Assembly (NCBI GenBank): GCA_965219995.1 | Contig: CBDCOX010000002.1 | Span: forward strand, 128,001 to 192,000 | Source: Candidatus Latescibacterota bacterium | Lineage (GTDB): Bacteria > Latescibacterota > UBA2968 > GCA-2709665 | DNA: 64,000 bases | Direction: 5' to 3' | The notes under the pieces: generated by a model | The model's input: only the letters and a program-made list of their open reading frames with translations | Told to the model about the DNA's origin: nothing | Database searches by the model: none | Shown: positions 1 to 64,000 of the stretch, piece after piece | Layout of the letters: every line of letters begins with the position of its first letter | Position numbering within the stretch: position 1 is the first letter of the stretch | Made by a program: the position numbers and the translations under genes

Positions 1-190
1 TCTCTGCCGCGAGGACTTCGACGCGTTGTCTGGCCTCTTCGAGCCGCGCGCGGCATTGGTTCGACGCCTTCAGTCCCTCTTCGAAGAGTCGAAGCGCTTC
101 CGCCAGGGGCAGGTTGCCGCCTTCCAGGGTCTCTACAGCGGTCTCGAGTTTTTTCAACGCCTCTTCGAAAGTGGGTTCTTCCTCGGCCAT
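1..190 (-). CDS. xseB: Exodeoxyribonuclease VII small subunit (runs off window start)
   Basis: Hand translation from ATG at 190: MAEEEPTFEEALKKLETAVETLEGGNLPLAEALRLFEEGLKASNQCRARLEEARQRVEVL, typical XseB; directly downstream of xseA. Not in ORF track. Confidence 0.93.
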   Translation of the reverse strand, partial: MAEEEPTFEEALKKLETAVETLEGGNLPLAEALRLFEEGLKASNQCRARLEEARQRVEVLAAE

Positions 191-275
191 CGGATTCCTC
201 GTGGGTGTGAAGGGCCTGCCATGTCTGAGCCTTCCTCCGAACCGCGCAGCCGTCCGGAGGAAATGCCGGTGACGC

Positions 276-1487
276 TCAAGTCACTGTCGGACTTTCTGCC
301 AGAATACTGTCGACCGTGCAGAAGATTTCGCCGCTGGACAGGCGAACGCGGACCTGTTCGTCTTTCGCAAGCGAATCGGCCCGGGTGACCAGCGCGTTGT
401 CGTCGGCCCGATGCGTGAGGCTGTACCCCCGGCTAAGGACGGAGAGCGGGCTGAGCGCACCGAGTTCGACGGTGCGGCGCCGATACGAGTCCAGGCGCCG
501 ATCGAAACTGCGCCTGAGGCCGTTCTGAAGGCCCCTCTGAAGGTCGTCGACGGCCTGGATGTTCTGGAGGATGGTGTCTTCGACCTTACGCAATCCGTAC
601 CGGCCCATGTAGCCGCTGAGCAGGTCCTGGTTCTCTTTCAGATAGCGGTTCAGTGCGACGCAGGAACGCCTCGCAAGGTTTTGAATCCGGGCACGCAACT
701 CCTCGGCGTCGCGAACGGCCAGTTCGGCCGCCGCCGACGGCGTGGGAGCCCTGCAATCGGCGGCAAGGTCGGCCAGGGTGACGTCAACTTCGTGTCCCAC
801 GGCGGAGATTACGGGAATGCCGGAGCCGCAGATGGCGCGAACGACGACCTCGGTGTTGAACGCCGCCAGGTCTTCCACGGAACCACCGCCGCGACCCACG
901 ATCAGCACGTCGGCCTTGCCGTGCGCATTCAGCTCTTCGATGGCAAGCGCGATGTCTTCCGGTGCGCCGGCGCCTTGAACCAGCGTCGGCCGGAGTATGA
1001 TGTTGACACCGGGAAATCGCCTTTCCAACACATTCAGAATGTCCCGAATCGCCGCTCCCGTGCGGGACGTGGCCACACCGATCGACAGCGGGAAGGCCGG
1101 AAGCGCGCGTTTCCGCGCCTGATCGAACAGCCCTTCCTCCTGAAGCCTGCGCTTGAGCGCTTCCAGTGCGATCTGTTGCTGGCCGCTGCCGGCGGGGAAG
1201 AGCTGCGAGACGATCAGCTGGTACTCGCCGTTGCGTTCATAGACCGTAATCCGCCCTCTGGCGAGCACCTTGACGCCGGTTTCGGGCTGAAATGCCGGCG
1301 TCGCAGACCGCCACATCACGCACCGGAGCTGGCAGGTCCGGTCGATGAGGGTAAAGTAACGATGGCCCGAAGCCGCCTGGTTGTATTGGGATATTTCACC
1401 CACAATCCACAGGACGGGGAATTCCGCTTCGAGGTTTTTTCGGATTGCCTGCGTTATTTCTGTAACGGTATAGGGCCGTTCCGCCAC
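276..1487 (-). CDS. xseA: Exodeoxyribonuclease VII large subunit
   Basis: GEIS..SGHRYFTL OB fold, TSRTGAAIRD, GRGGGSVEDL, SAVGHEVD, APTPSAAAE, VLSRGYS. GTG at 1487 follows AGGAG. Confidence 0.96.
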   Translation of the reverse strand: MAERPYTVTEITQAIRKNLEAEFPVLWIVGEISQYNQAASGHRYFTLIDRTCQLRCVMWRSATPAFQPETGVKVLARGRITVYERNGEYQLIVSQLFPAGSGQQQIALEALKRRLQEEGLFDQARKRALPAFPLSIGVATSRTGAAIRDILNVLERRFPGVNIILRPTLVQGAGAPEDIALAIEELNAHGKADVLIVGRGGGSVEDLAAFNTEVVVRAICGSGIPVISAVGHEVDVTLADLAADCRAPTPSAAAELAVRDAEELRARIQNLARRSCVALNRYLKENQDLLSGYMGRYGLRKVEDTILQNIQAVDDLQRGLQNGLRRSFDRRLDSYRRRTVELGALSPLSVLSRGYSLTHRADDNALVTRADSLAKDEQVRVRLSSGEIFCTVDSILAESPTVT

Positions 1488-1489
1488 GG

Positions 1490-2278
1490 TCAGGACTCCT
1501 GCCAGTCGATCCGCAGTCGTTCGATGCGGGTGGCTCTGCCGGATTCGTCTTCGACTTCCACGATAACGCCGCAAAGCTTGATATCGTTTACCGCCGGCTC
1601 AAACCGTACAGGCGTCCGATCCAGAAACCGATGGATCACGGCCTCCTTCCGCGCGCCGATCACGGAGTCGTGGGGGCCGGTCATGCCGGCATCCGACACG
1701 TAAGCCGTTCCTCCCGGCAGAATGCGCTCGTCGGCGGTCTGTACGTGGGTGTGGGTGCCAAGAACGGCGCTGGCGCGGCCGTCCATAAACCATCCGTACG
1801 CGATTTTTTCGGAACTCGCCTCCGCGTGAAAATCGATGAAAATCACGTGAGTCTGCCGGCGAAGGCGGTCCACGATATCCCTGCCGACGCGAAAGGGGCA
1901 GTCCAGGTCCAGCATATGCACCCGGCCCTGGATGCAGACCACGCCGACAGAAATCCCGTTCGATGCGGTGAAGATGCCGTAGCCGGTCCCGCCGACGCTC
2001 TCCGGGAAATTCGCCGGCCTCAGAACGCGGTCGGCGCCGAGTATGTACGGGATGGCGTCCTTTCGGTCCCAGACGTGGTTTCCCGTGGTGATCACGTCGG
2101 CGCCGTACGCGAAGAGTTTTTTTGCGATGTTTTCCGTAAGGCCGAAGCCGCCGGCGGCGTTCTCTCCGTTGGCGATACAGAAATCGATCTGATGGCTTTC
2201 CCTGAGCCGGGGAATCAGATCGGCGGCCGCTTTTCTGCCCGGCTTGCCGTAGATATCGCCGACAAACAGAATATTCAA
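1490..2278 (-). CDS. ymdB: YmdB-family (TIGR00282) metallophosphoesterase
   Basis: GDIYGKPG, NGENAAGG, TGNHVWD, DFHAEASSEK, GTHTHVQTADE; conserved position after rny. Confidence 0.93.
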   Translation of the reverse strand: MNILFVGDIYGKPGRKAAADLIPRLRESHQIDFCIANGENAAGGFGLTENIAKKLFAYGADVITTGNHVWDRKDAIPYILGADRVLRPANFPESVGGTGYGIFTASNGISVGVVCIQGRVHMLDLDCPFRVGRDIVDRLRRQTHVIFIDFHAEASSEKIAYGWFMDGRASAVLGTHTHVQTADERILPGGTAYVSDAGMTGPHDSVIGARKEAVIHRFLDRTPVRFEPAVNDIKLCGVIVEVEDESGRATRIERLRIDWQES

Positions 2279-2426
2279 GTGGACACCTGTAAATTACGGT
2301 CAAGGATTGGCGTCGCGTTCCACGCCGCGCGCGGGCGAATCAACCGTGTACGGAAGAACAACAGGTAACGGACAGCGGAGCATCGGGATTCGGTCGCAGG
2401 GGGAAGCAGCGACTGCGCCGGAGACA

Positions 2427-4013
2427 TCAGCGCGCGAAGTCCACTGAACGCGTTTCTCTGATGACGGTTACCTTGACCGGCCCGGGGCAGGTGGCGTCTT
2501 CCGTGAGCCGGGAAACGATCTGCGTGGCCAGGCGTTCCGTGTCGGCGTCGCTCATCATATCGGAGTCCGCCACGACACGGACCTCCTGCCCGGCCTTGAT
2601 GGCGAAGACCGATTCGACGCCCTGTACCATCTTGGCGATGGACTCCAGTCGTTCCAGACGTCGGACGTAATTCTCGATCTGTTCGCGCTGCGCGCCCGGC
2701 CGCGACCTTGAAATCGAGTCGGCCGCGTCGACCAGTACGGCAACCGGCGAAATCGGGTCCGAATCTCCATGATGCGCCTCGATTGCGTTTATCACAACGG
2801 CGTCTTCACCGTATTTGCGCGCCAGATCGGCTCCATTCTCTCCGTACGTGCCCTCGGCTTCATGCGCCAGCCCTTTGCCGATGTCGTGAAGCAATCCCGC
2901 GCGTTTGGCCAGTTGGGCGTCGAGCCCGAGCGAAGTGGCCATCATCCCTGAAAGAAAGGCCACCTCTTTGCTGTGATTCAGTACGTTCTGACCGTAGCTC
3001 GTGCGGTATTTGAGTCGGCCCAGGCAAGCGATGAGTCGATCGTGCAGGCCAGGCACGCCCGCGTCGAATGCCGCCTGGACGCCGGCATCGTGCATGACCT
3101 CCTGAATCGACTCCCTCGACTTCTGCACGATTTCTTCGATCCGACCCGGGTGGATGCGCCCGTCCAGAATCAGCTGTTCCATGGCAATCTGCGCGATCGC
3201 GCGGCGGATGGGGTCGAACCCCGACAGGATAACCGCTTCGGGCGTGTCGTCGATTGTGACATCCACGCCCGTGGCCATTTCAAAGGCCCGGATATTTCGG
3301 CCCTCACGCCCGATAATCCGCCCTTTCATCTCATCGGAAGGCAGGCGTACGACCGCAACGGTGGACTCGATGGTATGGTCAGCCGCCAACCGTTGAATCG
3401 CTCCGGCGATGATTTCCCGGGCTTCATCGTTTGCCCGGACGAGTGCGTCGTCACGAATTTCCTTCAGCCGCCATTCCGCATCGCGTTCCGCCTCCGATTC
3501 CATGTTGGCCATCAGTACCCGCTTTGCCTCTTCCTTCGTAAGACCCGCGATCTGTTCCAGGCGCCTGTTCTGTCTCAGACGACCCTGTTCAAGTTCCCGT
3601 GCCCGGTCCGCGAGCTGCTCCTCCAGCAACCCGAGCTGCTCATTTTTCTCCGTAGCCAGTTTTTCCTTGTCGTTCAACAGGTCCGCACGCTTGTCGAGCT
3701 GCCGTCTGAGGCTGCTCAGTTTCGACTCCTCCCTGTTGGACCGATCGCGTTTTTCTTCCAGTTCCTGATCGAACCGGAGCCGCTCCTGCTGGATCCTGTC
3801 TTTGGCCTCCAGGACCGCCGTCCGCTTCATTGCGTCCGCTTCGGTCCGGGCATCTTCCAGAATTTTCTCCGCGGAGAGTTCGGCGCGATGAATCTTGCGC
3901 TTCGCGATCTTGCCGCTGATCAGCCATCCCAGAATGAATCCCAGTATAAGCAGCCCGGCCGACAGCGTGATGATTGTCACGACTTCCATGGTCGTGTCTA
4001 TCGGCAGGTTCAT
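2427..4013 (-). CDS. rny: Ribonuclease Y
   Basis: N-terminal TM helix, coiled coil, KH domain (KGRIIGREGRNIR), HD domain (YRTSYGQN..H, GLLHDIGK). ATG at 4013 after GGAGG. Confidence 0.95.
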   Translation of the reverse strand: MNLPIDTTMEVVTIITLSAGLLILGFILGWLISGKIAKRKIHRAELSAEKILEDARTEADAMKRTAVLEAKDRIQQERLRFDQELEEKRDRSNREESKLSSLRRQLDKRADLLNDKEKLATEKNEQLGLLEEQLADRARELEQGRLRQNRRLEQIAGLTKEEAKRVLMANMESEAERDAEWRLKEIRDDALVRANDEAREIIAGAIQRLAADHTIESTVAVVRLPSDEMKGRIIGREGRNIRAFEMATGVDVTIDDTPEAVILSGFDPIRRAIAQIAMEQLILDGRIHPGRIEEIVQKSRESIQEVMHDAGVQAAFDAGVPGLHDRLIACLGRLKYRTSYGQNVLNHSKEVAFLSGMMATSLGLDAQLAKRAGLLHDIGKGLAHEAEGTYGENGADLARKYGEDAVVINAIEAHHGDSDPISPVAVLVDAADSISRSRPGAQREQIENYVRRLERLESIAKMVQGVESVFAIKAGQEVRVVADSDMMSDADTERLATQIVSRLTEDATCPGPVKVTVIRETRSVDFAR

Positions 4014-4051
4014 TTCGGCCTCCACGTCAATTGGGACCACGCGTCAATGCG

Positions 4052-4088
4052 TAAATAAAAAAAACCCGGCATAAATAAAAAAAACCCG
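4052..4088. repeat. 17-bp exact direct repeat TAAATAAAAAAAACCCG x2 (20-bp period)
   Basis: Copies at 4052-4068 and 4072-4088; on the minus strand each reads CGGG-T8-ATTTA, a duplicated terminator-like tail. Confidence 0.9.
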
Positions 4089-4268
4089 CTTGCGCTCATC
4101 CGGTTCCGCATATCCCGTCCGGGTAACGGTGATCGCTCCGGATGGTTACAGATGAACGCAGCAGGCAGCACCGGAATCGTCGATCCGGCAGGGGTGCGCG
4201 GAATTGCCCGCACGCCCTTAATGTTCGAGGTCGTCTCTACGCAATCCGGTTTGTTAAAGAGGCAAGAT
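4085..4268 (-). ncRNA. ssrS: Probable 6S RNA (boundaries approximate)
   Basis: Canonical zapA-6S-rny position. About 180 nt can fold by eye into a rod: GGGCGTGCGGGCA pairs with TGCCTGCTGCGTTC, AU-rich bubble GAACATTAA/ATCTGTAACCA, ends at a U-tract. Confidence 0.55.
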
Positions 4269-4521
4269 TTCGGGTTTTTTCCGTCAGGGTATGACCCAAC
4301 TTCCGACTGGCTTCTTCCTCTTTGAGCAGTTCGTGCGCGAGATTGACGGCGGCTACGACTGCAATCTTGGCAACCGAACGAAGTGAAATGGTATTCGCGA
4401 CGTCACGCATTTTCAGGTCGACGTACCGTGCCACGGCCCGGGCATGGTCCGGGTCGCCTTCCGAGTGGATGTTGTATTCGGTGCCGAAGATCTGGACGCA
4501 TATTACCGGTTGTTCAGACAT
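4237..4521 (-). CDS. zapA: Cell division protein ZapA
   Basis: VQIFGTEYNI..VARYVDLKMRDV..KIAVVAAVNLAHELL, standard ZapA pattern. Confidence 0.9.
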   Translation of the reverse strand: MSEQPVICVQIFGTEYNIHSEGDPDHARAVARYVDLKMRDVANTISLRSVAKIAVVAAVNLAHELLKEEEASRKLGHTLTEKTRNLASLTNRIA

Positions 4522-4588
4522 GAAACCTCGGGACATCCGGACGCGGGGTGAAGCTCTGCGGCGCGGCGTGGATGTCGGCGGCGCTGTT

Positions 4589-5242
4589 TTACGCTGTGTT
4601 CACTGAATCCAGACGCGAGATCATGGTTTCGATTTTGCGTTGGATCTCCTCCTTGTTCTCAATCAGTGACGCATTGTTATCGTAAATGGACCGGAGGCGT
4701 TCCCTTTCCGCCTGCAATCCGGAGATCGCCTGGTCCTTTTCTTCCAGCTGTCGCTGAAGTTCCCGGTTTCTCTCATTGAGTTCGGCGTTCTGCTGTCGCA
4801 ATTGCCGGATGATCCCGACAGCACGGTCGATTTCACTTAACAGGTGATCCAGCTGCCCGGTCACCCGGTTCTCCGACTCCAACCGGTCTGCTTCAAGGTC
4901 GGCGGCGTCTGCTTGCCCGTCAGTCCGTTCCTCCGTTTCAACCCGCGGTTCTTCAGCTTCCTCCGAATCCGCGGGTTCGTCCGAAGGGTCAACGGATTCG
5001 ATGGGTTGGTCCTGTCGATCGCGGAGATCGAGCTGCCCGTCTTCCGGGTTTTCGAGTTCCGTCCGTTCGTCTGCTTCGAGGACGGCCTCGAAGGCGTCTT
5101 CGTCCCGATCTCGGAGATGGAGCTGTCCGTGTTCCTGTTCGTCTGTTGCGGTCGTTCCGTCCGTCGGACCGTCGGTTTCGAAAGGTTCGTCGTCCCCGAT
5201 TCCCGACTCCGGCTGTTCGTTCACCCGATCCTGCGCTTCCAT
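4589..5242 (-). CDS. ZapB-like coiled-coil protein with long acidic N-terminal extension
   Basis: C-terminal ~90 aa coiled coil (LDHLLSEIDRAVGIIRQLRQQN..EIQRKIETMISRLD) just upstream of zapA; N-terminal part is D/E-rich and low complexity. Confidence 0.7.
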   Translation of the reverse strand: MEAQDRVNEQPESGIGDDEPFETDGPTDGTTATDEQEHGQLHLRDRDEDAFEAVLEADERTELENPEDGQLDLRDRQDQPIESVDPSDEPADSEEAEEPRVETEERTDGQADAADLEADRLESENRVTGQLDHLLSEIDRAVGIIRQLRQQNAELNERNRELQRQLEEKDQAISGLQAERERLRSIYDNNASLIENKEEIQRKIETMISRLDSVNTA

Positions 5243-5331
5243 GGTCTCACCCTTTCGTGGATGACGTCGTTTTCGGTCCGTTTGTACAGTCAGAGAGCAC
5301 AAATCCGCGTGTGTGTCTCCCTGCTTTGAGA

Positions 5332-5360
5332 AATGTAAACCCTCCATGGCCTGAAGTCAA
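5332..5360 (-). promoter_or_regulatory. Sigma70-type promoter for zapB-like/zapA
   Basis: TTGACT-17 nt-TACATT on minus strand. Confidence 0.55.
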
Positions 5361-5443
5361 GGGCGGGATACCGTTTGTACGGGGAGCGAAAACGGAATCG
5401 GGGTGGATTCCAGGGGACGCCTTTTCGATGGATTCTGCAGGTT

Positions 5444-5797
5444 CTACAGGGCTCGTCGAGCCTGTTCCGCCAGCGCCGTGAACGCTGCTGCATCCGTGAT
5501 GGCGAGGTTGGCAAGGACTTTTCTGTCAACCGCAATGTCGGCTTTTTTAAGGCCGTTGATCAGGCTGCTGTACGAGAGTCCGTTCAGCCGGGCGGCGGCA
5601 TTGATTCGAACGATCCACAGAGAGCGGAAATTCCTCTTTTTCTGGCGACGGTCCCTGTATGCATAGGAAAGCGCTCGATGAACGGCGTCGTCTGCGGTGC
5701 GGTAAAGCTTGCTTCGTCCTCCGCGGTAGCCTCGCGCGGCTTTGAGGACCTTTTTTCGCCTGCGCCGGGATGCGACGCTATTCGTTGTTCTGGCCAT
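5444..5797 (-). CDS. rplT: 50S ribosomal protein L20
   Basis: [52 protein letters not shown]. Confidence 0.98.
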
Positions 5798-5924
5798 ATC
5801 GATGGTCTCCTGGTCGTGCCTGGCAGTGCCGGGAGCACTCTCCGGCTCCTTTCCGCCATGGTCTCAATTCAAAATCCGCACCGAGGCGGAAAGAGCACTT
5901 GCGTTTTCGCAGCGCAGCTGCCCG

Positions 5925-6119
5925 TCAGTTGGGTAGCAGGCGTTGAACCCGGTCCTGGTCGGATTTGTGTACCACGGTGGACTTCCGCAGGTGCATCTTG
6001 CGTTTGCTGCTTTTGCTCGTCAGGTTATGCGTGACCGTTGACTTTCTGCGGCCGATCGTACCGGATTTCCGGCGCTTGAAACGTTTCGCGGCTCCCCGGT
6101 GGGTTTTCATTTTGGGCAC
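5925..6119 (-). CDS. rpmI: 50S ribosomal protein L35
   Basis: (V)[14 protein letters not shown]..; between infC and rplT; GTG start after AGGAG. Confidence 0.96.
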
Positions 6120-6260
6120 GTTCAACTCCTTGGCAAAGTTCATTAGTATGCCGCACGCGCGGGTGCGGCAGCGGAGGGCCGGTCCGGACGGACCGGAGAC
6201 ATCCGGGTCTTTCCCGACGTTGTGTTCCGATGCCTCGCGTGCCGGCGCCTACGGCGGATG

Positions 6261-6797
6261 TTATTTCGGAGCGATAATGATGACGATGTTGCGACCCTCG
6301 TCCTTGATAGGCACTTCGGTCGCACCGATCTCCCGAAGGTCCTCTTCGGCGCGTTCCAGAAGCTCTCTGCCCTGCATTCGGTACATATTCTGCCGGCCGC
6401 GGAACTCTACCGTGATTCTGACTTTGTGCCGGTGTTTCAGGAAGTTCTCCGCGTGGCGAATCTTGAATTCGTAATCGTGGTCGCTGATCCGGGGGCCCAG
6501 GCGTATCTCTTTCAGTTGCGACCCGCTCCTCTTTCCCTTTTTCTGTTTCTTGCTCTGCTCGTATCGGTACTTGCCGTAATTCATGATCCGGCAGACCGGC
6601 GGTCGGGCGTTGGGAGCGACTTCGACCAGGTCGAGTTCGGCTTCCTGCGCCATTTCCATCGCTTTCCGGGTTTCAACGATGCCGACCTGTTCACCCTCGT
6701 TATCGACAAGCCGGACCTGAGGTATGCGGATCTGCTCGTTGACGCGGGGCGCCCTTTCCTGCTTTCGATCTCTGAAAACTCTTCGACCTCTGTTGAT
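6261..6797 (-). CDS. infC: Translation initiation factor IF-3 (probable ATC start)
   Basis: RVNEQIRIPQVRLVD, LDLVEVAPNARPPVCRIMNYGKY, KEIRLGPRISDHD. GGAGGTGA SD precedes in-frame ATC at 6797. Confidence 0.95.
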   Translation of the reverse strand: MNRGRRVFRDRKQERAPRVNEQIRIPQVRLVDNEGEQVGIVETRKAMEMAQEAELDLVEVAPNARPPVCRIMNYGKYRYEQSKKQKKGKRSGSQLKEIRLGPRISDHDYEFKIRHAENFLKHRHKVRITVEFRGRQNMYRMQGRELLERAEEDLREIGATEVPIKDEGRNIVIIIAPK

Positions 6798-6855
6798 ACC
6801 GATCACCTCCGAAATTGGTCCGTGCCGTCTCGGGCCAAATTGGAAAAATAGGGAC

Positions 6856-8793
6856 TCAGGTGGCGCGCTTCGTCTCGACTTCCTGCTGCATCCTGGCAAT
6901 CAGATCGAGCGTGGACATTCTTCCGAGGTCGCCGGCGCCATGTCTGCGGACCGAAATGGTTTGCGCGGCGACTTCCTGTTTTCCCACAATGATCATGTAC
7001 GGAATTTTCTGGACTTCGGCCTCGCGGATTTTGAATCCGAGCTTTGCGTCCTGCGGGTCCACTTCGGCGCGGAGACCCGCGCTGGTGAGGCGGCTGGCGA
7101 CCTCTACGGCGTATTCGACAAAGGGATCGGATACGGGAAGTACGACGGCCTGCACAGGCGCAAGCCAGAGCGGGAAGTTTCCCGCGTAATGTTCGATCAG
7201 CAGGCCGAAGAACCGTTCCATGGCGCCCAGAAGGGCGCGATGGACCATATACGGGCGGTGAAATTTCCCGTCGGATCCGACAAAGCTGAGGTCGAAGCGT
7301 TCCGGAAGGTTAAAGTCGAACTGAATGGTGGTGCATTGCCACTCCCTGTTCAGAGCGTCGTTGATGGTCACGTCGATCTTGGGGCCGTAGAACGCGCCGG
7401 CGCCTTCGTCGATCCGATAGGGCAACTTCTGGGTGTCGACGGCCCGCTTGAGCGCGTCGGTGGCTCTTTCCCAGTCGGCGGGATCTCCAACCGCTTTATC
7501 GGGCCGCGTGGAGATGTATACGTTGAAGTCCTCAAAGCCGAATGACTTGAGGATGAACATCGTGAAGTCGATCACCCGTGCGACTTCCTCCTCCACCTGG
7601 TCCGGGCGACAGAAGATATGGGCGTCGTCCTGGGTGAATCCGCGCACGCGCAACAGGCCGTGAAGCGTACCGGCCATTTCGTAGCGGTAGACGGTGCCCA
7701 GCTCCGCCCATCGAAAGGGAAGCTCCCTATAGCTGCGCCGCCGCGATTTGTAGATGAGGCTGTGGAAGGGGCAATTCATCGGTTTGGCGAAATAGGCCTG
7801 ACCGTCGATATCCATCGGGGGGTACATGTTCTCGTGGAAGAAATCCAGGTGGCCGCTGGTTTCCCAGAGCCGCGAGCGGCCGATGTGGGGCGAACCGACC
7901 AGGTCGTACCCGCCGCCGTAGTGCGCTTCGCGCCAGAAATCTTCGATCTGGTTCCTGATTCGCGCGCCCTTTGGATGCCAGAGCACCAGGCCGGGTCCGG
8001 CGGTATCGTTTATCGAAAAGAGATCGAGGCGCCCGCCGATGGTGCGGTGGTCGCGGTTCCTGGCTTCTTCCAGGTACTCCAGATAAGCGTCGAGGTCTTT
8101 CCGGCCCGGAAACGAGATGCCGTAGATGCGCTGGAGCATCACGTTGTTCTCGTCTCCCCGCCAGTATGCGCCCGAGGAACTCAGCAGTTTGACCGACTTG
8201 ATGCGGCCGGTGTCGGGGACATGCGGCCCGCGGCAGAGGTCCAGCCATCTGTCTGCATTCTTATAGATGCTGATGGTTTCGCCGGGTTCGATTTCCTCCA
8301 GGATTTCCAGTTTATAGGTTTCGCCGCGCGCACTGAACAGGTCGATCGCGGCCTCCCGGGTGATCTCCTGGCGCTCGAAGGGCTGGGCTTCCGCAATGAG
8401 TTCGCGCATGCGGACTTCAATCCGATGCAATTCGTCCGGCGTGAATGGCTTTTCGCGGTCGAAGTCGTAATAGAAGCCGTTTTCGATGGGCGGGCCCAGT
8501 GTGACTTTCACGTCCGGAAAAAGGTCCTGAACCGCCTGCGCCATGATATGGGCCGTGCTGTGCCAGTACACTTCCTTGCCGGCGTCGCTGGAGAAGGTGA
8601 GGATCTCCAGGTCGGCGTTGCCATCCAGTGACGACGTGAGATCCACGGCCCGGCCGTTGACCTTGCCGGCCAGCGCCGCGCGCGCAAGACCCGATCCGAT
8701 GGATTCGGCCACCTGCAGGATGGTGACGCCGGCGCGAAAGTCTTTTCGCGAGCCGTCGGGCAGTGTGACCGTGATTTTTTCGTTTTCAGCCAT
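6856..8793 (-). CDS. thrS: Threonine--tRNA ligase
   Basis: TGS domain (ITVTLPDGS), HSTAHIMA, DLCRGPHV, KPMNCPFH, RVRGFTQDDAHIF, GAFYGPKID. Start MAENEK at 8793. Confidence 0.98.
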   Translation of the reverse strand: MAENEKITVTLPDGSRKDFRAGVTILQVAESIGSGLARAALAGKVNGRAVDLTSSLDGNADLEILTFSSDAGKEVYWHSTAHIMAQAVQDLFPDVKVTLGPPIENGFYYDFDREKPFTPDELHRIEVRMRELIAEAQPFERQEITREAAIDLFSARGETYKLEILEEIEPGETISIYKNADRWLDLCRGPHVPDTGRIKSVKLLSSSGAYWRGDENNVMLQRIYGISFPGRKDLDAYLEYLEEARNRDHRTIGGRLDLFSINDTAGPGLVLWHPKGARIRNQIEDFWREAHYGGGYDLVGSPHIGRSRLWETSGHLDFFHENMYPPMDIDGQAYFAKPMNCPFHSLIYKSRRRSYRELPFRWAELGTVYRYEMAGTLHGLLRVRGFTQDDAHIFCRPDQVEEEVARVIDFTMFILKSFGFEDFNVYISTRPDKAVGDPADWERATDALKRAVDTQKLPYRIDEGAGAFYGPKIDVTINDALNREWQCTTIQFDFNLPERFDLSFVGSDGKFHRPYMVHRALLGAMERFFGLLIEHYAGNFPLWLAPVQAVVLPVSDPFVEYAVEVASRLTSAGLRAEVDPQDAKLGFKIREAEVQKIPYMIIVGKQEVAAQTISVRRHGAGDLGRMSTLDLIARMQQEVETKRAT

Positions 8794-8950
8794 GGTTTCC
8801 GATGAATTACCGGCCCATATCCGGTTTCTGAAACAGCTCGAATCGCGACCCGCCGAAACTGGCCTGGTCAGATAATGGCCTGAGTCTCTGCGATAGTACG
8901 ATGGAAACGCTCTTCCGCGTTCGAATATACGGTTGTGTGGCATCCGGTAT

Positions 8951-9103
8951 AAAAAAAACGCGCGACCTTCCCGCTTGCGCGTCGAAATCAGCAAAGCACC
9001 TTGTGACAACCGGCCCTTTCCGTTGATACTCCTCCGCAAGAAGGTTCGCAGGTACGCAATTATATTATCAGCCAAATTTAAATTATCGCGGACGGGATGT
9101 CAA
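8951..9103 (-). promoter_or_regulatory. Promoter plus structured, terminator-containing leader upstream of thrS
   Basis: TTGACA(9103-9098)-17-TAAATT(9080-9075), then GCGAACCTTCTTGCG pairing with CGCAAGCGGGAAGGTCGC, alternative ACGCGC/GCGCGT hairpin, then T8. Confidence 0.6.
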
Positions 9104-9242
9104 GCGAAAACTCCCGAAATCATCGCATCGCAAAAGGGGGTTCCGGCACATGAACGCGACCTTGATGCACGACGTTTCATATTCCCGATGTGGTCCCCAA
9201 TCAGGTCCGCGCACGTCCGGCGTCGGGGCTGCGGGCGGCACA

Positions 9243-9875
9243 CTAGGGCAGGTGGAGCATCTTGTGGATCCGGCACGAGAGCCGCCACGAGGGGTGACGG
9301 GTCAGGATATCCAGGGCTTTGCGTATGTACTCGGGTTTGCTCGACTCGGGCTGGAGGTAGACGAATTCGGCGCGGGCTTCCTCCACGACGTCTTCGTGGA
9401 AGGATTTGCCGACCACGTATTTCAGCTCGGTGATACGGCTGAGGCCGCCGGCAATGGTCCTTTTCTTGGGGGAGACCGTCCAGTGCTCGATCAGGTCGTA
9501 GAGTTCCGGGTCCGGATCGACCGCGCCGTTGGTTTCGATGTGGATGTGGTAGTTGGCGGCCCGGAGTTGCCGGCAAAGCGGGCCGATGTTCTGGCCGAGG
9601 GGTTCTCCGCCGGTCAGGCAGACCCAGGAGGCGGTGTGGCGGCCGACTTCGGCCAGGATGTCGCCAATATCGAGCTCCGTGTATGAATCGAATTCGGTGT
9701 CGCAGAAGAAGCAGCGCAGGTTGCATCTGGCGAGGCGTACGAACGTGGTGGGCTGGCCGACGCGCAGACCCTCGCCTTCGATAGAGTAGAAGATCTCGTT
9801 TATCTGCAGCGTCCGGCCGTCTTCGCGCCAGAGCGGCATCCGGTCGGCCGGGGCGGAAGGAATTCCTTCCAGCAT
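9243..9875 (-). CDS. queE: 7-carboxy-7-deazaguanine synthase (radical SAM); start uncertain
   Basis: INEIFYSIEGEG, FVRLARCNLRCFFCDT (CxxxCxxC), LTGGEPL, IETNG, TVSPK, YLQPE. Confidence 0.88.
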   Translation of the reverse strand: MLEGIPSAPADRMPLWREDGRTLQINEIFYSIEGEGLRVGQPTTFVRLARCNLRCFFCDTEFDSYTELDIGDILAEVGRHTASWVCLTGGEPLGQNIGPLCRQLRAANYHIHIETNGAVDPDPELYDLIEHWTVSPKKRTIAGGLSRITELKYVVGKSFHEDVVEEARAEFVYLQPESSKPEYIRKALDILTRHPSWRLSCRIHKMLHLP

Positions 9876-10148
9876 GTCGGGGTCTCTAGGGGACAGGTCG
9901 GGCTCCGGTTGGGCGGGTGTGACGGGATTCCGGCGAACGCAGATGAAATAATGGAAAACAGGGACATGAGACAAGGAAAATCCTTGACATCGTCCACCGC
10001 CCCTTCAATATTGTCGACCGCTCGGGGCATCCATCGTGGTACGCTCCGGTTTTTTGTTGTGAAATCGCCGGGTGTTCGCGCTGCCGCGAGCGGTTCGATG
10101 AAATTATCATGCAGGCTGCGGTCCACCGCGTTACTGGAGGGTCAACGT

Positions 10149-10829
10149 GTGGCAGACAGGACCTATGATGCCATCATTTTCGACGTGGACGGTGTGATCG
10201 TCGATTCCGAGTCGGTATACTGCGATACGTTCAATACCACGCTGGGAGATTTCGGTGCCGGGATAAGCCGAAGCGACTATACGGTCTGCGTGGGCCACCC
10301 CGTGGAAGAGAACAGCGCGTACGCCGTGGAACGATACGGGTTGGACGTGGCGCCCGCCGTATTCCGGGATATCTGGATGGGTCGATTCGAGGAAGCGATC
10401 TCAAGCCCCGGCCGGGTGCTGCCGATGCCTGGATTCCAGGAACTGCTGGCGCACGTCCGTGCCGGAGGATATCCGCTCGGGGTGGCGTCGTCCACGCAGC
10501 GTGAGCGGATGATGAAAACGCTGCGCAGCGGCCTGCTGTCCGGAATGGATGGCGTCCGTGACCCCGCCGAGGTGTTCGACGTTGTGCTGTCCGGGACCGA
10601 CGTGGATCGGTTGAAACCGGCTCCGGACATCTATCTGAAGGCGGCCCGGAAACTGAACGTCGCACCGGGTCGGTGTGCGGTCATCGAAGACAGCGAGGCG
10701 GGGGTGCGGGCCGGCAAGGCCGCGGGAATGACCGTGTTTGCGGTGCCGAATTTCTTCACCGCCCGTCAACACCACGGCGCCGCCGATTTCGTTCTGGGCG
10801 GACTGGCCGATCTGTTGGGGTATCTTTGA
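10149..10829 (+). CDS. HAD-family phosphatase (beta-PGM/CbbY-like)
   Basis: IFDVDGVIVDSE, GVASS, KPAPDIY, VIEDSEAGV. GTG after GGAGG; TTGACA-17-AATATT promoter at 9984-10012. Confidence 0.9.
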   Translation: MADRTYDAIIFDVDGVIVDSESVYCDTFNTTLGDFGAGISRSDYTVCVGHPVEENSAYAVERYGLDVAPAVFRDIWMGRFEEAISSPGRVLPMPGFQELLAHVRAGGYPLGVASSTQRERMMKTLRSGLLSGMDGVRDPAEVFDVVLSGTDVDRLKPAPDIYLKAARKLNVAPGRCAVIEDSEAGVRAGKAAGMTVFAVPNFFTARQHHGAADFVLGGLADLLGYL

Positions 10830-10876
10830 ATCCGGAAGCGAACCCGCGGCGGGATCGGCTGTTTGCGGTCCGGACG

Positions 10877-11599
10877 TCAGGCGTGGGTCTCGGCGTCGTC
10901 TTCCGGGGCGTATCCGAGCTCCTCGCGGGCGTTTCGGAGGTCCCAGTAGGCGCGGGTATTGTTCGATATGCCATAGTAAATGCCGAAGTGAACGTCCGTT
11001 TCGATGCTGCACCGCACGAGTTGAACGGTGTCGCGGTGGCTGAGCCAGGACGCGAGAATCCGGTCGCTCGTTCGATTGATGACCGAATCGGCGGGTTGAA
11101 ACGATCCGATGCGCAGACAGATCACCGAGAGTCCGAAGGCGTCCGCGTAGTACCGACCGAGATCTTCGCCGTAGGCCTTGCTCGCGCCGTAGAAACTGTC
11201 GGGCCGCGCGTTCACCTCGGTCGTGGTACCGATGCCGTTCTTTTCGTAGAATCCGGTAACGTGGTTGCTGCTGGCGAACACGAGGCGGCCGACGCCGGTC
11301 CGGCGGGCCGCCTCGTACACGGTGTAGGCGCCCCGGATGTTGGCTTCGAGGATGTCTTCGAAGGAAGCGTTTCCGTTCGGATTTCCGGCCATGTGGACCA
11401 CGGCGTCCACGCCGTCCACCGCCCGGACCACCTTGTCCAGGTCCGTGATGCCTGAGATATGCACCACTTCGCCGGGTCGGGCCGGCATGACCGTGTTGTG
11501 ATACAGCAGGCTGAGGCGGTAGTCGTCTTTCAATCCCTCTCGCAGAACGCGTCCGATTCTGCCCGCGGCGCCTGTGATGAGGATTTTCTTTTTCTGCAC
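10877..11599 (-). CDS. NAD-dependent epimerase/dehydratase, uronate dehydrogenase-like
   Basis: ITGAAGRIG, FASSNHVTGFY, RPDSFYGASK (YxxxK), CLRIGS, WLSHRD. Confidence 0.85.
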   Translation of the reverse strand: MQKKKILITGAAGRIGRVLREGLKDDYRLSLLYHNTVMPARPGEVVHISGITDLDKVVRAVDGVDAVVHMAGNPNGNASFEDILEANIRGAYTVYEAARRTGVGRLVFASSNHVTGFYEKNGIGTTTEVNARPDSFYGASKAYGEDLGRYYADAFGLSVICLRIGSFQPADSVINRTSDRILASWLSHRDTVQLVRCSIETDVHFGIYYGISNNTRAYWDLRNAREELGYAPEDDAETHA

Positions 11600-11642
11600 G
11601 CGAAGCCCTTCTTCCGTGATGTGGACGGTGTTCCCGTTTTAC

Positions 11643-12479
11643 TTACAGAGGCTTCACGCCGGCCCAATCGGGAAGGAGCCTGGCCGCATTGTTCCAGAGG
11701 ATGTCTCTCTTCGTCGCTTCAGAAAGACCGGCGCCGAGGGTCTTTCCCAGGCACTGCCCGAACAGGCGGACCGGCAGGTCGGACGCGAAAACGACGCGCC
11801 GGCCTCCCAGGGCATCCACGGCGGTTTCGACGATGCCGGCTTCGGGGTCGCCGCCGCCGGTGTCCACCACCAGGTTCGGGCAGTCCACGACGTGTTCGAT
11901 GCCCCTGAGCCCGCATCCGTTGAGGTGGGCCATGATGATTTTTGCTGCGGGGTGTTTACGCGCGAGATCGGCCACGTCCTGCGGAAAGGATTCGCCGGGC
12001 AGGTTGCCGGTGGTCTTGTCCCACGCGTGCTGCAGCACGGGGACGCCGAGTTCGGCGGCGCGTCGCATAACAGGGTCCAGGCCGGCGTCGGTAGCCCGGC
12101 GGGCCACCCAGAGCTTGACCCCGCACATGCGTTCTTCCAGGATGCAGCGGTCCATTTCGTGGACGGACTCCTCGGGAAAGGCGGGATTGACGTAGCAGAA
12201 TGGCAGGAAAGCCTCCGGCGCCAGATCGCGCATCCGCAGGTTGTAGTCGTTGCCGTCCCTGCAGTGTTGCATGGCAGGTTCGTACAGGGGGCGGCCGGCG
12301 CCGGATGCGGGATGCAGCAGAAAGATGCACATCTTCACGATCCCGGCCCGCCCGGCGGCGTCCAGGATCTTCGCGGCGTCGGCCTGGACGGAGGGCGCGC
12401 GCGGGCCGAGCGGGTGGACGTGCACGTCAAGCACGGCGCAGGGCGGTTTCAGTGCGTCTCTCAACGTTGTGAGGTCCAC
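11643..12479 (-). CDS. Amidohydrolase family protein (Amidohydro_2)
   Basis: LDVHVH, GVKLW, VLQH, IMAHL, FASDLP. Confidence 0.88.
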   Translation of the reverse strand: MDLTTLRDALKPPCAVLDVHVHPLGPRAPSVQADAAKILDAAGRAGIVKMCIFLLHPASGAGRPLYEPAMQHCRDGNDYNLRMRDLAPEAFLPFCYVNPAFPEESVHEMDRCILEERMCGVKLWVARRATDAGLDPVMRRAAELGVPVLQHAWDKTTGNLPGESFPQDVADLARKHPAAKIIMAHLNGCGLRGIEHVVDCPNLVVDTGGGDPEAGIVETAVDALGGRRVVFASDLPVRLFGQCLGKTLGAGLSEATKRDILWNNAARLLPDWAGVKPL

Positions 12480-12491
12480 CCGGAACTCCTG

Positions 12492-13244
12492 TTACCAATC
12501 GATGATCCGCTCGGCATTCCCGCCCAGGATGGCCGATGCGTCGCCGTCCGGCAGGTCGGTGACCACGCGCGACAGGGCCGAGTAGGGGATGAAGAGCGGC
12601 GCGTGAGAGCCGAACAGCAGCTTGTCCCGCAGGCCGTCTTCGACCAGCACCTTTACAGCGTCCATGCCATCCGACTGGGAAACGTCCGCGTACAGGTTGG
12701 GCAGGTCCTGGAGTCTGTCCGTGAGCGCCCTGATCTCGCCCGTTCGCGGACCGCCGATGATCACGAGGAGATCGGCGTGGCGTTCCGCGGCGTCCGCGAC
12801 TTCGGCGGCGGGGACGTCGGGTACCTGCGCGAGAGGATGTTGCCGGCGCGGATCTTCGAGCCGGGTCTGGACGATGACTCCCAGCCCGGCGCCGGCGAGG
12901 GACGCGAACAGGTCGGACGCGACGTTCAGGTCGTACCTGGAATAGGCGGGCAGAAGTTTGACCAGCCGGACCCGCGGCTGCGCTTTCGCCCGCTCGAGTT
13001 CGTCGCGCCACGTGGCGATCGTCGGGTCCAGGACGGGAACGGGCCAGACGTCGTCGGTTTCGCCCGAGGCGGTGTAGAGGTCGTCGTTGAAACGATGGGG
13101 GTTGCGGCACCAGGCGGCATCGAGCGGCGAAACACAGATGCGGTCCACGCCGTATTCTTTAAGCGATGCGCGCACCCGGCTCAGGGCGCCATCGACGGGA
13201 TGGCTGGGCCAGTTTCCGGTGTAGGCATTGATGTCGATAATCAT
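12492..13244 (-). CDS. Amidohydrolase-fold protein with degenerate metal site
   Basis: IIDINAY replaces DxHxH; LLFGSHAP replaces FGSD; same TIM-barrel pattern as neighbours. Confidence 0.8.
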   Translation of the reverse strand: MIIDINAYTGNWPSHPVDGALSRVRASLKEYGVDRICVSPLDAAWCRNPHRFNDDLYTASGETDDVWPVPVLDPTIATWRDELERAKAQPRVRLVKLLPAYSRYDLNVASDLFASLAGAGLGVIVQTRLEDPRRQHPLAQVPDVPAAEVADAAERHADLLVIIGGPRTGEIRALTDRLQDLPNLYADVSQSDGMDAVKVLVEDGLRDKLLFGSHAPLFIPYSALSRVVTDLPDGDASAILGGNAERIIDW

Positions 13245-13320
13245 GCAGGTCCTCTCCTGCGCAGATTCCACATCCCGATCATGCCGTTCGGACCAGCCGA
13301 AACGGCCCCCTGGCCGTCGG

Positions 13321-14154
13321 TCAGATGGCTTCGACGCCGGCCCACGCCGGCAGAAGACGGGCGGTGTTGTTCCACAGGATCTCTTTCTTGACGGCGTCCG
13401 GGAGATCGGTTCCCAGCGTCTTGCCCAGCTGCACGCCGAAATGGCGGATCGGTGCGTCTGAGCCGTAGACGATGCGTTCGGTCCCGATGGTCGACGCGGC
13501 CGCCTCGACGATTCCGCTGTCCGGGTCTCCTCCGGACGTGTCTACGTGAATGTTCGGACAGTCTGCGACGTCTTCCATGCCGGCCAGCCCGCAGCCGTTC
13601 ATGTGAGCCATGATGATGTCGGCCTCCGGATGGCGACGCGCCAGGTGCGCCACGTCGGCCGGAAAGGATTCACCCACAAGATTGCCGTCCGTCTTGATCC
13701 ATGCGTGTTGCAGCACGGGAACGCCGAATTGTACGGCCCGTTCCAGGATGGGGTCCAGTCCCGGATCCGTCGCGCGGCGGGCAACCCACAACTTGATTCC
13801 ACACATACGCTCGCGTTCGACGCAGCGGTCGATCTCCGCGACGGATTCGACAGGGTACATCGGATTGACGTAGCAGAAGGGGATGAAGATATCCGGTGCG
13901 ACGTCCCGCATCGCAAGAGCATAGTCGTTCGCCTGCCTGAACGCTTCAACCGACGGCTCTCTCGGGCAGGCGGTGTGCAGGGAAAAGAGGCACATTTTTT
14001 CCACTCCCGATCGCCTGGCGGATTCAATGATGAGGCGCGCGTCTTCCCTGACGTCGGCGATCCTGTAGAGTCCGAAGCAGTCCAGCGGATGAACGTGGAC
14101 GTCCAGGGCCGGGAAGAGCGGCTGCAGGCGGTCCTTCATTTCGGAAGACGTCAT
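13321..14154 (-). CDS. Amidohydrolase family protein, paralog of 11643..12479
   Basis: LDVHVHPL, PFCYVNP, GIKLWVARRATD, VLQHAW, IMAHM, YGSDAP. Confidence 0.88.
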   Translation of the reverse strand: MTSSEMKDRLQPLFPALDVHVHPLDCFGLYRIADVREDARLIIESARRSGVEKMCLFSLHTACPREPSVEAFRQANDYALAMRDVAPDIFIPFCYVNPMYPVESVAEIDRCVERERMCGIKLWVARRATDPGLDPILERAVQFGVPVLQHAWIKTDGNLVGESFPADVAHLARRHPEADIIMAHMNGCGLAGMEDVADCPNIHVDTSGGDPDSGIVEAAASTIGTERIVYGSDAPIRHFGVQLGKTLGTDLPDAVKKEILWNNTARLLPAWAGVEAI

Positions 14155-14297
14155 TGCTTTCTCCGGGATGGAGCGCAACATTTGTGCCGGACACGATCCG
14201 GCGGGCGCTTTTTTCGATAAATCCCTTGCCCCCGCAATTCGTCCCATATATAATTAACTTGTGCGCAAATGTCAGCAGATTTCGGCACGGGAGGAAG

Positions 14298-15050
14298 ATG
14301 AAAGCGATTATCATGGCGGCGGGTTACGCCACACGCCTGCACCCGCTCACCCTGAATTTTCCGAAAGGACTCCTCAAGGTGGGCGCGCGCGCGATTGTGG
14401 ACTATCTGATGGAGCAGATCGAGTCCTTGCCGGGGCTCGACGGGGTCTATCTGATCACCAACCGCCGGTTCGCCGGCCATTTCGAGCGATGGGCCGCGGG
14501 GTGGAACGGCCGCCTGGACGTCGACGTGATCGACGACGGGACCACGTCCAACGAGAACCGGCTGGGGGCGGTGGGGGACATCCGGTTCGCCATTCGCGCG
14601 CGGGCGGTATCGGACGATGTTCTGGTATGCGGATCGGACAATCTGCTTCAATTTCGCCTGCAGGACCTGGTGGCCGACTTCCGCGCGAATCCGGCGGCGC
14701 ACATCTGCGTGGGTCACGTGGAAGATCCGGAGGACCGCAGGCGCCGCGGAATCGCGGTGCTGGATGCAGACAACCGGGTGGTGAAGTTTGCCGAAAAACC
14801 CGATCATCCGGAGTCGTCCTGGGGCTCGGCGGCCATCTATGTATATCCCGCGTCCACGCTGAAGCGGTTCGACGAATATATCGAGAGCGGCCGGACGCCG
14901 GACGCGCCGGGTCACTTTGTGGAGTGGCTCTGCCAGGTGGAACCCGTCTATGCGCACAGGATTCGCGGCACGGCGATCGATATAGGAAATCCGGACACCC
15001 TCGCGTGGGCGAGGCGCGAGTACGGGAGTGCGGGGTCACCAATAGAGTGA
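14298..15050 (+). CDS. Sugar-phosphate nucleotidyltransferase family protein
   Basis: MKAIIMAAGYATRLHPLT..PKGLL, NENRLGAVGD, FAEKP, DIGNP. Confidence 0.88.
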   Translation: MKAIIMAAGYATRLHPLTLNFPKGLLKVGARAIVDYLMEQIESLPGLDGVYLITNRRFAGHFERWAAGWNGRLDVDVIDDGTTSNENRLGAVGDIRFAIRARAVSDDVLVCGSDNLLQFRLQDLVADFRANPAAHICVGHVEDPEDRRRRGIAVLDADNRVVKFAEKPDHPESSWGSAAIYVYPASTLKRFDEYIESGRTPDAPGHFVEWLCQVEPVYAHRIRGTAIDIGNPDTLAWARREYGSAGSPIE

Positions 15051-15064
15051 CTCGTGCAATAACC

Positions 15065-16552
15065 ATGTTTCGACAGGGTCGGCGGATGCGATTCATTCGT
15101 TCGAAGGTTGAGAAGGTGTTCAGGGGCTCACTCGTCCTGCTTCTGATGCCGGTTGCGGCGTATGCCCACAGCCTCGGGGCGGATTTCGACGGGGACGGCG
15201 AAGTCGGCTTTTCGGATTTCCTGCTGTTCGCCGAATCGTTCGGTTCCACGAACGTCCGCTTCGATCTGAATGACGACGGAGATGTGGATTTTAATGATTT
15301 TCTGCTGTTTGCGGCGGACTACGGCAAGGTGACGCACGAAGAGGGGGGTACGGACGTCGGCGGCGTCCGCTCCACGTTCGAGGCGGTACAGGACCACGTA
15401 TTCAATGAAAGCTGCATCAGCAGTTCCTGCCACAGTTCGGCGTGGGCGGCCGCCGGACTTTCGCTCGAACCCGACGTGGCATATGAGCAGTTGGTGGGGC
15501 GGGTGCCGCAGAACGCGAAGGCGCGGGAAGAAGGGATGCTGCTGGTCACGGCGGGGGATCCCGGAAAGAGCTTTCTGATCACGAAGCTGACCGGGTCCGG
15601 GGTGGGGTACGGCGATCGGATGCCCAGGTCGTATTCCAGTCTGAGCGGTGTCGCGATCGACGCGATCCGCGCGTGGGTCGCGGCCGGTGCGCCCCGGGAC
15701 AGCGTGGTGGCGGACGCGCCCGACCTGGACAGGGTCCTGCACAGGACGGAGTTCTACTTCCAGCCGCCCGCGCCGCCCCGTCGGGGAATTCAGCTCCACC
15801 TGAAACCCTTCGCGATCGCACCGCGTTCGGAGCGTGAGATATTCTCAACGACCCGGCTCGGGGTCGTGGAAGACCTGATGGTGAACAGGATCGAGGTGGC
15901 GCAGCCGGAGGGCAGCCATCACTTCATTCTCTACCAGGCGACCGACGAAAACCCGCCCCCGCCTGGCATTCGCGACCTGGATCCGATTGAAGCTCTCGGG
16001 ATCTTCCGGAAACGGTTTGTCGTGGGCAGCCAGTCTCCGAAGGCGGAATTCGATTTCCCCGAGGGCATTGCAATTCCGATGCCTGCCGACGCGGTCTACG
16101 AGCTGAACTCTCATTTCGTGAACACTTCGGGGGAGAACACGATCATCGGCGAGGTCTACGTCAATCTGCACGCCATGCCCGCCGACAGCGTCAGGGAGGT
16201 GGCAAAGCCCATCTTCGTGAGCAATTACGGCATATCCATTCCGCCGGGTCGAACGGAGACCACCTCGCGTAACTGGACGCTGGAGCGCGACGTCAACGTG
16301 ATCATGCTGTCCTCGCACATGCATCGCCATGGCCGCCGTTTCGATATCTTCCTGGGTGAGGAACGTATCTACCGAAGCGAGGAATGGGACGAGCCGGTGA
16401 CACTCGTATTCAATCCCGCGCTCGAGGTCAAGGCGGGAGAGCGGGTGAGGTTCGAGTGCACGCACGAAAACGACGACAAGGACTTCACCATCCGCTTCGG
16501 ATTCACCGCCGAGAACGACGAAATGTGCATTATGCTGGGATATTACTATTGA
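15065..16552 (+). CDS. Exported EF-hand/dockerin-like + cytochrome c-like + copper type II monooxygenase-like fusion
   Basis: Signal peptide ending AYA; DFDGDGEVGFSDF and DLNDDGDVDFNDF repeats; CISSSCH plus RMP; GSHHFILY, NSHFVN, SHMH, NDEMC. Confidence 0.72.
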   Translation: MFRQGRRMRFIRSKVEKVFRGSLVLLLMPVAAYAHSLGADFDGDGEVGFSDFLLFAESFGSTNVRFDLNDDGDVDFNDFLLFAADYGKVTHEEGGTDVGGVRSTFEAVQDHVFNESCISSSCHSSAWAAAGLSLEPDVAYEQLVGRVPQNAKAREEGMLLVTAGDPGKSFLITKLTGSGVGYGDRMPRSYSSLSGVAIDAIRAWVAAGAPRDSVVADAPDLDRVLHRTEFYFQPPAPPRRGIQLHLKPFAIAPRSEREIFSTTRLGVVEDLMVNRIEVAQPEGSHHFILYQATDENPPPPGIRDLDPIEALGIFRKRFVVGSQSPKAEFDFPEGIAIPMPADAVYELNSHFVNTSGENTIIGEVYVNLHAMPADSVREVAKPIFVSNYGISIPPGRTETTSRNWTLERDVNVIMLSSHMHRHGRRFDIFLGEERIYRSEEWDEPVTLVFNPALEVKAGERVRFECTHENDDKDFTIRFGFTAENDEMCIMLGYYY

Positions 16553-16617
16553 GCGGGCCGGGAACGGCCTGCCAGGGAAGGATGAATGACGGAGGAAGAC
16601 CAAGGCGGGCCGGGTCC

Positions 16618-17388
16618 CTACGCGACGTTTCGCATGACTTCGTCGAACAGAGTCCCGTTGGTGGAAATGGCTTCGCCGCCCGCGATGGTCGCGTTTCCAC
16701 TCCAGTCGGTAAAGGTGCCGCCCGCTTCTTCCAGAATGGGCTGAAGTGCGGCGCAGTCCCACACGGCCATAATGGGGTCCAGCATGATCTCGGCGCGGCC
16801 GGTGGCGACCAGGATGTGTCCGTAGCAGTCCCCCCACCCCCTGCAATAGGCGACTCTTCCCGCGAGGTTTCGGTACTCGCCATCCCTGCCGAATTCTGCG
16901 AACGACTCAAAGTCGGTGGCGCACAGGAGAGCGTCTTCCAGGCGTGAGACCGTGGAGACGCTCGCCGGGCGGCCGTTCCAGGTGCAGCCCGAGCCCCTGG
17001 CCGCGCAAACCATCTCGTTCATGGCGGGAAGGTGGACCACGCCGACGGACGGGACGCCATCGATTTCCACGCAGATCATCACGCCGTAGAACGGAACGCC
17101 GTGAACGAACGACTTCGTACCGTCAATCGGGTCGATGATCCAGCGGCGGCCGGTGCGGCCGGCGTGATCTCCAAACTCTTCGCCGACGATGGCGTCGTCC
17201 GGAAAACGGTCCTGTATCAGCCCCGCGATCCTTCGTTCCGCGGCACGGTCGGCTTCAGTTACGGGGCTGTCGTCGGATTTCGTGTCGACCTGGACGCCGG
17301 TCTGAAAGTATCGCAGGGTAATGCGTCCGGCCTGCCAGGCCGCGTGGGTGCTGAAGGCCAGGAGATCCTGAAGAGACGGCTCTGCCAT
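16618..17388 (-). CDS. hisN: Histidinol-phosphatase, inositol monophosphatase family
   Basis: KSDDSPVTEAD, GEEFG, WIIDPIDGTKSF, GWGDCYG, WDCAAL. Confidence 0.85.
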   Translation of the reverse strand: MAEPSLQDLLAFSTHAAWQAGRITLRYFQTGVQVDTKSDDSPVTEADRAAERRIAGLIQDRFPDDAIVGEEFGDHAGRTGRRWIIDPIDGTKSFVHGVPFYGVMICVEIDGVPSVGVVHLPAMNEMVCAARGSGCTWNGRPASVSTVSRLEDALLCATDFESFAEFGRDGEYRNLAGRVAYCRGWGDCYGHILVATGRAEIMLDPIMAVWDCAALQPILEEAGGTFTDWSGNATIAGGEAISTNGTLFDEVMRNVA

Positions 17389-17544
17389 GGGCGTCTCCTT
17401 CCATTCCGGGTGAAACGGATTGTCTCTGTCGGGACGGTTGCCGCCGCCCGACGGTATGGAGGCGGAGTTGCTCCGTACGTGGCTGGAATGTATGCTGGCT
17501 GCGGAAGGAAGTCAAGTCTTCGGCGGCAGTGAGAAGAGTTCCGC

Positions 17545-17573
17545 TTGCATTTTCCGAACGGAATGTCTATATT
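17545..17573 (+). promoter_or_regulatory. Sigma70-type promoter with palindromic spacer
   Basis: TTGCAT-17-TATATT; spacer contains TTCCG-AA-CGGAA. Confidence 0.6.
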
Positions 17574-17579
17574 TGTTCT

Positions 17580-17718
17580 TGGAGGCTGGATCTTCAGGAT
17601 TCAACCTTTAAAAGTGCCTTGAATCTACGGAAGGGTGACCCAACCGGAAGTTATTCCACAGGTTTCTGTGGAACTTCGTCAATAATTTTCGGCGCCTGGT
17701 AGGTTAGGCGCTTTTTTT
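17580..17718 (+). ncRNA. Candidate structured small RNA or leader, about 140 nt
   Basis: Follows the promoter; hairpins GATTCAA/TTGAATC, GAAG..TTCCACAG/CTGTGGAACTTC, and terminator GGCGCCTG/TAGGCGCT plus T7; AT-rich. Confidence 0.45.
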
Positions 17719-17826
17719 ATCCCCATGCGGGGTCTTGCCGGGCCGGGGCGCCGAAGGGTCCTGGCGCACGGAGACCCGGCGGACCCGCGACGGGTCCGCC
17801 CATCGCGAACCGGAAGGGACGAACAA

Positions 17827-18600
17827 ATGCTGAACGTCGAGATTGTGGAACCCGAGGAAGTACGGAAGGCGGCCCGGATCTTTCACCGGGACGGATTTGT
17901 CGTGATGCGAAACGCACTGACGGCCGAACAGCTGGCTTACGCGAGGTCGGGGGCGGAACGCGTTGTCGCGGAACAGACCGCGGTCATTCCGCTCGAGGAC
18001 GCGAACCGCGGGTACGCGCGTTACTCTTTCGGACCCCAACTCCACCACCCGGAATGGGCCCAACTGATTGATTTACAAACGGTTTTTCCGGTTCTGGAAG
18101 CGATATGGGGAAGCAGTGACTTTCACTGCTGGGGCGGTGGAGGAGATTATTCGCTGCCCGGCGCGAAAATCCAGAAACTGCACGCGGATATCACCGACAT
18201 GCTCCACGACCCCCAGGGACGGGTAAACGTGATGGACCTGCCCACGCCGGTTATCGTGGTGAATTTCCCCATGGTGGATTTCAGGGAGATCAATGGCGCG
18301 ACGCGCTATGTCCCCGCCACCCACCGCAACCGGGACCCGGCGCCAGGGCTTGAGGAGGAGCCGGATTGGATGAAGCGATCGATTGTATGCGGACCCGCCG
18401 GAGGGGCGGTGATTCGTGATATCCGGTGCTGGCACGGCGGAACGGCCAACAGGTCGGACGAGGCGCGCGCGATGACCAGTGTGGGCTATGCGGCGCCGTG
18501 GTTTCTGTGGCTCAGAAGGGAGATGCCCCTGCCCCGGTGCGTGTACGACTCCCTCTCGGAACGGGCGAAGGAACTGACGCGATTCATCGTGGAAATCTGA
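17827..18600 (+). CDS. Phytanoyl-CoA dioxygenase (PhyH) family Fe/2OG enzyme
   Basis: FHRDGFVV, LHAD, NGATRYVPATH, CWHGGTAN..R. Confidence 0.88.
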   Translation: MLNVEIVEPEEVRKAARIFHRDGFVVMRNALTAEQLAYARSGAERVVAEQTAVIPLEDANRGYARYSFGPQLHHPEWAQLIDLQTVFPVLEAIWGSSDFHCWGGGGDYSLPGAKIQKLHADITDMLHDPQGRVNVMDLPTPVIVVNFPMVDFREINGATRYVPATHRNRDPAPGLEEEPDWMKRSIVCGPAGGAVIRDIRCWHGGTANRSDEARAMTSVGYAAPWFLWLRREMPLPRCVYDSLSERAKELTRFIVEI

Positions 18601-18709
18601 TCGGGAGGATTTGGGGACCCGGCCCTGATGAGACGGATCGCAGTACACCGGAACATTGGCCTTCGGATTTCTTCGGTGCCTGTTCCCGTCGAACGAAAGC
18701 CAGTCGCAA

Positions 18710-18741
18710 AAGCGGGGCGCAACTTTGGTTGCGCCCCGCTT
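18710..18741. terminator. Probable bidirectional terminator
   Basis: Perfect 14-bp stem AAGCGGGGCGCAAC-TTTG-GTTGCGCCCCGCTT between convergent genes. Confidence 0.75.
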
Positions 18742-18749
18742 GTCTTTCG

Positions 18750-19769
18750 TCATGCGACGTATCCGATTTCTTGCAGTGAGACCTGTTTGCCGGTGTTGTG
18801 CGCTCTGCCGGCCGCCTCGGAAACGGCGACGCTTTCCAGGATTTCAGGGTAGGCAACCGGGGACCGGCGGGTTTCAACCATTTTTCGGATCAGCTTGATG
18901 TTTTCGCACGCGCCGTAGGGAAAGACGTAGTCGCCGAGAGGCGCTGAATGGATGTCGCCCATATTGCCGAATGCGCTGGCGTAGAAGGCGCAGTGACAGG
19001 TATCTCCCGTGTCGCAGGAAAGCATCGCCCCGCATCGGGGAAAGCGGGTTTCGCCGGGGTAGATGAGGTGCATGAAGCCGCCCGTGTTTTCTCCCATGGA
19101 TTCCACGGCGCGTACCCCTGGCCCGAACAGGTTCTGAGCCAGGCAGATGGCGTGGATCTGACCGGCCAGCGAGGGGCCGCCCCCACGGATGGAAACGAAT
19201 TCCAGATTGCCCACTTCCGGCAGACGGGCGGCGAATTGCCTGGCCTGCGGGAGGGTGTTCAGGATCGAACGTGAAAGCATCGGGGCATTGTGCCTGCGCG
19301 CCAGGTCGACAATGGCGTTGGCGTTTTCAAGATTGTTCGCGAGCGGTTTGTCGATAAAGGTGGGTACGCCTTTTTCGAGGCCGGGCCGTGCAAGTTCGAG
19401 ATGGTCGGCGCCGTCGTAGTTGCAGTCCGCGACCAGAACAAGGTCCACGTCGTCCGAAACTTCGTGAACTTCGTCGCATACCCGCGGCCGCGAGGTGAAG
19501 ACTTCCGCGAAGACCTCTCCCACGCCGGGGTGTTCGTCCCAGACGCGGACGATTTCGAAATCGTGCAGGCGCGGAACGGTCATGCGCGCGGGATCGCTGT
19601 AGAACGTATAGAAGTAGAAGTGGGCTCCGCCGGTCATCCAGCTGTAGGGCGCCCCGGCGCTGTCTTCCATGGGTTTCTGCAGGCGCAGGGGATCGTGTTC
19701 GGCCATCAGCGCGCTGTAATACATCCCATGCATGTCGCAGCGGATCAGACCGACTCGGATTTTCTCCAT
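18750..19769 (-). CDS. Gfo/Idh/MocA-like oxidoreductase (divergent)
   Basis: KIRVGLIRCDMHG, HLELARPGLEKGVPTFIDKPLA. Confidence 0.8.
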   Translation of the reverse strand: MEKIRVGLIRCDMHGMYYSALMAEHDPLRLQKPMEDSAGAPYSWMTGGAHFYFYTFYSDPARMTVPRLHDFEIVRVWDEHPGVGEVFAEVFTSRPRVCDEVHEVSDDVDLVLVADCNYDGADHLELARPGLEKGVPTFIDKPLANNLENANAIVDLARRHNAPMLSRSILNTLPQARQFAARLPEVGNLEFVSIRGGGPSLAGQIHAICLAQNLFGPGVRAVESMGENTGGFMHLIYPGETRFPRCGAMLSCDTGDTCHCAFYASAFGNMGDIHSAPLGDYVFPYGACENIKLIRKMVETRRSPVAYPEILESVAVSEAAGRAHNTGKQVSLQEIGYVA

Positions 19770-20001
19770 GACTGTTCTCCTCGAAACGACACGTCGAACG
19801 CGCACGACAAAGGACAAATGACGCCACCGACACCCGGGAGCGCGTAAAGTATGAAAGAAAAATCGGGAAGACAAGGATTTTTCTTCTTGATTACTGAACA
19901 AATGTTCAGTATATTTTCGGGTACTGAAGGACAATACGCTCTCCACGCCAAACGGTCCCTTTACAACAGGTCGGGTACCTTCAGTTCACGGAGGTCGGCT
20001 C

Positions 20002-20859
20002 ATGTCTGCTGTTCGAACACACGTCGCTCGTCTTGCGTCGGATGAAAAATCGCTGGAAGTTTACTACAGGGAGGTGGATCGCCACCCGCGAATCGATTCG
20101 GCCGCGGAGCGGGAGCTTGCGGCAAGGATCGAGGCGGGAGATGACGCGGCGCTCGAGGCGCTTGTCAATGCCAACCTCCGCTTTGTCATTCATATCGCCA
20201 GGGGGTACCGGAATCAGGGTCTGTCGATGGGCGATCTCATCAACGAGGGCAATTTCGGACTGCTGCGGGCCGCGCGAAAATTCGACCGCCGCAAGGATTG
20301 CAGGTTCATCACCTATGCCGTCTGGTGGATCCGGCAGCACATTCTCAAGGCCCTGGACGTCCAGACTCGCCCTGTCCGCCTTCCTGCCAGCGTGCTGAAC
20401 GATTTCGGCCGCTTCAGCAAGACCGAGGCGCGCCTCGTGCAGCGCCTGGAGCGGGTCCCCGCGCCGGAAGAGGTCGCTGCCCGGTCCGGTCTGTCGGCCG
20501 GGAGGTTGAAACGCTGTCTGGATGCAGGCACAAATGCCATATCAATGGACTCGACCTGCGCCGGCGACGGCCTGAGCCTTGCGGAGACGCTGCCGGACAC
20601 GTGCGCCTCAATGGCCGACGAAGCTTTCGATGAGCAGCGCAGGGTCCGTGCCCTGATGGAAACGCTGAATGGACTGTCTGAACGGCACCGTAAAATCCTG
20701 ACGCTCTATTTCGGGATGCTCGGAGAGGAACCTGCTACGTACCAGGAGATCGGCCGCCGGATGGGCATCAGCCGCGAACGGGTGAGGCAGTTGAAAGAGG
20801 ATGCATTCGGAAAATTGCGGCACCCGTCGATTCGGACGCGCCTGGAGGCGTATCTGTAG
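20002..20859 (+). CDS. RpoD/SigA-family sigma factor lacking region 1.1
   Basis: ANLRFVIHIA, DLINEGNFGL, TYAVWWIRQ, VRLP, TYQEIG..ISRERVRQL. Confidence 0.92.
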   Translation: MSAVRTHVARLASDEKSLEVYYREVDRHPRIDSAAERELAARIEAGDDAALEALVNANLRFVIHIARGYRNQGLSMGDLINEGNFGLLRAARKFDRRKDCRFITYAVWWIRQHILKALDVQTRPVRLPASVLNDFGRFSKTEARLVQRLERVPAPEEVAARSGLSAGRLKRCLDAGTNAISMDSTCAGDGLSLAETLPDTCASMADEAFDEQRRVRALMETLNGLSERHRKILTLYFGMLGEEPATYQEIGRRMGISRERVRQLKEDAFGKLRHPSIRTRLEAYL

Positions 20860-20913
20860 TGTGAACGGGTGCGTTTTCCCGTTGCTCTGACTGCGGAGTC
20901 GGTGTGTCTGTGA

Positions 20914-20946
20914 ACGGGCCGCGGCAATGCCGCGACCCGTTTTTTC
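20914..20946 (+). terminator. Intrinsic terminator after sigma gene
   Basis: ACGGGCCGCGG/CCGCGACCCGT stem followed by T-tract. Confidence 0.65.
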
Positions 20947-21089
20947 CGTCGGATCATTGCACTGAGACACCTGCTTCACCCTGTCCCCGCCATAAGCTTC
21001 AGGACGTTTGCGCTTGACGGAACCCATGAAATGCTCCAACTTATAGTCGTGTAACGCTCACTCCGTTTTCCACGTATCCCCGAGGCCGT

Positions 21090-21881
21090 TTGCCTGTGCC
21101 GGTCGTTATTTCAGCCGTTCTGGGCGCCCTGGTTTTGATATGGGGCGCGGTTTTCGCGCTTATCCGCTGGGTGAAACCGCTGTCGCAAAAGCACCTGCTG
21201 GGTTTTGGCGGGTACGTGAGCGTCGTGTCGGGGCTGACGGTTTTCCTCGTGATCCAAACGGCGCTCCAGCAGCAGGACGTGGCGATGAAGGACACCCGCG
21301 AACGCTTGGACAGGACGGTGGAGACCTTCCGCGAGAAGCTTGACGAGCAGGGCGCGAAACTCATGGACCGGACCATGGAAAAGGCGGACCTCACCAAGTC
21401 GGAGTGGGAAGTGCGCGCGGACCTGCAGGAGGAGCGGTCGCGCCACGCGCGCACGAACTCGGACCTGCGGGATACCCGGGCTCGGCTTCAACGCACGGAG
21501 GCGGCGTTAACAGACGAAGCGAACGCCCGGAACGCGTACTCGGACAGCCTGAATACCGAACGCGCGCAGAGGCGGAATACGGAGGCGCTCCTGTCCAGGG
21601 AGGGTGCGCGCCTCAAGGCAACGCTCGGAGAGCTCGCTCGTGTACGCGAAAGCCTTGCGGCCGCCGAGGCGCGCGCCCACCGGCAGGAAAACGAACTGGC
21701 CATGGTGCGTAATTCCCTGCAGCGCGCCGAGCAGAGGGTCAAGGACGCGCTGAGGAACGCGTCCACGGCACAGAACGACCTCATCGAAACCATGATCAGG
21801 CAGGTCAAGGCGGCTGAGACCCTGCAGGCTGCCGTCGACTCCATCTACGGAAAGGTGATGAAACGTCCCCGCAATCCGTAA
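21090..21881 (+). CDS. Membrane-anchored coiled-coil protein (2 N-terminal TM)
   Basis: Two hydrophobic helices followed by about 200 aa of A/E/R/L heptad-like sequence. Confidence 0.75.
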   Translation: MPVPVVISAVLGALVLIWGAVFALIRWVKPLSQKHLLGFGGYVSVVSGLTVFLVIQTALQQQDVAMKDTRERLDRTVETFREKLDEQGAKLMDRTMEKADLTKSEWEVRADLQEERSRHARTNSDLRDTRARLQRTEAALTDEANARNAYSDSLNTERAQRRNTEALLSREGARLKATLGELARVRESLAAAEARAHRQENELAMVRNSLQRAEQRVKDALRNASTAQNDLIETMIRQVKAAETLQAAVDSIYGKVMKRPRNP

Positions 21882-21966
21882 GCTCTTACGCGCGGGACAG
21901 AACACGGATTTCGATACACACCACCGCGGTTCACCCGGCGTGAATCCGCCCAATTCGGAGGCAGAC

Positions 21967-22833
21967 GTGAACAAAGGACCCGATCCATCCGGCGACAGGA
22001 AGCGTATCGTTATCGCCGTCGGCTTTCTGGCGGCATTGCTGGTTGTTCTCTTGTTGACGGTCTGGAAGCCCGATACGGTTCCGGAAGTCGACCCCCAGGT
22101 TGTGCAACTGGAGAGCGATATTGCGCTGTATACCGGCCAGATCGATTCGCTGAACGCACTCGTGGATGAAATGGATTCGCGTATCGATGCGATGCGCGCC
22201 CACGTGGACAGCGCAAAGGTGTCCAACAGGAAACTCCTGACGTCGCTTCACAGGGTCACAAGTGAAATGAAGGAGTACCAGGCGCTCTACCGCAGACAGA
22301 AGGAGATGAACGAAAAGCTGGTTGCCGAGCTCAAACAGATGAGGGGGGAGAAAGACGCGGCAACGGCGGCAGTCCGGGAGTTGAAGATCGAGGTTGACAC
22401 GCTGAACAAATTGCTGCACGACAAGACGACCCGCCTGATCAGGCTGGAGTCCAGCCTCAGGGAGGCCGTTGAGCAGGCGCAGACCATGCAGGAGACCGCC
22501 ACGTCCGTGCTGGTCTACGCCGGCACGGAAGACGCGCTGAAAGAGGCAGGATATCTGAAGACGTCGCGTGGGTTTACCATCAGGAAGAATTACAGACTCG
22601 TCGGCTTTCCCGACGTGACCGACGAACAGAGCCTGGATACGGTCAAGAGGGTGTCCATCGGCGCGACAATCGCGGTTCCGGGCGAACTCGCGGCGCTGTG
22701 CGACCGGCACGGCAAGCTGAGCAAACGAAAGGAATACCGGGCCAGCAAGGGGCCCGAGGGGCAGACGATGGTCACGTTCTGGGACTCAACGTTGATTGGG
22801 CAGCGCGTGCTGGCAGTGATCAAGAAAGAATAG
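21967..22833 (+). CDS. Single-TM coiled-coil protein with globular C-terminus (resembles Bacteroidota Cbp1-like proteins)
   Basis: TM IVIAVGFLAALLVVLLLTVW, long coiled coil, C-terminal VYAGTEDALKEAGYL..FWDS..VLAVI. GTG after GGAGG. Confidence 0.7.
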   Translation: MNKGPDPSGDRKRIVIAVGFLAALLVVLLLTVWKPDTVPEVDPQVVQLESDIALYTGQIDSLNALVDEMDSRIDAMRAHVDSAKVSNRKLLTSLHRVTSEMKEYQALYRRQKEMNEKLVAELKQMRGEKDAATAAVRELKIEVDTLNKLLHDKTTRLIRLESSLREAVEQAQTMQETATSVLVYAGTEDALKEAGYLKTSRGFTIRKNYRLVGFPDVTDEQSLDTVKRVSIGATIAVPGELAALCDRHGKLSKRKEYRASKGPEGQTMVTFWDSTLIGQRVLAVIKKE

Positions 22834-22854
22834 GCCGCGGATTCCAGGGACGCG

Positions 22855-22889
22855 AAAACCGGCCGTCGTGTTCGACGGTCGTTTTTTTT
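22855..22889 (+). terminator. Intrinsic terminator
   Basis: CGGCCGTCG/CGACGGTCG stem plus T8. Confidence 0.65.
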
Positions 22890-22953
22890 ACGTGTGCCAG
22901 GCCGGAACAGGCGAGTACCTGGCGCACCTGGCAATGGAGCGAGCGGCGGAGGA

Positions 22954-23376
22954 CTACCACATGTGGACAAACACCGCGGGTCGGACCTTTTCTCCGGTGG
23001 GTGCCGTGGAGAGCAGCGAGTCGGCGTAGGCCGCGTGTCTGACCATGTAGTCCCGGCTGCCGCCGCGCAGGAAGAGGTGGAGATTGCGGTCGGGCTGGGC
23101 GATGAGCCCTGCGGTGAGGCGCTCGAACTCACCGGGTCGAAGCAGCCGTTCGACGGATTTTCCGTCGCTGGAAAGACCGGCGCCCCTTGCCGTGTAGATG
23201 AGCACCAGGTCCTCGGACCTGGGGTCGTGGTGGTGGACCCGCCAGACAGGCTGCGCGACGTTCAGGATCATAATGCCGAGGGTGAGCATAAGCATCATGA
23301 TTCCAAGGAACAGCTCCTTGCTGACGTCGTGTTCCTCCGCCTGCGTCGCGGCGCGCTGTAAGAATCGGCCTCTCAA
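22954..23376 (-). CDS. Single-TM ExbD/MotB-like partner protein (divergent)
   Basis: Overlaps the stop of the MotA-like gene; EEHDVSKELFLGIMMLMLTLGIMIL TM helix then a small periplasmic domain. Confidence 0.55.
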   Translation of the reverse strand: MRGRFLQRAATQAEEHDVSKELFLGIMMLMLTLGIMILNVAQPVWRVHHHDPRSEDLVLIYTARGAGLSSDGKSVERLLRPGEFERLTAGLIAQPDRNLHLFLRGGSRDYMVRHAAYADSLLSTAPTGEKVRPAVFVHMW

Positions 23377-24170
23377 CGGATATTGTCCTCCTGGTCGTCT
23401 CTCAGCGCCAGCCAGGCCCGTTCAATAGCGCCGATGCGCCCCAACAGAATGTCGATGCATTTTCTCAACGGCAGATAGGCCAGCAGGGCAATCAGGGTGG
23501 TCTTGAAGGCCAGGGTCAGCCCGTCGGCCATATCGCGGAGCACTTTGAACGTCTCGGTGGCTTCGTCCAGGCGACTGAGTTCCTGCGCCATGAGCAGGAT
23601 TCCGCACACCGTTCCGAGATATCCGTAAAAGGGGATGCGGCTCAGTGCGCGATGTCCGAGGAGCAGCCGTTCGCCGATAACGCCGATGAGGTCGGTTACC
23701 AGCTCGTCGTCCCGGGCTTTCAGATCCGTATATGCGTGCGTTTCTTCCCTGAGGTCTTTCAGGCCAGCCCGTCGTCGTGAAAGCAGGGTGGGTGGCCGCG
23801 GGGCGGACGGCGCGCCGCGTAGCGCCTCCTCTTCAACGCGAATCCGCAACCATATATGGACAATGACGGAAAGGTGCGCCGTCGAGGCGGCAAGAATGAG
23901 CGCGTATGCCGAGCGGCCGACCCATTCGATCCAGCTCTCCGGCAACGCGACATACATGTAGTAATAGATGCCCAGTGCGGCGATGCCGAACCCCGCAAGG
24001 CCCCCCAGCACTCCGCTGGTCAGTCTGGCGTTGTATGCCGGAAGTCCATACCGCAGTTCTTCGCGGCAGATGGAAACCATCTCCTGGATCAGCGTGAGCG
24101 CGCCTGCCATGGCGCATACGGAGACGAAGACCACCGTGATCAGGATCTCAAACCAGGCTAAACTTTCCAC
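23373..24170 (-). CDS. MotA/TolQ/ExbB proton-channel family protein
   Basis: IPFYGYLGTVCGI and GLTLAFKTTLIAL match the PxxGxLGTxxG and xxxAFxTT helices; three N-terminal TM helices. Confidence 0.8.
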   Translation of the reverse strand: MESLAWFEILITVVFVSVCAMAGALTLIQEMVSICREELRYGLPAYNARLTSGVLGGLAGFGIAALGIYYYMYVALPESWIEWVGRSAYALILAASTAHLSVIVHIWLRIRVEEEALRGAPSAPRPPTLLSRRRAGLKDLREETHAYTDLKARDDELVTDLIGVIGERLLLGHRALSRIPFYGYLGTVCGILLMAQELSRLDEATETFKVLRDMADGLTLAFKTTLIALLAYLPLRKCIDILLGRIGAIERAWLALRDDQEDNIR

Positions 24171-24230
24171 GACCCGTACTCTCCCTGTAGAAAATCAACC
24201 TCAATTCGAAAAAAGAAGACCGAAAAAATG

Positions 24231-24260
24231 GCCACAAAAAGCACAAAAGGCACAAAAAGC
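24231..24260. repeat. 9-bp-period micro-repeat CACAAAA x3
   Basis: GCCACAAAAAGCACAAAAGGCACAAAAAGC in intergenic DNA. Confidence 0.8.
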
Positions 24261-24455
24261 ATCCGTGCAAAGCGGCGTGTGTCGTAACGCGGTGACCCTG
24301 CAGTTATATCCTCACCGGGCCGAAAAGGTCGTCCGGAAGCACATTTTTTCCGTTCACGTCCAGTGGCCTGAAGGATTCTGGAAATCCGATGTTAAATCGC
24401 CTTTATCAACTTGCGTATATTCGAATTAACGTCCCCCAAAAATGATAAATCCTGG

Positions 24456-25688
24456 TCAAATTCGGTATGCATCCGTACCTTTCGAAACGACGTACCAGAT
24501 ATATGCGGCCATGATGATGGTCGGAAATAACAACCCTGCCCGCGACCCTCGCCCGCCACCGCTGCCGCCGGACGCTGCTGTGGCGCGACTTGCATCCCCG
24601 GCCTTCCTTCCGGTAACCGATTGATCGCCCGGAGACCGTTCCTCGGGCGGGCGATACGCGTCCTTGCGATCGCCCGTTTCCGTTGCTCGCGCCGCCGAAC
24701 CAGCCGCCTCAATCGCGGCGTCCTCACCCTTCAGGGTGCGTTTTCGGGGGTAAAGGAGGCGCTTTTCCGACTGGGCCAGCTTCTCCGCCCACGATTCGAC
24801 TTCCTTCGCGAAAGTCAGCGACGTCTCTTCCTTGAGCGGTCCGGCCTTGCCCAGCGTGAAGCTGACTTCAGGATTCCGATGCCCGGTATAGGCAGTTTGA
24901 AGGACCGGATCTACGGACTTCTGGAGCTGGCGTTTGAGTCCTGCGCGCGTTTTCTGCAGGGATAACAGGCGCTGTAGAAATCCGTGGTAGTCCATTCGCT
25001 TCCGATGCGTCTTTGGCGCTCGCGCCCGGGACGACTTCGCCAGGGCCTGTTCAATTTCGCGCCGGCCGAAGCGCTTCGCGAATTCCGCGTGGCCGAAGAT
25101 CCTCGAATGCCAGATCACCCAAGCATCCGGGATGTCGGGAACCGGATGCGCATACGTGATTTCGAGTGCCGGGCCGTTTTCGGTCTGCCAGGTCTCGTCT
25201 GAGACCAGAATCGGATGTAGTGCGCCCCTTGCATCCTTCAGATAGAGGCCGAAGAGGAATCCGCTTTCCACCTGGTCGGTGTCCCAGCAACGGGCGCGGA
25301 TACCGTTTCTGGCTCTCAGATAGACGTGGGGGATTTCGATTTCCACGGGTGTGAGGCGGGTTTCGCCGACGAGGAAGTCGTTGAACCACACGCGGGCCTC
25401 GTCGTCGGCCCAAAAGATGCAGACGACGGATGTACCCTTCGGAAGACGAATGACGTCGGCGGCCCCGGGCAATCGCTTGATGTCGATGGCTTCGGGGTCT
25501 GCCGCACTCATCACGCGAACGAGGCTGTCGATTTGCGCGGAGACCGCATTGAACTCTTGGCGAATGGCAAGCGGGTTGCGGCGGGTTGCGACGGTCGGGT
25601 CGGTCACACTGCCGGACACGTTGGGAGGCGCCAGCGACAGACCGGCCAACACGAGCGCGGCCAGCCATCGGTCTCGCGACAGGGTCAT
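24456..25688 (-). CDS. Exported protein with lectin-like beta-sandwich domain, coiled coils and C-terminal TM anchor
   Basis: Signal peptide MTLSRDRWLAALVLAG; WADDEARVWFND..ILVSDETWQ; Gly-rich linker then GLLFPTIIMAAYIWYVV. Confidence 0.6.
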   Translation of the reverse strand: MTLSRDRWLAALVLAGLSLAPPNVSGSVTDPTVATRRNPLAIRQEFNAVSAQIDSLVRVMSAADPEAIDIKRLPGAADVIRLPKGTSVVCIFWADDEARVWFNDFLVGETRLTPVEIEIPHVYLRARNGIRARCWDTDQVESGFLFGLYLKDARGALHPILVSDETWQTENGPALEITYAHPVPDIPDAWVIWHSRIFGHAEFAKRFGRREIEQALAKSSRARAPKTHRKRMDYHGFLQRLLSLQKTRAGLKRQLQKSVDPVLQTAYTGHRNPEVSFTLGKAGPLKEETSLTFAKEVESWAEKLAQSEKRLLYPRKRTLKGEDAAIEAAGSAARATETGDRKDAYRPPEERSPGDQSVTGRKAGDASRATAASGGSGGGRGSRAGLLFPTIIMAAYIWYVVSKGTDAYRI

Positions 25689-25710
25689 CAGGAAGTTCTC
25701 CTGGGAATCT

Positions 25711-26841
25711 CTAAAAATCCGCGAAGGACCCGTCTTCTTCAGATCGCCACATACCGCGGAAGCGAAAGCGCTCGTCCCGCATGGCCTCGAGGGCGTCGTC
25801 GTCGATTTCGAATCCAAGGCCGGGCCCGGTAGGCAACTCGACAAAGCCGTCCCTGAAAGCAAGCGGCGGCAGCAGAAGCCCGTCGCCGCGAGCGGTGCCG
25901 CCCTCGCAGATCAGGAAATTCGGGACCGTGGCCATGGTGTGGATGGACGCCACGACGCCTATTGGACCGGCGGCGTTGTGCGGCGCGATAGCAATGTCCC
26001 GGATTTCGGCCAGGGTGGCGATTTTCTTCATCTCCGAGATGCCTCCCACGTGCCGGATGTCCGGTTGCAGAACGGCGCAGGCCTGCTTTTCCACAACATC
26101 CCAGAAACTCCAGCGCGTAAGGTGGCGTTCGCCGGTTGCGATGGGTGTGGCGGTCGAACGGGAGAGGGTCAGCAGGGCGTCGTTGTTTTCGGGGTGGCAG
26201 GGCTCTTCCGCGAAGAGCAGATGATAGGGTTCGAGCGCTTTGACGGTGATTACGGCCATTTGCGGGCTGAGGCGGCGGTGCAGATCGACAGCGATGTCCA
26301 CGTCGTCGCCCACGGCCTCGCGGACGGCGGCGACACGGGCGACCATTTCGTCGACCGCCCGCACCGTATCCACAAACCGAACGGGCCTGACTGCGCCGCC
26401 CATCTTGATGGCGGTAAACCCGTCCGCGACCCGGGCGCGGGCCTGTTCCGCGCAGGCTTCGGGCGTATCGCCGCCCGCGTGAGCGTAAACGCGCACCCGG
26501 TCCCGGACCGAGCCGCCAAGGAGCCGCCAGACGGGTACGTCCAGGACTTTGCCCATGATGTCCCACATGGCCATGTCCGCGCCGCTGAGCGCGCCCAGGA
26601 TGATGGGCATGCTCCGGCTGTACGTGGAGCGAAAAAAGGTCTGCCAGTGGTCTTCGATCTGGAGGGGGTCCTTGCCGATGAGGTATTCGGACAGGTCGTC
26701 CATGGCGCGCGCGACGATTCGCCAGTGCGTATAGTCAAGCGGTTCGCCGTAGCCGACGACGCCCTCGTCGGTGTGCATTTTCAGCACGAGGAACCGCTGT
26801 GCGACGGGGATGGTCTCAAGGCGCGTGATCTTCATGGGCAT
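25711..26841 (-). CDS. dgoD: Galactonate dehydratase-like (mandelate racemase family)
   Basis: MKITRLET, TDEGVVGYGE, WDIMGK, VDLHRR, FAEEP, ATGER, QPD, APHN..GP. Confidence 0.75.
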   Translation of the reverse strand: MPMKITRLETIPVAQRFLVLKMHTDEGVVGYGEPLDYTHWRIVARAMDDLSEYLIGKDPLQIEDHWQTFFRSTYSRSMPIILGALSGADMAMWDIMGKVLDVPVWRLLGGSVRDRVRVYAHAGGDTPEACAEQARARVADGFTAIKMGGAVRPVRFVDTVRAVDEMVARVAAVREAVGDDVDIAVDLHRRLSPQMAVITVKALEPYHLLFAEEPCHPENNDALLTLSRSTATPIATGERHLTRWSFWDVVEKQACAVLQPDIRHVGGISEMKKIATLAEIRDIAIAPHNAAGPIGVVASIHTMATVPNFLICEGGTARGDGLLLPPLAFRDGFVELPTGPGLGFEIDDDALEAMRDERFRFRGMWRSEEDGSFADF

Positions 26842-26907
26842 TGACCCCTGCTGAAAATACAGCGTCTGTGCGATCGGGACTGTCGGGCGCGCGGGAACCC
26901 CGGGGAC

Positions 26908-27777
26908 TCAACGCTCGGTTTCTTCGCCTTCGTAGTGACTCCGGTTCGCGGCGGCGATTACGGGTGCGATTTTGTCTGCGAACCGGATCTGGCTGTTGTC
27001 TTCGGGCTCGTAGCCGATAACCTTCCGGGCGTTGGCGATGCTCCAGAAGTTGTGGCTGTTTCCACTGATGCCGTAGAAGATCTGAAACGGGATGCCGTTC
27101 TCGTCTTCGATGTTCTCCGTCTCGATGCTCTTGATCAGGAGCTGGGTCTGGTCCCGCGCGCTCAGGTAGGCCCCGAGGCTGCGGTGCATGCCCTTCGGGT
27201 TTTCCGGACTGAGTCTGTCCGCCACGTTCTCGCGGGGCCCGCCGATGCGAAGCTGTACATTCTGAAGTTTCCGTCCGTTTCCGATCTTTCCCGCGGCAAA
27301 GGCGAAGCCCAGCAGTTCGTACGCGGCCTTGGCCCACCCGTAGAAGTTGTCGGAAAGCGGGAGCATGTCCGGCGTGACGAAGTCCATGCGTCCGGACCAG
27401 ATGAGCGTCTCGTAGAAGTCCGTCGCATGGTTGGAGCTGATGACCACGACGCGTCGAACGTCCTCTTCCAGGCAGGTCTGATACACGTTATGGGCCATGG
27501 CGACGTTGTCGGCTTCCGCCCAGTACTGATCCATCGGATCTGTCGCACGCGTGAATCCGCAATGAATCACGGCGTCGGCGTTGGCGAAATGCTTCCGGTA
27601 CTCGTCCCTGTCTCGCGTGAGGAGGTCGGCGATGGCGATACCTTCGACTTCTTCGCCGCTTCTGTCCGTTTTTCGAACGTCGAGGAGGCCGAGGTCATAG
27701 CGCTCCCTGAGGACGGGCAGGCTTCGCCCCGCGATATATCCGGCCGCACCGGTGACGACAACCCTTCGTTTTGCCAT
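26908..27777 (-). CDS. NAD-dependent epimerase/dehydratase
   Basis: VVTGAAGYIA, ISSNHATD, NFYGWAK, LRIGG, FYGISGN. Confidence 0.85.
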   Translation of the reverse strand: MAKRRVVVTGAAGYIAGRSLPVLRERYDLGLLDVRKTDRSGEEVEGIAIADLLTRDRDEYRKHFANADAVIHCGFTRATDPMDQYWAEADNVAMAHNVYQTCLEEDVRRVVVISSNHATDFYETLIWSGRMDFVTPDMLPLSDNFYGWAKAAYELLGFAFAAGKIGNGRKLQNVQLRIGGPRENVADRLSPENPKGMHRSLGAYLSARDQTQLLIKSIETENIEDENGIPFQIFYGISGNSHNFWSIANARKVIGYEPEDNSQIRFADKIAPVIAAANRSHYEGEETER

Positions 27778-27788
27778 CTGAATGCTCT

Positions 27789-28550
27789 CTACGGGAGTGG
27801 AAAAGGCATGGGTACGTCGGGGTGGTACGTGAATCGGTTTCTGCCCCTGAGCAGGACAGGCCGCCAGTCCCGGCCGATTGAGTTGACTTCGACCTGCCTG
27901 GCTTCCGGCGGAATGAAACGGACGGTAAGGCCGCAGCGCCGGCGGTTCGAGGTATTCGGCATGCTGGCGTGGAAGAGCTGGCCGTGATGGACGGAAATCT
28001 GGCCTGCCGTGAGCTCCAGGTCGATTGCGTGGCTGGTGTCGACGAGCTCGTCCGGGATTTCCTGGTTGATGCTCAGGAGATTCCCCGCCTGTTTCGACGT
28101 CCCGTGTGTGACGATCCCTTCCTTGTGAGAGCCCGGGATGACGCGCATGCAGCCATTCTCCGCGTCGCTGTCGTCGATGGCGATCCAGGCCGTATGCGCC
28201 AGCGGAGGCTTCAGGCCCCAGTAGGTGACATCCTGGTGCCACGCCACGAAGTGTTTTTGGTCTTTGGCGGGGTATTTGCAGAAAAAGTGCGTGGCCAGCA
28301 GAAGGATATCCTTTCCCATGGCATGTTCCATGACGTCCAGAAGACGCGCGTCGGTGGACAGCCTCCAGATGAATTCCTCGTCGAAGTGCCGGGACTGGAG
28401 GCCCACCTGGCAGACGTCTCTGCCCTCTCTGGCTTCGAGATCGTCGAACTGCGCCCGGAACGCGTCGATCTCGTTTTTGGAGAACACGTCGATCCGGGGC
28501 AGCACGCCATCGGTTTCGTAGGTCTCCCGTATGTACTCGACGACAGGCAC
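27789..28550 (-). CDS. PhyH-family Fe/2OG dioxygenase
   Basis: FFCKYP, AWHQDVTYW, ENGCMRVIPGSH, LFHASMPN..RR. Confidence 0.9.
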   Translation of the reverse strand: MPVVEYIRETYETDGVLPRIDVFSKNEIDAFRAQFDDLEAREGRDVCQVGLQSRHFDEEFIWRLSTDARLLDVMEHAMGKDILLLATHFFCKYPAKDQKHFVAWHQDVTYWGLKPPLAHTAWIAIDDSDAENGCMRVIPGSHKEGIVTHGTSKQAGNLLSINQEIPDELVDTSHAIDLELTAGQISVHHGQLFHASMPNTSNRRRCGLTVRFIPPEARQVEVNSIGRDWRPVLLRGRNRFTYHPDVPMPFPLP

Positions 28551-28654
28551 TTCCGATCCCCCGTTAATGATCTGCGCAGGTGGCGGATAATCTACGGCGA
28601 TCGGTGCGGCCGTGCAACCCGTTTCTGGTAGAGGCGGCCGAGTCCGCGCGAGGA

Positions 28655-28683
28655 TTGACAGACCTATCGCGGGTGGGTATCAT
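28655..28683 (+). promoter_or_regulatory. Sigma70-type promoter
   Basis: TTGACA-17-TATCAT. Confidence 0.65.
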
Positions 28684-28759
28684 GCGAATCCGGGAACGGC
28701 CGGAAACGCCGGGCCCTGGCGCCGCGGCGCAGACCGTTTTGTGTGAATGGAGGGTTGAA

Positions 28760-29872
28760 ATGAGGATTACCCGTGTATCCGCTATGGTATTGCGGCTGCC
28801 CGTTGTTACCGATGCCTGCGACGGAACGCAGGATACCTGTCTGATCAAGGTCGAAACCGACGCCGGAATCACCGGCTGGGGAGAGGTGGACTCATGCCCG
28901 ACGGCCGTCAAGGCAATTGTGGATGCGCCCCTGTCGCATCAGATCTGCAACGGACTGGCCAACGCCCTCTGCAATGAGGACCCGCTGGCGGTGGAAGCGT
29001 GTATGCATCGCATGACGGAAGCGGCGAACTATTACGGCGGAGGGGGCGTGGGGGTACACGCGATGGCGGGCGTCAACCTCGCATTGTGGGATATCGCGGG
29101 CAAGGCCCTCGACACGCCCGTCTACCGGCTGCTCGGCGGTCCCTTCAACAAGCGGTTCAGAGCGTATTGTTCAATCCTGTTCGGAGAAACGCCTGCGCAG
29201 ACCGGAGAGCTGGGGCGGAGGTTCGCGGGGGAGGGCTTCACGGCCGTCAAATTCGGTTGGGGACCGATGGGGAGGGACGAGAAGACGGACGTCGACCTCG
29301 TAAAGGAGGCGCGGCGAGGCGTGGGAGACGGTGTAGACGTGCTGATCGACGCGGGACAGGTCTGGGACTGGAAAACAGCCCTGAAGCGAGCGCGCCAGTT
29401 TGCGGAGTTCCAGCCGTTCTGGCTCGAGGAACCGCTTCAGCCGGGCGATCTGCGAGGTTACGCCAGACTGACGGCGGAGAGTCCGTTGCCCATCGCGGCG
29501 GGGGAAGCGGAAGCGCGGCTCGACGCCTTCGAGCGGCTGGTATCCGACGGCGGACTCGACTGGGTTCAGCCCGATCCTGGAAGGTGCGGCGTTTCTACGA
29601 TGGTTGAGGTGGGCAGGATGGCGCACCGCCGGCATGCCAGAGTGGTGAACCACAGTTTCAAGAGCGGGATTACGATCGCGGCGTCGCTGCATGCGCTCGC
29701 AGCGGTACCTGGCGGTGAGATGTTCGAGTACTGTATGTCGGAGTCACCGCTGCGCCATGATCTGACGCACGAACGGTTCGACGTCGTCGACGGGTTCGTG
29801 ACGGTGCCGGAGGGCCCCGGCCTGGGCGTGACGATCAACGCCGAGACCGTGGCTAAGTACCGCGTGGCGTGA
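28760..29872 (+). CDS. Mandelate racemase/muconate lactonizing enzyme family protein
   Basis: ETDAGITGWGE, LWDIAGK, LIDAG, WLEEP, AAGE, VQPD, PEGPGLG. Confidence 0.9.
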   Translation: MRITRVSAMVLRLPVVTDACDGTQDTCLIKVETDAGITGWGEVDSCPTAVKAIVDAPLSHQICNGLANALCNEDPLAVEACMHRMTEAANYYGGGGVGVHAMAGVNLALWDIAGKALDTPVYRLLGGPFNKRFRAYCSILFGETPAQTGELGRRFAGEGFTAVKFGWGPMGRDEKTDVDLVKEARRGVGDGVDVLIDAGQVWDWKTALKRARQFAEFQPFWLEEPLQPGDLRGYARLTAESPLPIAAGEAEARLDAFERLVSDGGLDWVQPDPGRCGVSTMVEVGRMAHRRHARVVNHSFKSGITIAASLHALAAVPGGEMFEYCMSESPLRHDLTHERFDVVDGFVTVPEGPGLGVTINAETVAKYRVA

Positions 29873-29883
29873 GAGGCATCCGT

Positions 29884-30780
29884 TCATCCGTCCGCCGGGC
29901 CCGGGTTTTCGTCCTGGAGCTCCCTTACGAATGCCGGGCTCAGGGCGCCCTGCGCGACCTCGGCCACGGGTCCCTTCATGGTCAGGCGGAAGTCGGGGTC
30001 GATCGCGACGTCGAGGGCGCCGCCCTGAGCGCAGACGGTTACCGGCGAATTCACCAGCCCCAGACGGACGGCCGCGCATGCGGCCGCGCAGGACGACGAT
30101 CCGGATGCCAGCGTTTCTCCCGCGCCGCGCTCCCAGATGAGAATGAAGATCTCGTTCGGGCCCGTGGGTACGGCCAATTGCACGTTGATTCGGTTTGGGA
30201 AGAGATCGTGATTCTCCAGGGCCGGTCCGAGTTCGAGCAGGTCGTCACGGGTCCACGTCTCGCTTGCGGGTCTGAAGATGACGCAGTGGGGGTTGCCCAC
30301 GCTGACGCCGGTGAATCTCAGATCGCGCCCCGCCGCTGCGATGGGACGTTGGATCAGCTCGTCCGCGTCCAGAGTGCAGGGCAGCGCATCGGGATTGAAA
30401 CTTGCCCGGCCCATTTCCACGGTTGCGAGGCTCGCGTCCCCGTGACGGTCCGGGTGGACCTCAATCTCCACGAGACCGCCCAGGGTATCAACCGTGAAGA
30501 TGATTTGCCGTGTTCTGTGCGTGGCATGCAGGAAGCGCGCGAAAATGCGCAGGCCGTTGCCCGATTTTTCGGCTTCGCTACCATCGGGATTGAAAATGCG
30601 AAGTCCGAAGTCCGCGCCGTTTCCGCGTTCCACGGTAAGGATGCCGTCCCCGCCGATGCCCAGGTTTCGGTTGCAGATCAGGCGGATATTCTTCGGGGTG
30701 AGCCTGAAGTCCAGGTCGGCCGGATCCATGACGATATAGTCGTTGCCGAGACCGTGGCCCTTATAGAATCCGTTCTTCAC
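29884..30780 (-). CDS. dapF: Diaminopimelate epimerase-like protein with Ser/Ser active site
   Basis: KGHGLGNDY, GIGGDG, NPDGSEAEKSGNG, VGNPHCV, FPNRINV, WERGAGETLASGSS. Confidence 0.85.
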   Translation of the reverse strand: MKNGFYKGHGLGNDYIVMDPADLDFRLTPKNIRLICNRNLGIGGDGILTVERGNGADFGLRIFNPDGSEAEKSGNGLRIFARFLHATHRTRQIIFTVDTLGGLVEIEVHPDRHGDASLATVEMGRASFNPDALPCTLDADELIQRPIAAAGRDLRFTGVSVGNPHCVIFRPASETWTRDDLLELGPALENHDLFPNRINVQLAVPTGPNEIFILIWERGAGETLASGSSSCAAACAAVRLGLVNSPVTVCAQGGALDVAIDPDFRLTMKGPVAEVAQGALSPAFVRELQDENPGPADG

Positions 30781-30860
30781 GGTACCCCCTGTAAACGTGA
30801 CGGCGGGGCCGGGCTGCGGGGCAGAAGACCGGCGATTCCGCAAACCGGCGCAGGCTGTTT

Positions 30861-31829
30861 TCACTTCCAGACGAGTACGACGCCCATCGTCTCCCCCAGA
30901 CGGGTATACAGCAAGTCGAACGCCTCCGCCGCCTCCTGGAAGGGAAAGCGGTGGGTGATCATGGCTTCGGCGTTGATCTTCTTCTCGCCAAGAAGCTTAA
31001 GGGCGCGGTCGGAGCCCTGCGATCGTTTGCCGCCGTCCGAATAACCGCCCACGATTCGACGTCCCTGGATCTTCCCCGAGTCGAGCGGCAATGGCTGGTC
31101 CTCGTACAAGCCGATCACCTGGATGAGGCCCTTTCGTTTCACCATATCCTGTGCCTGCGCGAAGGCGCCCGCGCCAGCGCGCCCGCCGACCGCTTCCACG
31201 ACGATATCCGCGCCCGCGCCGTCTGTCAGCCCTTTAACCGCCTTGACGGGGTCTTCGCTCGACGCGTCCACCACGTGGTCCGCCCCGAGACGTCCCGCCA
31301 GATCGCACCGGAGGGGCAGCGCGTCGACCGCGATCACGCGGGGGTTCGCCTCCGCGTTGAGCGCCTGCATACAGATGGAGCCCACGAGCCCCTGGCCCAG
31401 AATGGCCACCGTATCTTCCTCGCGGGCCTCGATTTCCCACATCCAGAGAACGGAACTGGTGCTCAGCGGCCAGAATGTCGCGGCTTCGGACGAAACCGCG
31501 TCCGGGAGATGCACGACCGGATCCTGGTGGCGTGAGCTCACGATTTCGACGGCCACGTATTCCGCGTGCGGCGCAATGGCCGCCACGCGGTCTCCGATAG
31601 AAAAGCCGTCCACCCGCGCGCCGACCGCCACGACGTCTCCCACGAACGAGTATCCCATGCTCTGATGGTCGATGGCTTCGGGTCGGATGTAGCGCCGCCA
31701 GATCTCGGAACCGCGGCTGATCAGACTGCATTCAGCGCGGATCAGCACCTCGGTGGGCGCGATTTCAGGTATCGGAACGTCTTCGATGACGATATTGTAC
31801 TCGCCTTCCGGCTTTGCAACACGTTTCAT
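30861..31829 (-). CDS. Medium-chain dehydrogenase/reductase, GYS subtype
   Basis: SLISRGSE, MGYS in place of GHE, GQGLVG Rossmann motif, GADIVVEAVG, ITHRFP. Confidence 0.85.
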   Translation of the reverse strand: MKRVAKPEGEYNIVIEDVPIPEIAPTEVLIRAECSLISRGSEIWRRYIRPEAIDHQSMGYSFVGDVVAVGARVDGFSIGDRVAAIAPHAEYVAVEIVSSRHQDPVVHLPDAVSSEAATFWPLSTSSVLWMWEIEAREEDTVAILGQGLVGSICMQALNAEANPRVIAVDALPLRCDLAGRLGADHVVDASSEDPVKAVKGLTDGAGADIVVEAVGGRAGAGAFAQAQDMVKRKGLIQVIGLYEDQPLPLDSGKIQGRRIVGGYSDGGKRSQGSDRALKLLGEKKINAEAMITHRFPFQEAAEAFDLLYTRLGETMGVVLVWK

Positions 31830-31876
31830 AACGGGATTCCCGAATTTGGAAAATTGAAGACTTCAGGCGCGGACGT

Positions 31877-32614
31877 TCAGTTCGCCGGCGTGAGGTCCTG
31901 GATATCGCGTCGATAGACCCATGTGCCCGCGCGGACGTAGTGAACGGCGAACGCCAGGCGGGGTCTGCCCCGGGACCGGTTCGCGTAAGACCCGTGGATG
32001 GTTCTGCCGGTAAAGAAGACCCCCGAGCCTCGCGGCACCGTAAGGAACGTGAGGTCATCCGGGCTTACGCCGGCGACTTCGTGCGAATGCATGGTTTCGG
32101 TCCACTCCATTCCGTCCGGCCCGCGCATGGCGTAGTCCTTCTCCCAGGAGGCGTGTTCCCTGCTGTCTTTCGGGGGCCGGGTTTCCCGGAGGGGGGCGAG
32201 GTGGCTGCCGGCGGCGACGCAGAGACCGCCGTTGTCTCTGTCCGTATCGTTCAACGCGAGCCAGCATGCCATGAGGGTGCCCGGTTCGTGCCGGATGTAG
32301 TGGGCGTCCTGGTGAAGCGCGATGCCGGTTCCGCCGGCCGGCGCCTTTGCCATGTACATGGTCTGGACGATCATCGGCCGTCCGCCCAGCAGCCGGGCCG
32401 CGACGCCGGCGATGCGGGGATGCGACGCCAGGTAACGCCATTGCGGGTCCGCGGTGTGCCTGCGCAGGCCGAGTTCCAGGACCTCCGGAGGCTTCGCTTC
32501 CGCCTGCGCCTGCAGGAAGGCGTCGATTTCACGCGGCGTCAGCAGACCGGGAACCTGAACGAAACCGTCCGTACGGTACGCTGCTTCCTGCTTCGGTGTC
32601 AGGGCGAGTCCCAT
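31877..32614 (-). CDS. PhyH-family Fe/2OG dioxygenase
   Basis: YRTDGF, LHQDAHY, DNGGLCVAAGSH, TIHGSYAN..R. Confidence 0.88.
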   Translation of the reverse strand: MGLALTPKQEAAYRTDGFVQVPGLLTPREIDAFLQAQAEAKPPEVLELGLRRHTADPQWRYLASHPRIAGVAARLLGGRPMIVQTMYMAKAPAGGTGIALHQDAHYIRHEPGTLMACWLALNDTDRDNGGLCVAAGSHLAPLRETRPPKDSREHASWEKDYAMRGPDGMEWTETMHSHEVAGVSPDDLTFLTVPRGSGVFFTGRTIHGSYANRSRGRPRLAFAVHYVRAGTWVYRRDIQDLTPAN

Positions 32615-32627
32615 CGCGGCTTTCGAT

Positions 32628-33572
32628 TCAGGTGAGGTCGCAGGGATTGGACCAGGCTTTCGTCCCGTCCGCTCCGATGACTTCGAATCGGACCCACCGT
32701 GCGCCCGGACGCAGGGTGAGCGTGGCGCTCGTAAAGGGTTTTTCCGAACTCCTGTACTCGGTACCGAACGTATCGCAGATGGCCAGGATACAACGGGATT
32801 CGGAGCATTCAACCGTGGCTTCCACCGGCCGTTTCCCGTCTTCGCTTCTGCGCAGGGTGATGTTTCGGATCTCGACGCCGGTGCTCGAATAGCTCGCGCC
32901 CCTTTCCAGCGCCTCGAGAATGGCCCCCGGTGAACGGTCCTTCACACGCACCATCGTCCAGCCGCCGTAGGTGTCGCGGTTTTCCGACTCGAGAGCGTGG
33001 GAGTCGTCGTTGGCCAGGGCGGGATACAGCCTGTTGCCCAGGTCCATCCAGTCATCCCAGTGAACGCCGGACTCACCCCGCCCCGCGCGCTGGCACGTTG
33101 TGTTGAAGACTTCCACGCCGGCAAATCCCTCGAGCGGCAGGGTGTCTCTGAGAATGTTCACCGAACTCCAGTACGGGTGGGCCAGCCACGTGCTGCCGCC
33201 CTGGTCCCGGACGGCGTCGATGACGTGCTGGGGCGGCATGGCCTCCGAGTCCAGGTCTTCGTGAATGTTCAGACAGAGAAAATGGTGTTTCTGCCCGCCG
33301 AAGGGATTGTCGGGATGCAGTTCGGCGCCCTGGATGAGCACAAAGTCTTCCGGACAGTCCACGGAGTCGATCCGGGTGATTCTGTAGTGGTCCGACAGAC
33401 AGAGAAAGTCATATCCCCGATTCACGTATCCGTCGAGGCGTTGCTGGGGCGATGCTCTGCCGTCGGAATTCGTCGTGTGGGAGTGGAGGTTGCCTTTCAG
33501 CCAGACGGAACCGTCGCCGGCATCCGGGCTGAAAGGATTTACGAGGTTGTGTTGCGGCGAATTGTCAGCCAT
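32628..33572 (-). CDS. PHP-domain metallohydrolase (CehA/McbA-like)
   Basis: WLKGNLHSHTTNSDG, LSDH, GAE, AHPYWS, EVFN, ANDDSH, KAWSNP. Confidence 0.85.
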   Translation of the reverse strand: MADNSPQHNLVNPFSPDAGDGSVWLKGNLHSHTTNSDGRASPQQRLDGYVNRGYDFLCLSDHYRITRIDSVDCPEDFVLIQGAELHPDNPFGGQKHHFLCLNIHEDLDSEAMPPQHVIDAVRDQGGSTWLAHPYWSSVNILRDTLPLEGFAGVEVFNTTCQRAGRGESGVHWDDWMDLGNRLYPALANDDSHALESENRDTYGGWTMVRVKDRSPGAILEALERGASYSSTGVEIRNITLRRSEDGKRPVEATVECSESRCILAICDTFGTEYRSSEKPFTSATLTLRPGARWVRFEVIGADGTKAWSNPCDLT

Positions 33573-33649
33573 GGAGACTCTCCGTAAGAATGTTGAAGGG
33601 TGTCGTCGAGGAGGAGTCCGCAATCCGTCCTGCCGACCCGCAACCCGCG

Positions 33650-34819
33650 TTACGTCCGGTCGACGATCGGCGGCAGGCCGGTTACGGGGCATGCCCGGGC
33701 GCCCCGGACCTCGTAACCCATGTCTTTGAGGATGCAGCTGATCTGGGATTCGAGCTTCAACAGATAGTCTTTTTCCTCGGCGCTCATGGTCTGCCGGGGC
33801 GGCCCTACGTCGAAACCGCGCACGGCCACACCGGTCTTGAAGCCCTCCGGGAAGTTCACGCCCAGCAGCATGAGGTTGATGAGGTCCAGTATGCGGTACT
33901 GCATGGTCTGTGCGTTCTTCAAATCGCCCGCAAGCGTCTTTTCGTAGATGTCCACGATGACTTCGGGAATGATGCCGGACGTCGCGATCGTGCCGCCGCT
34001 GGCGCCCATCATAACGGAAGGGCAGAGGATTTCTTCGCAGCCGACCAGGACCACGTACTCCGGACGCTGTTCGCGCAACCGGTGCATGGTGTTGATCAGC
34101 CTCGGCATGTCCCGGCTGGAGTCTTTGGTTCCCATGATGCGTTCGAACGGCAGCAGGCGTTCCATGACGTCCAGCGTGAGTTCCTGTGTGAATTGCGGAA
34201 TATTGTAGAGGAGGACGTCCAGAGGCGTCTGCCTGGCGATTTCCGCGAAGTATTCGAAGAGGCTGGTTTCCGAGATCTCGTAATAGTAGGGGGGGACCAG
34301 CGAAATGGCGTCGACGTCAATGCCCGCGTAGTATTCGCTCATTCTGAGCACGTCGCGCAGGTTGGCCTCGCTGGCGCCCGCAAGAACGGGCACGCGCCCC
34401 TGGTTGACGTTCGTGACAAGACGCACGACTTCCTTGCGCTCGTCGCTGGACAGGCGCACGAATTCGCCTGTGCTGCCATTGGGATACAACCCGTGGATGC
34501 CGGCTTCGATGAGCCAGTTGACGTAGCGCTCCATCTCGCCGTAATTGATGCGGGCATCGCTGTCGAAAATGACGATGTTGGGGCAGAAAATTCCCCTGAA
34601 TTCCCTCCGGGCGCCGGGGTTTCGGCGGTGGGGCGGCGCCGAAGTCCGCGAGCCGCCGGCTTCCGGCTCCTTTCTGGATACCTGCACCCGGTTGGCCGCA
34701 AGATAGTCCAGCGCCAGCGGCGTGAGCTTCGCCCGCGGGCAGATTTCGACCTCTCGCTCCGTGCCCAGTTTATCCTTGAGGAGCTGTTCGGTAACCACCG
34801 GATCGTCGATGCGTATCAT
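33650..34819 (-). CDS. DapA/DHDPS-family aldolase with BMC-associated N-terminal domain
   Basis: NGSTGEF, LLYNIP, GTKDSS catalytic motifs; N-terminal VVTEQLL..KLTPLALDYL domain plus linker. Confidence 0.85.
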   Translation of the reverse strand: MIRIDDPVVTEQLLKDKLGTEREVEICPRAKLTPLALDYLAANRVQVSRKEPEAGGSRTSAPPHRRNPGARREFRGIFCPNIVIFDSDARINYGEMERYVNWLIEAGIHGLYPNGSTGEFVRLSSDERKEVVRLVTNVNQGRVPVLAGASEANLRDVLRMSEYYAGIDVDAISLVPPYYYEISETSLFEYFAEIARQTPLDVLLYNIPQFTQELTLDVMERLLPFERIMGTKDSSRDMPRLINTMHRLREQRPEYVVLVGCEEILCPSVMMGASGGTIATSGIIPEVIVDIYEKTLAGDLKNAQTMQYRILDLINLMLLGVNFPEGFKTGVAVRGFDVGPPRQTMSAEEKDYLLKLESQISCILKDMGYEVRGARACPVTGLPPIVDRT

Positions 34820-34858
34820 GGCTTTCCCCGGGAGACGGACAGGGCATTCGGCGGCGGA

Positions 34859-36022
34859 TCAGTGGATCAGCCGCTCTTCCAGTGCGGGAAAGGGGTGCGG
34901 AATGAGATGGGCCGACACGAGTTCACCGTACCTCTCCGCTTCCTCGGCCCCGACTTGCAGGGCGGTGCGCACCGCGCCGACGTCTCCCCGGACAACGCTT
35001 GCCGTGAGAAAGTACCCGACCTTGTATCGACCCTCGAATTCCACGTCCGCGGACTTCAGCATCTGATCCACGGCTTTGACCAGGGCCACGGTACTGCGCG
35101 TCTCGATCAGACCCATGGCCTGATTCCCGCTCGTGGCTCTTACGGCCTCGCTTCGGCCGAAACAGGCCATGATTTCGGAAGACGGACGGGAAACGACACA
35201 GGATGCATTCAATTCTCCGGCCTCCTGCGCGCCGTCGACACCGGCGTCGACGGCCGCCTGGACGGCGTCCAGGCGGCCTTTCACCAGTGCGTCCACCCGG
35301 CCTCCGCTGGCGATGACAAGGCGCACGAGGTCGACGTCCGCCGCTTTGACCATGGCGTCGGAACCGCCGACCGCGCTGGCGTAACCCGTTGTTTCAAGCA
35401 CACCGAGCGCACCGGCGTCCGCCCGGGGTCCGTTTGAAACCGGTGGTCCCGGAAGCAGCGGCTCGACGCCCGCCTCCGGCCTCGGAATCATAAGGGTCGC
35501 GTAAACTTCCCCGACCTCATCGGCACACGCTTTGCCGGCCTGCAGGGCAGTCTGGACCGATGAAATGTCGCCCCGGACCACGAGATGAACCAGCGCGCCG
35601 CCAACGGACGTCCAACCGGCGACGCGAACGGGCGCGCTTTTGACCATCGCGTCGGCGCCGCGGATGAGGGGTACCATGCCCCGCGTTTCGAGGATGCCCA
35701 TCGCCCCCGCGCCGAACGGGCCTGTCGTGACCGCGTCCGTCCTGTGCGGCATGGACTCGAGGGCGCCCGGGACCGGTCCCGCGATAACGTCGGCGGTGAT
35801 CAGGTCGCCGTGGTTTACGGCTTCGGATCGTCCGGCTCGAATGGCGGCCTCAACTTCCGATACGACGCCTTCGATTACAACCGTCAACCAGCCCGATCCC
35901 ACGCCGTGACGTCCCAGAACCCGAACGTCCACGGTCTTCAGCATGGCGTCCACGGCCGCGACAAGCGCGGTCATGCCGCGGGTTTCCAGAATGCCCAGGG
36001 CGTGATTTCGCGGGGGCGCCAC
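34859..36022 (-). CDS. BMC shell protein with four tandem PF00936-like domains
   Basis: Four ~97-aa repeats starting ALGILETRG, AMGILETRG, ALGVLETTG, AMGLIETRS, each with D-x-M-x-K (DAMLK, DAMVK, DAMVK, DQMLK). GTG at 36022. Confidence 0.9.
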   Translation of the reverse strand: MAPPRNHALGILETRGMTALVAAVDAMLKTVDVRVLGRHGVGSGWLTVVIEGVVSEVEAAIRAGRSEAVNHGDLITADVIAGPVPGALESMPHRTDAVTTGPFGAGAMGILETRGMVPLIRGADAMVKSAPVRVAGWTSVGGALVHLVVRGDISSVQTALQAGKACADEVGEVYATLMIPRPEAGVEPLLPGPPVSNGPRADAGALGVLETTGYASAVGGSDAMVKAADVDLVRLVIASGGRVDALVKGRLDAVQAAVDAGVDGAQEAGELNASCVVSRPSSEIMACFGRSEAVRATSGNQAMGLIETRSTVALVKAVDQMLKSADVEFEGRYKVGYFLTASVVRGDVGAVRTALQVGAEEAERYGELVSAHLIPHPFPALEERLIH

Positions 36023-36027
36023 GGCGC

Positions 36028-36585
36028 TCAGGGACCGAATGCCCGCAGGACGTCGGGCAATGGTCTGGTGATGAGGGCGGCGCCCAGGAAGTTCTCGCCG
36101 GCCTCGACGCTCGTGCGGCCCACGGGCAGGGCTTCGGTCACGGAAGCCACGTCGCCAAGTATCAGGGAGCAGACCACCCGGTTGTGTACGGTGAGCACGT
36201 TGTAGACCTGGACGTCGGCCGCCTTCACCATTTTGTCGTTGGCGGTGACGTGGGCGCCATATCCTCTCGTTTCGATCATACCCAGCGCTCCGGACGGTGT
36301 CCGCCGTGGGGATGCGACTGCATTCGAGACGTATTCCCTGCAAACGGGTTCAGGATGCGTCATTGGCGCCGCCACGACGTGGTCCGCCACCTCTTTGGCC
36401 GCCTGTTCCCCGCTCCTGAGCGCCGTTGCCACGCGGCTGATGGATCCGCCGAAGAAAACGGTGGTGAATCCACCGATGGACTCCCAACCCAGAAGATCCA
36501 CGCCAGCGGCTTTGCAGGCCGCGTCCGACGCCAGAATAATCCCGGCGACGCCTTCGACTTCGATCATGCCGATCGCTGCTGACAT
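36028..36585 (-). CDS. BMC shell protein with two tandem domains (BMC-T-like, non-permuted)
   Basis: AIGMIEVEG..DAACK and ALGMIETRG..DKMVK..GDVASV..RP. Confidence 0.9.
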   Translation of the reverse strand: MSAAIGMIEVEGVAGIILASDAACKAAGVDLLGWESIGGFTTVFFGGSISRVATALRSGEQAAKEVADHVVAAPMTHPEPVCREYVSNAVASPRRTPSGALGMIETRGYGAHVTANDKMVKAADVQVYNVLTVHNRVVCSLILGDVASVTEALPVGRTSVEAGENFLGAALITRPLPDVLRAFGP

Positions 36586-36690
36586 GCTTCCATCCAGGTG
36601 CAGTTAGACCAAACGGCCCGGATCGATCGAATCAATCCGCCAAACGGGATACCGGTCCGGCCAACGTCAAGGGCCATCGCCGGACGGCGC

Positions 36691-39111
36691 TCAGAACAAC
36701 AGTACCGAGACGGCCTTCTGGATCATGGCAATAGACACGGAGGCCATGCCCACCAGGGACATTCCCACCGAGAATCCGACGTACAACACGGCGGCATAGA
36801 GTCGCCACTGCTGTCTGCCGAAGCGCTTCCAGAAATAGTACCGCGCCAGGAGCGCGCCGATGATCTCCGTGACCATGATGTGGGGGATGTTGGTCAGACT
36901 CCGTATGTACCCGAAGATCAGCAGCACCGGCAGGCCCAGGACGGACAGAACCACGAACGAGACCAGGCCGACGGCGAGTCCGATGGCGATCACGACCGGC
37001 TTGATGGCCTCGAACAGGATCGGCTCGTCGTCCGAACTCTGCAGAAAGGAACCGTCGAAGGAGGGCACCTGGTCCACTTCGAACTGATAGACGAGGTCCC
37101 GCCCCTCAGGATCCCGTGCGGCGAGTACGACCAGGTTGGGGTTGGGGTTGTCCGCATGGCTTCCGTCATCGGGACTCCGCAACGCCGGCGCCGAAGGCAG
37201 GCCCAGCCGCAACGCTTCGGAAATGTCCGGCGCCGACCGGTCCACCGGAAGCGGCGGCACGAGCGGCTTTTCGGTGCTCTTGAAGTTCGTATAAAAATAC
37301 CCAACGCGGGACCACGGTCCGTAAGTGCGTTGTTCATGTTCTGCAATTTGCGCGTCGGCCGACGCTCGGGCACGCCAGTACCACCAGTTGCCGTCGGGCA
37401 GATTGCTCGGCTGGAAGGACACCGTTCCGGAGGACGGGTCGTGCTCGACCTCGCCCTGCATGGTGCCGGTGTACCAGACGCTGCTCTGGAGCGCCCGCAG
37501 CGGCCACATCATCTGGACGTAGGGGTAGGAGGAAGAGGGAATGGGCGCCAGCTTCCAGATATAGGACCAGTACATGAAACTGGTCAGAAGGATCAGCGGG
37601 ATCATGAAGATCTCCGCCTTCAGGATCCCCGTGAATTTCGAGCCTGTGAGTTCAATCTGACGGAAAGTTTCAGCCTGCGCGCCCCAGTTGGCCAGGGGAA
37701 ACGGCACAAACCAGATTTCGATCCCCTTGAACCCGCTCAGAAAGATCGTGGCTTCCCTGATATAGGGAATATTGACGTTCTGTCCGACCAGCCCGTCCAG
37801 CCGCGCGTTGACGAAGGAGATCAACGGCGTATAGATAAACGCGAAGACGAAAAAGAAGATGAGCAGCACGGTGCTCACGAGGTCAGGGAAGAGGACCTTG
37901 GCGAGGATTATAGTGTACAGGCTGGCAAGACTGAAGAGTACGACGCAGATCCAGATCCGGAAGTCTCCGCGACCGCGCGGCGGCGTCCAGCTTCCCTTTT
38001 CTTTTTTCTCCACCCGGGCGGTACGAACCCCGGTCCAGACCTGGTAGAATCCGATAATTGCGATGGCGAAGGTGATGCCGATCCCGAAGCTCATCCAGAA
38101 ATCGATGCCCGTGACGAAGTGGGTCATGATGGTATCCATGCCCATATACCAGTTCGGCATGTACCCGTAGGAATACAGGATGGGGCCCGCCGCGGTGTGG
38201 ATGGCGACGCCGATGAATGCGCCCATGACGGCCCAGAAGGGCGCCAGCAGCCCTGCAAAGATGGGGGCCAGGTGCAGCGTGAAGCCCAGCGGCGTGGCCG
38301 GCAGAAAATATCCCGTGTACTGGGTGAAATCCACCCACGGGATGGGGATGAGCTGAAGCGGCTGTTCCATGAACGCGCCGGAAATGGCGGGTACGGCCAC
38401 GTAGACCGACCCGAAAACGACGCCGATCACGGCCCCGATGCTGAATACCCGCCAGCGCCAACTGTACTGACCGCTGCTTTCTTCGGCAAGCGCCATGGCG
38501 CCCTGGGCATTGATGGGCGCGAACGGAAAGGGCAGGCGTTCGTAGTCGGACGTGATGCGGAAGAGCACGTAACTGGCCGTGAACCACTGGATACGCCCCA
38601 TGATCATTCCCAGGACGAGCAGGGAGATGGGGAGCAGCCAGTCCTGATGAAGGAAGGTGCGGTCGATCAGTGCGGGAGAGTCGGGAGGAGGCGCCCACCA
38701 GCGGGGAATGAGGTGGGAGATGCCGAACTGCTTGGCGGCCGGAGACTGAACGTAATATTGCTGCCATAGCAGGCCTTCGAACATCCCGGTTTCGCGGGCG
38801 ACCAGTGCGCTGGTGACGTAGTAGAGCAGGTAAAGTTCCTGCTTCTTAAGCACCGTGAACGAGCGCTTGGCCAGTTCCAGGAACAGAATGATCGTCACCC
38901 ACTGGGCCGCGGCGCCGACGGAATGTCCCACCATGAGTTCCAGGTAGATGTTGCCCGGAACCATAATGACGGAAACGAAGAGAGCACCGAGAATGGTCTT
39001 GGAGTTGAATCCCTCTTCGAATTCCTCGGGGACTTCGAGCAGATCCCGATATTCTTCGATTTCCTGGTAAGGATTGGTTTTCCGCCTGCGAATTCGATCG
39101 AGAAAGGCCAT
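36691..39111 (-). CDS. OPT-superfamily-like 'peptide transporter' with soluble FN3/Ig-like insertion
   Basis: Polytopic membrane protein with EEYRDLLEVPEEFEEGF, AAQWVTIILF, ERLPFPFAP, LAPIPSSSYPY; ~145-aa soluble insert. Confidence 0.7.
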   Translation of the reverse strand: MAFLDRIRRRKTNPYQEIEEYRDLLEVPEEFEEGFNSKTILGALFVSVIMVPGNIYLELMVGHSVGAAAQWVTIILFLELAKRSFTVLKKQELYLLYYVTSALVARETGMFEGLLWQQYYVQSPAAKQFGISHLIPRWWAPPPDSPALIDRTFLHQDWLLPISLLVLGMIMGRIQWFTASYVLFRITSDYERLPFPFAPINAQGAMALAEESSGQYSWRWRVFSIGAVIGVVFGSVYVAVPAISGAFMEQPLQLIPIPWVDFTQYTGYFLPATPLGFTLHLAPIFAGLLAPFWAVMGAFIGVAIHTAAGPILYSYGYMPNWYMGMDTIMTHFVTGIDFWMSFGIGITFAIAIIGFYQVWTGVRTARVEKKEKGSWTPPRGRGDFRIWICVVLFSLASLYTIILAKVLFPDLVSTVLLIFFFVFAFIYTPLISFVNARLDGLVGQNVNIPYIREATIFLSGFKGIEIWFVPFPLANWGAQAETFRQIELTGSKFTGILKAEIFMIPLILLTSFMYWSYIWKLAPIPSSSYPYVQMMWPLRALQSSVWYTGTMQGEVEHDPSSGTVSFQPSNLPDGNWWYWRARASADAQIAEHEQRTYGPWSRVGYFYTNFKSTEKPLVPPLPVDRSAPDISEALRLGLPSAPALRSPDDGSHADNPNPNLVVLAARDPEGRDLVYQFEVDQVPSFDGSFLQSSDDEPILFEAIKPVVIAIGLAVGLVSFVVLSVLGLPVLLIFGYIRSLTNIPHIMVTEIIGALLARYYFWKRFGRQQWRLYAAVLYVGFSVGMSLVGMASVSIAMIQKAVSVLLF

Positions 39112-39165
39112 AAAGGGTCAATACGATTTAAAGTTTAAGGGCCTGAAAAATACACACAAAGAGGA

Positions 39166-39194
39166 ATTATGCAAAGGCTATTTCCGCATTGCAA
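39166..39194 (-). promoter_or_regulatory. Internal sigma70-type promoter upstream of the OPT-like and BMC genes
   Basis: TTGCAA-17-CATAAT in an AT-rich intergenic gap. Confidence 0.55.
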
Positions 39195-39235
39195 TACCGG
39201 GAGAACGAAACGGTTCATCGGCGTCGCGTCGTCTT

Positions 39236-42200
39236 TCAGACCGGTTTCGAGTCCTGTTCGTCCGATACGAGTATCCGCAGGCCCTTCTCCCTGTACGCCG
39301 CCTTCTCGGCGGGGTCGACGGTCCTCCAGATGAGAAACTGTTTGCGCAGGGCGTTCATGAAGCCCTGGTTGACCCGTCGCCATGAGGCGACTTCCCCCGA
39401 ACGTCGCCTGAGGGTGAGCGTCAGTGTGTAGATGTCGAACTGGCCGGTGGGTTCCGCCTCGAAGCGCAACTCCTCGCTCACGCCCAGGTCGAAGGGCGCA
39501 AGCCACAGGGTCGTGCGGATCGCGTATCCCCTCTCGCCGTCGCTCCCCTTCCCGTACAGTTGGGCGCCGTCCGTATAAAACGCCCCCATCGCTTCGCCAC
39601 TGTGAGAGTCGAAGTAGTCTGTGAGAAATACACAGAGCCCGAATACATCGTTTCCACCGACGGTAAAGGGGAATTCGAAACGCCAGTCATCGCCGTCGGG
39701 CTCCGGAATTTTCCACCGGCGGGACACGTCCGGTACAGCCATCAGCGACGCCTGCCTGGCGGGATAGAGGGTGGACAGGATGACCACGGCCATGACCAGG
39801 GCGGACGAGGCAACCGCGGACCGGGCGGAGTAGTTGAGCGAGACGCCGGAGAGCAGGTCCTGCCAGAGCAGCAGCTTGGCAACGCCCTGGCCCATCAGAT
39901 AACCGCTTACCGTGCCGAGGACCGCATAGACGCAGGCTTCGGCGATAAAGAGAAAGGCGACGTGGACCGGCGCAAGGCCCACCGCGGAATAGACGCCGAT
40001 TTCCCGAAACCGTTCGTACACGGATCCCATCATTGTATTCAGCACGATGAGCGAAGCGATGAGGATAGGAATAAAGAGATGGCTCAACCCGCGACTCGAC
40101 GTGTCTCCGAGCGAGCTGAAAACCGAGACGTTGATGCGCCCTTCCGGATCCGGAAGGCCTGCAAAGAGCACGACCGACAGCCTGGAGAGGAGTTCCTTTA
40201 CATAGCTCTCCACGTCTGATCCGGCATCGAATCGGAGTGCGACCGACTGGAGCGGGCTGCCCACCTGACGCAGGAACCTGTACGGTACGATCAGGATATC
40301 GTCGGGGTTGATGTGCTCGAAGGGCATGATTTCGACTTCCGGCTGTTCCAGGCCCTGTTTCTCCCGCGTTTCCTGTGTGGTCATCTGTTCGATGGCTTCC
40401 TCGTCGGTAAGCTTGAAGTCAGCGGGACTGAGGGGTTCCTCGTCAAGGTCCTTGAGCTCGCTGAATGCCCCGGCGTCGATCAGTCCGATCACCGGCAGCG
40501 ATTCCCCGAACACCCGGACGCTGGACGCCTCCGGTCGCCCGGGGTCAACGCCGAGGAGTACCGCGATCTTTTCCGGCAGGATGCACGCGGATTCGCCCGG
40601 ACGGAACCACCGACCGGCCTTGAGGGTCCGGTGGACGCCGGTCACGTCCGGCTCCCGGGGCGTCATTCCCAGGACGCCGAGTACGTGTGCTGAGCCGTTT
40701 TCGGACTCCACGGGGATAATCTTCTTTTCCCGGGTATAGTACCAGCTTCTCGGTGCGGCTATTGCGGATTCTCCGAAGTGGGTGACGGCGTAATCGTAGA
40801 CCACGTCTTCCAGCGGGCCCCAGAACTTGCTCCGGATGAGCATTCCGGGGTACGGACCCTCCGTGCCTATGGGAATCCGGCGGAATTCGAGAGCCGACTT
40901 GATGGATGTGAACGACAGTACGGTAAACGTGAGGAGCAGGAGCGTGGTGAACGTAAGCACCGTGCGAAGTTTGCGGCGTTTCATGTTTGCGATGCCGAGT
41001 TGGAAGGCGGCCAGAGAGGCGGAGATTCGCCCGACGTCGGTCTCGTGCAGCAGGACGTCCGGGACCCGTAACCGGCGCATGGTTTCATTGAAACGATTGA
41101 ATACAAGGGAGATCACGAAGGCCGCCAGCGCCAGAATCACGAACGCGAGCAAAACCACCAGGGGGTTGGAGATTTCGAATGCCGGATGCACGTTTGAAAG
41201 AAAAAGCCAGATGAGCACAAAGATGCCGATAAATCCAGCGATCTGTCTTCGGATATCCACGGCGGTAATGATGAGGCGTTCGGTGAAGAACGCACACGGA
41301 ATGACCAGGGCCATGAAGAAGACGACGCCGCGTACCACGTCATTCTGCGTATCTTTGACGTCGGGATAGGCGCGCGATTCGATGCCGAGCGCCGCGCGGG
41401 TGTGCTTCATGAAGACGTCCCAGCGCTTTTCCGACATGGCGTCCTCTGCCCTGTGCAGGTGGTGGCGGGTGCGGCTGTGCAGCATGTTCAGACGCTGGTT
41501 CTCGATGGCGTATTTCTGCATCTCCTGCTTCCGTGCCTCGTTCAGCGTCCACATATCCCTTGCGGCCAGAAACGAGGTGCGCGCAAACGACCCGTGCGTC
41601 AGCGTGGGGTAACCCGTGCCCCGTGCGATTTCTTCATTCTCGGCGCTCTGTGCGTTCAGCAGCAGGAACCGGATGCCGATGTCGCCGGAGCCCGCGGCGA
41701 CGCCGCCGGCCCTCATGGCGACTTTGACCCTCTCTCCCGGACGCGTGAACAGGGTGCCCACGGGTTCAGTGGGGCCGAAGCCGATCGCGTAACCGTATTC
41801 CTGCGGCGTGACGTTGCCGCTGCCGTAGACGCTTATCTGGGAGAGCTTCGTCAGATAACGCGGATCGACGGTATCGTAAAAGTCGGTGGCGATGCACGGG
41901 AACAGAATGATATTTCGTTTCGAGATCCACCAGTCCATGTCGAAGTCGCCCCGATAGATACGCGCCTGCTGCCCGTAATTGGGGGCGTAGGTAATCTCTC
42001 CGGTCTCCGGATCCTGAAAGTAGGCGCTGACGGAGACGCGGCGTTCGGCAATCCCGGGCATGTAGAATTCACCGTTCTCGTCGGCCAGGTCGTAATAGAT
42101 GCGCCGGACGCCCTTGACCGATTTGTCGATGCCCATCCGGAGCGCGGCGATGGCCCCGGCCTTGGGCCGGTCCGGGACGATACTGCGCCTGGGAAAGGTA

Positions 42201-43771
42201 CGTACGAACCCCTTCAGGCCGCGCATGCGGTCATCGGGATTGAGTCGATAGTCGGGGATGAGCGTCGGGTCGTTCAGGGCAATGTCGAGTACGCCCGTAA
42301 TCAGGCGGACCTGTTTTGCGAGGTTTTCAAAGTTCATCCCGTCCGGTGTGTCCAGGGGCGTATCGACCCGGAAGCGTGCGTCGTTCAATGTGACCAGGGA
42401 CAGGGCGAGGGTGCCGGCTTCGAGGACGACTTCTCCGTCGGTCTTCAGGTTTGCGCCGGGGATGAACATATCCCAGGTCATTCCACCGGTGGGGTTGATG
42501 CCGTCCAGCAGCGCCTGGTTCGGATCGAGACCGAAAGCCGGTGCGATCGCCTGCGAGATGCGGACGAATTCCTTGCCGAACGGTGTGAAGAACCGGTTGT
42601 AGTAGAAGTTGCGCGTGCTGTTCCAGACACCGATCTGAGCGGTCTGGCTCGACAGGTCCAGGCCGATGAAGAGACGAATATCTATGGGGTCGGTCATCAG
42701 GGCGGCGAAGTGCCTTTCCTTTCTGGCGTGGCGGCCCAGAAAATCGCAGATGCCGCGAAAGCCCAGGTGGTGGGCCGAAGTGGCCAGAAAGAGTACCGTG
42801 CGCCCCGGGGGATATCGCTTGAAGTAGTTGACCAGTTCCAGAAGGGCGACGGCGCCGCCTGCCATCTCGGCGCCGGGGGCAAGCGCGGGGACGACGGACA
42901 TGGCGTCGTAGTACGCGTTGATCACGACGATCTGTTCCTTCAGGTCCGGATCCGTACCCGGAAGGAAACCCAGGATGTTGTGGGCGGTGTGTTTCTCCCA
43001 CTCCATTCTCGCCTTCAGTTCGATTTCAAGTTCGCCGCGACGTTCAAGCAGCGTCTTCAGAGCCTGTCCCGACTCTTTGTCGATCCAGAATCGTTCCACG
43101 CTGTTCGGCACTTGCAGAAATTTCTGCTCGGCTTCGGTATAGAACGTCGAATCGGGTTCAATGAAGATGATCTGCCCCGCCCCCAGGGTGGCCGCGTTCA
43201 GCCAGTTGTTCCGGGTGTTGAATTCCATGAGAACGGCCGCGCCTTCGAGCGCATGACCGTTGAAGTCGGCGAATTCCCCGGTTGCCCCGTAGATCAATCG
43301 CGTGCGGACCCCTTCCCGCGGCAGTGTGGAGGTCTTGACGAGGTTCGGCCAGATCGCGTGGATGGGAAGCGTGACATTGTCCCGCAAAAGCGTCAGGCTG
43401 CCGCCCAGGTCGACGGGCGAGGTGACGTCGAACGGCTCGGCGCGGACGTCCTGGAGACCGGCGTTTTCGAAACTTCGCCGGATGTACCCGGCGGCGGCCG
43501 CGTGTCCGGAGTAGCCGGGAACTCGTGACCGGTGCTCCGTAAAGCGCGCAACGTGCGCCCTCACGCCGGCGTCCGATACGGTATCGAGCACGCGAGCCGA
43601 AGTCGCGCTCGCTTCGGGAACAGACGCGGGGGGCGCGGAAGCGGGCACTTTCAGACCCAGCAGGGCGGCGAGGTAGGGGTTGACGCGGTCCGGTCCAACC
43701 GCCAGGCAGAAGAATGCGGCAGCGGTGAGCAAGAGCGTCAGGACGAGTCCGATGTTTCGGACGTTGTTCAT
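39236..43771 (-). CDS. FtsX/MacB-like ABC permease fused to PA and M28-peptidase-like periplasmic domains
   Basis: N-terminal SRVPGYSGH, HNILGFLPG, NAYYD; C-terminal ANMKRRKLRT, VYERFREIGVYSAVG, FIAEA (FtsX motifs). Start MNNVRN. Confidence 0.8.
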   Translation of the reverse strand: MNNVRNIGLVLTLLLTAAAFFCLAVGPDRVNPYLAALLGLKVPASAPPASVPEASATSARVLDTVSDAGVRAHVARFTEHRSRVPGYSGHAAAAGYIRRSFENAGLQDVRAEPFDVTSPVDLGGSLTLLRDNVTLPIHAIWPNLVKTSTLPREGVRTRLIYGATGEFADFNGHALEGAAVLMEFNTRNNWLNAATLGAGQIIFIEPDSTFYTEAEQKFLQVPNSVERFWIDKESGQALKTLLERRGELEIELKARMEWEKHTAHNILGFLPGTDPDLKEQIVVINAYYDAMSVVPALAPGAEMAGGAVALLELVNYFKRYPPGRTVLFLATSAHHLGFRGICDFLGRHARKERHFAALMTDPIDIRLFIGLDLSSQTAQIGVWNSTRNFYYNRFFTPFGKEFVRISQAIAPAFGLDPNQALLDGINPTGGMTWDMFIPGANLKTDGEVVLEAGTLALSLVTLNDARFRVDTPLDTPDGMNFENLAKQVRLITGVLDIALNDPTLIPDYRLNPDDRMRGLKGFVRTFPRRSIVPDRPKAGAIAALRMGIDKSVKGVRRIYYDLADENGEFYMPGIAERRVSVSAYFQDPETGEITYAPNYGQQARIYRGDFDMDWWISKRNIILFPCIATDFYDTVDPRYLTKLSQISVYGSGNVTPQEYGYAIGFGPTEPVGTLFTRPGERVKVAMRAGGVAAGSGDIGIRFLLLNAQSAENEEIARGTGYPTLTHGSFARTSFLAARDMWTLNEARKQEMQKYAIENQRLNMLHSRTRHHLHRAEDAMSEKRWDVFMKHTRAALGIESRAYPDVKDTQNDVVRGVVFFMALVIPCAFFTERLIITAVDIRRQIAGFIGIFVLIWLFLSNVHPAFEISNPLVVLLAFVILALAAFVISLVFNRFNETMRRLRVPDVLLHETDVGRISASLAAFQLGIANMKRRKLRTVLTFTTLLLLTFTVLSFTSIKSALEFRRIPIGTEGPYPGMLIRSKFWGPLEDVVYDYAVTHFGESAIAAPRSWYYTREKKIIPVESENGSAHVLGVLGMTPREPDVTGVHRTLKAGRWFRPGESACILPEKIAVLLGVDPGRPEASSVRVFGESLPVIGLIDAGAFSELKDLDEEPLSPADFKLTDEEAIEQMTTQETREKQGLEQPEVEIMPFEHINPDDILIVPYRFLRQVGSPLQSVALRFDAGSDVESYVKELLSRLSVVLFAGLPDPEGRINVSVFSSLGDTSSRGLSHLFIPILIASLIVLNTMMGSVYERFREIGVYSAVGLAPVHVAFLFIAEACVYAVLGTVSGYLMGQGVAKLLLWQDLLSGVSLNYSARSAVASSALVMAVVILSTLYPARQASLMAVPDVSRRWKIPEPDGDDWRFEFPFTVGGNDVFGLCVFLTDYFDSHSGEAMGAFYTDGAQLYGKGSDGERGYAIRTTLWLAPFDLGVSEELRFEAEPTGQFDIYTLTLTLRRRSGEVASWRRVNQGFMNALRKQFLIWRTVDPAEKAAYREKGLRILVSDEQDSKPV

Positions 43772-43875
43772 AGGGAGTTCACGTCGGGATCTACCGAATC
43801 CCGGCATCCTGTCGGCGGCGGCGATTCAATCCGTACAACGGGCCCGATGAAGCGGGAACCGCCCGTCGCCGTCGT

Positions 43876-45882
43876 TCAGAAGCGATGAACGCTGTGGCCG
43901 CGTTCGGGGAACCAGACGACGTCGATGAACGCGGAGAGGGCTACGCCCAGTATGTAACCGGCGAGCAGGCCGATAAAAAGCGGGCGGGACTTTCGGTACA
44001 CGGAGGGCCCGCCCATTTTCAACATCACAAGTTTGACAAGCCAGGCCAGCATGATGGTCATGCTGGTTCGCCGTGCGAGATACGAACCGGAGATGGCCAG
44101 TCCGACCGGATGCAGCGGCCACCAGACGAAGCGATGCCGCATGAAGATCAGCAGAAGCGTGGCCAGGCCGCCCAGGCCGAAGAACACCATGTAGTCCGGA
44201 TGTTCCCGGTAAACTGGCAAATCGGGTTTTTTCGTAAGGTAGTTCTTGACGGACGTCGCGGTGCCTTCGAAATGTTTGGGGCCCGCCCGCACGATTTCCC
44301 AGGAGTTGAAATTGTAGGCGCCGTCCCGGTATCCCAGTTGGATCGTGAGCAGAACGCTCGCGACAAAACTGACCAGAAAGGCCAGTACAACGGCATACAT
44401 GAGACGCCGGCGGCCGCCTCGTACGCCCTCCGCAACGCGTCCGGCGTGTGCAAGTGCGGGCAGGAAGAGGCCTTTGAAGTGGGACGTGATTCTGGACGCG
44501 AACCGGAGGGCGACCCGCGTACCTTCGTTGACGTTCGATGACCCGATGAAAGGCGATACGAGACCCCACGGGCCCGCGGGCACATTGGTGTACGGCATGC
44601 CGGTCTCCGCGAGAATCTTGGCCAGGCCGACGTATGTGAAGATGACCGCCGGAAGGAGCAAGGCCGCGAGAAGCGGGTCGAAGCCGATGCGTGAAAGCCA
44701 GAGCCACATGAAAGCGAGACCCACGAGCATGGCCACAACCGCCGTACGGCAGGAGAGCGGTTCGTCACGGTCGTCCATCGGATGGTCCCTGTTCCAGGCC
44801 TTGCGGAATACATCCCTGATGTGGCGTCTGGCAACCCAGAAAACAGAAGCGGCCAGCATGGCAAAAGCGCCCTTGGTCTGCCAGTAGTAGACCCCACGGT
44901 AATAGTATGGCGATATGGCCGTAAACCCCCGGCGGTGCAGCCAGCCGCCTTCGACGATGAACAGCAGGTCGAAGAACCATATACTGAACAAAACGTCCAG
45001 GCTGGCGAAATATGAGAAAAAGATAGTAAACAGACCCAGGAATCCAAAGGCAGGCGGATGTTGACGGTCGATCCAGTACCACCTGCCGCGATAGACCGGA
45101 AACCGCGGAAAGCCGGGCAGGAAATAATTGATGCAGTTCCAGGCGATCATCCCGAAAGCCAGACCGAAGCCGATCCAGAACAGGTAATTCTTCGTGAAAT
45201 CGGGCAGCGCGAATCTGCCGCTGCCGGGTTCTTCCGCCATGTGAATCAGCGGCGCCATGGCCGGAAAGGCCAGTCGTTCGTTCTGCACCCATTGTCTGCG
45301 AAATACGACGGCGACACAGGCCAGGACCACGAATGCCGCCATGATAAACGTCGTCCACCAGAGCAGGGGCAGCAGCCACGCGTCCCATGGGATCTGCGCG
45401 CCTTTGGGTGCGCCCTCGAAAAACCAGGTGACCGCCTTGTTTTCGTCGGACGGGATCAGCCACGGATTGATGTACGGATGCAGGTAGGTGTTCCATTCGT
45501 TGACTTCGGTTGCAAAATAGTACGGGGTCGCAATATATCCGAGCAGATATCCGCTCAGGCCGAAACCCGGTACGGCCGCGCCGACGATGCCCATGGCCAG
45601 AATGGTGTGCCACTCCGGCGATGAAAGCTTCCACGGGGAGAATCGTGCGATCAATGCGCCGATGACGATCATCAGCACATACACAATGAGCATGGCCATC
45701 GGGACATGGCTGTAGGTCATCAACGAGCCATGTACCACGTACCTGAGGTGGATCGCCAGGGCGTCCAGGCCCACGACCAGAACCAGTCCCGAAAGCACGG
45801 ATCGGACGGTAACGCCGCGGGTTGGTTCGGCGGACGCCGCAGTTGTCTCAAAGGTGTCGGCTGTAGTTTCCGGATTGGCCAT
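43876..45882 (-). CDS. DUF6785/DUF6784-like polytopic membrane protein (OPT-related)
   Basis: RRQWVQNERLAFP, SLDVLFSIWFF, AETG, WWPLHPVG, PLFIGLLAG. Confidence 0.75.
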   Translation of the reverse strand: MANPETTADTFETTAASAEPTRGVTVRSVLSGLVLVVGLDALAIHLRYVVHGSLMTYSHVPMAMLIVYVLMIVIGALIARFSPWKLSSPEWHTILAMGIVGAAVPGFGLSGYLLGYIATPYYFATEVNEWNTYLHPYINPWLIPSDENKAVTWFFEGAPKGAQIPWDAWLLPLLWWTTFIMAAFVVLACVAVVFRRQWVQNERLAFPAMAPLIHMAEEPGSGRFALPDFTKNYLFWIGFGLAFGMIAWNCINYFLPGFPRFPVYRGRWYWIDRQHPPAFGFLGLFTIFFSYFASLDVLFSIWFFDLLFIVEGGWLHRRGFTAISPYYYRGVYYWQTKGAFAMLAASVFWVARRHIRDVFRKAWNRDHPMDDRDEPLSCRTAVVAMLVGLAFMWLWLSRIGFDPLLAALLLPAVIFTYVGLAKILAETGMPYTNVPAGPWGLVSPFIGSSNVNEGTRVALRFASRITSHFKGLFLPALAHAGRVAEGVRGGRRRLMYAVVLAFLVSFVASVLLTIQLGYRDGAYNFNSWEIVRAGPKHFEGTATSVKNYLTKKPDLPVYREHPDYMVFFGLGGLATLLLIFMRHRFVWWPLHPVGLAISGSYLARRTSMTIMLAWLVKLVMLKMGGPSVYRKSRPLFIGLLAGYILGVALSAFIDVVWFPERGHSVHRF

Positions 45883-46056
45883 GGTTCGGCCTCGGGAATC
45901 GGAGGGTGGGCGATTTCAACGGGACGTGGCGTTCCGGCCGCGTGTACGGATTCGACCGGTACGCGAGGCCTGACGGAATGGTACGCCGATTCATCGTTAC
46001 CCGGATTCGCGGATCCGGCGCGCCGCTTCTGTACGCCTCGAGCAATTGCAACTGTC

Positions 46057-46085
46057 TTGACAACCCGGGGTCGTTTTGTTAGATT
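46057..46085 (+). promoter_or_regulatory. tRNA-Phe promoter
   Basis: TTGACA-17-TAGATT followed by GC-rich discriminator. Confidence 0.7.
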
Positions 46086-46133
46086 TGCGCGTTTGTCGTT
46101 CAGCTGGAAAGACGCGATCTTCCGTGTTTCGGG

Positions 46134-46209
<76 letters not shown>

Positions 46210-46240
46210 TTTTTTCTGCGGGATTACCCCGAGGTCGACA

Positions 46241-46420
46241 ATGGCCGTTCCCGAAATCATCGTGAACCGCGACCGGTTGATTGAACTGGTGCAGAAAGGC
46301 CGTACGCCCGAGCAGATTGCCGAAATGTTCCGCGTCGACGCCGCCGTTATTCGGGAGATGATCCGCCGACTGGTGCAGAACGGGTATTACGACCTGCTTC
46401 ATGGATCACAAGCGCGTTAG
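46241..46420 (+). CDS. Small HTH-like protein (59 aa)
   Basis: MAVPEIIVNRDRLIELVQKGRTPEQIAEMFRVDAAVIREMIRRL; GAGG SD upstream. Confidence 0.65.
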   Translation: MAVPEIIVNRDRLIELVQKGRTPEQIAEMFRVDAAVIREMIRRLVQNGYYDLLHGSQAR

Positions 46421-46495
46421 CAGTCCGTGATTCCTGTTGCGGAACGGCGCGCGAACCGGACTGCTGTGGAAACGCCTGAAGTCTCCGGAATATAC

Positions 46496-46537
46496 GAAAA
46501 GGCGTTCGTCGTTCAAGACGGACGCCTCGTTTTTTCG
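46496..46537. terminator. Probable bidirectional terminator
   Basis: AGGCGTTCGTC/GACGGACGCCT stem flanked by A and T tracts between convergent genes. Confidence 0.65.
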
Positions 46538-46551
46538 TACGCTGCCTTCTG

Positions 46552-47340
46552 TCAATTGCTCAGTTCTTCGATATCCAGTCCTTCGATCCGCCCTTCCTGA
46601 ATGTCGATTTCGTCACGCCTGCGAACCAGCTCCACCTGCCCGTCACGAAGGTCCACGACCCGGTCGGACGCGACCAGCATCTTGTGGTCGTGCGTGTTCG
46701 TGACGATGGTGACGCCGCTCTCCGACTGGAGTCTTTGCAGCAGTTCGATAATCTCCTGCCCGGTTTTCAGGTCCAGGTTTCCGGTGGGTTCGTCCGCGAG
46801 AACCAGGTCGGGGTCGTTGGCAATGGCCCGGGCGATGGCCACGCGCTGCTGCTGGCCTCCCGAGAGTTCGTACGGGTTGTGGCGAAGGCGCTCCCCCAGA
46901 CCCACCAGTGACAGCTTGTGAGCGGCCTTCTCCTCGTATTCCGACTTCTTCATTCCCGAAAAAACCATGGGCAGCGCGACATTTTCCAGCGCGGTCATCA
47001 CGGGGATGAGATTGAAACTCTGGAATATATAGCCGATATTGTGGCACCGGAGGTAGGCAATTTGCGACTGGCTGAGGCTTCCCATTTCGATCGCGTTGAC
47101 CACGACCGTGCCCTTGGTGGGTCGGTCCAGGGCGCCGACCATATTGAATAGCGTCGTCTTTCCGGAGCCGGACGGTCCCATGATGGAGAGGTATTCGCCA
47201 CGGATGACGTCGAGAGAGACGCCGCGAAGCGCGTGGACTTCCTGGTCTCCCATCGCGTAGGTCTTCCAGACGTCGTGCACCTCGATGATATGATCTTCAT
47301 TTTCCGGCTGGTCGGATGGGGCATTGGGCGCCGACGCCAT
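46552..47340 (-). CDS. ABC ATPase, LolD/MacB-type
   Basis: GPSGSGKTT, IGYIFQSFNL, LSGGQQQRV, LADEPTGNLD, THD. TTGACA-17-TAACAT promoter at 47431-47403. Confidence 0.93.
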   Translation of the reverse strand: MASAPNAPSDQPENEDHIIEVHDVWKTYAMGDQEVHALRGVSLDVIRGEYLSIMGPSGSGKTTLFNMVGALDRPTKGTVVVNAIEMGSLSQSQIAYLRCHNIGYIFQSFNLIPVMTALENVALPMVFSGMKKSEYEEKAAHKLSLVGLGERLRHNPYELSGGQQQRVAIARAIANDPDLVLADEPTGNLDLKTGQEIIELLQRLQSESGVTIVTNTHDHKMLVASDRVVDLRDGQVELVRRRDEIDIQEGRIEGLDIEELSN

Positions 47341-47533
47341 AGCGGCTTCTCCTTGAAGACGGCTTCCTTACGTTTTTCTTGGAATTTGAAGATAGCCCGC
47401 GTATGTTAGAGAAAATGAGCGCGTCTGTCAAGAATTTTGTCGAACCCGGGATGATTCGTGATCAGGTAGGCGGCGGGTCGCCGATTGTGTCGCGTGCGCG
47501 CCCTGACGGTTCGGACGCCAGGAGGTGTCGCCA

Positions 47534-48361
47534 ATGAAGCTTGCGGTGTGTAATGAGTTTTTCGAAGACTGGGAGATCGAGCGGGTTTTTGACTACGCTG
47601 CGCGGATCGGTTGCGACGGGGTCGAGATTGCGCCGTTCACCCTGGCGGAGACGGTCCACGACATTTCAACCGGCAGCAGGCGGGACATTCGCCGGGCCGC
47701 GGAAGCGGCGGGCGTGGAAATCGTGGGTCTGCATTGGCTGCTGGTGAAACCCGCCGGTCTGTACATCAACCACCCGGACAGGCGGGTCCGGCAGCGCACG
47801 CAGGATTATGTGAAGGCGTTGATCGACTTCTGCGGAGATCTCGGGGGCGAAGTGATGATTCACGGCTCGCCCCAGCAGCGGAATATCCAGGAGGGATGGG
47901 ACCCCGGCGACTGCTTCGACCGGGCCGTCGATCTGTTCGCCGGGTGCTCGGACGTGATGTCGGATCGCGGCGTTACCTATTGCATCGAGCCGCTGACGGA
48001 TCAGGAGACCAATTTCGTAACCGGTGTGGACGAGGCCCTTAAGCTGGTCGACGCCGTGGGGCACCCGAATTTTCAGACGATGGTGGATTGTCGTGCGGCG
48101 GCCACGGAGGCAGCGTCCCATGCGGAGGTGATTGCCCGGGCCGGAAACGCCATGCGGCACGTCCACGTCAACGACCCCAATCTGCGCGGGCCCGGGTTCG
48201 GCGAACTTCAGTTCACGCCAATTCTGAAGGCGCTCAGGGATCTGAGATACAACGGATATGTATCGGTTGAAGTCTTCGACTTCGAACCGGACCCGGAAAC
48301 GATCGCCGCGCGCAGCATCGGCTATCTGAAGGGGATTCTCGAAGCGCTTGCAGTGGAATGA
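47534..48361 (+). CDS. Sugar phosphate isomerase/epimerase (D-tagatose 3-epimerase-like)
   Basis: GVEIAPF, GLHWLL, CIEPL..ETNF, HVHVND, SVEVF. Confidence 0.85.
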   Translation: MKLAVCNEFFEDWEIERVFDYAARIGCDGVEIAPFTLAETVHDISTGSRRDIRRAAEAAGVEIVGLHWLLVKPAGLYINHPDRRVRQRTQDYVKALIDFCGDLGGEVMIHGSPQQRNIQEGWDPGDCFDRAVDLFAGCSDVMSDRGVTYCIEPLTDQETNFVTGVDEALKLVDAVGHPNFQTMVDCRAAATEAASHAEVIARAGNAMRHVHVNDPNLRGPGFGELQFTPILKALRDLRYNGYVSVEVFDFEPDPETIAARSIGYLKGILEALAVE

Positions 48362-48400
48362 GAGTTCGTACGTTAATTCCGGTCCCGACTCCGCACGGGA

Positions 48401-49837
48401 TCAGAAGGCTCCCGCGTCGTCATCGGCGACCGGCGTGAGCCGCAGGACGGTCCCCGGGTTGTTCAGGACGACGTAGATGGCGCCGTCCGGTCCGCTCGCC
48501 ACGTCACGCACGCGACCGGCGTTCTTGAGGATGGTTTCCTGGTAGATCACGCGGTCGTTTTCGATCGCGAGGAGGCGGACCTCCTCAAACGCGAGGGCGC
48601 CCACGAGCAGTCGGTTCTTCCAGCGCGCGAAGAGGTCGCCGCGGTAGAAGTCGATGCCGCACACGGCGATGGAGGGACGCCAGAACAGGACCGGCTGTTC
48701 GAGGCCGGGCTTTCGCTCGAACTCCGAGACAGGGGTCCCGTTGTAGTTCCGGCCGTACGTAATTGCCGGCCAGCCGTAATTGACCCCTGCCCGTATGAGG
48801 TTGATTTCGTCCCCGCCCATGGGCCCGTGCTCGCTCTCCCAGAGGGCGCCCGTCACCGGATGCACGGCCAGGCCCTGCGGGTTGCGCTGGCCGAAGCTGA
48901 ATACGGTCGGAAGGGCGCCTTCCGTCTCCAGGAAGGGGTTGTCTGCGGGTATCCGGCCGTCCCTGTGGATGCGGTGAATTTTCCCGCCGGGCCTGCCCAA
49001 ATCCTGCGCGTGCCGGGGTATGCCCCGGTCGCCAACCGGAAAGTAGAGATAGCCGGCCGGATCGAATGCAATGCGGCAGCCGTAGTGGTACCGGGTTCGG
49101 CCATAGGTCTCGTGCGGTGCTTCGTATATGACCTGCTGATCGGTCCAGGCGTTATTCCTGAGACGACCCCTGACGAGGCGCGTCATCGCGGGTGGTCGGT
49201 CGGCGCCGGCGGTGTCCGCGAGCGCGTGGCTGTACGCGAGATAGATCCATCCGTTTTCATTGTAATCGGGGTCGACGGCCACGTCCATCAGCCCGCCCTG
49301 TCCCTGATGCAGGACCCGGGGCGTATCCGATACGGGATCGGGACGCAGCACGCCGTTCCTCACCACGCGAAGCCTGCCGGGTCGCTCGGTGATGAGTGCG
49401 GTGTCGTTATCGGGGAAGTCTATCGACCAGGGAATCCGCAGACCCTCCACCCAGCGTTCAACACGAATACGATAGTCGTACGTGTCGAGGGTGTCCGGAA
49501 TGGGCGGTTTCTTTCCGCCTGCGGATTCTTCGGCCTCCCGGATGTATTTCGAGATGGCGTTGATCTGGTTCCGCGCAAGCACGTGTCCGAACGCGGGCAT
49601 TCCCTGCTGGACGATGCCGAACATGATGTTTCGGGCGATGTTCCCGCGTCCGCCGTAGATCCAGACACCGTCGGTCAGACTGGGCGCGGTAACGCCCTCC
49701 AGGTTCTGACCGTGACAGGTCGCGCAATACTGGCGATAGAGCGCCCGACCGTCTGTCGATGGTTCGCCGGCCGCAAAGGAAGGGCTGCAGATGGCGGATA
49801 TGACGCCCAGTAGAAGACTGGCCGGCACACGTTTCAT
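48401..49837 (-). CDS. PQQ-dependent sugar dehydrogenase (GSDH) with N-terminal cytochrome c
   Basis: Signal peptide, CATCHG..GMP, ITERPGRL, GQGGLMDV, GQRNPQG, EHGPMGGDE, GRVRDV. Confidence 0.9.
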   Translation of the reverse strand: MKRVPASLLLGVISAICSPSFAAGEPSTDGRALYRQYCATCHGQNLEGVTAPSLTDGVWIYGGRGNIARNIMFGIVQQGMPAFGHVLARNQINAISKYIREAEESAGGKKPPIPDTLDTYDYRIRVERWVEGLRIPWSIDFPDNDTALITERPGRLRVVRNGVLRPDPVSDTPRVLHQGQGGLMDVAVDPDYNENGWIYLAYSHALADTAGADRPPAMTRLVRGRLRNNAWTDQQVIYEAPHETYGRTRYHYGCRIAFDPAGYLYFPVGDRGIPRHAQDLGRPGGKIHRIHRDGRIPADNPFLETEGALPTVFSFGQRNPQGLAVHPVTGALWESEHGPMGGDEINLIRAGVNYGWPAITYGRNYNGTPVSEFERKPGLEQPVLFWRPSIAVCGIDFYRGDLFARWKNRLLVGALAFEEVRLLAIENDRVIYQETILKNAGRVRDVASGPDGAIYVVLNNPGTVLRLTPVADDDAGAF

Positions 49838-49894
49838 AATTCCTCCTCGTGGCTTGTCGATGCGCGCGATTCGCGTCTGTTTCGCAGTGGTCCG

Positions 49895-50944
49895 ATGAAC
49901 ACTCCCGGGAATCCTGTGACAGAACCGGTCCAACCCGTAGACGTCGCCGTTATCGGCCCGGGCAGGATGGGCGGACTCTACGCTCGACTCCTCCGGCAAT
50001 CGGCGCTGACCAGGCTGGTTGCCGTGTGCGGCCGGGGGGAGGCCGCCGTCAGGAACGTTGCCACGGAATTGGACGTTCCGTTCTACACCGGCGCCCGTTA
50101 CCGCGACATGCTCTCCGACCATCCGCAGATCGAAGCGGTGATCGTTGCCACGTCCGAATGGGCGCACGCCGATCCCGTCGGGGCCTGCCTGAATTCCGGA
50201 AAGCACGTGCTTGTAGAAAAACCGATGGCGACGTCCCCTTCCGATGCCGCCCGGATGGTCCGGGACGCGGACCGGAACGGCGTGCGCCTGATGGTTTGTC
50301 ACAGTCTGCGTTTCGATCCCCGGTTCGCCGCCATGCGGGAAGCGGTCGCGGGCGGCGAAATCGGCGACGTCCTTCATCTCTACAGCCGGAGATCCTCCCA
50401 ACCCGCCGCCGTCGATCGGGTGCTGGGCCGGTTTCCGCTGGCCTATTGGCTGCTGCCGCACGATATCGATCTCGCGCTCTGGACGTCGCGAAGCGGGGTC
50501 GCCCGGGTCATGGCGTACGCCCGGTCCGGCGGGCAGCGCCGGCAGGATCTGATCGTCGTCGTTCTGACCTTTGACTGCGGTGCCGTTGCCGTTCTGGAAA
50601 ATGTCTGGGGTTCGCCCACGCGGGCCGGACGGCCGCAGAACCAGCTCTTCACCGTACGCGGCACGGACGGGGCCGTCGAGGTCCTTCCGTACGAAACCGG
50701 TCTTGCGGTCTATCGCGCCGACGACGTGGAATATCCCGATACCTCCGCCGCACCGGAGGTACACGGGCAGACCGAGGGCATGTCACGTTCGCTGATCCGG
50801 CACTTCGCGGGCGTGGTACGGAACTTGTGGAAACCTCAGATTACACCCCGGGACGGGCAGGCGGTTGTCCGGGTGGCATCCGCGGTAGACGCGTCGCTGA
50901 AGGAGGGCCGTGAAATCATCCTGTCACCAACGGAGGACGCATGA
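49895..50944 (+). CDS. Gfo/Idh/MocA oxidoreductase
   Basis: VAVIGPGRMG, HVLVEKPMA, HSLRF, HDIDL. Confidence 0.9.
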   Translation: MNTPGNPVTEPVQPVDVAVIGPGRMGGLYARLLRQSALTRLVAVCGRGEAAVRNVATELDVPFYTGARYRDMLSDHPQIEAVIVATSEWAHADPVGACLNSGKHVLVEKPMATSPSDAARMVRDADRNGVRLMVCHSLRFDPRFAAMREAVAGGEIGDVLHLYSRRSSQPAAVDRVLGRFPLAYWLLPHDIDLALWTSRSGVARVMAYARSGGQRRQDLIVVVLTFDCGAVAVLENVWGSPTRAGRPQNQLFTVRGTDGAVEVLPYETGLAVYRADDVEYPDTSAAPEVHGQTEGMSRSLIRHFAGVVRNLWKPQITPRDGQAVVRVASAVDASLKEGREIILSPTEDA

Positions 50945-51324
50945 TCCGATCGATCGAGCATATCGCAATTGTCGCGGCCGATTCCAAAGCGCTCGCCCGT
51001 TGGTACTGCGACATTCTTGAATTCGAGATGATCCTTGAGAACGAAGAGAGCCGGACCTGGTTCGTGCGCCTCCCGGGAGGCGGAATCCTGGAGTTCCTGC
51101 CGTCAAACGACCGGACGCGCACGCCCGGCGCCGCCGACGACGCGGGCATCCGGCATATTGCGCTCTCGGTGGATGACTTCGATTCGGCGTGCCGGGTACT
51201 GGAGAGCCGCGGCGCCGCGTTTGTTGGGCCGTACCGGGAGACTTCCGCGGGGACCCGGTTCAACTTTCTGGCGGATCCCGAAGGCAATCTGCTGCAGATT
51301 GTGTACCGGCCCGAGTCTTTGTAA
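50941..51324 (+). CDS. VOC (glyoxalase) family protein
   Basis: IEHIAI, ILEF, GIRHIALSVDD, FLADPEGNLLQ. Confidence 0.88.
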   Translation: MIRSIEHIAIVAADSKALARWYCDILEFEMILENEESRTWFVRLPGGGILEFLPSNDRTRTPGAADDAGIRHIALSVDDFDSACRVLESRGAAFVGPYRETSAGTRFNFLADPEGNLLQIVYRPESL

Positions 51325-51381
51325 CCCGGAGTCTCTCCGTATTGGCGCATCCGCCCGTACCGTCGATGTAACGATCCGGCC

Positions 51382-52458
51382 TCAACGCTGATATTTCGGC
51401 TCTCGGGGCGCCCTTTCTCTTTGCAGACGGAACCTGCTGCCGCTCATCGGCAACTCGACCCTTGCCCCGCCGCGCACGTGAGATTCGACGAACGCGAAAA
51501 TGAGCTCGGTATTGGCGTGCGCCGTTCTGACGCCGCCGCGCGGCGGTTCTCCGGTGTCCAGCGAACGGACGAGGTCTTGGATCAGCCGGACCGTTGAACT
51601 CGCCGGTTTGAAGGCCGGAAATTCCTGCGGCACCAGCACGGGCCGGCCGCGATGGTCCTCGGCGCCGTGCGCGCGCAATTCCCACGCCTTGCCGTTGTGC
51701 GTTCCCGTGACCACGCCCCGGTCGCCCACCGCCTCCACTTCCATGCCCCGTCCTGAATTCAGCGCGTATGCGGTGACTCCGTTTTCGAATTGCAGGATGC
51801 CGTGCCCCACCGGGTCCTCGGTCAGGCGTTCGCCGTCAATCACCTGGTCTCCGTTCGGCAGGTGGGCCTGAACCCACGACACCGGGTGGTCGCCATTGAG
51901 CCGCATCAGCAGGTCGAAGCTGTGGCTGGCGCCGTTGAAGAGAGGGCCGGTCTGATGGACGATCAGCGTGCGCAGGCGGCCGATCCGCCCGCCGTCGATC
52001 ACCTCCTTCATCGCGTCGTAACCAGGATCCCAGCGGCGGTTTGTGCCCATATTGAAAACGGCCCCGTTACGCTCAACCGCATCCACCATCGCGTCGGCTT
52101 CGTCGAGAGACGCGGCCATGGCTTTTTCGCCATAGACCGCGCGGACCCCCCGTTCGACCGCATCGATGACGATACCCGCGCGCTGCTCGGGCTGCGTGGC
52201 GACGCTGACGATGTCCGGGCGCTCGCGTTCGATCATCTCCCGGTAGTCGAAGTACTGCCTGTCTTCCGGCACGCCATAGCGGAGTCCGACCTGTTTCATG
52301 GCTTCTCCGCGCAAATCTGAACATGCGGTCATTTCCGTTCGTTCGCACGCCTCGTATCCCGCCGCGTGCGAGTAAGCGCCCCAGGATTCAGGCACTTCGT
52401 TGTCGATGAAGGCGCCCATTCTGCTGCACCCGATCAGCGCGGCCTTGTAGGTTTTCAT
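51382..52458 (-). CDS. Gfo/Idh/MocA oxidoreductase
   Basis: AALIGCSRMG, PDIVSVAT, GEKAMA, SHSFD. TTGACA-17-AATATT upstream at 52589-52561. Confidence 0.88.
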   Translation of the reverse strand: MKTYKAALIGCSRMGAFIDNEVPESWGAYSHAAGYEACERTEMTACSDLRGEAMKQVGLRYGVPEDRQYFDYREMIERERPDIVSVATQPEQRAGIVIDAVERGVRAVYGEKAMAASLDEADAMVDAVERNGAVFNMGTNRRWDPGYDAMKEVIDGGRIGRLRTLIVHQTGPLFNGASHSFDLLMRLNGDHPVSWVQAHLPNGDQVIDGERLTEDPVGHGILQFENGVTAYALNSGRGMEVEAVGDRGVVTGTHNGKAWELRAHGAEDHRGRPVLVPQEFPAFKPASSTVRLIQDLVRSLDTGEPPRGGVRTAHANTELIFAFVESHVRGGARVELPMSGSRFRLQRERAPREPKYQR

Positions 52459-52701
52459 GAAGATTCTCTTCCGTTAATGGATCTGTCGCTGCCGGGAAGA
52501 ACGCTTCCAGGTTGACCGGACCGATACCCGCGCCACCCGCCCTGACGACGTGGAACCGCTAATATTCGGCCTCTGGTGCTGGATGTCAAGCGCAAACGAC
52601 CGAAAACCGAAGTCGCAGCAAGAAAATAAACGGATCGTACAACCGCCGATCGCCATCGGATCGGGCGCCGACCAGGCCGGCAGTACGGTCATACATTCCG
52701 C

Positions 52702-52730
52702 TTGACTTCGACCCCTGTTTCGTATAGATT
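52702..52730 (+). promoter_or_regulatory. tRNA-Val promoter
   Basis: TTGACT-17-TAGATT. Confidence 0.55.
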
Positions 52731-52865
52731 TCCGTCCGGATCGGACGTTTGGTTCGCGCATTAAATTACGAAAAGGCGGTCAGTCTTCACGGCGCCGTTC
52801 ATCGGGAACCACGAACCCGCTGTCGCCGGCTTCAAGGCGCCATGAAGAACCGGTTCAAATTGGAT

Positions 52866-52942
52866 GGGCGATTAGCTCAGGTGGTTAGAGTGCTTGCTTG
52901 ACATGCAAGAGGTCACTGGTTCGAGTCCAGTATCGCCCACCA
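52866..52942 (+). tRNA. tRNA-Val(GAC)
   Basis: GGGCGAT/ATCGCCC acceptor, anticodon loop TTGACAT, TTCGAGT T-loop, encoded CCA. Confidence 0.98.
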
Positions 52943-52955
52943 TCTTTATTCACTG

Positions 52956-52997
52956 AAAAAAAAGGGCCTGCGACGGTACACCGCAGGCCCTTTTTTT
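52956..52997 (+). terminator. Intrinsic terminator after tRNA-Val
   Basis: AAAAGGGCCTGCG/CGCAGGCCCTTTT stem with A and T tracts. Confidence 0.85.
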
Positions 52998-53227
52998 ACG
53001 TTCATTGCAGGATTGCCGGCGAGGGATGCCTGTACTTGTTGTTCTTGCCAGGAATCTTGCTTTTCAGTACCATTCCGCCGGAATGTCGCAATCTCGTCGC
53101 CTTTTTGCGACGGGCATCCGGTCCCGGGTCGCCTCATCAAGGATTCCGGACCCCTTCTGGATACGATTAAATGTCAGGCGTCACCCGAAAACTGCCGTAA
53201 CGTGTCTGCACTCGCAAAAGGAAAGAG

Positions 53228-55492
53228 ATGATTCCGAACCCCACGGCGGCAACCTCCGGCCGGGCCTCCCCGTCGTCCGGCCGGGGACACGGATTCGGCA
53301 CGGCGCCGGTCTTTCTCGCGTCGATCAGCACGATTCTCGGGGCCATCCTGTTCCTTCGTTTCGGGTACGCCGTCGCGCATACGGGACTCTGGGGCAGCCT
53401 GATGATTATCGTACTCGGACACCTGGTGACCATACCCACGGTCCTGGCGGTGTCCGAGATCGCGACCAACCGCCGAGTGGCGGGAGGCGGTGCGTACTAC
53501 ATTATCAGCCGGTCGTTCGGCACCAGCATCGGCGGTTCGATCGGGATCGCGCTCTACCTTTCTCAGGCGATATCGGTGGCGTTCTACCTGGTCGCGTTCG
53601 CGGAGGCGTTCCAGCCGGTCTATGCGTGGGCTTACGAACAGTACCAGGTGGATGCCGACCCGCGCTGGGTGAGTCTGGGCTGCACCGTATTTCTCGTCGT
53701 GCTGATGCTCCTCAAGGGCGCCGGCGTCGGCGTCGGCGCCCTTTGGGTCGTCAGCGTGATTCTCGGCGTGTCCATTGTTTCATTTCTGTTCGGAACGGGT
53801 CCCGAGTCCATCCGCCCCGACGCGCTTCATCTGACCGACAAGATCGAATCGCCGGACGCGTTCGGCGTCGTCTTTGCGACCTGCTTCCCGGCCTTTACCG
53901 GTATGATTGCCGGGCTGGGACTCTCGGGGGACCTGAAGAATCCACAGCGGAGTATCCCTCTAGGAATTATCGCCGCGACGTTTGCGGGCATGGTCGTGTA
54001 CGCACTGGTGGCGATCAAACTCGCAGAGAGCGCGACTCCGCAAGCGCTGAACGGCGATCAGTTCATCATGTCGCAGATCGCCATCTGGGGTCCTGCAATC
54101 CATATTGGTCTGGGCGCCGCCGCACTGTCGTCCGCCCTCGGCTCGATCCTCGTCGCGCCGAGAACCCTGCAGGCACTCGCCAGGGACAAGGTTCTTCCCA
54201 TTCCGAAATTGAACCAGCTGCTGGCCAGGGGTTGGGGGAAGGCGCAGGAGCCCGTCTACTCGACATGCGTATCAAGTGCCATAGCGGTGGTTTTTGTCGT
54301 TTTGGGCGACATCGACTTCATTGCGAAGATTCTCAGCATGTTTTTCATGGTCACGTACGGCGCCCTGTGTTCCGTTTCGTTCCTCGAATATTTCGCAGGG
54401 AATCCGTCGTACCGCCCCACGTTTCATTCGCGCTGGTACGTGTCGCTGATCGGCGCGGTCATGTGCGCGCTGATGATGCTCCAGATGAGTTTTCAGTATA
54501 CGCTGATCGCCATCGCGCTCATGGCCGCGATATATTTCGGGCTGCGGCGTTCGCGAAAAGGAGAACGCGACCTCACGGCGATCTTTCAGGGCACGATGTT
54601 CCAGCTCACCCGCCGGCTTCAGATCACGCTGCAGAAGAACCAGGTGGAAAAATACGACGGCGGCTGGCGCCCCTCGATTGTTGCCGTGACGCGTTTCGGC
54701 GACCGCCGTTTGGGGCACTTCGATCTGTTGCGCTGGATCAGCCACAGGCACGGGTTCGGCCATTTCGTCCAGTACTATCAAGGTGAATACTCGATCGACG
54801 ACGAGGCGAAAGCCCGCATCCAGGTGGACAAACTCATCGAGCGGGCGAACGTCAGCGGCGCCGGGATTTTCGTCGATTCTCTGATCTGCCCTTCGTTCAG
54901 CCAGGCGCTGGCGCAGACACTCCAGATGCCCGGCATCTCCGGCCTGCCCAACAACTGCATTCTTCTTGAGTTCGACAAGGACCGTCCGGAGGAAATCGAT
55001 GAAACGGCCGAGGGCGTGCGACTTGCGGCCGCGGCGATGTTCAATGTCATGGTCCTGCGTTCCACGAACTACCGGTTCGGTTACCGGTCTTCGATTCATC
55101 TGTGGGTGACGGAGGATAATCTGACCAATGCGCCGCTGATGCTGCTTCTTGCGTATATCGTCGTGGGCCACCGCGACTGGCGGCGGGCGGAGATCAGGCT
55201 CTTCGCCTGCCATGAGTCCGCAGACGCGGAACGCGAGACACGCAGGCTGTCCAGTCTGATGACGGAGGGTCGGCTGCCCATTTCCCTGCAGAACGTCACC
55301 TCCGTCGAATGCACGACGGATGAGTCCGTCGAGGAAGAGGTCTCCCGTCGCTCTTCCGAGGCCGACCTGGTCATCGCCGGCATTACTGAAGACGAGGTAC
55401 GATCCGATGCGGGGGAGGACGTACTCCGGCGCTACAACGGCGCAAACGACGTTCTGTTCGTACACGCGAGGGAGAATATCGTAATCGAATGA
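53228..55492 (+). CDS. Cation-chloride cotransporter (SLC12/CCC-like, APC superfamily)
   Basis: TILGAILFLR, SEIATN..GGGAYYIISRSFG, FPAFTGMIAG..SGDLKNPQRSIP, WRP, large cytosolic C-terminal domain. Confidence 0.85.
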   Translation: MIPNPTAATSGRASPSSGRGHGFGTAPVFLASISTILGAILFLRFGYAVAHTGLWGSLMIIVLGHLVTIPTVLAVSEIATNRRVAGGGAYYIISRSFGTSIGGSIGIALYLSQAISVAFYLVAFAEAFQPVYAWAYEQYQVDADPRWVSLGCTVFLVVLMLLKGAGVGVGALWVVSVILGVSIVSFLFGTGPESIRPDALHLTDKIESPDAFGVVFATCFPAFTGMIAGLGLSGDLKNPQRSIPLGIIAATFAGMVVYALVAIKLAESATPQALNGDQFIMSQIAIWGPAIHIGLGAAALSSALGSILVAPRTLQALARDKVLPIPKLNQLLARGWGKAQEPVYSTCVSSAIAVVFVVLGDIDFIAKILSMFFMVTYGALCSVSFLEYFAGNPSYRPTFHSRWYVSLIGAVMCALMMLQMSFQYTLIAIALMAAIYFGLRRSRKGERDLTAIFQGTMFQLTRRLQITLQKNQVEKYDGGWRPSIVAVTRFGDRRLGHFDLLRWISHRHGFGHFVQYYQGEYSIDDEAKARIQVDKLIERANVSGAGIFVDSLICPSFSQALAQTLQMPGISGLPNNCILLEFDKDRPEEIDETAEGVRLAAAAMFNVMVLRSTNYRFGYRSSIHLWVTEDNLTNAPLMLLLAYIVVGHRDWRRAEIRLFACHESADAERETRRLSSLMTEGRLPISLQNVTSVECTTDESVEEEVSRRSSEADLVIAGITEDEVRSDAGEDVLRRYNGANDVLFVHARENIVIE

Positions 55493-55569
55493 CCGGCCGT
55501 TGCCGGTGAAGGTTCCGGCGTCTGATTTCGGGGATGTAATCCGGCCGTCCCTGAGAAGGAGCATTTGCA

Positions 55570-56385
55570 ATGAAAACCGCGAACGCACACACGGATGCAG
55601 GCGAACCCGTCGAATCCGCGCCGATACAGCCCATGACGGAATACGAAAAATTCCTCTTCGACCTGAAGGGTTTTCTCGTTATTCCCGGCGTGCTCACGGA
55701 CGATGCAATACAAAGCGTTCGGGAGCACATCGATGTCTACATGAAAGATCCCGGGAGTCTGCCGGAGCACCAGAGGGCGCCCATCGCCGGCCCCGCGGAA
55801 TTTCTCATCGATCATCCGAGGGTCATGGGTGTCCTGCAGGAGGTGATTCATCCGGAACGCGATCGCATCCGCCTGGAGAGCGTCTTCGTTTCCGCCCGAT
55901 CGACCGGGACGACCGGGAATCAATGGCGGCCTCACGTGGGCGGGACGAATCTCGATCCGTCCACTTCCTACCGCTTTCACAACGGTCGAATCTACAGCGG
56001 GATGACACGCATTGTCTGGGAATTGAATGAAGTGAAGAAGGGGCAGGGCGGCACGTGCCTCGTGCCCGGCTCGCACAAGGCCAATACGGTTTCGGCCCAG
56101 GACGGGACCTGGCCGGAGCAGGCCGACGATCCGGACTCGGGACTCTGGGAGACCTACGGGTGTCCGCCGGGGAGTCTTGTCGTATTCTCAGAGGGGGTGC
56201 GGCATACCGGATCGGCCTGGACGAATCATGACAATCCCCGCCGGGCCATTCTGATCGCTTACAACTACGTGACCGTCCGGTTCCACGAACCCAAACCCTG
56301 CATGAATTCCGTGGTGATCGGCGGGTTGAACGAAGCGCGTCAGAGGTTTTTCAGGGACGTCTGGATCCTGCCAAACAAGAGGTAG
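55570..56385 (+). CDS. PhyH-family Fe/2OG enzyme with HxG motif
   Basis: FLFDLKGFLV, WRPHVGG, GGTCLVPGSHK, EGVRHTG..PRRA. Confidence 0.85.
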   Translation: MKTANAHTDAGEPVESAPIQPMTEYEKFLFDLKGFLVIPGVLTDDAIQSVREHIDVYMKDPGSLPEHQRAPIAGPAEFLIDHPRVMGVLQEVIHPERDRIRLESVFVSARSTGTTGNQWRPHVGGTNLDPSTSYRFHNGRIYSGMTRIVWELNEVKKGQGGTCLVPGSHKANTVSAQDGTWPEQADDPDSGLWETYGCPPGSLVVFSEGVRHTGSAWTNHDNPRRAILIAYNYVTVRFHEPKPCMNSVVIGGLNEARQRFFRDVWILPNKR

Positions 56386-56412
56386 TCGGCAAGTCATCCG
56401 CAACTCGCGATC

Positions 56413-56451
56413 AGAAAAGCCCGGCCAATCGAATGGCTTCGGGCTTTTTCG
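56413..56451. terminator. Probable bidirectional terminator
   Basis: AAAAGCCCG..CGGGCTTTT stem between convergent PhyH genes. Confidence 0.65.
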
Positions 56452-56484
56452 GTTTCTGAGTTTCGACTCGTATTTCGGTTCGGG

Positions 56485-57357
56485 TCAGGGTTTCCACCGG
56501 CCGGGATCGATGGCGGCTGCGTCGGATTTCATGCCTTTGGGTTTGTGGGGCTGATTCCAGTCCAGGCCGGTCGTGTTGGGGCTTTGCAGATAGCGACGGG
56601 TTTCAGGCGGCGCGCCGGCAACGAGTTCCGGGTCCCACTCGGGCATCGGTTGTATGGGGCCTGCCCACGCCGGTCGGTACCCCAATTGAACCAGCGTCCG
56701 TTGGTTTCGCGACCTGTTCGGATGGGTGCCGTGGAACAGGTTGATGGGGATAACCAGCGCCGTACCCGCCTTCACGCAGAGTGTGACCTCGCCCGGGTGG
56801 TATTTGTAACGCACGTAGGGGTTCGCTTCGGCATGGTACGAAAGGTGGGATCGTGGTACCAGGCGAAACGGCGCCCGCTCGGGTGTCAGGTCGTCGAGGT
56901 AGTACAGAACGCGCAGCAGTCGCGGACAGCTTCCTTCGTATCCGAAGATGGACGACCCGAACGGCTGGCCGTCGGTGTGCAGCGAAATGGGCGGGGAGCC
57001 CGAGAGCGTCCTGGTGAAGAGCCCCCGGGTGAACACGATGTCTTCACCGAGCAGCGTCTCCAGGAAGCCGATCATCGGCGGATGCGCGATCAGTTCGGCC
57101 AGTGCCCGGCTGCGCCATTGCGGCTCGAGGCAAAAGGTCTGCGCGTCGCTGTAATCCTTCGTCTGCATCGGCGCATCCGCCATTTCGCGCTTGATCCGGT
57201 CCATGTGTTCCGCGTCGAGGATGTCCGGGAGAACGACGTATCCCTCCACCTCGAGGCGACGGACCTGTTCCCCCGTCGTAAGGCTGCTGTAGTCGGTTTC
57301 GTCCAGGTTCATGAAACCGATCTCTTCGTTCGGATCGATTCGCACGTCCGCTTGCAT
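56485..57357 (-). CDS. PhyH-family Fe/2OG dioxygenase
   Basis: LEVEGYVV, SLHTDGQP, PFRLVPRSH, LFHGTHPN..R. Confidence 0.85.
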   Translation of the reverse strand: MQADVRIDPNEEIGFMNLDETDYSSLTTGEQVRRLEVEGYVVLPDILDAEHMDRIKREMADAPMQTKDYSDAQTFCLEPQWRSRALAELIAHPPMIGFLETLLGEDIVFTRGLFTRTLSGSPPISLHTDGQPFGSSIFGYEGSCPRLLRVLYYLDDLTPERAPFRLVPRSHLSYHAEANPYVRYKYHPGEVTLCVKAGTALVIPINLFHGTHPNRSRNQRTLVQLGYRPAWAGPIQPMPEWDPELVAGAPPETRRYLQSPNTTGLDWNQPHKPKGMKSDAAAIDPGRWKP

Positions 57358-57509
57358 GACGGTTCTCCTTACTTGCGGCCGGCGCCGCGGCGGTGGAAAC
57401 CCTGTTCGGAGAGCCCCCGTTTCCGGTGGGTTCTGATATCGGGAGCCGTGGCGGCACGTCTCATCCTGAGTTGGCGGACCAAAGATAAACACAGCGACTG
57501 GATAGGGCA

Positions 57510-60176
57510 ATGGATGGATTGGGTGTGTTGATCGGCATTCTTCTCCTATGCTGGTTCCGGCCCGGCAAGTCTGCGGCCGCGGGAGCGCCGGTCCCGGTCT
57601 ACAGCGAGACGCCGTCGCCCGAATCGCTGGAGAAACTCCGGAAGGCGGTCGCGCCGCTGATGGCGATGTCCGAGGACAGGCTTGTCGCCGTGGTGCCGGA
57701 CCGCACCGGGTTCCGGTATGTGGCCTGCGCCCGTTGCGGTGAAGGCGTCAGGGAGCGGCAGCTTGACTGGTCCATTGAGGATCCGCTGCGGGTGCGTTGC
57801 CGGCACTGCGCAACGGGATTTCCCGGAGGCGAATTTGCGGAGAACCGCACCCTGCGCGTCTTGAACCCTCTGGGCATCGAAGTCGATTACCCCTTTTTCG
57901 AAGACATTCGGGGACGACGATTCTTCTTCCGCGCCAGGGCCTGGTGGTGCGCCAGGTTCTATCTTGCGGAACGTGCGCGGGACCTCGGGCGATTGTACGC
58001 GGCGACCGGTCATCGGCAGTATGCCCGCCGGGCGGCATTGATCCTGGACGCCATTGCGCGGCATTATCCCGGATTTCTCGTCTGGATCGACGTGGCGAAT
58101 TCGCCAAAGCGGGTTTGCATGGACCCGCCGTTTCCGCGGCGGGGTGGAAAATGGGGGGAGTGGCGCTACGCCGAAATCCCGACGGAGCTGATCTACGCGT
58201 ACGATTCGATTCGGTACAGCGGCGAACTGGATCGGCTTGCGCGGGAACGGGGTGAAGATGTCAGCCGCCGCATCGAAGACGGCTTCTTCAGGGGTGGCAT
58301 CCGGCAGGACGCCTTCCATGGCATCCTGTATACTAATGCGAGCCCGGAGACCTACGAGGGATATGCGGTCGCCGGCCGCGTGATGGACGAGCCGGCGCTG
58401 GTCCACCGGGCGGTGCGTTGCGCGCACGGGCTGTTTCGTCGGTTCTCCGTGGACGGCTTCTGGTGCCAGGGCAGCCCCGCGTATCATCGATATACGCTGT
58501 CAGGCCTGATGCGCGTGCTCGAAGCCCTGGCCGGATACTCCGATCCTCCCGGCTATCTTGACGCGGAAGACGGCCGGCGCTTTGTCGATCTGGACCCGCT
58601 TCGCGAATTCACCGACGTTGAACGCTGCACACGGGTTCTCGATGTCTTCAGGTATCCCGATGGACGGCTGATTCCGGTACACGATTCCTGGGCAAGATTC
58701 GAGGACCTGAAACCCTCGGACCGGTCGCGTTCGGCGCTGTTTGCCGGGATGGGTCATGCGTGGCTCGGGCTGGGCGAAGACGAACGCCAGACGCAGGCGC
58801 ACCTTCATTTCTCGGAAGGCGGCCACGGACACGACCACGCGGACATGTTGAACTTGATGCTGTATGTGTTTGGAGAAGAGTTGGTGTCGGACCTTGGATA
58901 CACCCATACGCGGTACCGGCCCTGGACCGTGAGTACGCTGGCGCACAATACAGTGGTGATCGACGGGCAGGATCAGTACCGGAGTGGAGACAAGGGGGCG
59001 TCCGGCGGCAGACTCCTGGCATTCGAGACCACGCACAAAACGGTACAGTGGATGGAAGCAAGCGGTGAGCGCGCGTACCCGGAGTTGGCTCGGGAGTACC
59101 GGCGAACGGTCATGCTGGTTGCCGCGGGCGATCGGAATGTGTACGCGGTGGATATCTTCCGGGTGCGCGGAGGCGCCACGCATGACTGGACCCTGCACGG
59201 GAGCGCCGATCGCGACGGATGGGCCCGCCTGGATGTGCCATTGAAGCCCGTCGGGCGGCATCTGTTGGGTGGAGTTGAAGTTCGGCTTCCCGAATTCGAA
59301 GGGGATTCAGGCGACGCCGGGGGGCGTAACATCAGCTACGGATTCGTACAGAATGTGTCCCGAGGTCGGGCGGTAGATGGACTGACGGTGCGTTTTGGCC
59401 TGGCAGGGGCGAGCGCCGGGCTCCGGTGCCATTTGCCCGGACTCTACGGCGCCGAGGTCTATCTGGGCGACGCCCCGTCGGTCCGGCGCGCAGATGAGAA
59501 TGAAGTCGAATTGGACAGGTACAGGATGCCGGTCTTCGTGGCGCGGCGCCGCGGGAGTGCGCCGCTTTCGAGCGTCTTCGCGGCGGTCCACGAGCCCTTC
59601 GACGGGTCTCCGTTCATCAAGTGTGTCCGGCAGGTCTACATGGACGATCGGTCCGTCGTCCTGGAGGTGCGGCACGGAGGCTGTGTGGACCGGATCGCGC
59701 ATCGCGCGGTATGGCGCGACGAACCGCTGGTGGTCGGCGATCTCACGTTGAACGGCGAGTTCGGCTTCGTGCGGGAACGGGATGGCGACGCCACGTGCCT
59801 TGGGCTGTGGGGCGGGAACGAATTGAGATGGAAAGAGGACGCGATTACGGGCGGGGGTGTCTACGACCTGAAGGTGGAGCGTGTTCTCAGAAAGGCCGGC
59901 GGCGACCCGTTCGACGGACTGGACGTATCGGGTGAGGCACTCGACCGCGCGGGCGTTGCGGGAACGACGGCAATCATACGGTTCGGGGACGGCTCAACGA
60001 CGGGATGCACCGTGGAACGCGTCGTCAGGGACGGTCGAAGGCTTATCCTGGTTACCGCTGAAGACCCGGGGTTTTCAATCGAGAACGGCTCGATGCGCCA
60101 CCTGTACTTTCCGCTTTGCAAAATCTCAGGGCCGGTTACCTGTCACGTCCGGACCTCGGCTTTCGAGTGTCTGTAG
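57510..60176 (+). CDS. Heparinase II/III-like polysaccharide lyase
   Basis: Signal peptide, DGFWCQGSPAYH, PDG..HDS, GHGHDHADML, SDLGY, TLAHNTVVIDG, YRRT. Confidence 0.8.
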   Translation: MDGLGVLIGILLLCWFRPGKSAAAGAPVPVYSETPSPESLEKLRKAVAPLMAMSEDRLVAVVPDRTGFRYVACARCGEGVRERQLDWSIEDPLRVRCRHCATGFPGGEFAENRTLRVLNPLGIEVDYPFFEDIRGRRFFFRARAWWCARFYLAERARDLGRLYAATGHRQYARRAALILDAIARHYPGFLVWIDVANSPKRVCMDPPFPRRGGKWGEWRYAEIPTELIYAYDSIRYSGELDRLARERGEDVSRRIEDGFFRGGIRQDAFHGILYTNASPETYEGYAVAGRVMDEPALVHRAVRCAHGLFRRFSVDGFWCQGSPAYHRYTLSGLMRVLEALAGYSDPPGYLDAEDGRRFVDLDPLREFTDVERCTRVLDVFRYPDGRLIPVHDSWARFEDLKPSDRSRSALFAGMGHAWLGLGEDERQTQAHLHFSEGGHGHDHADMLNLMLYVFGEELVSDLGYTHTRYRPWTVSTLAHNTVVIDGQDQYRSGDKGASGGRLLAFETTHKTVQWMEASGERAYPELAREYRRTVMLVAAGDRNVYAVDIFRVRGGATHDWTLHGSADRDGWARLDVPLKPVGRHLLGGVEVRLPEFEGDSGDAGGRNISYGFVQNVSRGRAVDGLTVRFGLAGASAGLRCHLPGLYGAEVYLGDAPSVRRADENEVELDRYRMPVFVARRRGSAPLSSVFAAVHEPFDGSPFIKCVRQVYMDDRSVVLEVRHGGCVDRIAHRAVWRDEPLVVGDLTLNGEFGFVRERDGDATCLGLWGGNELRWKEDAITGGGVYDLKVERVLRKAGGDPFDGLDVSGEALDRAGVAGTTAIIRFGDGSTTGCTVERVVRDGRRLILVTAEDPGFSIENGSMRHLYFPLCKISGPVTCHVRTSAFECL

Positions 60177-60192
60177 ACTCGCCGCGAGGTCA

Positions 60193-61353
60193 TCAGTTCC
60201 CGGCCGCGGCCGCGGCGGCGCGATAGACATCCAGAACGGGGACGTCGCGTTCCACCGCAATACGGGCGCAATCTTCGTATTCGGGCGCGATACGCGTCCT
60301 TCCACCGTAGTCGGCCACCTTTACGGTCACGGGTCCGAACGACGTTTCAACGACCTCGGATCGCCTGGAAACGGTCTGGCGATCGACGCGGCGGATCCGG
60401 ACGCCAAGCGTTGTGGTTTCACGGAAGATCCGGTCCGTGACAGACTGTGTGCAGTCCGGATCGGCGAGGACGCTGAGCATCACTCCAGGGCGTCCCTTTT
60501 TCATGATAACGGGCGTGAGATATGCGTCTCTTGCACCGTCGGCGATCAGACGGTCGATAAGGTAGCCGTAGATTTCAGGCGTCATGTCGTCAATGTTGGT
60601 TTCAATGAGGGTGACGGTGTCCGTCTGCGGGAAGGACCCGGAATCTCCGATTTCCAGACGGAGCAGGTTCGGCAGCTGATCCAGGTCGCGGCTGCCTGCC
60701 CCGTAGCCGATGCGTCGGGCGCGAAAGGGAGGGGTGACGCCGATCTGTTCTGCGAGGGTGGTGAGAATAGCGGCGCCGGTCGGTGTGACCAGTTCAAACG
60801 GGACGTCGGTCCGCTGGACCGGCACGTCTCTGCACAGGGCGACCACGGCGGGAACCGGAACCGGCAGTACGCCGTGGCAACTTCGGGTGGTTCCGTGACC
60901 GAATCGAAGGGGAGAGGCGTAGACCCGTTCGACGCCGAGATGTTCCAGGCCGATAACGGCGCCGGCGATGTCCGCAATGGCGTCCGCTGCGCCGACTTCG
61001 TGAAATTGGACGCGGTCGACGGAAATCCCGTGAACTTCGGCTTCGGCTTCGGCGAGGCGGCGGAAGATGTCGGCGGCCTGTTGTCTGGATCGGCTTGAGA
61101 TTTCCGCGCCGTCGAGTATGCGCAGCACGTCGTTCAATCCTCGATGCGCGTGTCCTTCTTTCGCGACGACGTCGATCTTTGTGGCTGCGATCCCGTGCCG
61201 ATGGACCCTCGTGGCCTGGAGGCGGACGCCATCCAGGCGGAGTTTGTCGAGTTCCGCCTGCAACACCTCGATACTCAGGCCCGCGTCCACAAGCGCGCCG
61301 AGAATCATATCGCCGCTTATGCCCGCGTGGCAGTCGAAGTGTGCAAGTCTCAA
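60193..61353 (-). CDS. larC: Nickel pincer cofactor biosynthesis protein LarC
   Basis: GISGDMILGAL, FHEVGAADAIADI, PVPVPA, ELVTPTGAA, ETNIDD, MKKGRPG, PEYED. Confidence 0.92.
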   Translation of the reverse strand: MRLAHFDCHAGISGDMILGALVDAGLSIEVLQAELDKLRLDGVRLQATRVHRHGIAATKIDVVAKEGHAHRGLNDVLRILDGAEISSRSRQQAADIFRRLAEAEAEVHGISVDRVQFHEVGAADAIADIAGAVIGLEHLGVERVYASPLRFGHGTTRSCHGVLPVPVPAVVALCRDVPVQRTDVPFELVTPTGAAILTTLAEQIGVTPPFRARRIGYGAGSRDLDQLPNLLRLEIGDSGSFPQTDTVTLIETNIDDMTPEIYGYLIDRLIADGARDAYLTPVIMKKGRPGVMLSVLADPDCTQSVTDRIFRETTTLGVRIRRVDRQTVSRRSEVVETSFGPVTVKVADYGGRTRIAPEYEDCARIAVERDVPVLDVYRAAAAAAGN

Positions 61354-61515
61354 GTTGAACCCCCTGTGAGGGCCTGCAGACGGCAGGCACGGGCGATGCC
61401 GGTCGACTGCTTCAGGCAGGTATACTCTTCCGGATAACCCTGGGCGTCGATCGAATGGAAACGGGACTCATCGGCGCCGCGGATTCGGTGCGCCGCGGGC
61501 TGCTCGCTCGCGAGT

Positions 61516-62928
61516 TCAATTCGTGCGGGGTTGGCTGCTGCTGGACGAGGAAGGGGGGTGGGGCGATCCGTGTCGGGCCTGCAGGTTGGTCACGAGCGAC
61601 GCCGTCGGGTCGTCGAACAACGCCAGCAGGCGGTCGCGCTGTTGCCTGAAGCCGGCCAGCAATTCCGCGGACAGCGGCCTGGCCCTGGATCCATTGACGA
61701 CTCCGGCAGGGTTGGTGAGGCGATAACCCTTGCCGCTTCTGACGTAGAAATTGTAATGAAGGTGCGGCCCCGTCGAGCGACCGGTCGATCCGACAAAACC
61801 GATGGTCTGCTTCTGTTTGACGTACATGCCCTTCTTCAACCCGCGCGGGAATTTGCTCAGGTGGCCATAGCCGGTCTTGTAGCCGTTTGGATGCCGGATT
61901 TCGACGTAGTTGCCGAGAGCGCCTTTCCAACCCTTGTAGACAACCTTCCCCGGGGCGGTCGCCCAGACTCGCGTGCCGTACGCCGCGGCATAATCGATGC
62001 CGTGGTGCGGCAGGTACTTTTTCAGGATGGGGTGGAAGCGGCGGTTGGTATAACCCGAACTGATCCGGCGGTAGTTGAGGGGAGATTTGAGAAACAGGCC
62101 CCGCAACGACTTGCCGTCCGCATCGTAGTAGGCCACCCGGCCGTCCGGCGATTCAAACCGAAAAGCCTGATGGTTTTTTCGCGCCGTCCGGTATTCGGAC
62201 GAAAGGATGTCCCCATACCGAAGGAATCGGCCGTCCTTGTAGAACTTCTCCAGTGCCAGGGCAAAACGGTCGCCGGCGCGACAATCGACCATGAAGTCGA
62301 TTTCGAATTCGAAGATGCCGGACATCTTTCCGGTCAGCACATCGGCTTCTTCTCCGGTTTCAGACAGGGCGTTCCACAGGGTCGTCCGGACTTCACCTGT
62401 TACGATGGCAACCCGGCGTTCAAGGGGCATGCGTTCTCTGTGCGCGCTCAGGCTACCGTTCTTTCGTGCGGCGACATACCGTGTTTCTACAGCGCTTTTC
62501 TTAATGAACTCAAAGGCCTGAATCGCGCCCAGGCTGTCTATACTCAATGCGTAACGGTCTCCGGTCTGGACGATTCTGGGATCGAATTCCTTCCGGGGAA
62601 TCCCCGTTTTCAAGGCGCTGAGCAACTCGTGGATCCGGGACGGCGCGACGTCCTCACGGTACAGCGCGTCCCAGAATGTCTCTCTATGCCGGATGCGCCC
62701 GACGATTCCCGCGAATTGCGGCTCAGGGTGAGCGGCGATTGACGCGGCAACAGGGGCCGTTTCCGGGACGAGGGCGGGATTTTGCAGGGTCTGGATCTCG
62801 GGCGTCCGGGAAGCCTCGAGCCAGATCAATGCCGCGGGAGCCAGGAAAATCGGAACAAACTTCGCCGGCCTGAACCGCCGACCGAATCGTAAAGGCCGGT
62901 TCGTGCGGTCAGGATTACGTATTCGCAT
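61516..62928 (-). CDS. M23-family peptidoglycan DD-endopeptidase (MepM-like)
   Basis: RFHPIL..HHGIDYAA (HxxxD), YGHLS, STGRSTGPHLHY. TTGACA-17-TATCTT promoter at 63069-63041. Confidence 0.9.
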   Translation of the reverse strand: MRIRNPDRTNRPLRFGRRFRPAKFVPIFLAPAALIWLEASRTPEIQTLQNPALVPETAPVAASIAAHPEPQFAGIVGRIRHRETFWDALYREDVAPSRIHELLSALKTGIPRKEFDPRIVQTGDRYALSIDSLGAIQAFEFIKKSAVETRYVAARKNGSLSAHRERMPLERRVAIVTGEVRTTLWNALSETGEEADVLTGKMSGIFEFEIDFMVDCRAGDRFALALEKFYKDGRFLRYGDILSSEYRTARKNHQAFRFESPDGRVAYYDADGKSLRGLFLKSPLNYRRISSGYTNRRFHPILKKYLPHHGIDYAAAYGTRVWATAPGKVVYKGWKGALGNYVEIRHPNGYKTGYGHLSKFPRGLKKGMYVKQKQTIGFVGSTGRSTGPHLHYNFYVRSGKGYRLTNPAGVVNGSRARPLSAELLAGFRQQRDRLLALFDDPTASLVTNLQARHGSPHPPSSSSSSQPRTN

Positions 62929-63141
62929 ATGGCTTCGATGCCTGGAAAGCCGGAGGGGATCCGGGGACTTAAGGACAGATCCGGCGGATACAAGCGGAAA
63001 AGTGACGTAACTCGTTGTTCTGAGGGAAGAACGGAGTTTGAAGATAGGCCAAAACGCACATTCTGTCAACCCAATTTTTCCTTGCCTCGGGAAGGCCGGG
63101 CCATTACCCTCATGTGGGCGACGCAAAAGGAGAGAGGGCAG

Positions 63142-64000
63142 ATGAAGGGTGTTCCGGACAAAGGCAAACGGGTTGAACTGAAGGGATTCTATCCGGACGA
63201 ACTCGAGGAATTCGCGGCTTCGCTCGGTCTGGAGCCCTATCGCGCCCGGCAGATCGCGGCGTGGATCTACAATCGCGGCGCAACCGAATTCGCGAAGATG
63301 ACAGACCTCGCCAGGGCGGTTCGCGCCATGCTGGCGAAGCGCGCGTCGATATTGAATCTGAGCGTGGCGGCGAGGGCGGGCGCCGGTGGCGGCGACACCG
63401 TGAAATACCTGTTTGAACTTCCGGACGGGAAGCGCGTGGAAAGCGTTCTGATGCGCGACGGCAGGCGCCGTACGCTGTGCGTTTCGTCGCAGGCAGGATG
63501 CCCGCTGGATTGTACGTTCTGTGCCACCGGTCGGATGGGGCTGCTCCGCAACCTCTCCGCCGGCGAAATTCTGGATCAGGTGATTTGCGTCCGCCGCGAA
63601 CTGAGAGCGTGCGGAGACGACCTGACCAACGTGGTGATGATGGGAATGGGGGAGCCGCTGTTGAACTACGGGAACGTCGTACGCGCGATCCGGCTGATGA
63701 ATCTGGATTACGGGCTCGCGATCGGAATCCGCAGGATCACGCTCTCCACTGTCGGCTACGTGCCCGGCATATTGAGGTTGGCCGGGGAGGGACTGAAAGT
63801 CGGTCTTGCGGTTTCCCTGAACGCGACCCACGATGAACAGCGCTCGCGAATCATGTCGATCAACCGGCGCTGGCCGATTTCCGAACTCCTGGCCGCCGTC
63901 AGGACCTATCGGCAGCGAGTCGAGCGGCGGGTGACGTTCGAGTATGTTCTTCTGCACGGGTTCAACGATTCGATGGAAGATGCCGGACGCCTGGCCGCAC
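63142..64000 (+). CDS. rlmN: Dual-specificity RNA methyltransferase RlmN (runs off window end)
   Basis: Hand translation: YRARQI..KYLFEL..VESVL..LCVSSQAGCPLDCTFCATG..NVVMMGMGEPL..LAVSLNA..TFEYVLL. Confidence 0.95.
   Translation, partial: MKGVPDKGKRVELKGFYPDELEEFAASLGLEPYRARQIAAWIYNRGATEFAKMTDLARAVRAMLAKRASILNLSVAARAGAGGGDTVKYLFELPDGKRVESVLMRDGRRRTLCVSSQAGCPLDCTFCATGRMGLLRNLSAGEILDQVICVRRELRACGDDLTNVVMMGMGEPLLNYGNVVRAIRLMNLDYGLAIGIRRITLSTVGYVPGILRLAGEGLKVGLAVSLNATHDEQRSRIMSINRRWPISELLAAVRTYRQRVERRVTFEYVLLHGFNDSMEDAGRLAA

What the first reader, a model, noticed from the sequence alone, without database searches (positions are those of the whole stretch)
34859..36585. 2-domain plus 4-domain BMC shell genes: a possible two-chain, fully asymmetric hexamer
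Seen: adjacent genes 5 nt apart encode two and four non-permuted BMC domains, six in total. All keep the edge D-x-x-x-K motif, but every predicted pore loop differs (ESIGG, TVHNR, HGVGSG, TSVGG, IASGG, YKVGY). Known: shell tiles are six-domain rings, either BMC-H homohexamers or BMC-T trimers, and a 4-domain chain cannot close a six-membered ring with itself in whole numbers. Inference: the two proteins form a 1:1 4+2 pseudohexamer with an asymmetric pore, consistent with translational coupling. I cannot tell from here whether this has been described.
Basis: partly seen in the sequence, partly recalled or inferred. Interest (0 to 1): 0.88.

Follow-up and report, generated by a model that had tools for sequence, protein, structure and literature searches.

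The report
Two-chain six-domain microcompartment shell tile
Two tightly coupled genes carry two and four shell-protein domains that most likely join one-to-one into a single hexagonal tile with six different positions, a shell architecture the papers I searched do not describe.

Summary
On the minus strand, gene A (36028-36585, 185 aa) has 2 PF00936 domains. Gene B (34859-36022, 387 aa, GTG start 5 nt after A's stop) has 4.

The pair is conserved. B orthologs occur in 83 of 168 genomes of the phylum and A orthologs in 84 of 168. By coordinates, A sits directly upstream of B in 82 of those 83 genomes.

In 43 of 43 fetched loci, A's stop lies -2 to +24 nt from the first domain of B. One locus is split 2+3+1, so the total is still six.

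Each of the six positions is its own orthologous class, with an invariant edge lysine and its own conserved pore loop.

A complex model scores ipSAE 0.74 against a best control of 0.00. It closes the ring through D2-D3 and D6-D1 contacts. Solved BMC rings may prime that result.

Ancestry looks like [BMC-T + BMC-H] duplicated. This argues against reading B as two BMC-T halves.

The pair is a satellite of a PVM-like microcompartment. It is nearly always followed by a DHDPS-family aldolase with a conserved N-terminal domain.

No paper found describes chains with three or more BMC domains.

Verdict: a probable 1:1 asymmetric pseudohexamer (about 0.7), and a new variant of a known kind. Biochemical proof is still needed.

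The parts
36028..36585 (-). Gene A: 185-aa shell protein with two non-permuted BMC domains (D1, D2), the short chain of the proposed tile
   Evidence: ORF and translation. PF00936 matches 2 stretches, E 1e-31. Orthologs in 84 of 168 genomes of the phylum.
36370..36576 (-). D1 (BMC-T first-domain-like). Pore loop GWESIGG, edge Lys K25.
   Evidence: PF00936 match at G000:C2:164370-164576. K25, G33, W34, G38 and G39 are invariant in 32 sequences. Best class match is T1.
36061..36288 (-). D2 (BMC-T second-domain-like). Pore loop NVLTVHNRVVC, edge Lys K121.
   Evidence: PF00936 match at G000:C2:164061-164288. K121, V133, R136-C139 are invariant. Best class match is T2. Contacts D3 in the complex model.
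36023..36027 (-). 5-nt spacer between the TGA stop of gene A and the GTG start of gene B
   Evidence: Sequence read directly. In 13 related loci the spacing runs from an 8-nt overlap to a 10-nt gap. In 43 of 43 loci the stop lies -2 to +24 nt from the first domain of gene B.
34859..36022 (-). Gene B: 387-aa shell protein with four non-permuted BMC domains (D3-D6), the long chain of the proposed tile
   Evidence: Translation. PF00936 matches 4 stretches, E 1.2e-78. AF2 model pLDDT 91.3, pTM 0.89. Orthologs in 83 of 168 genomes.
35774..36001 (-). D3 (BMC-H-like). Pore loop GRHGVGSGW, edge Lys K29.
   Evidence: PF00936 match. K29, G37, H39 and G42 are invariant. Best class match is H. Residues 9-93 touch D2 in the complex model.
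35477..35704 (-). D4 (BMC-T first-domain-like). Pore loop GWTSVGG, edge Lys K128.
   Evidence: PF00936 match. K128, G136, W137 and G141 are invariant. Best class match is T1.
35183..35410 (-). D5 (BMC-T second-domain-like). Pore loop RLVIASGGR, edge Lys K226.
   Evidence: PF00936 match. K226, G240, G241 and R242 are invariant. Best class match is T2, and D5 is sister to D2 in the tree.
34892..35119 (-). D6 (BMC-H-like). Pore loop GRYKVGYF, edge Lys K323.
   Evidence: PF00936 match. K323, G331, K334 and G336 are invariant. Best class match is H. Residues 309-366 touch D1 in the complex model.
33650..34819 (-). Conserved third gene of the module: a DHDPS/NAL-family class I aldolase (389 aa). It has a conserved N-terminal domain of about 48 aa and a variable Pro/Ala/Ser/Gly linker. 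It is a probable cargo or partner enzyme.
   Evidence: PF00701 E 1e-56 over residues 74-361. No NCBIfam equivalog reaches its cut-off. Directly downstream in 13 of 13 and 27 of 30 loci. N-terminal alignment.

Best explanation
The two genes encode the two chains of one hexagonal shell tile. Chain A supplies domains D1-D2 and chain B supplies D3-D6. One copy of each closes a six-domain ring in the order D1-D2-D3-D4-D5-D6, giving a heterodimer of about 60 kDa. The result is a pseudohexamer with no internal symmetry: six different pore loops around one pore, and six non-equivalent edges that all keep the edge lysine. Tight stop/start coupling would help set the 1:1 ratio. The tile belongs to a PVM-like metabolosome whose other shell genes (two BMC-H, three BMC-P) and core enzymes lie 2.2 Mb away. 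It travels as a three-gene module with a DHDPS-family aldolase that carries a conserved N-terminal domain on a flexible linker. The tile most likely arose by tandem duplication of a [BMC-T][BMC-H] gene pair, followed by fusion of H-T'-H' into the 4-domain chain. Shown: the domain content, conservation, adjacency, six orthologous classes and genomic context. Inferred: the 1:1 ring (supported by a model), the evolutionary route, and any role as a dedicated pore or docking site for the aldolase.
For: 1. Domain count. PF00936 matches 2 stretches in A and 4 in B, with colinear profile matches.

2. Co-occurrence. B orthologs (E<=1e-40) occur in 83 of 168 genomes of the phylum and A orthologs in 84 of 168. 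The genome sets are the same except G095, where A lies at a contig end. Comparing the two coordinate tables by eye, A is directly upstream on the same strand in 82 of 83 genomes. In G123 the genes are on different contigs of a 660-contig assembly.

3. ORF level. 12 of 13 genome-contig loci and 30 of 30 GTDB loci are 2+4. L024 is 2+3+1. The sum is six in 43 of 43. The 67 more distant loci (L025-L091) hold only 1- and 2-domain ORFs.

4. Coupling. Junctions range from an 8-nt overlap (GTGTCTAG) and TGATG to a 10-nt gap. A's stop lies -2 to +24 nt (median 18) from the D3 envelope in 43 of 43 loci.

5. Six orthologous classes. Mean identity is 62-72% within a class and 24-39% between classes. Each class is one side of a branch, SH-aLRT 94-100. 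All six edge lysines are invariant and each pore loop is conserved in 32+32 sequences.

6. Complex model (ESMFold2, own alignments). Score 0.74 (runs 0.60/0.75/0.74), best of 3 controls 0.00. That mark was reached by 58 of 80 solved complexes and 2 of 110 mismatched pairs; these counts hold only roughly because my own alignments were used. The runs agree in at least 98% of contacts and the partner's pLDDT is at least 87. Contacts are B 9-93 with A 107-185, and B 309-366 with A 7-85, which is ring closure.

7. AF2 monomer of B. pLDDT 91.3, pTM 0.89. The best PDB matches are chains of 6NER, the synthetic BMC-H tandem fusion, TM 0.90-0.93 on the target.

8. Period-3 ancestry. D1 and D4 score best with T1, D2 and D5 with T2, D3 and D6 with H, so 6 of 6 fit the pattern. 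The trees agree. B is therefore H-T'-H', not two BMC-T units.

9. Own genome. G000 holds no BMC-domain genes other than these six domains and two BMC-H.

10. Weak hint of expression. Contigs from two runs (X18, X19) on record as metatranscriptomic, about 94% alike, bridge the A/B junction.
Against: No measurement of oligomeric state exists.

BMC hexamers and BMC-T trimers are abundantly solved, so the complex model may pass from memory. Its controls were unrelated proteins, not other BMC proteins and not a homotrimer of A.

The 2-domain chain looks like an ordinary BMC-T, and nothing in its sequence excludes a homotrimer.

No fused six-domain chain was seen among the best 120 near-length hits or the best 150 of the 50% representatives. 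Such a chain would have been the cleanest genetic proof.

The period-3 ancestry is favoured, but the period-2 alternatives are not rejected (lnL 14.7 and 16.4 worse, AU p 0.17 and 0.18).

The 3+1 split in L024 could be a frameshift error in a MAG.

The contigs from the RNA libraries do not prove transcription or a single transcript.
Confidence: 0.72

Rival explanations
1. The two proteins assemble separately. The 2-domain protein forms a conventional BMC-T homotrimer. Three copies of the 4-domain protein build two linked pseudohexamers (12 domains), either stacked face to face like BMC-T(dp) or adjacent in the facet. The genes are neighbours only because they share an operon.
For: Homotrimers are the only state so far described for tandem BMC proteins (Sutter 2021, PMC8217296, passages seen). 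A is of normal BMC-T length (185 aa) and matches CcmO and PduT models weakly. 12 is divisible by 6, so B can close rings on its own in principle. The complex model cannot exclude this because no homotrimer competitor was run.
Against: B's ancestry is H-T1'-T2'-H' rather than T-T, so neither D3D4 nor D5D6 is a BMC-T-like pair; this is favoured but not statistically decisive. All three linkers within B and the one within A are alike, about 12-14 residues after the C-terminal helix, which does not suggest a special inter-ring link. No lineage has B without A in 83 genomes. The model places D3 and D6 against A with an expected error of about 2 A.
Confidence: 0.15
2. The 4-domain chain closes its ring with two single-domain BMC-H subunits from the main locus, or with variable partners. 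The 2-domain protein is an independent BMC-T, so the tile composition is mixed or dynamic.
For: The genome encodes two BMC-H paralogs. Heterohexamers of BMC-H paralogs are on record: CcmK3/CcmK4, Sommer 2019, seen only as a reference entry. D3 and D6, which flank the gap, are BMC-H-like.
Against: The BMC-H genes lie 2.2 Mb away, whereas A is coupled to B within -8 to +10 nt in all relatives examined. A and B co-occur in 83 of 83 genomes that have B. D1 and D2 are conserved as distinct classes with their own pore loops.
Confidence: 0.06
3. The split is an annotation or assembly artefact, or a decaying gene. Really there is one six-domain gene interrupted by an error, or a non-functional remnant.
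For: In 7 of 43 loci the two ORFs are in the same frame, separated by a single stop codon.
Against: In the other 36 of 43 loci the frames differ and the stop is always at the same D2|D3 boundary. This holds across genomes from about 96% down to about 49% identity, including single-contig chromosomes. Both proteins are under strong constraint, with 61-66% mean column identity and invariant motifs.
Confidence: 0.02

Closest known systems
BMC-T(s), standard tandem-domain shell proteins (PduT, CcmO, Haliangium BMC-T1)
   Same: Non-permuted PF00936 domains are joined by short linkers, form a pseudohexamer the size of a BMC-H hexamer, and keep the edge lysine. Gene A alone has exactly this format.
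   Different: BMC-T(s) has 2 domains per chain and three identical chains (C3), so the pore is lined by 3x2 loops. Here two different chains of 2 and 4 domains give six different positions and no symmetry. PduT and BMC-T1 chains superpose on the AF2 model of B over one domain only (TM about 0.43, rmsd about 15-17 A), unlike the 6NER tandem fusion.
Synthetic BMC-H tandem fusion (PDB 6NER, 'Synthetic Haliangium ochraceum BMC shell')
   Same: It is the best structural and sequence match in the PDB. Adjacent domains of B superpose on it with TM 0.90-0.93 (target-normalised) and 37-42% identity, and the A1 profile matches it at E 9.5e-52. It shows that fused BMC-H-type domains can tile a shell.
   Different: It is engineered, has two identical domains per chain, and forms a homotrimer. 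The natural protein here has four diverged domains and needs a second chain.
CcmK3/CcmK4 heterohexamers of beta-carboxysomes
   Same: They are a precedent for a hexagonal tile built from more than one gene product, with a pore that is not six-fold identical. Known to me from recall; Sommer 2019 was seen only as a reference entry.
   Different: They use single-domain subunits, and as I recall the stoichiometry and order are not fixed by covalent linkage. Here the order of all six positions is fixed by two chains.
Natural three-domain BMC proteins found here (P0131, P0133-P0138, P0141, P0142, P0144, P0157, P0158, P0176, P0179; a 3+3 gene pair in L138)
   Same: The domain counts are non-canonical but still divide or sum to six. 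They are non-permuted PF00936 and keep the edge D/K columns.
   Different: They have 3 domains per chain, presumably forming a homodimer or a 3+3 heterodimer. They are a different lineage: their domain classes do not follow the T1-T2-H order. I found no paper on them either.

Membership tests
BMC shell proteins (Pfam PF00936 superfamily) | One or more PF00936 domains above the gathering score | tested here: met
   A scores 109.1 bits over 2 stretches and B scores 259.5 bits over 4 stretches, against a cut-off of 24.5.
BMC shell proteins (Pfam PF00936 superfamily) | Edge D-x-x-x-K lysine used in tile-tile contacts (its role is recalled from the literature) | tested here: met
   K25 and K121 (A) and K29, K128, K226 and K323 (B) are invariant in 32+32 sequences.
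BMC-T(s) (standard tandem trimer) | Exactly two PF00936 domains per chain | tested here: not met
   Met by A (2 domains) but not by B (4 domains). The pair as a unit has 6 domains on 2 chains.
BMC-T(s) (standard tandem trimer) | Homotrimeric assembly (C3 pseudohexamer) | not testable with these tools
No homotrimer model was run.
BMC-H (single-domain hexamer) | One PF00936 domain per chain of about 90-120 aa | tested here: not met
   The chains are 185 aa and 387 aa with 2 and 4 domains.
Permuted classes (BMC-H(p), BMC-T(sp), BMC-T(dp)) | Circularly permuted order of secondary-structure elements | tested here: not met
   The Pfam best stretches run colinearly over 1-75 and 1-71 of 75. The AF2 model shows the same element order in each of the four domains.
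PVM / PVM-like metabolosome (context of the tile) | Class II aldolase (PF00596) signature enzyme with an aldehyde dehydrogenase, next to BMC-H and a BMC-P triplet | tested here: met
   The main locus L122 holds, in order, BMC-H, BMC-P, PF00171, two BMC-P, PF00596, acetate kinase PF00871, a PF07494 (Reg_prop) ORF, and a second BMC-H. A phosphotransacylase (PduL) was not identified among the 10 ORFs scanned. The 496-aa ORF upstream has no Pfam hit.
FRAG-type BMC (Sutter 2021) | Shell genes scattered over several genomic sites plus a BMC-P triplet | tested here: inconclusive
   The shell genes lie at two sites 2.2 Mb apart and there are three BMC-P genes. The catalog, however, assigns types with its own HMMs and supplementary tables, which I could not see (supplements closed).

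The most novel reading that the evidence does not exclude
BMC shells include an unrecognised class of hexagonal tiles in which six non-equivalent PF00936 domains are divided among one to three chains in ways other than 6x1 or 3x2. The forms seen are 2+4 (here, in half of the phylum's genomes), 2+3+1, 3+3, and single 3-domain chains that would pair. The 2+4 tile is a genetically fixed C1 pseudohexamer with one unique pore (Gly-rich loops plus conserved His/Asn/Arg from D2 and Tyr/Lys from D6) and six different edges, of which only D3 and D5 keep the canonical Arg-Pro. It could therefore sit in the shell in one defined orientation. It would then act as the dedicated gate or docking site for the co-inherited DHDPS-family aldolase, whose conserved N-terminal domain would bind it 1:1.
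Probability: 0.4. Interest if true: 0.88.

Novelty: new variant of a known kind. Interest (0 to 1): 0.8.

Why it matters
All shell tiles described in the papers I could search are homo-oligomers of one-domain or two-domain chains. The 2021 catalog lists five hexagonal building blocks. Symmetry then forces every pore to be lined by six identical loops or by three copies of two, and makes all edges equivalent or alternating.

A natural tile with a fixed order of six different domains removes that constraint. It allows a single asymmetric pore, six individually tunable edges, and a unique binding surface per tile. These are properties that shell engineers currently try to build with synthetic fusions; the best PDB match to the 4-domain chain is itself an engineered tandem fusion, 6NER.

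The family is common in Latescibacterota and Gemmatimonadota (83 of 168 genomes; at least 250 protein clusters at 90% identity). Runs labelled sponge, coral and marine metagenomes also hold part of the stretch.

The hypothesis can be tested directly by co-expressing two small soluble proteins.

It also suggests that surveys which sort shell proteins into H, T and P classes may miss or prune multi-domain members. The catalog's methods describe pruning 'problematic sequences'.

Tried and rejected
**Fused six-domain chain.** I looked for a chain of about 575 aa. None appeared among the 120 best of 250 hits in the 212-678 aa length band or among the 150 best of the 50%-identity representatives. 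P0161 (569 aa) has only 2 BMC domains.

**Three-domain proteins as a missing link.** I tested whether they are a T1-T2-H intermediate. Their domains do not follow that order, so I dropped the idea.

**Period-2 origin (three BMC-T copies).** It is less likely than period-3 but not rejected (AU p 0.17 and 0.18).

**N-terminal domain of the aldolase.** There was no Pfam hit at E<=10 and no PDB sequence hit at E<=10. The Atlas gave only a sub-threshold lead: score 0.77, a cluster in which 12% of members carry PF15953 PDU_like. I do not name the domain.

**NCBIfam for the aldolase.** Seven families match but none reaches its cut-off, so no substrate is assigned.

**Read laying.** Parts of the stretch without cover in X18-X20 say nothing. 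The bridging contigs are only a weak hint.

**Things not run.** A homotrimer model of gene A and a 3x model of gene B (one complex job only). Direct-coupling analysis (about 40 paired sequences is too few).

**Literature.** Searches found no paper describing three, four or six BMC domains per chain or a two-chain tile. I read passages of PMC8217296 (and section 16), PMC4207490, PMC8007038 and PMC4454575. The catalog's Supplementary Data (locus tables, shell trees) could list these genes under BMC-T(s) without comment. Subscription-journal papers are not in the library.
Full report
**Observation**

On the minus strand, an ATG at 36585 opens a 185-aa ORF (gene A, P0002) that ends with TGA at 36030-36028. 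Five bases later (gcgcc), a GTG at 36022 opens a 387-aa frame that ends at 34859 (gene B, P0001).

Pfam PF00936 matches two stretches in A (E 1e-31) and four in B (E 1.2e-78). The best stretches cover the profile colinearly, so the domains are not permuted.

**Genomic setting**

The window is G000:C2:128001-192000. The whole genome holds only eight PF00936 matches. Six are in this pair. The other two are single BMC-H genes at C2:2393402 and C2:2399933. There are three PF03319 pentamer genes at C2:2393692-2396083.

That distant locus also encodes an aldehyde dehydrogenase (PF00171), a class II aldolase (PF00596) and an acetate kinase. This makes it a PVM-like metabolosome, and the pair in the window is a satellite shell locus.

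Record titles of related loci name Latescibacterota and Gemmatimonadota MAGs.

**Conservation of the 2+4 arrangement**

- Gene B has at least 250 relatives at 90% clustering. The 120 best are 366-424 aa long and 54-95% identical.
- Gene A has 435 relatives, and the 120 best are 183-212 aa. Many A and B hits share the same longest-contig length.
- In 168 genomes of the phylum, B orthologs (E<=1e-40) occur in 83 and A orthologs in 84. The only difference is G095, where A sits at a contig end in a 980-contig assembly.
- Comparing coordinates by eye, A is directly upstream of B on the same strand in 82 of 83 genomes. In G123 the two are on different contigs.
- At ORF level, 12 of 13 genome-contig loci (L012-L024) and 30 of 30 GTDB loci (L092-L121) are 2+4.
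- L024 is 2+3+1, because the frame changes inside the D5-D6 linker. This is either a real split or an assembly error.
- The 67 more distant loci (L025-L091, mostly Clostridia) contain only ordinary 1- and 2-domain genes.
- The stop/start junction ranges from an 8-nt overlap (GTGTCTAG) and TGATG to a 10-nt gap.
- A's stop lies -2 to +24 nt from the first domain of B in 43 of 43 loci. The relative frames vary: the two ORFs share a frame in 7 loci and differ in 36. The split is therefore real and old.
- The two locus sets overlap in part.

**Six distinct positions**

I cut all six domains from 13 genomes. Mean identity within a position is 62-72% and between positions 24-39%. In a tree, each position is one side of a branch, with SH-aLRT 94-100.

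In alignments of 32 B and 32 A sequences, all six edge lysines are invariant and each pore loop has its own conserved signature:

| Position | Conserved pore loop |
|---|---|
| D1 | GWeSiGG |
| D2 | nVLTVhnRVVC |
| D3 | GRHGvGSGW |
| D4 | GWafIGGAL |
| D5 | rlxigsGGR |
| D6 | GsYKVGYf |

The canonical Arg-Pro of the IPRPH edge motif is kept at 90% or more only in D3 and D5, so the edges also differ. The motif's role is recalled, not tested here. The window's own D3 has Gly where at least 90% of the family has Arg.

The four inter-domain linkers (one in A, three in B) are each about 12-14 residues after the C-terminal helix.

**Structure models**

AlphaFold2 on B with 32 sequences gives pLDDT 91.3 and pTM 0.89, with four canonical BMC folds.

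Foldseek against the PDB ranks chains of 6NER first. 6NER is the synthetic Haliangium shell built from a BMC-H tandem fusion. TM is 0.90-0.93 on the target and rmsd 1.9-4.5 A over about 183-193 columns, so at least one pair of adjacent domains in the model sits as ring neighbours do there.

No solved chain among the 60 listed of 63 matched sequences has more than two BMC domains.

The complex job (ESMFold2, alignments A1 and A2, partner = A) returned 'the model supports binding; it does not show it'.

- Score 0.74 (runs 0.60, 0.75, 0.74). Best of 3 controls 0.00.
- That mark was reached by 58 of 80 solved complexes and 2 of 110 mismatched pairs. These counts are only rough because my own alignments were used.
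- The runs agree in at least 98% of contacts, and the partner's pLDDT is at least 87.
- The interface has two patches: B 9-93 (D3) with A 107-185 (D2), and B 309-366 (D6) with A 7-85 (D1). This is exactly the closure of a D1-D2-D3-D4-D5-D6 ring.

Two caveats apply. Like complexes (BMC hexamers, BMC-T trimers) are solved in large numbers, so the pass may reflect likeness. The controls were unrelated proteins, not a homotrimer of A.

**Origin**

Relatives in another family of the phylum carry a BMC-T (185 aa) and a BMC-H (87 aa) gene pair just upstream of the module. Profile scores of each position against these give one consistent pattern:

- D1 and D4 match the first BMC-T domain best.
- D2 and D5 match the second BMC-T domain best.
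- D3 and D6 match BMC-H best.

All 6 of 6 fit, with margins of 3 to 21 bits. The pore-flanking motifs show the same pattern (GW.., r/nV.., G[RQs]..).

Two trees group D2+D5+T2 (support 92 and 88). D3+D6+H has support 89 in the first tree; in the second, holding it together scored a better likelihood than the free search (p-AU 0.599). D1+D4+T1 is unresolved in the first tree and has support 70 in the second.

The period-2 alternative is 14.7 and 16.4 lnL units worse but is not rejected (AU p 0.17 and 0.18).

The favoured reading is a tandem duplication of [T][H] into T-H-T'-H', followed by fusion of H-T'-H'. That explains why the gene boundary falls at D2|D3. It also explains why the extra split in L024 falls at the homologous D5|D6 boundary. 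And it means B is not two BMC-T halves, which weakens the main rival.

**Module and likely role**

A DHDPS/NAL-family aldolase (33650-34819; PF00701 E 1e-56) follows B directly in 13 of 13 loci at 68-96% identity. Outside the close relatives it is more conserved than the shell genes: 68-76% against 49-63%. It also follows B in 27 of 30 GTDB loci. No NCBIfam equivalog reaches its cut-off.

The aldolase has a conserved N-terminal domain of about 48 residues, then a variable Pro/Ala/Ser/Gly linker, then the catalytic domain.

In the three exceptions (L107, L110, L111), a homolog of only that N-terminal domain matches. In L107 and L110 it lies just upstream of gene A, and in L107, the only one whose ORFs I listed, it sits on a small Cys-rich ORF. 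The domain therefore travels with the tile.

I infer that the aldolase is cargo or a partner of this tile. I also infer that the asymmetric pore may pass its anionic substrate or pyruvate; D2 His/Asn/Arg and D6 Lys/Tyr flank the short D1 loop. Neither inference is shown.

**Expression hint**

Contigs from two runs on record as metatranscriptomic (X18: 1497 nt, 35087-36583; X19: 35744-36624) are about 93-94% alike to the window and bridge the A/B junction. One X18 contig (34484-35091) bridges B and the aldolase. Such contigs show neither transcription nor a single transcript, so this is only a weak hint.

**Wider pattern**

The representative search also turned up 14 natural three-domain BMC proteins of 283-330 aa. 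Pfam confirmed three stretches for the six I scanned. Cluster names include Dehalococcoidia and Calescamantes.

In metagenome contigs, 7 loci carry a single 3-domain gene with no other BMC gene in reach. L138 carries two adjacent 3-domain genes (3+3). L141 is nearly the same sequence with a disrupted first gene. Other partitions of six domains therefore exist in nature.

**Literature**

Six full-text searches and passages of four papers gave no description of three-, four- or six-domain BMC chains or of a two-chain tile.

The 2021 catalog names five hexagonal building blocks and built six shell-protein trees (P, H, Hp, Ts, Tdp, Tsp). Its supplements, which I could not open, may list these genes.

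**Verdict**

The finding is real, conserved and unusual. The best explanation is a 1:1 asymmetric pseudohexamer (confidence about 0.7). The main rival is separate homo-oligomers (about 0.15). It is a new variant of a known kind (a BMC shell tile), of high interest to the field, and testable with two small proteins.

Noticed in passing
P0131, P0133-P0138, P0141, P0142, P0144, P0157, P0158, P0176, P0179; loci L123-L129, L138, L141: Natural three-domain BMC proteins (283-330 aa) exist. Seven metagenome loci have a single such gene and no other BMC gene in reach. L138 has two adjacent 3-domain genes (3+3), and L141 is the same pair with a disrupted first gene. I found no paper on them.
   Followed up: partly
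window 33650-34819 (-); L012-L024, L092-L121: A DHDPS/NAL-family aldolase lies directly downstream of the shell pair in 13 of 13 and 27 of 30 loci. It has a conserved N-terminal domain of about 48 aa (MIRIDDPVVT...KLTP.A.D.L) followed by a variable Pro/Ala/Ser/Gly linker. The domain has no Pfam or PDB match. There is a weak Atlas lead to PF15953 (score 0.77).
   Followed up: partly
L107 335-925 (+); also L110, L111: In three loci that lack the downstream aldolase, a homolog of only the aldolase's N-terminal domain matches. In L107 and L110 it lies just upstream of the 2-domain gene, and in L107 it sits on a small Cys-rich ORF. In L107 a FAD-oxidoreductase-like ORF follows the 4-domain gene.
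   Followed up: partly
L122 (G000:C2:2386000-2405000): This is the main microcompartment locus, 2.2 Mb from the window. In order it holds BMC-H, BMC-P, aldehyde dehydrogenase, two BMC-P, class II aldolase, acetate kinase, a PF07494 (Reg_prop) ORF, and a second BMC-H. A 496-aa ORF upstream of the first BMC-H has no Pfam hit. No PduL-type phosphotransacylase was identified among the 10 ORFs scanned.
   Followed up: partly
L018-L021, L024 (upstream of the module); L107-L109, L113-L121: Relatives in another family of the phylum carry a BMC-T (about 185 aa) immediately followed by a BMC-H (87 aa), 0.5-4.4 kb upstream of the 2+4 pair. These are the closest paralogs of the three domain types of the tile. 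Whether that T+H pair also forms mixed rings is open. In L023 and in L107-L109 and L113-L121 only the BMC-H was seen: the GTDB loci carry flanks of only 1.5 kb, and L023's upstream 2-domain ORF is 426 aa.
   Followed up: partly
L017, L103-L106, L108, L112: In 7 of 43 loci the 2-domain and 4-domain ORFs are in the same reading frame, separated by a single stop codon. In the other 36 the frames differ. Stop-codon readthrough to a six-domain chain is conceivable in those 7 but was not examined.
   Followed up: no
window 29884-33692 (-): Downstream of the aldolase lie a CehA/McbA-family metallohydrolase (PHP-like, 354 aa), a PhyH-family dioxygenase, a Zn-dependent alcohol dehydrogenase and a 326-aa ORF that I did not scan. 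They are conserved next to the module only in the close relatives L012-L017, not in L018-L024.
   Followed up: partly
window 36691-39111 (-) and 39236-43807 (-): An 806-aa protein with no Pfam or NCBIfam hit (its sequence reads as hydrophobic; not tested) and a 1523-aa ORF (not scanned) lie upstream of the shell pair. They are conserved at 87-98% in L012-L017 only.
   Followed up: no
window 33650-36700; runs X5, X7, X10, X12, X14-X20: Part of the stretch's sampled words (shares 0.06-0.63) is held by runs labelled sponge, coral and marine metagenomes. Contigs from three runs on record as metatranscriptomic, about 91-98% alike by piece, cover parts of all three genes.
   Followed up: partly
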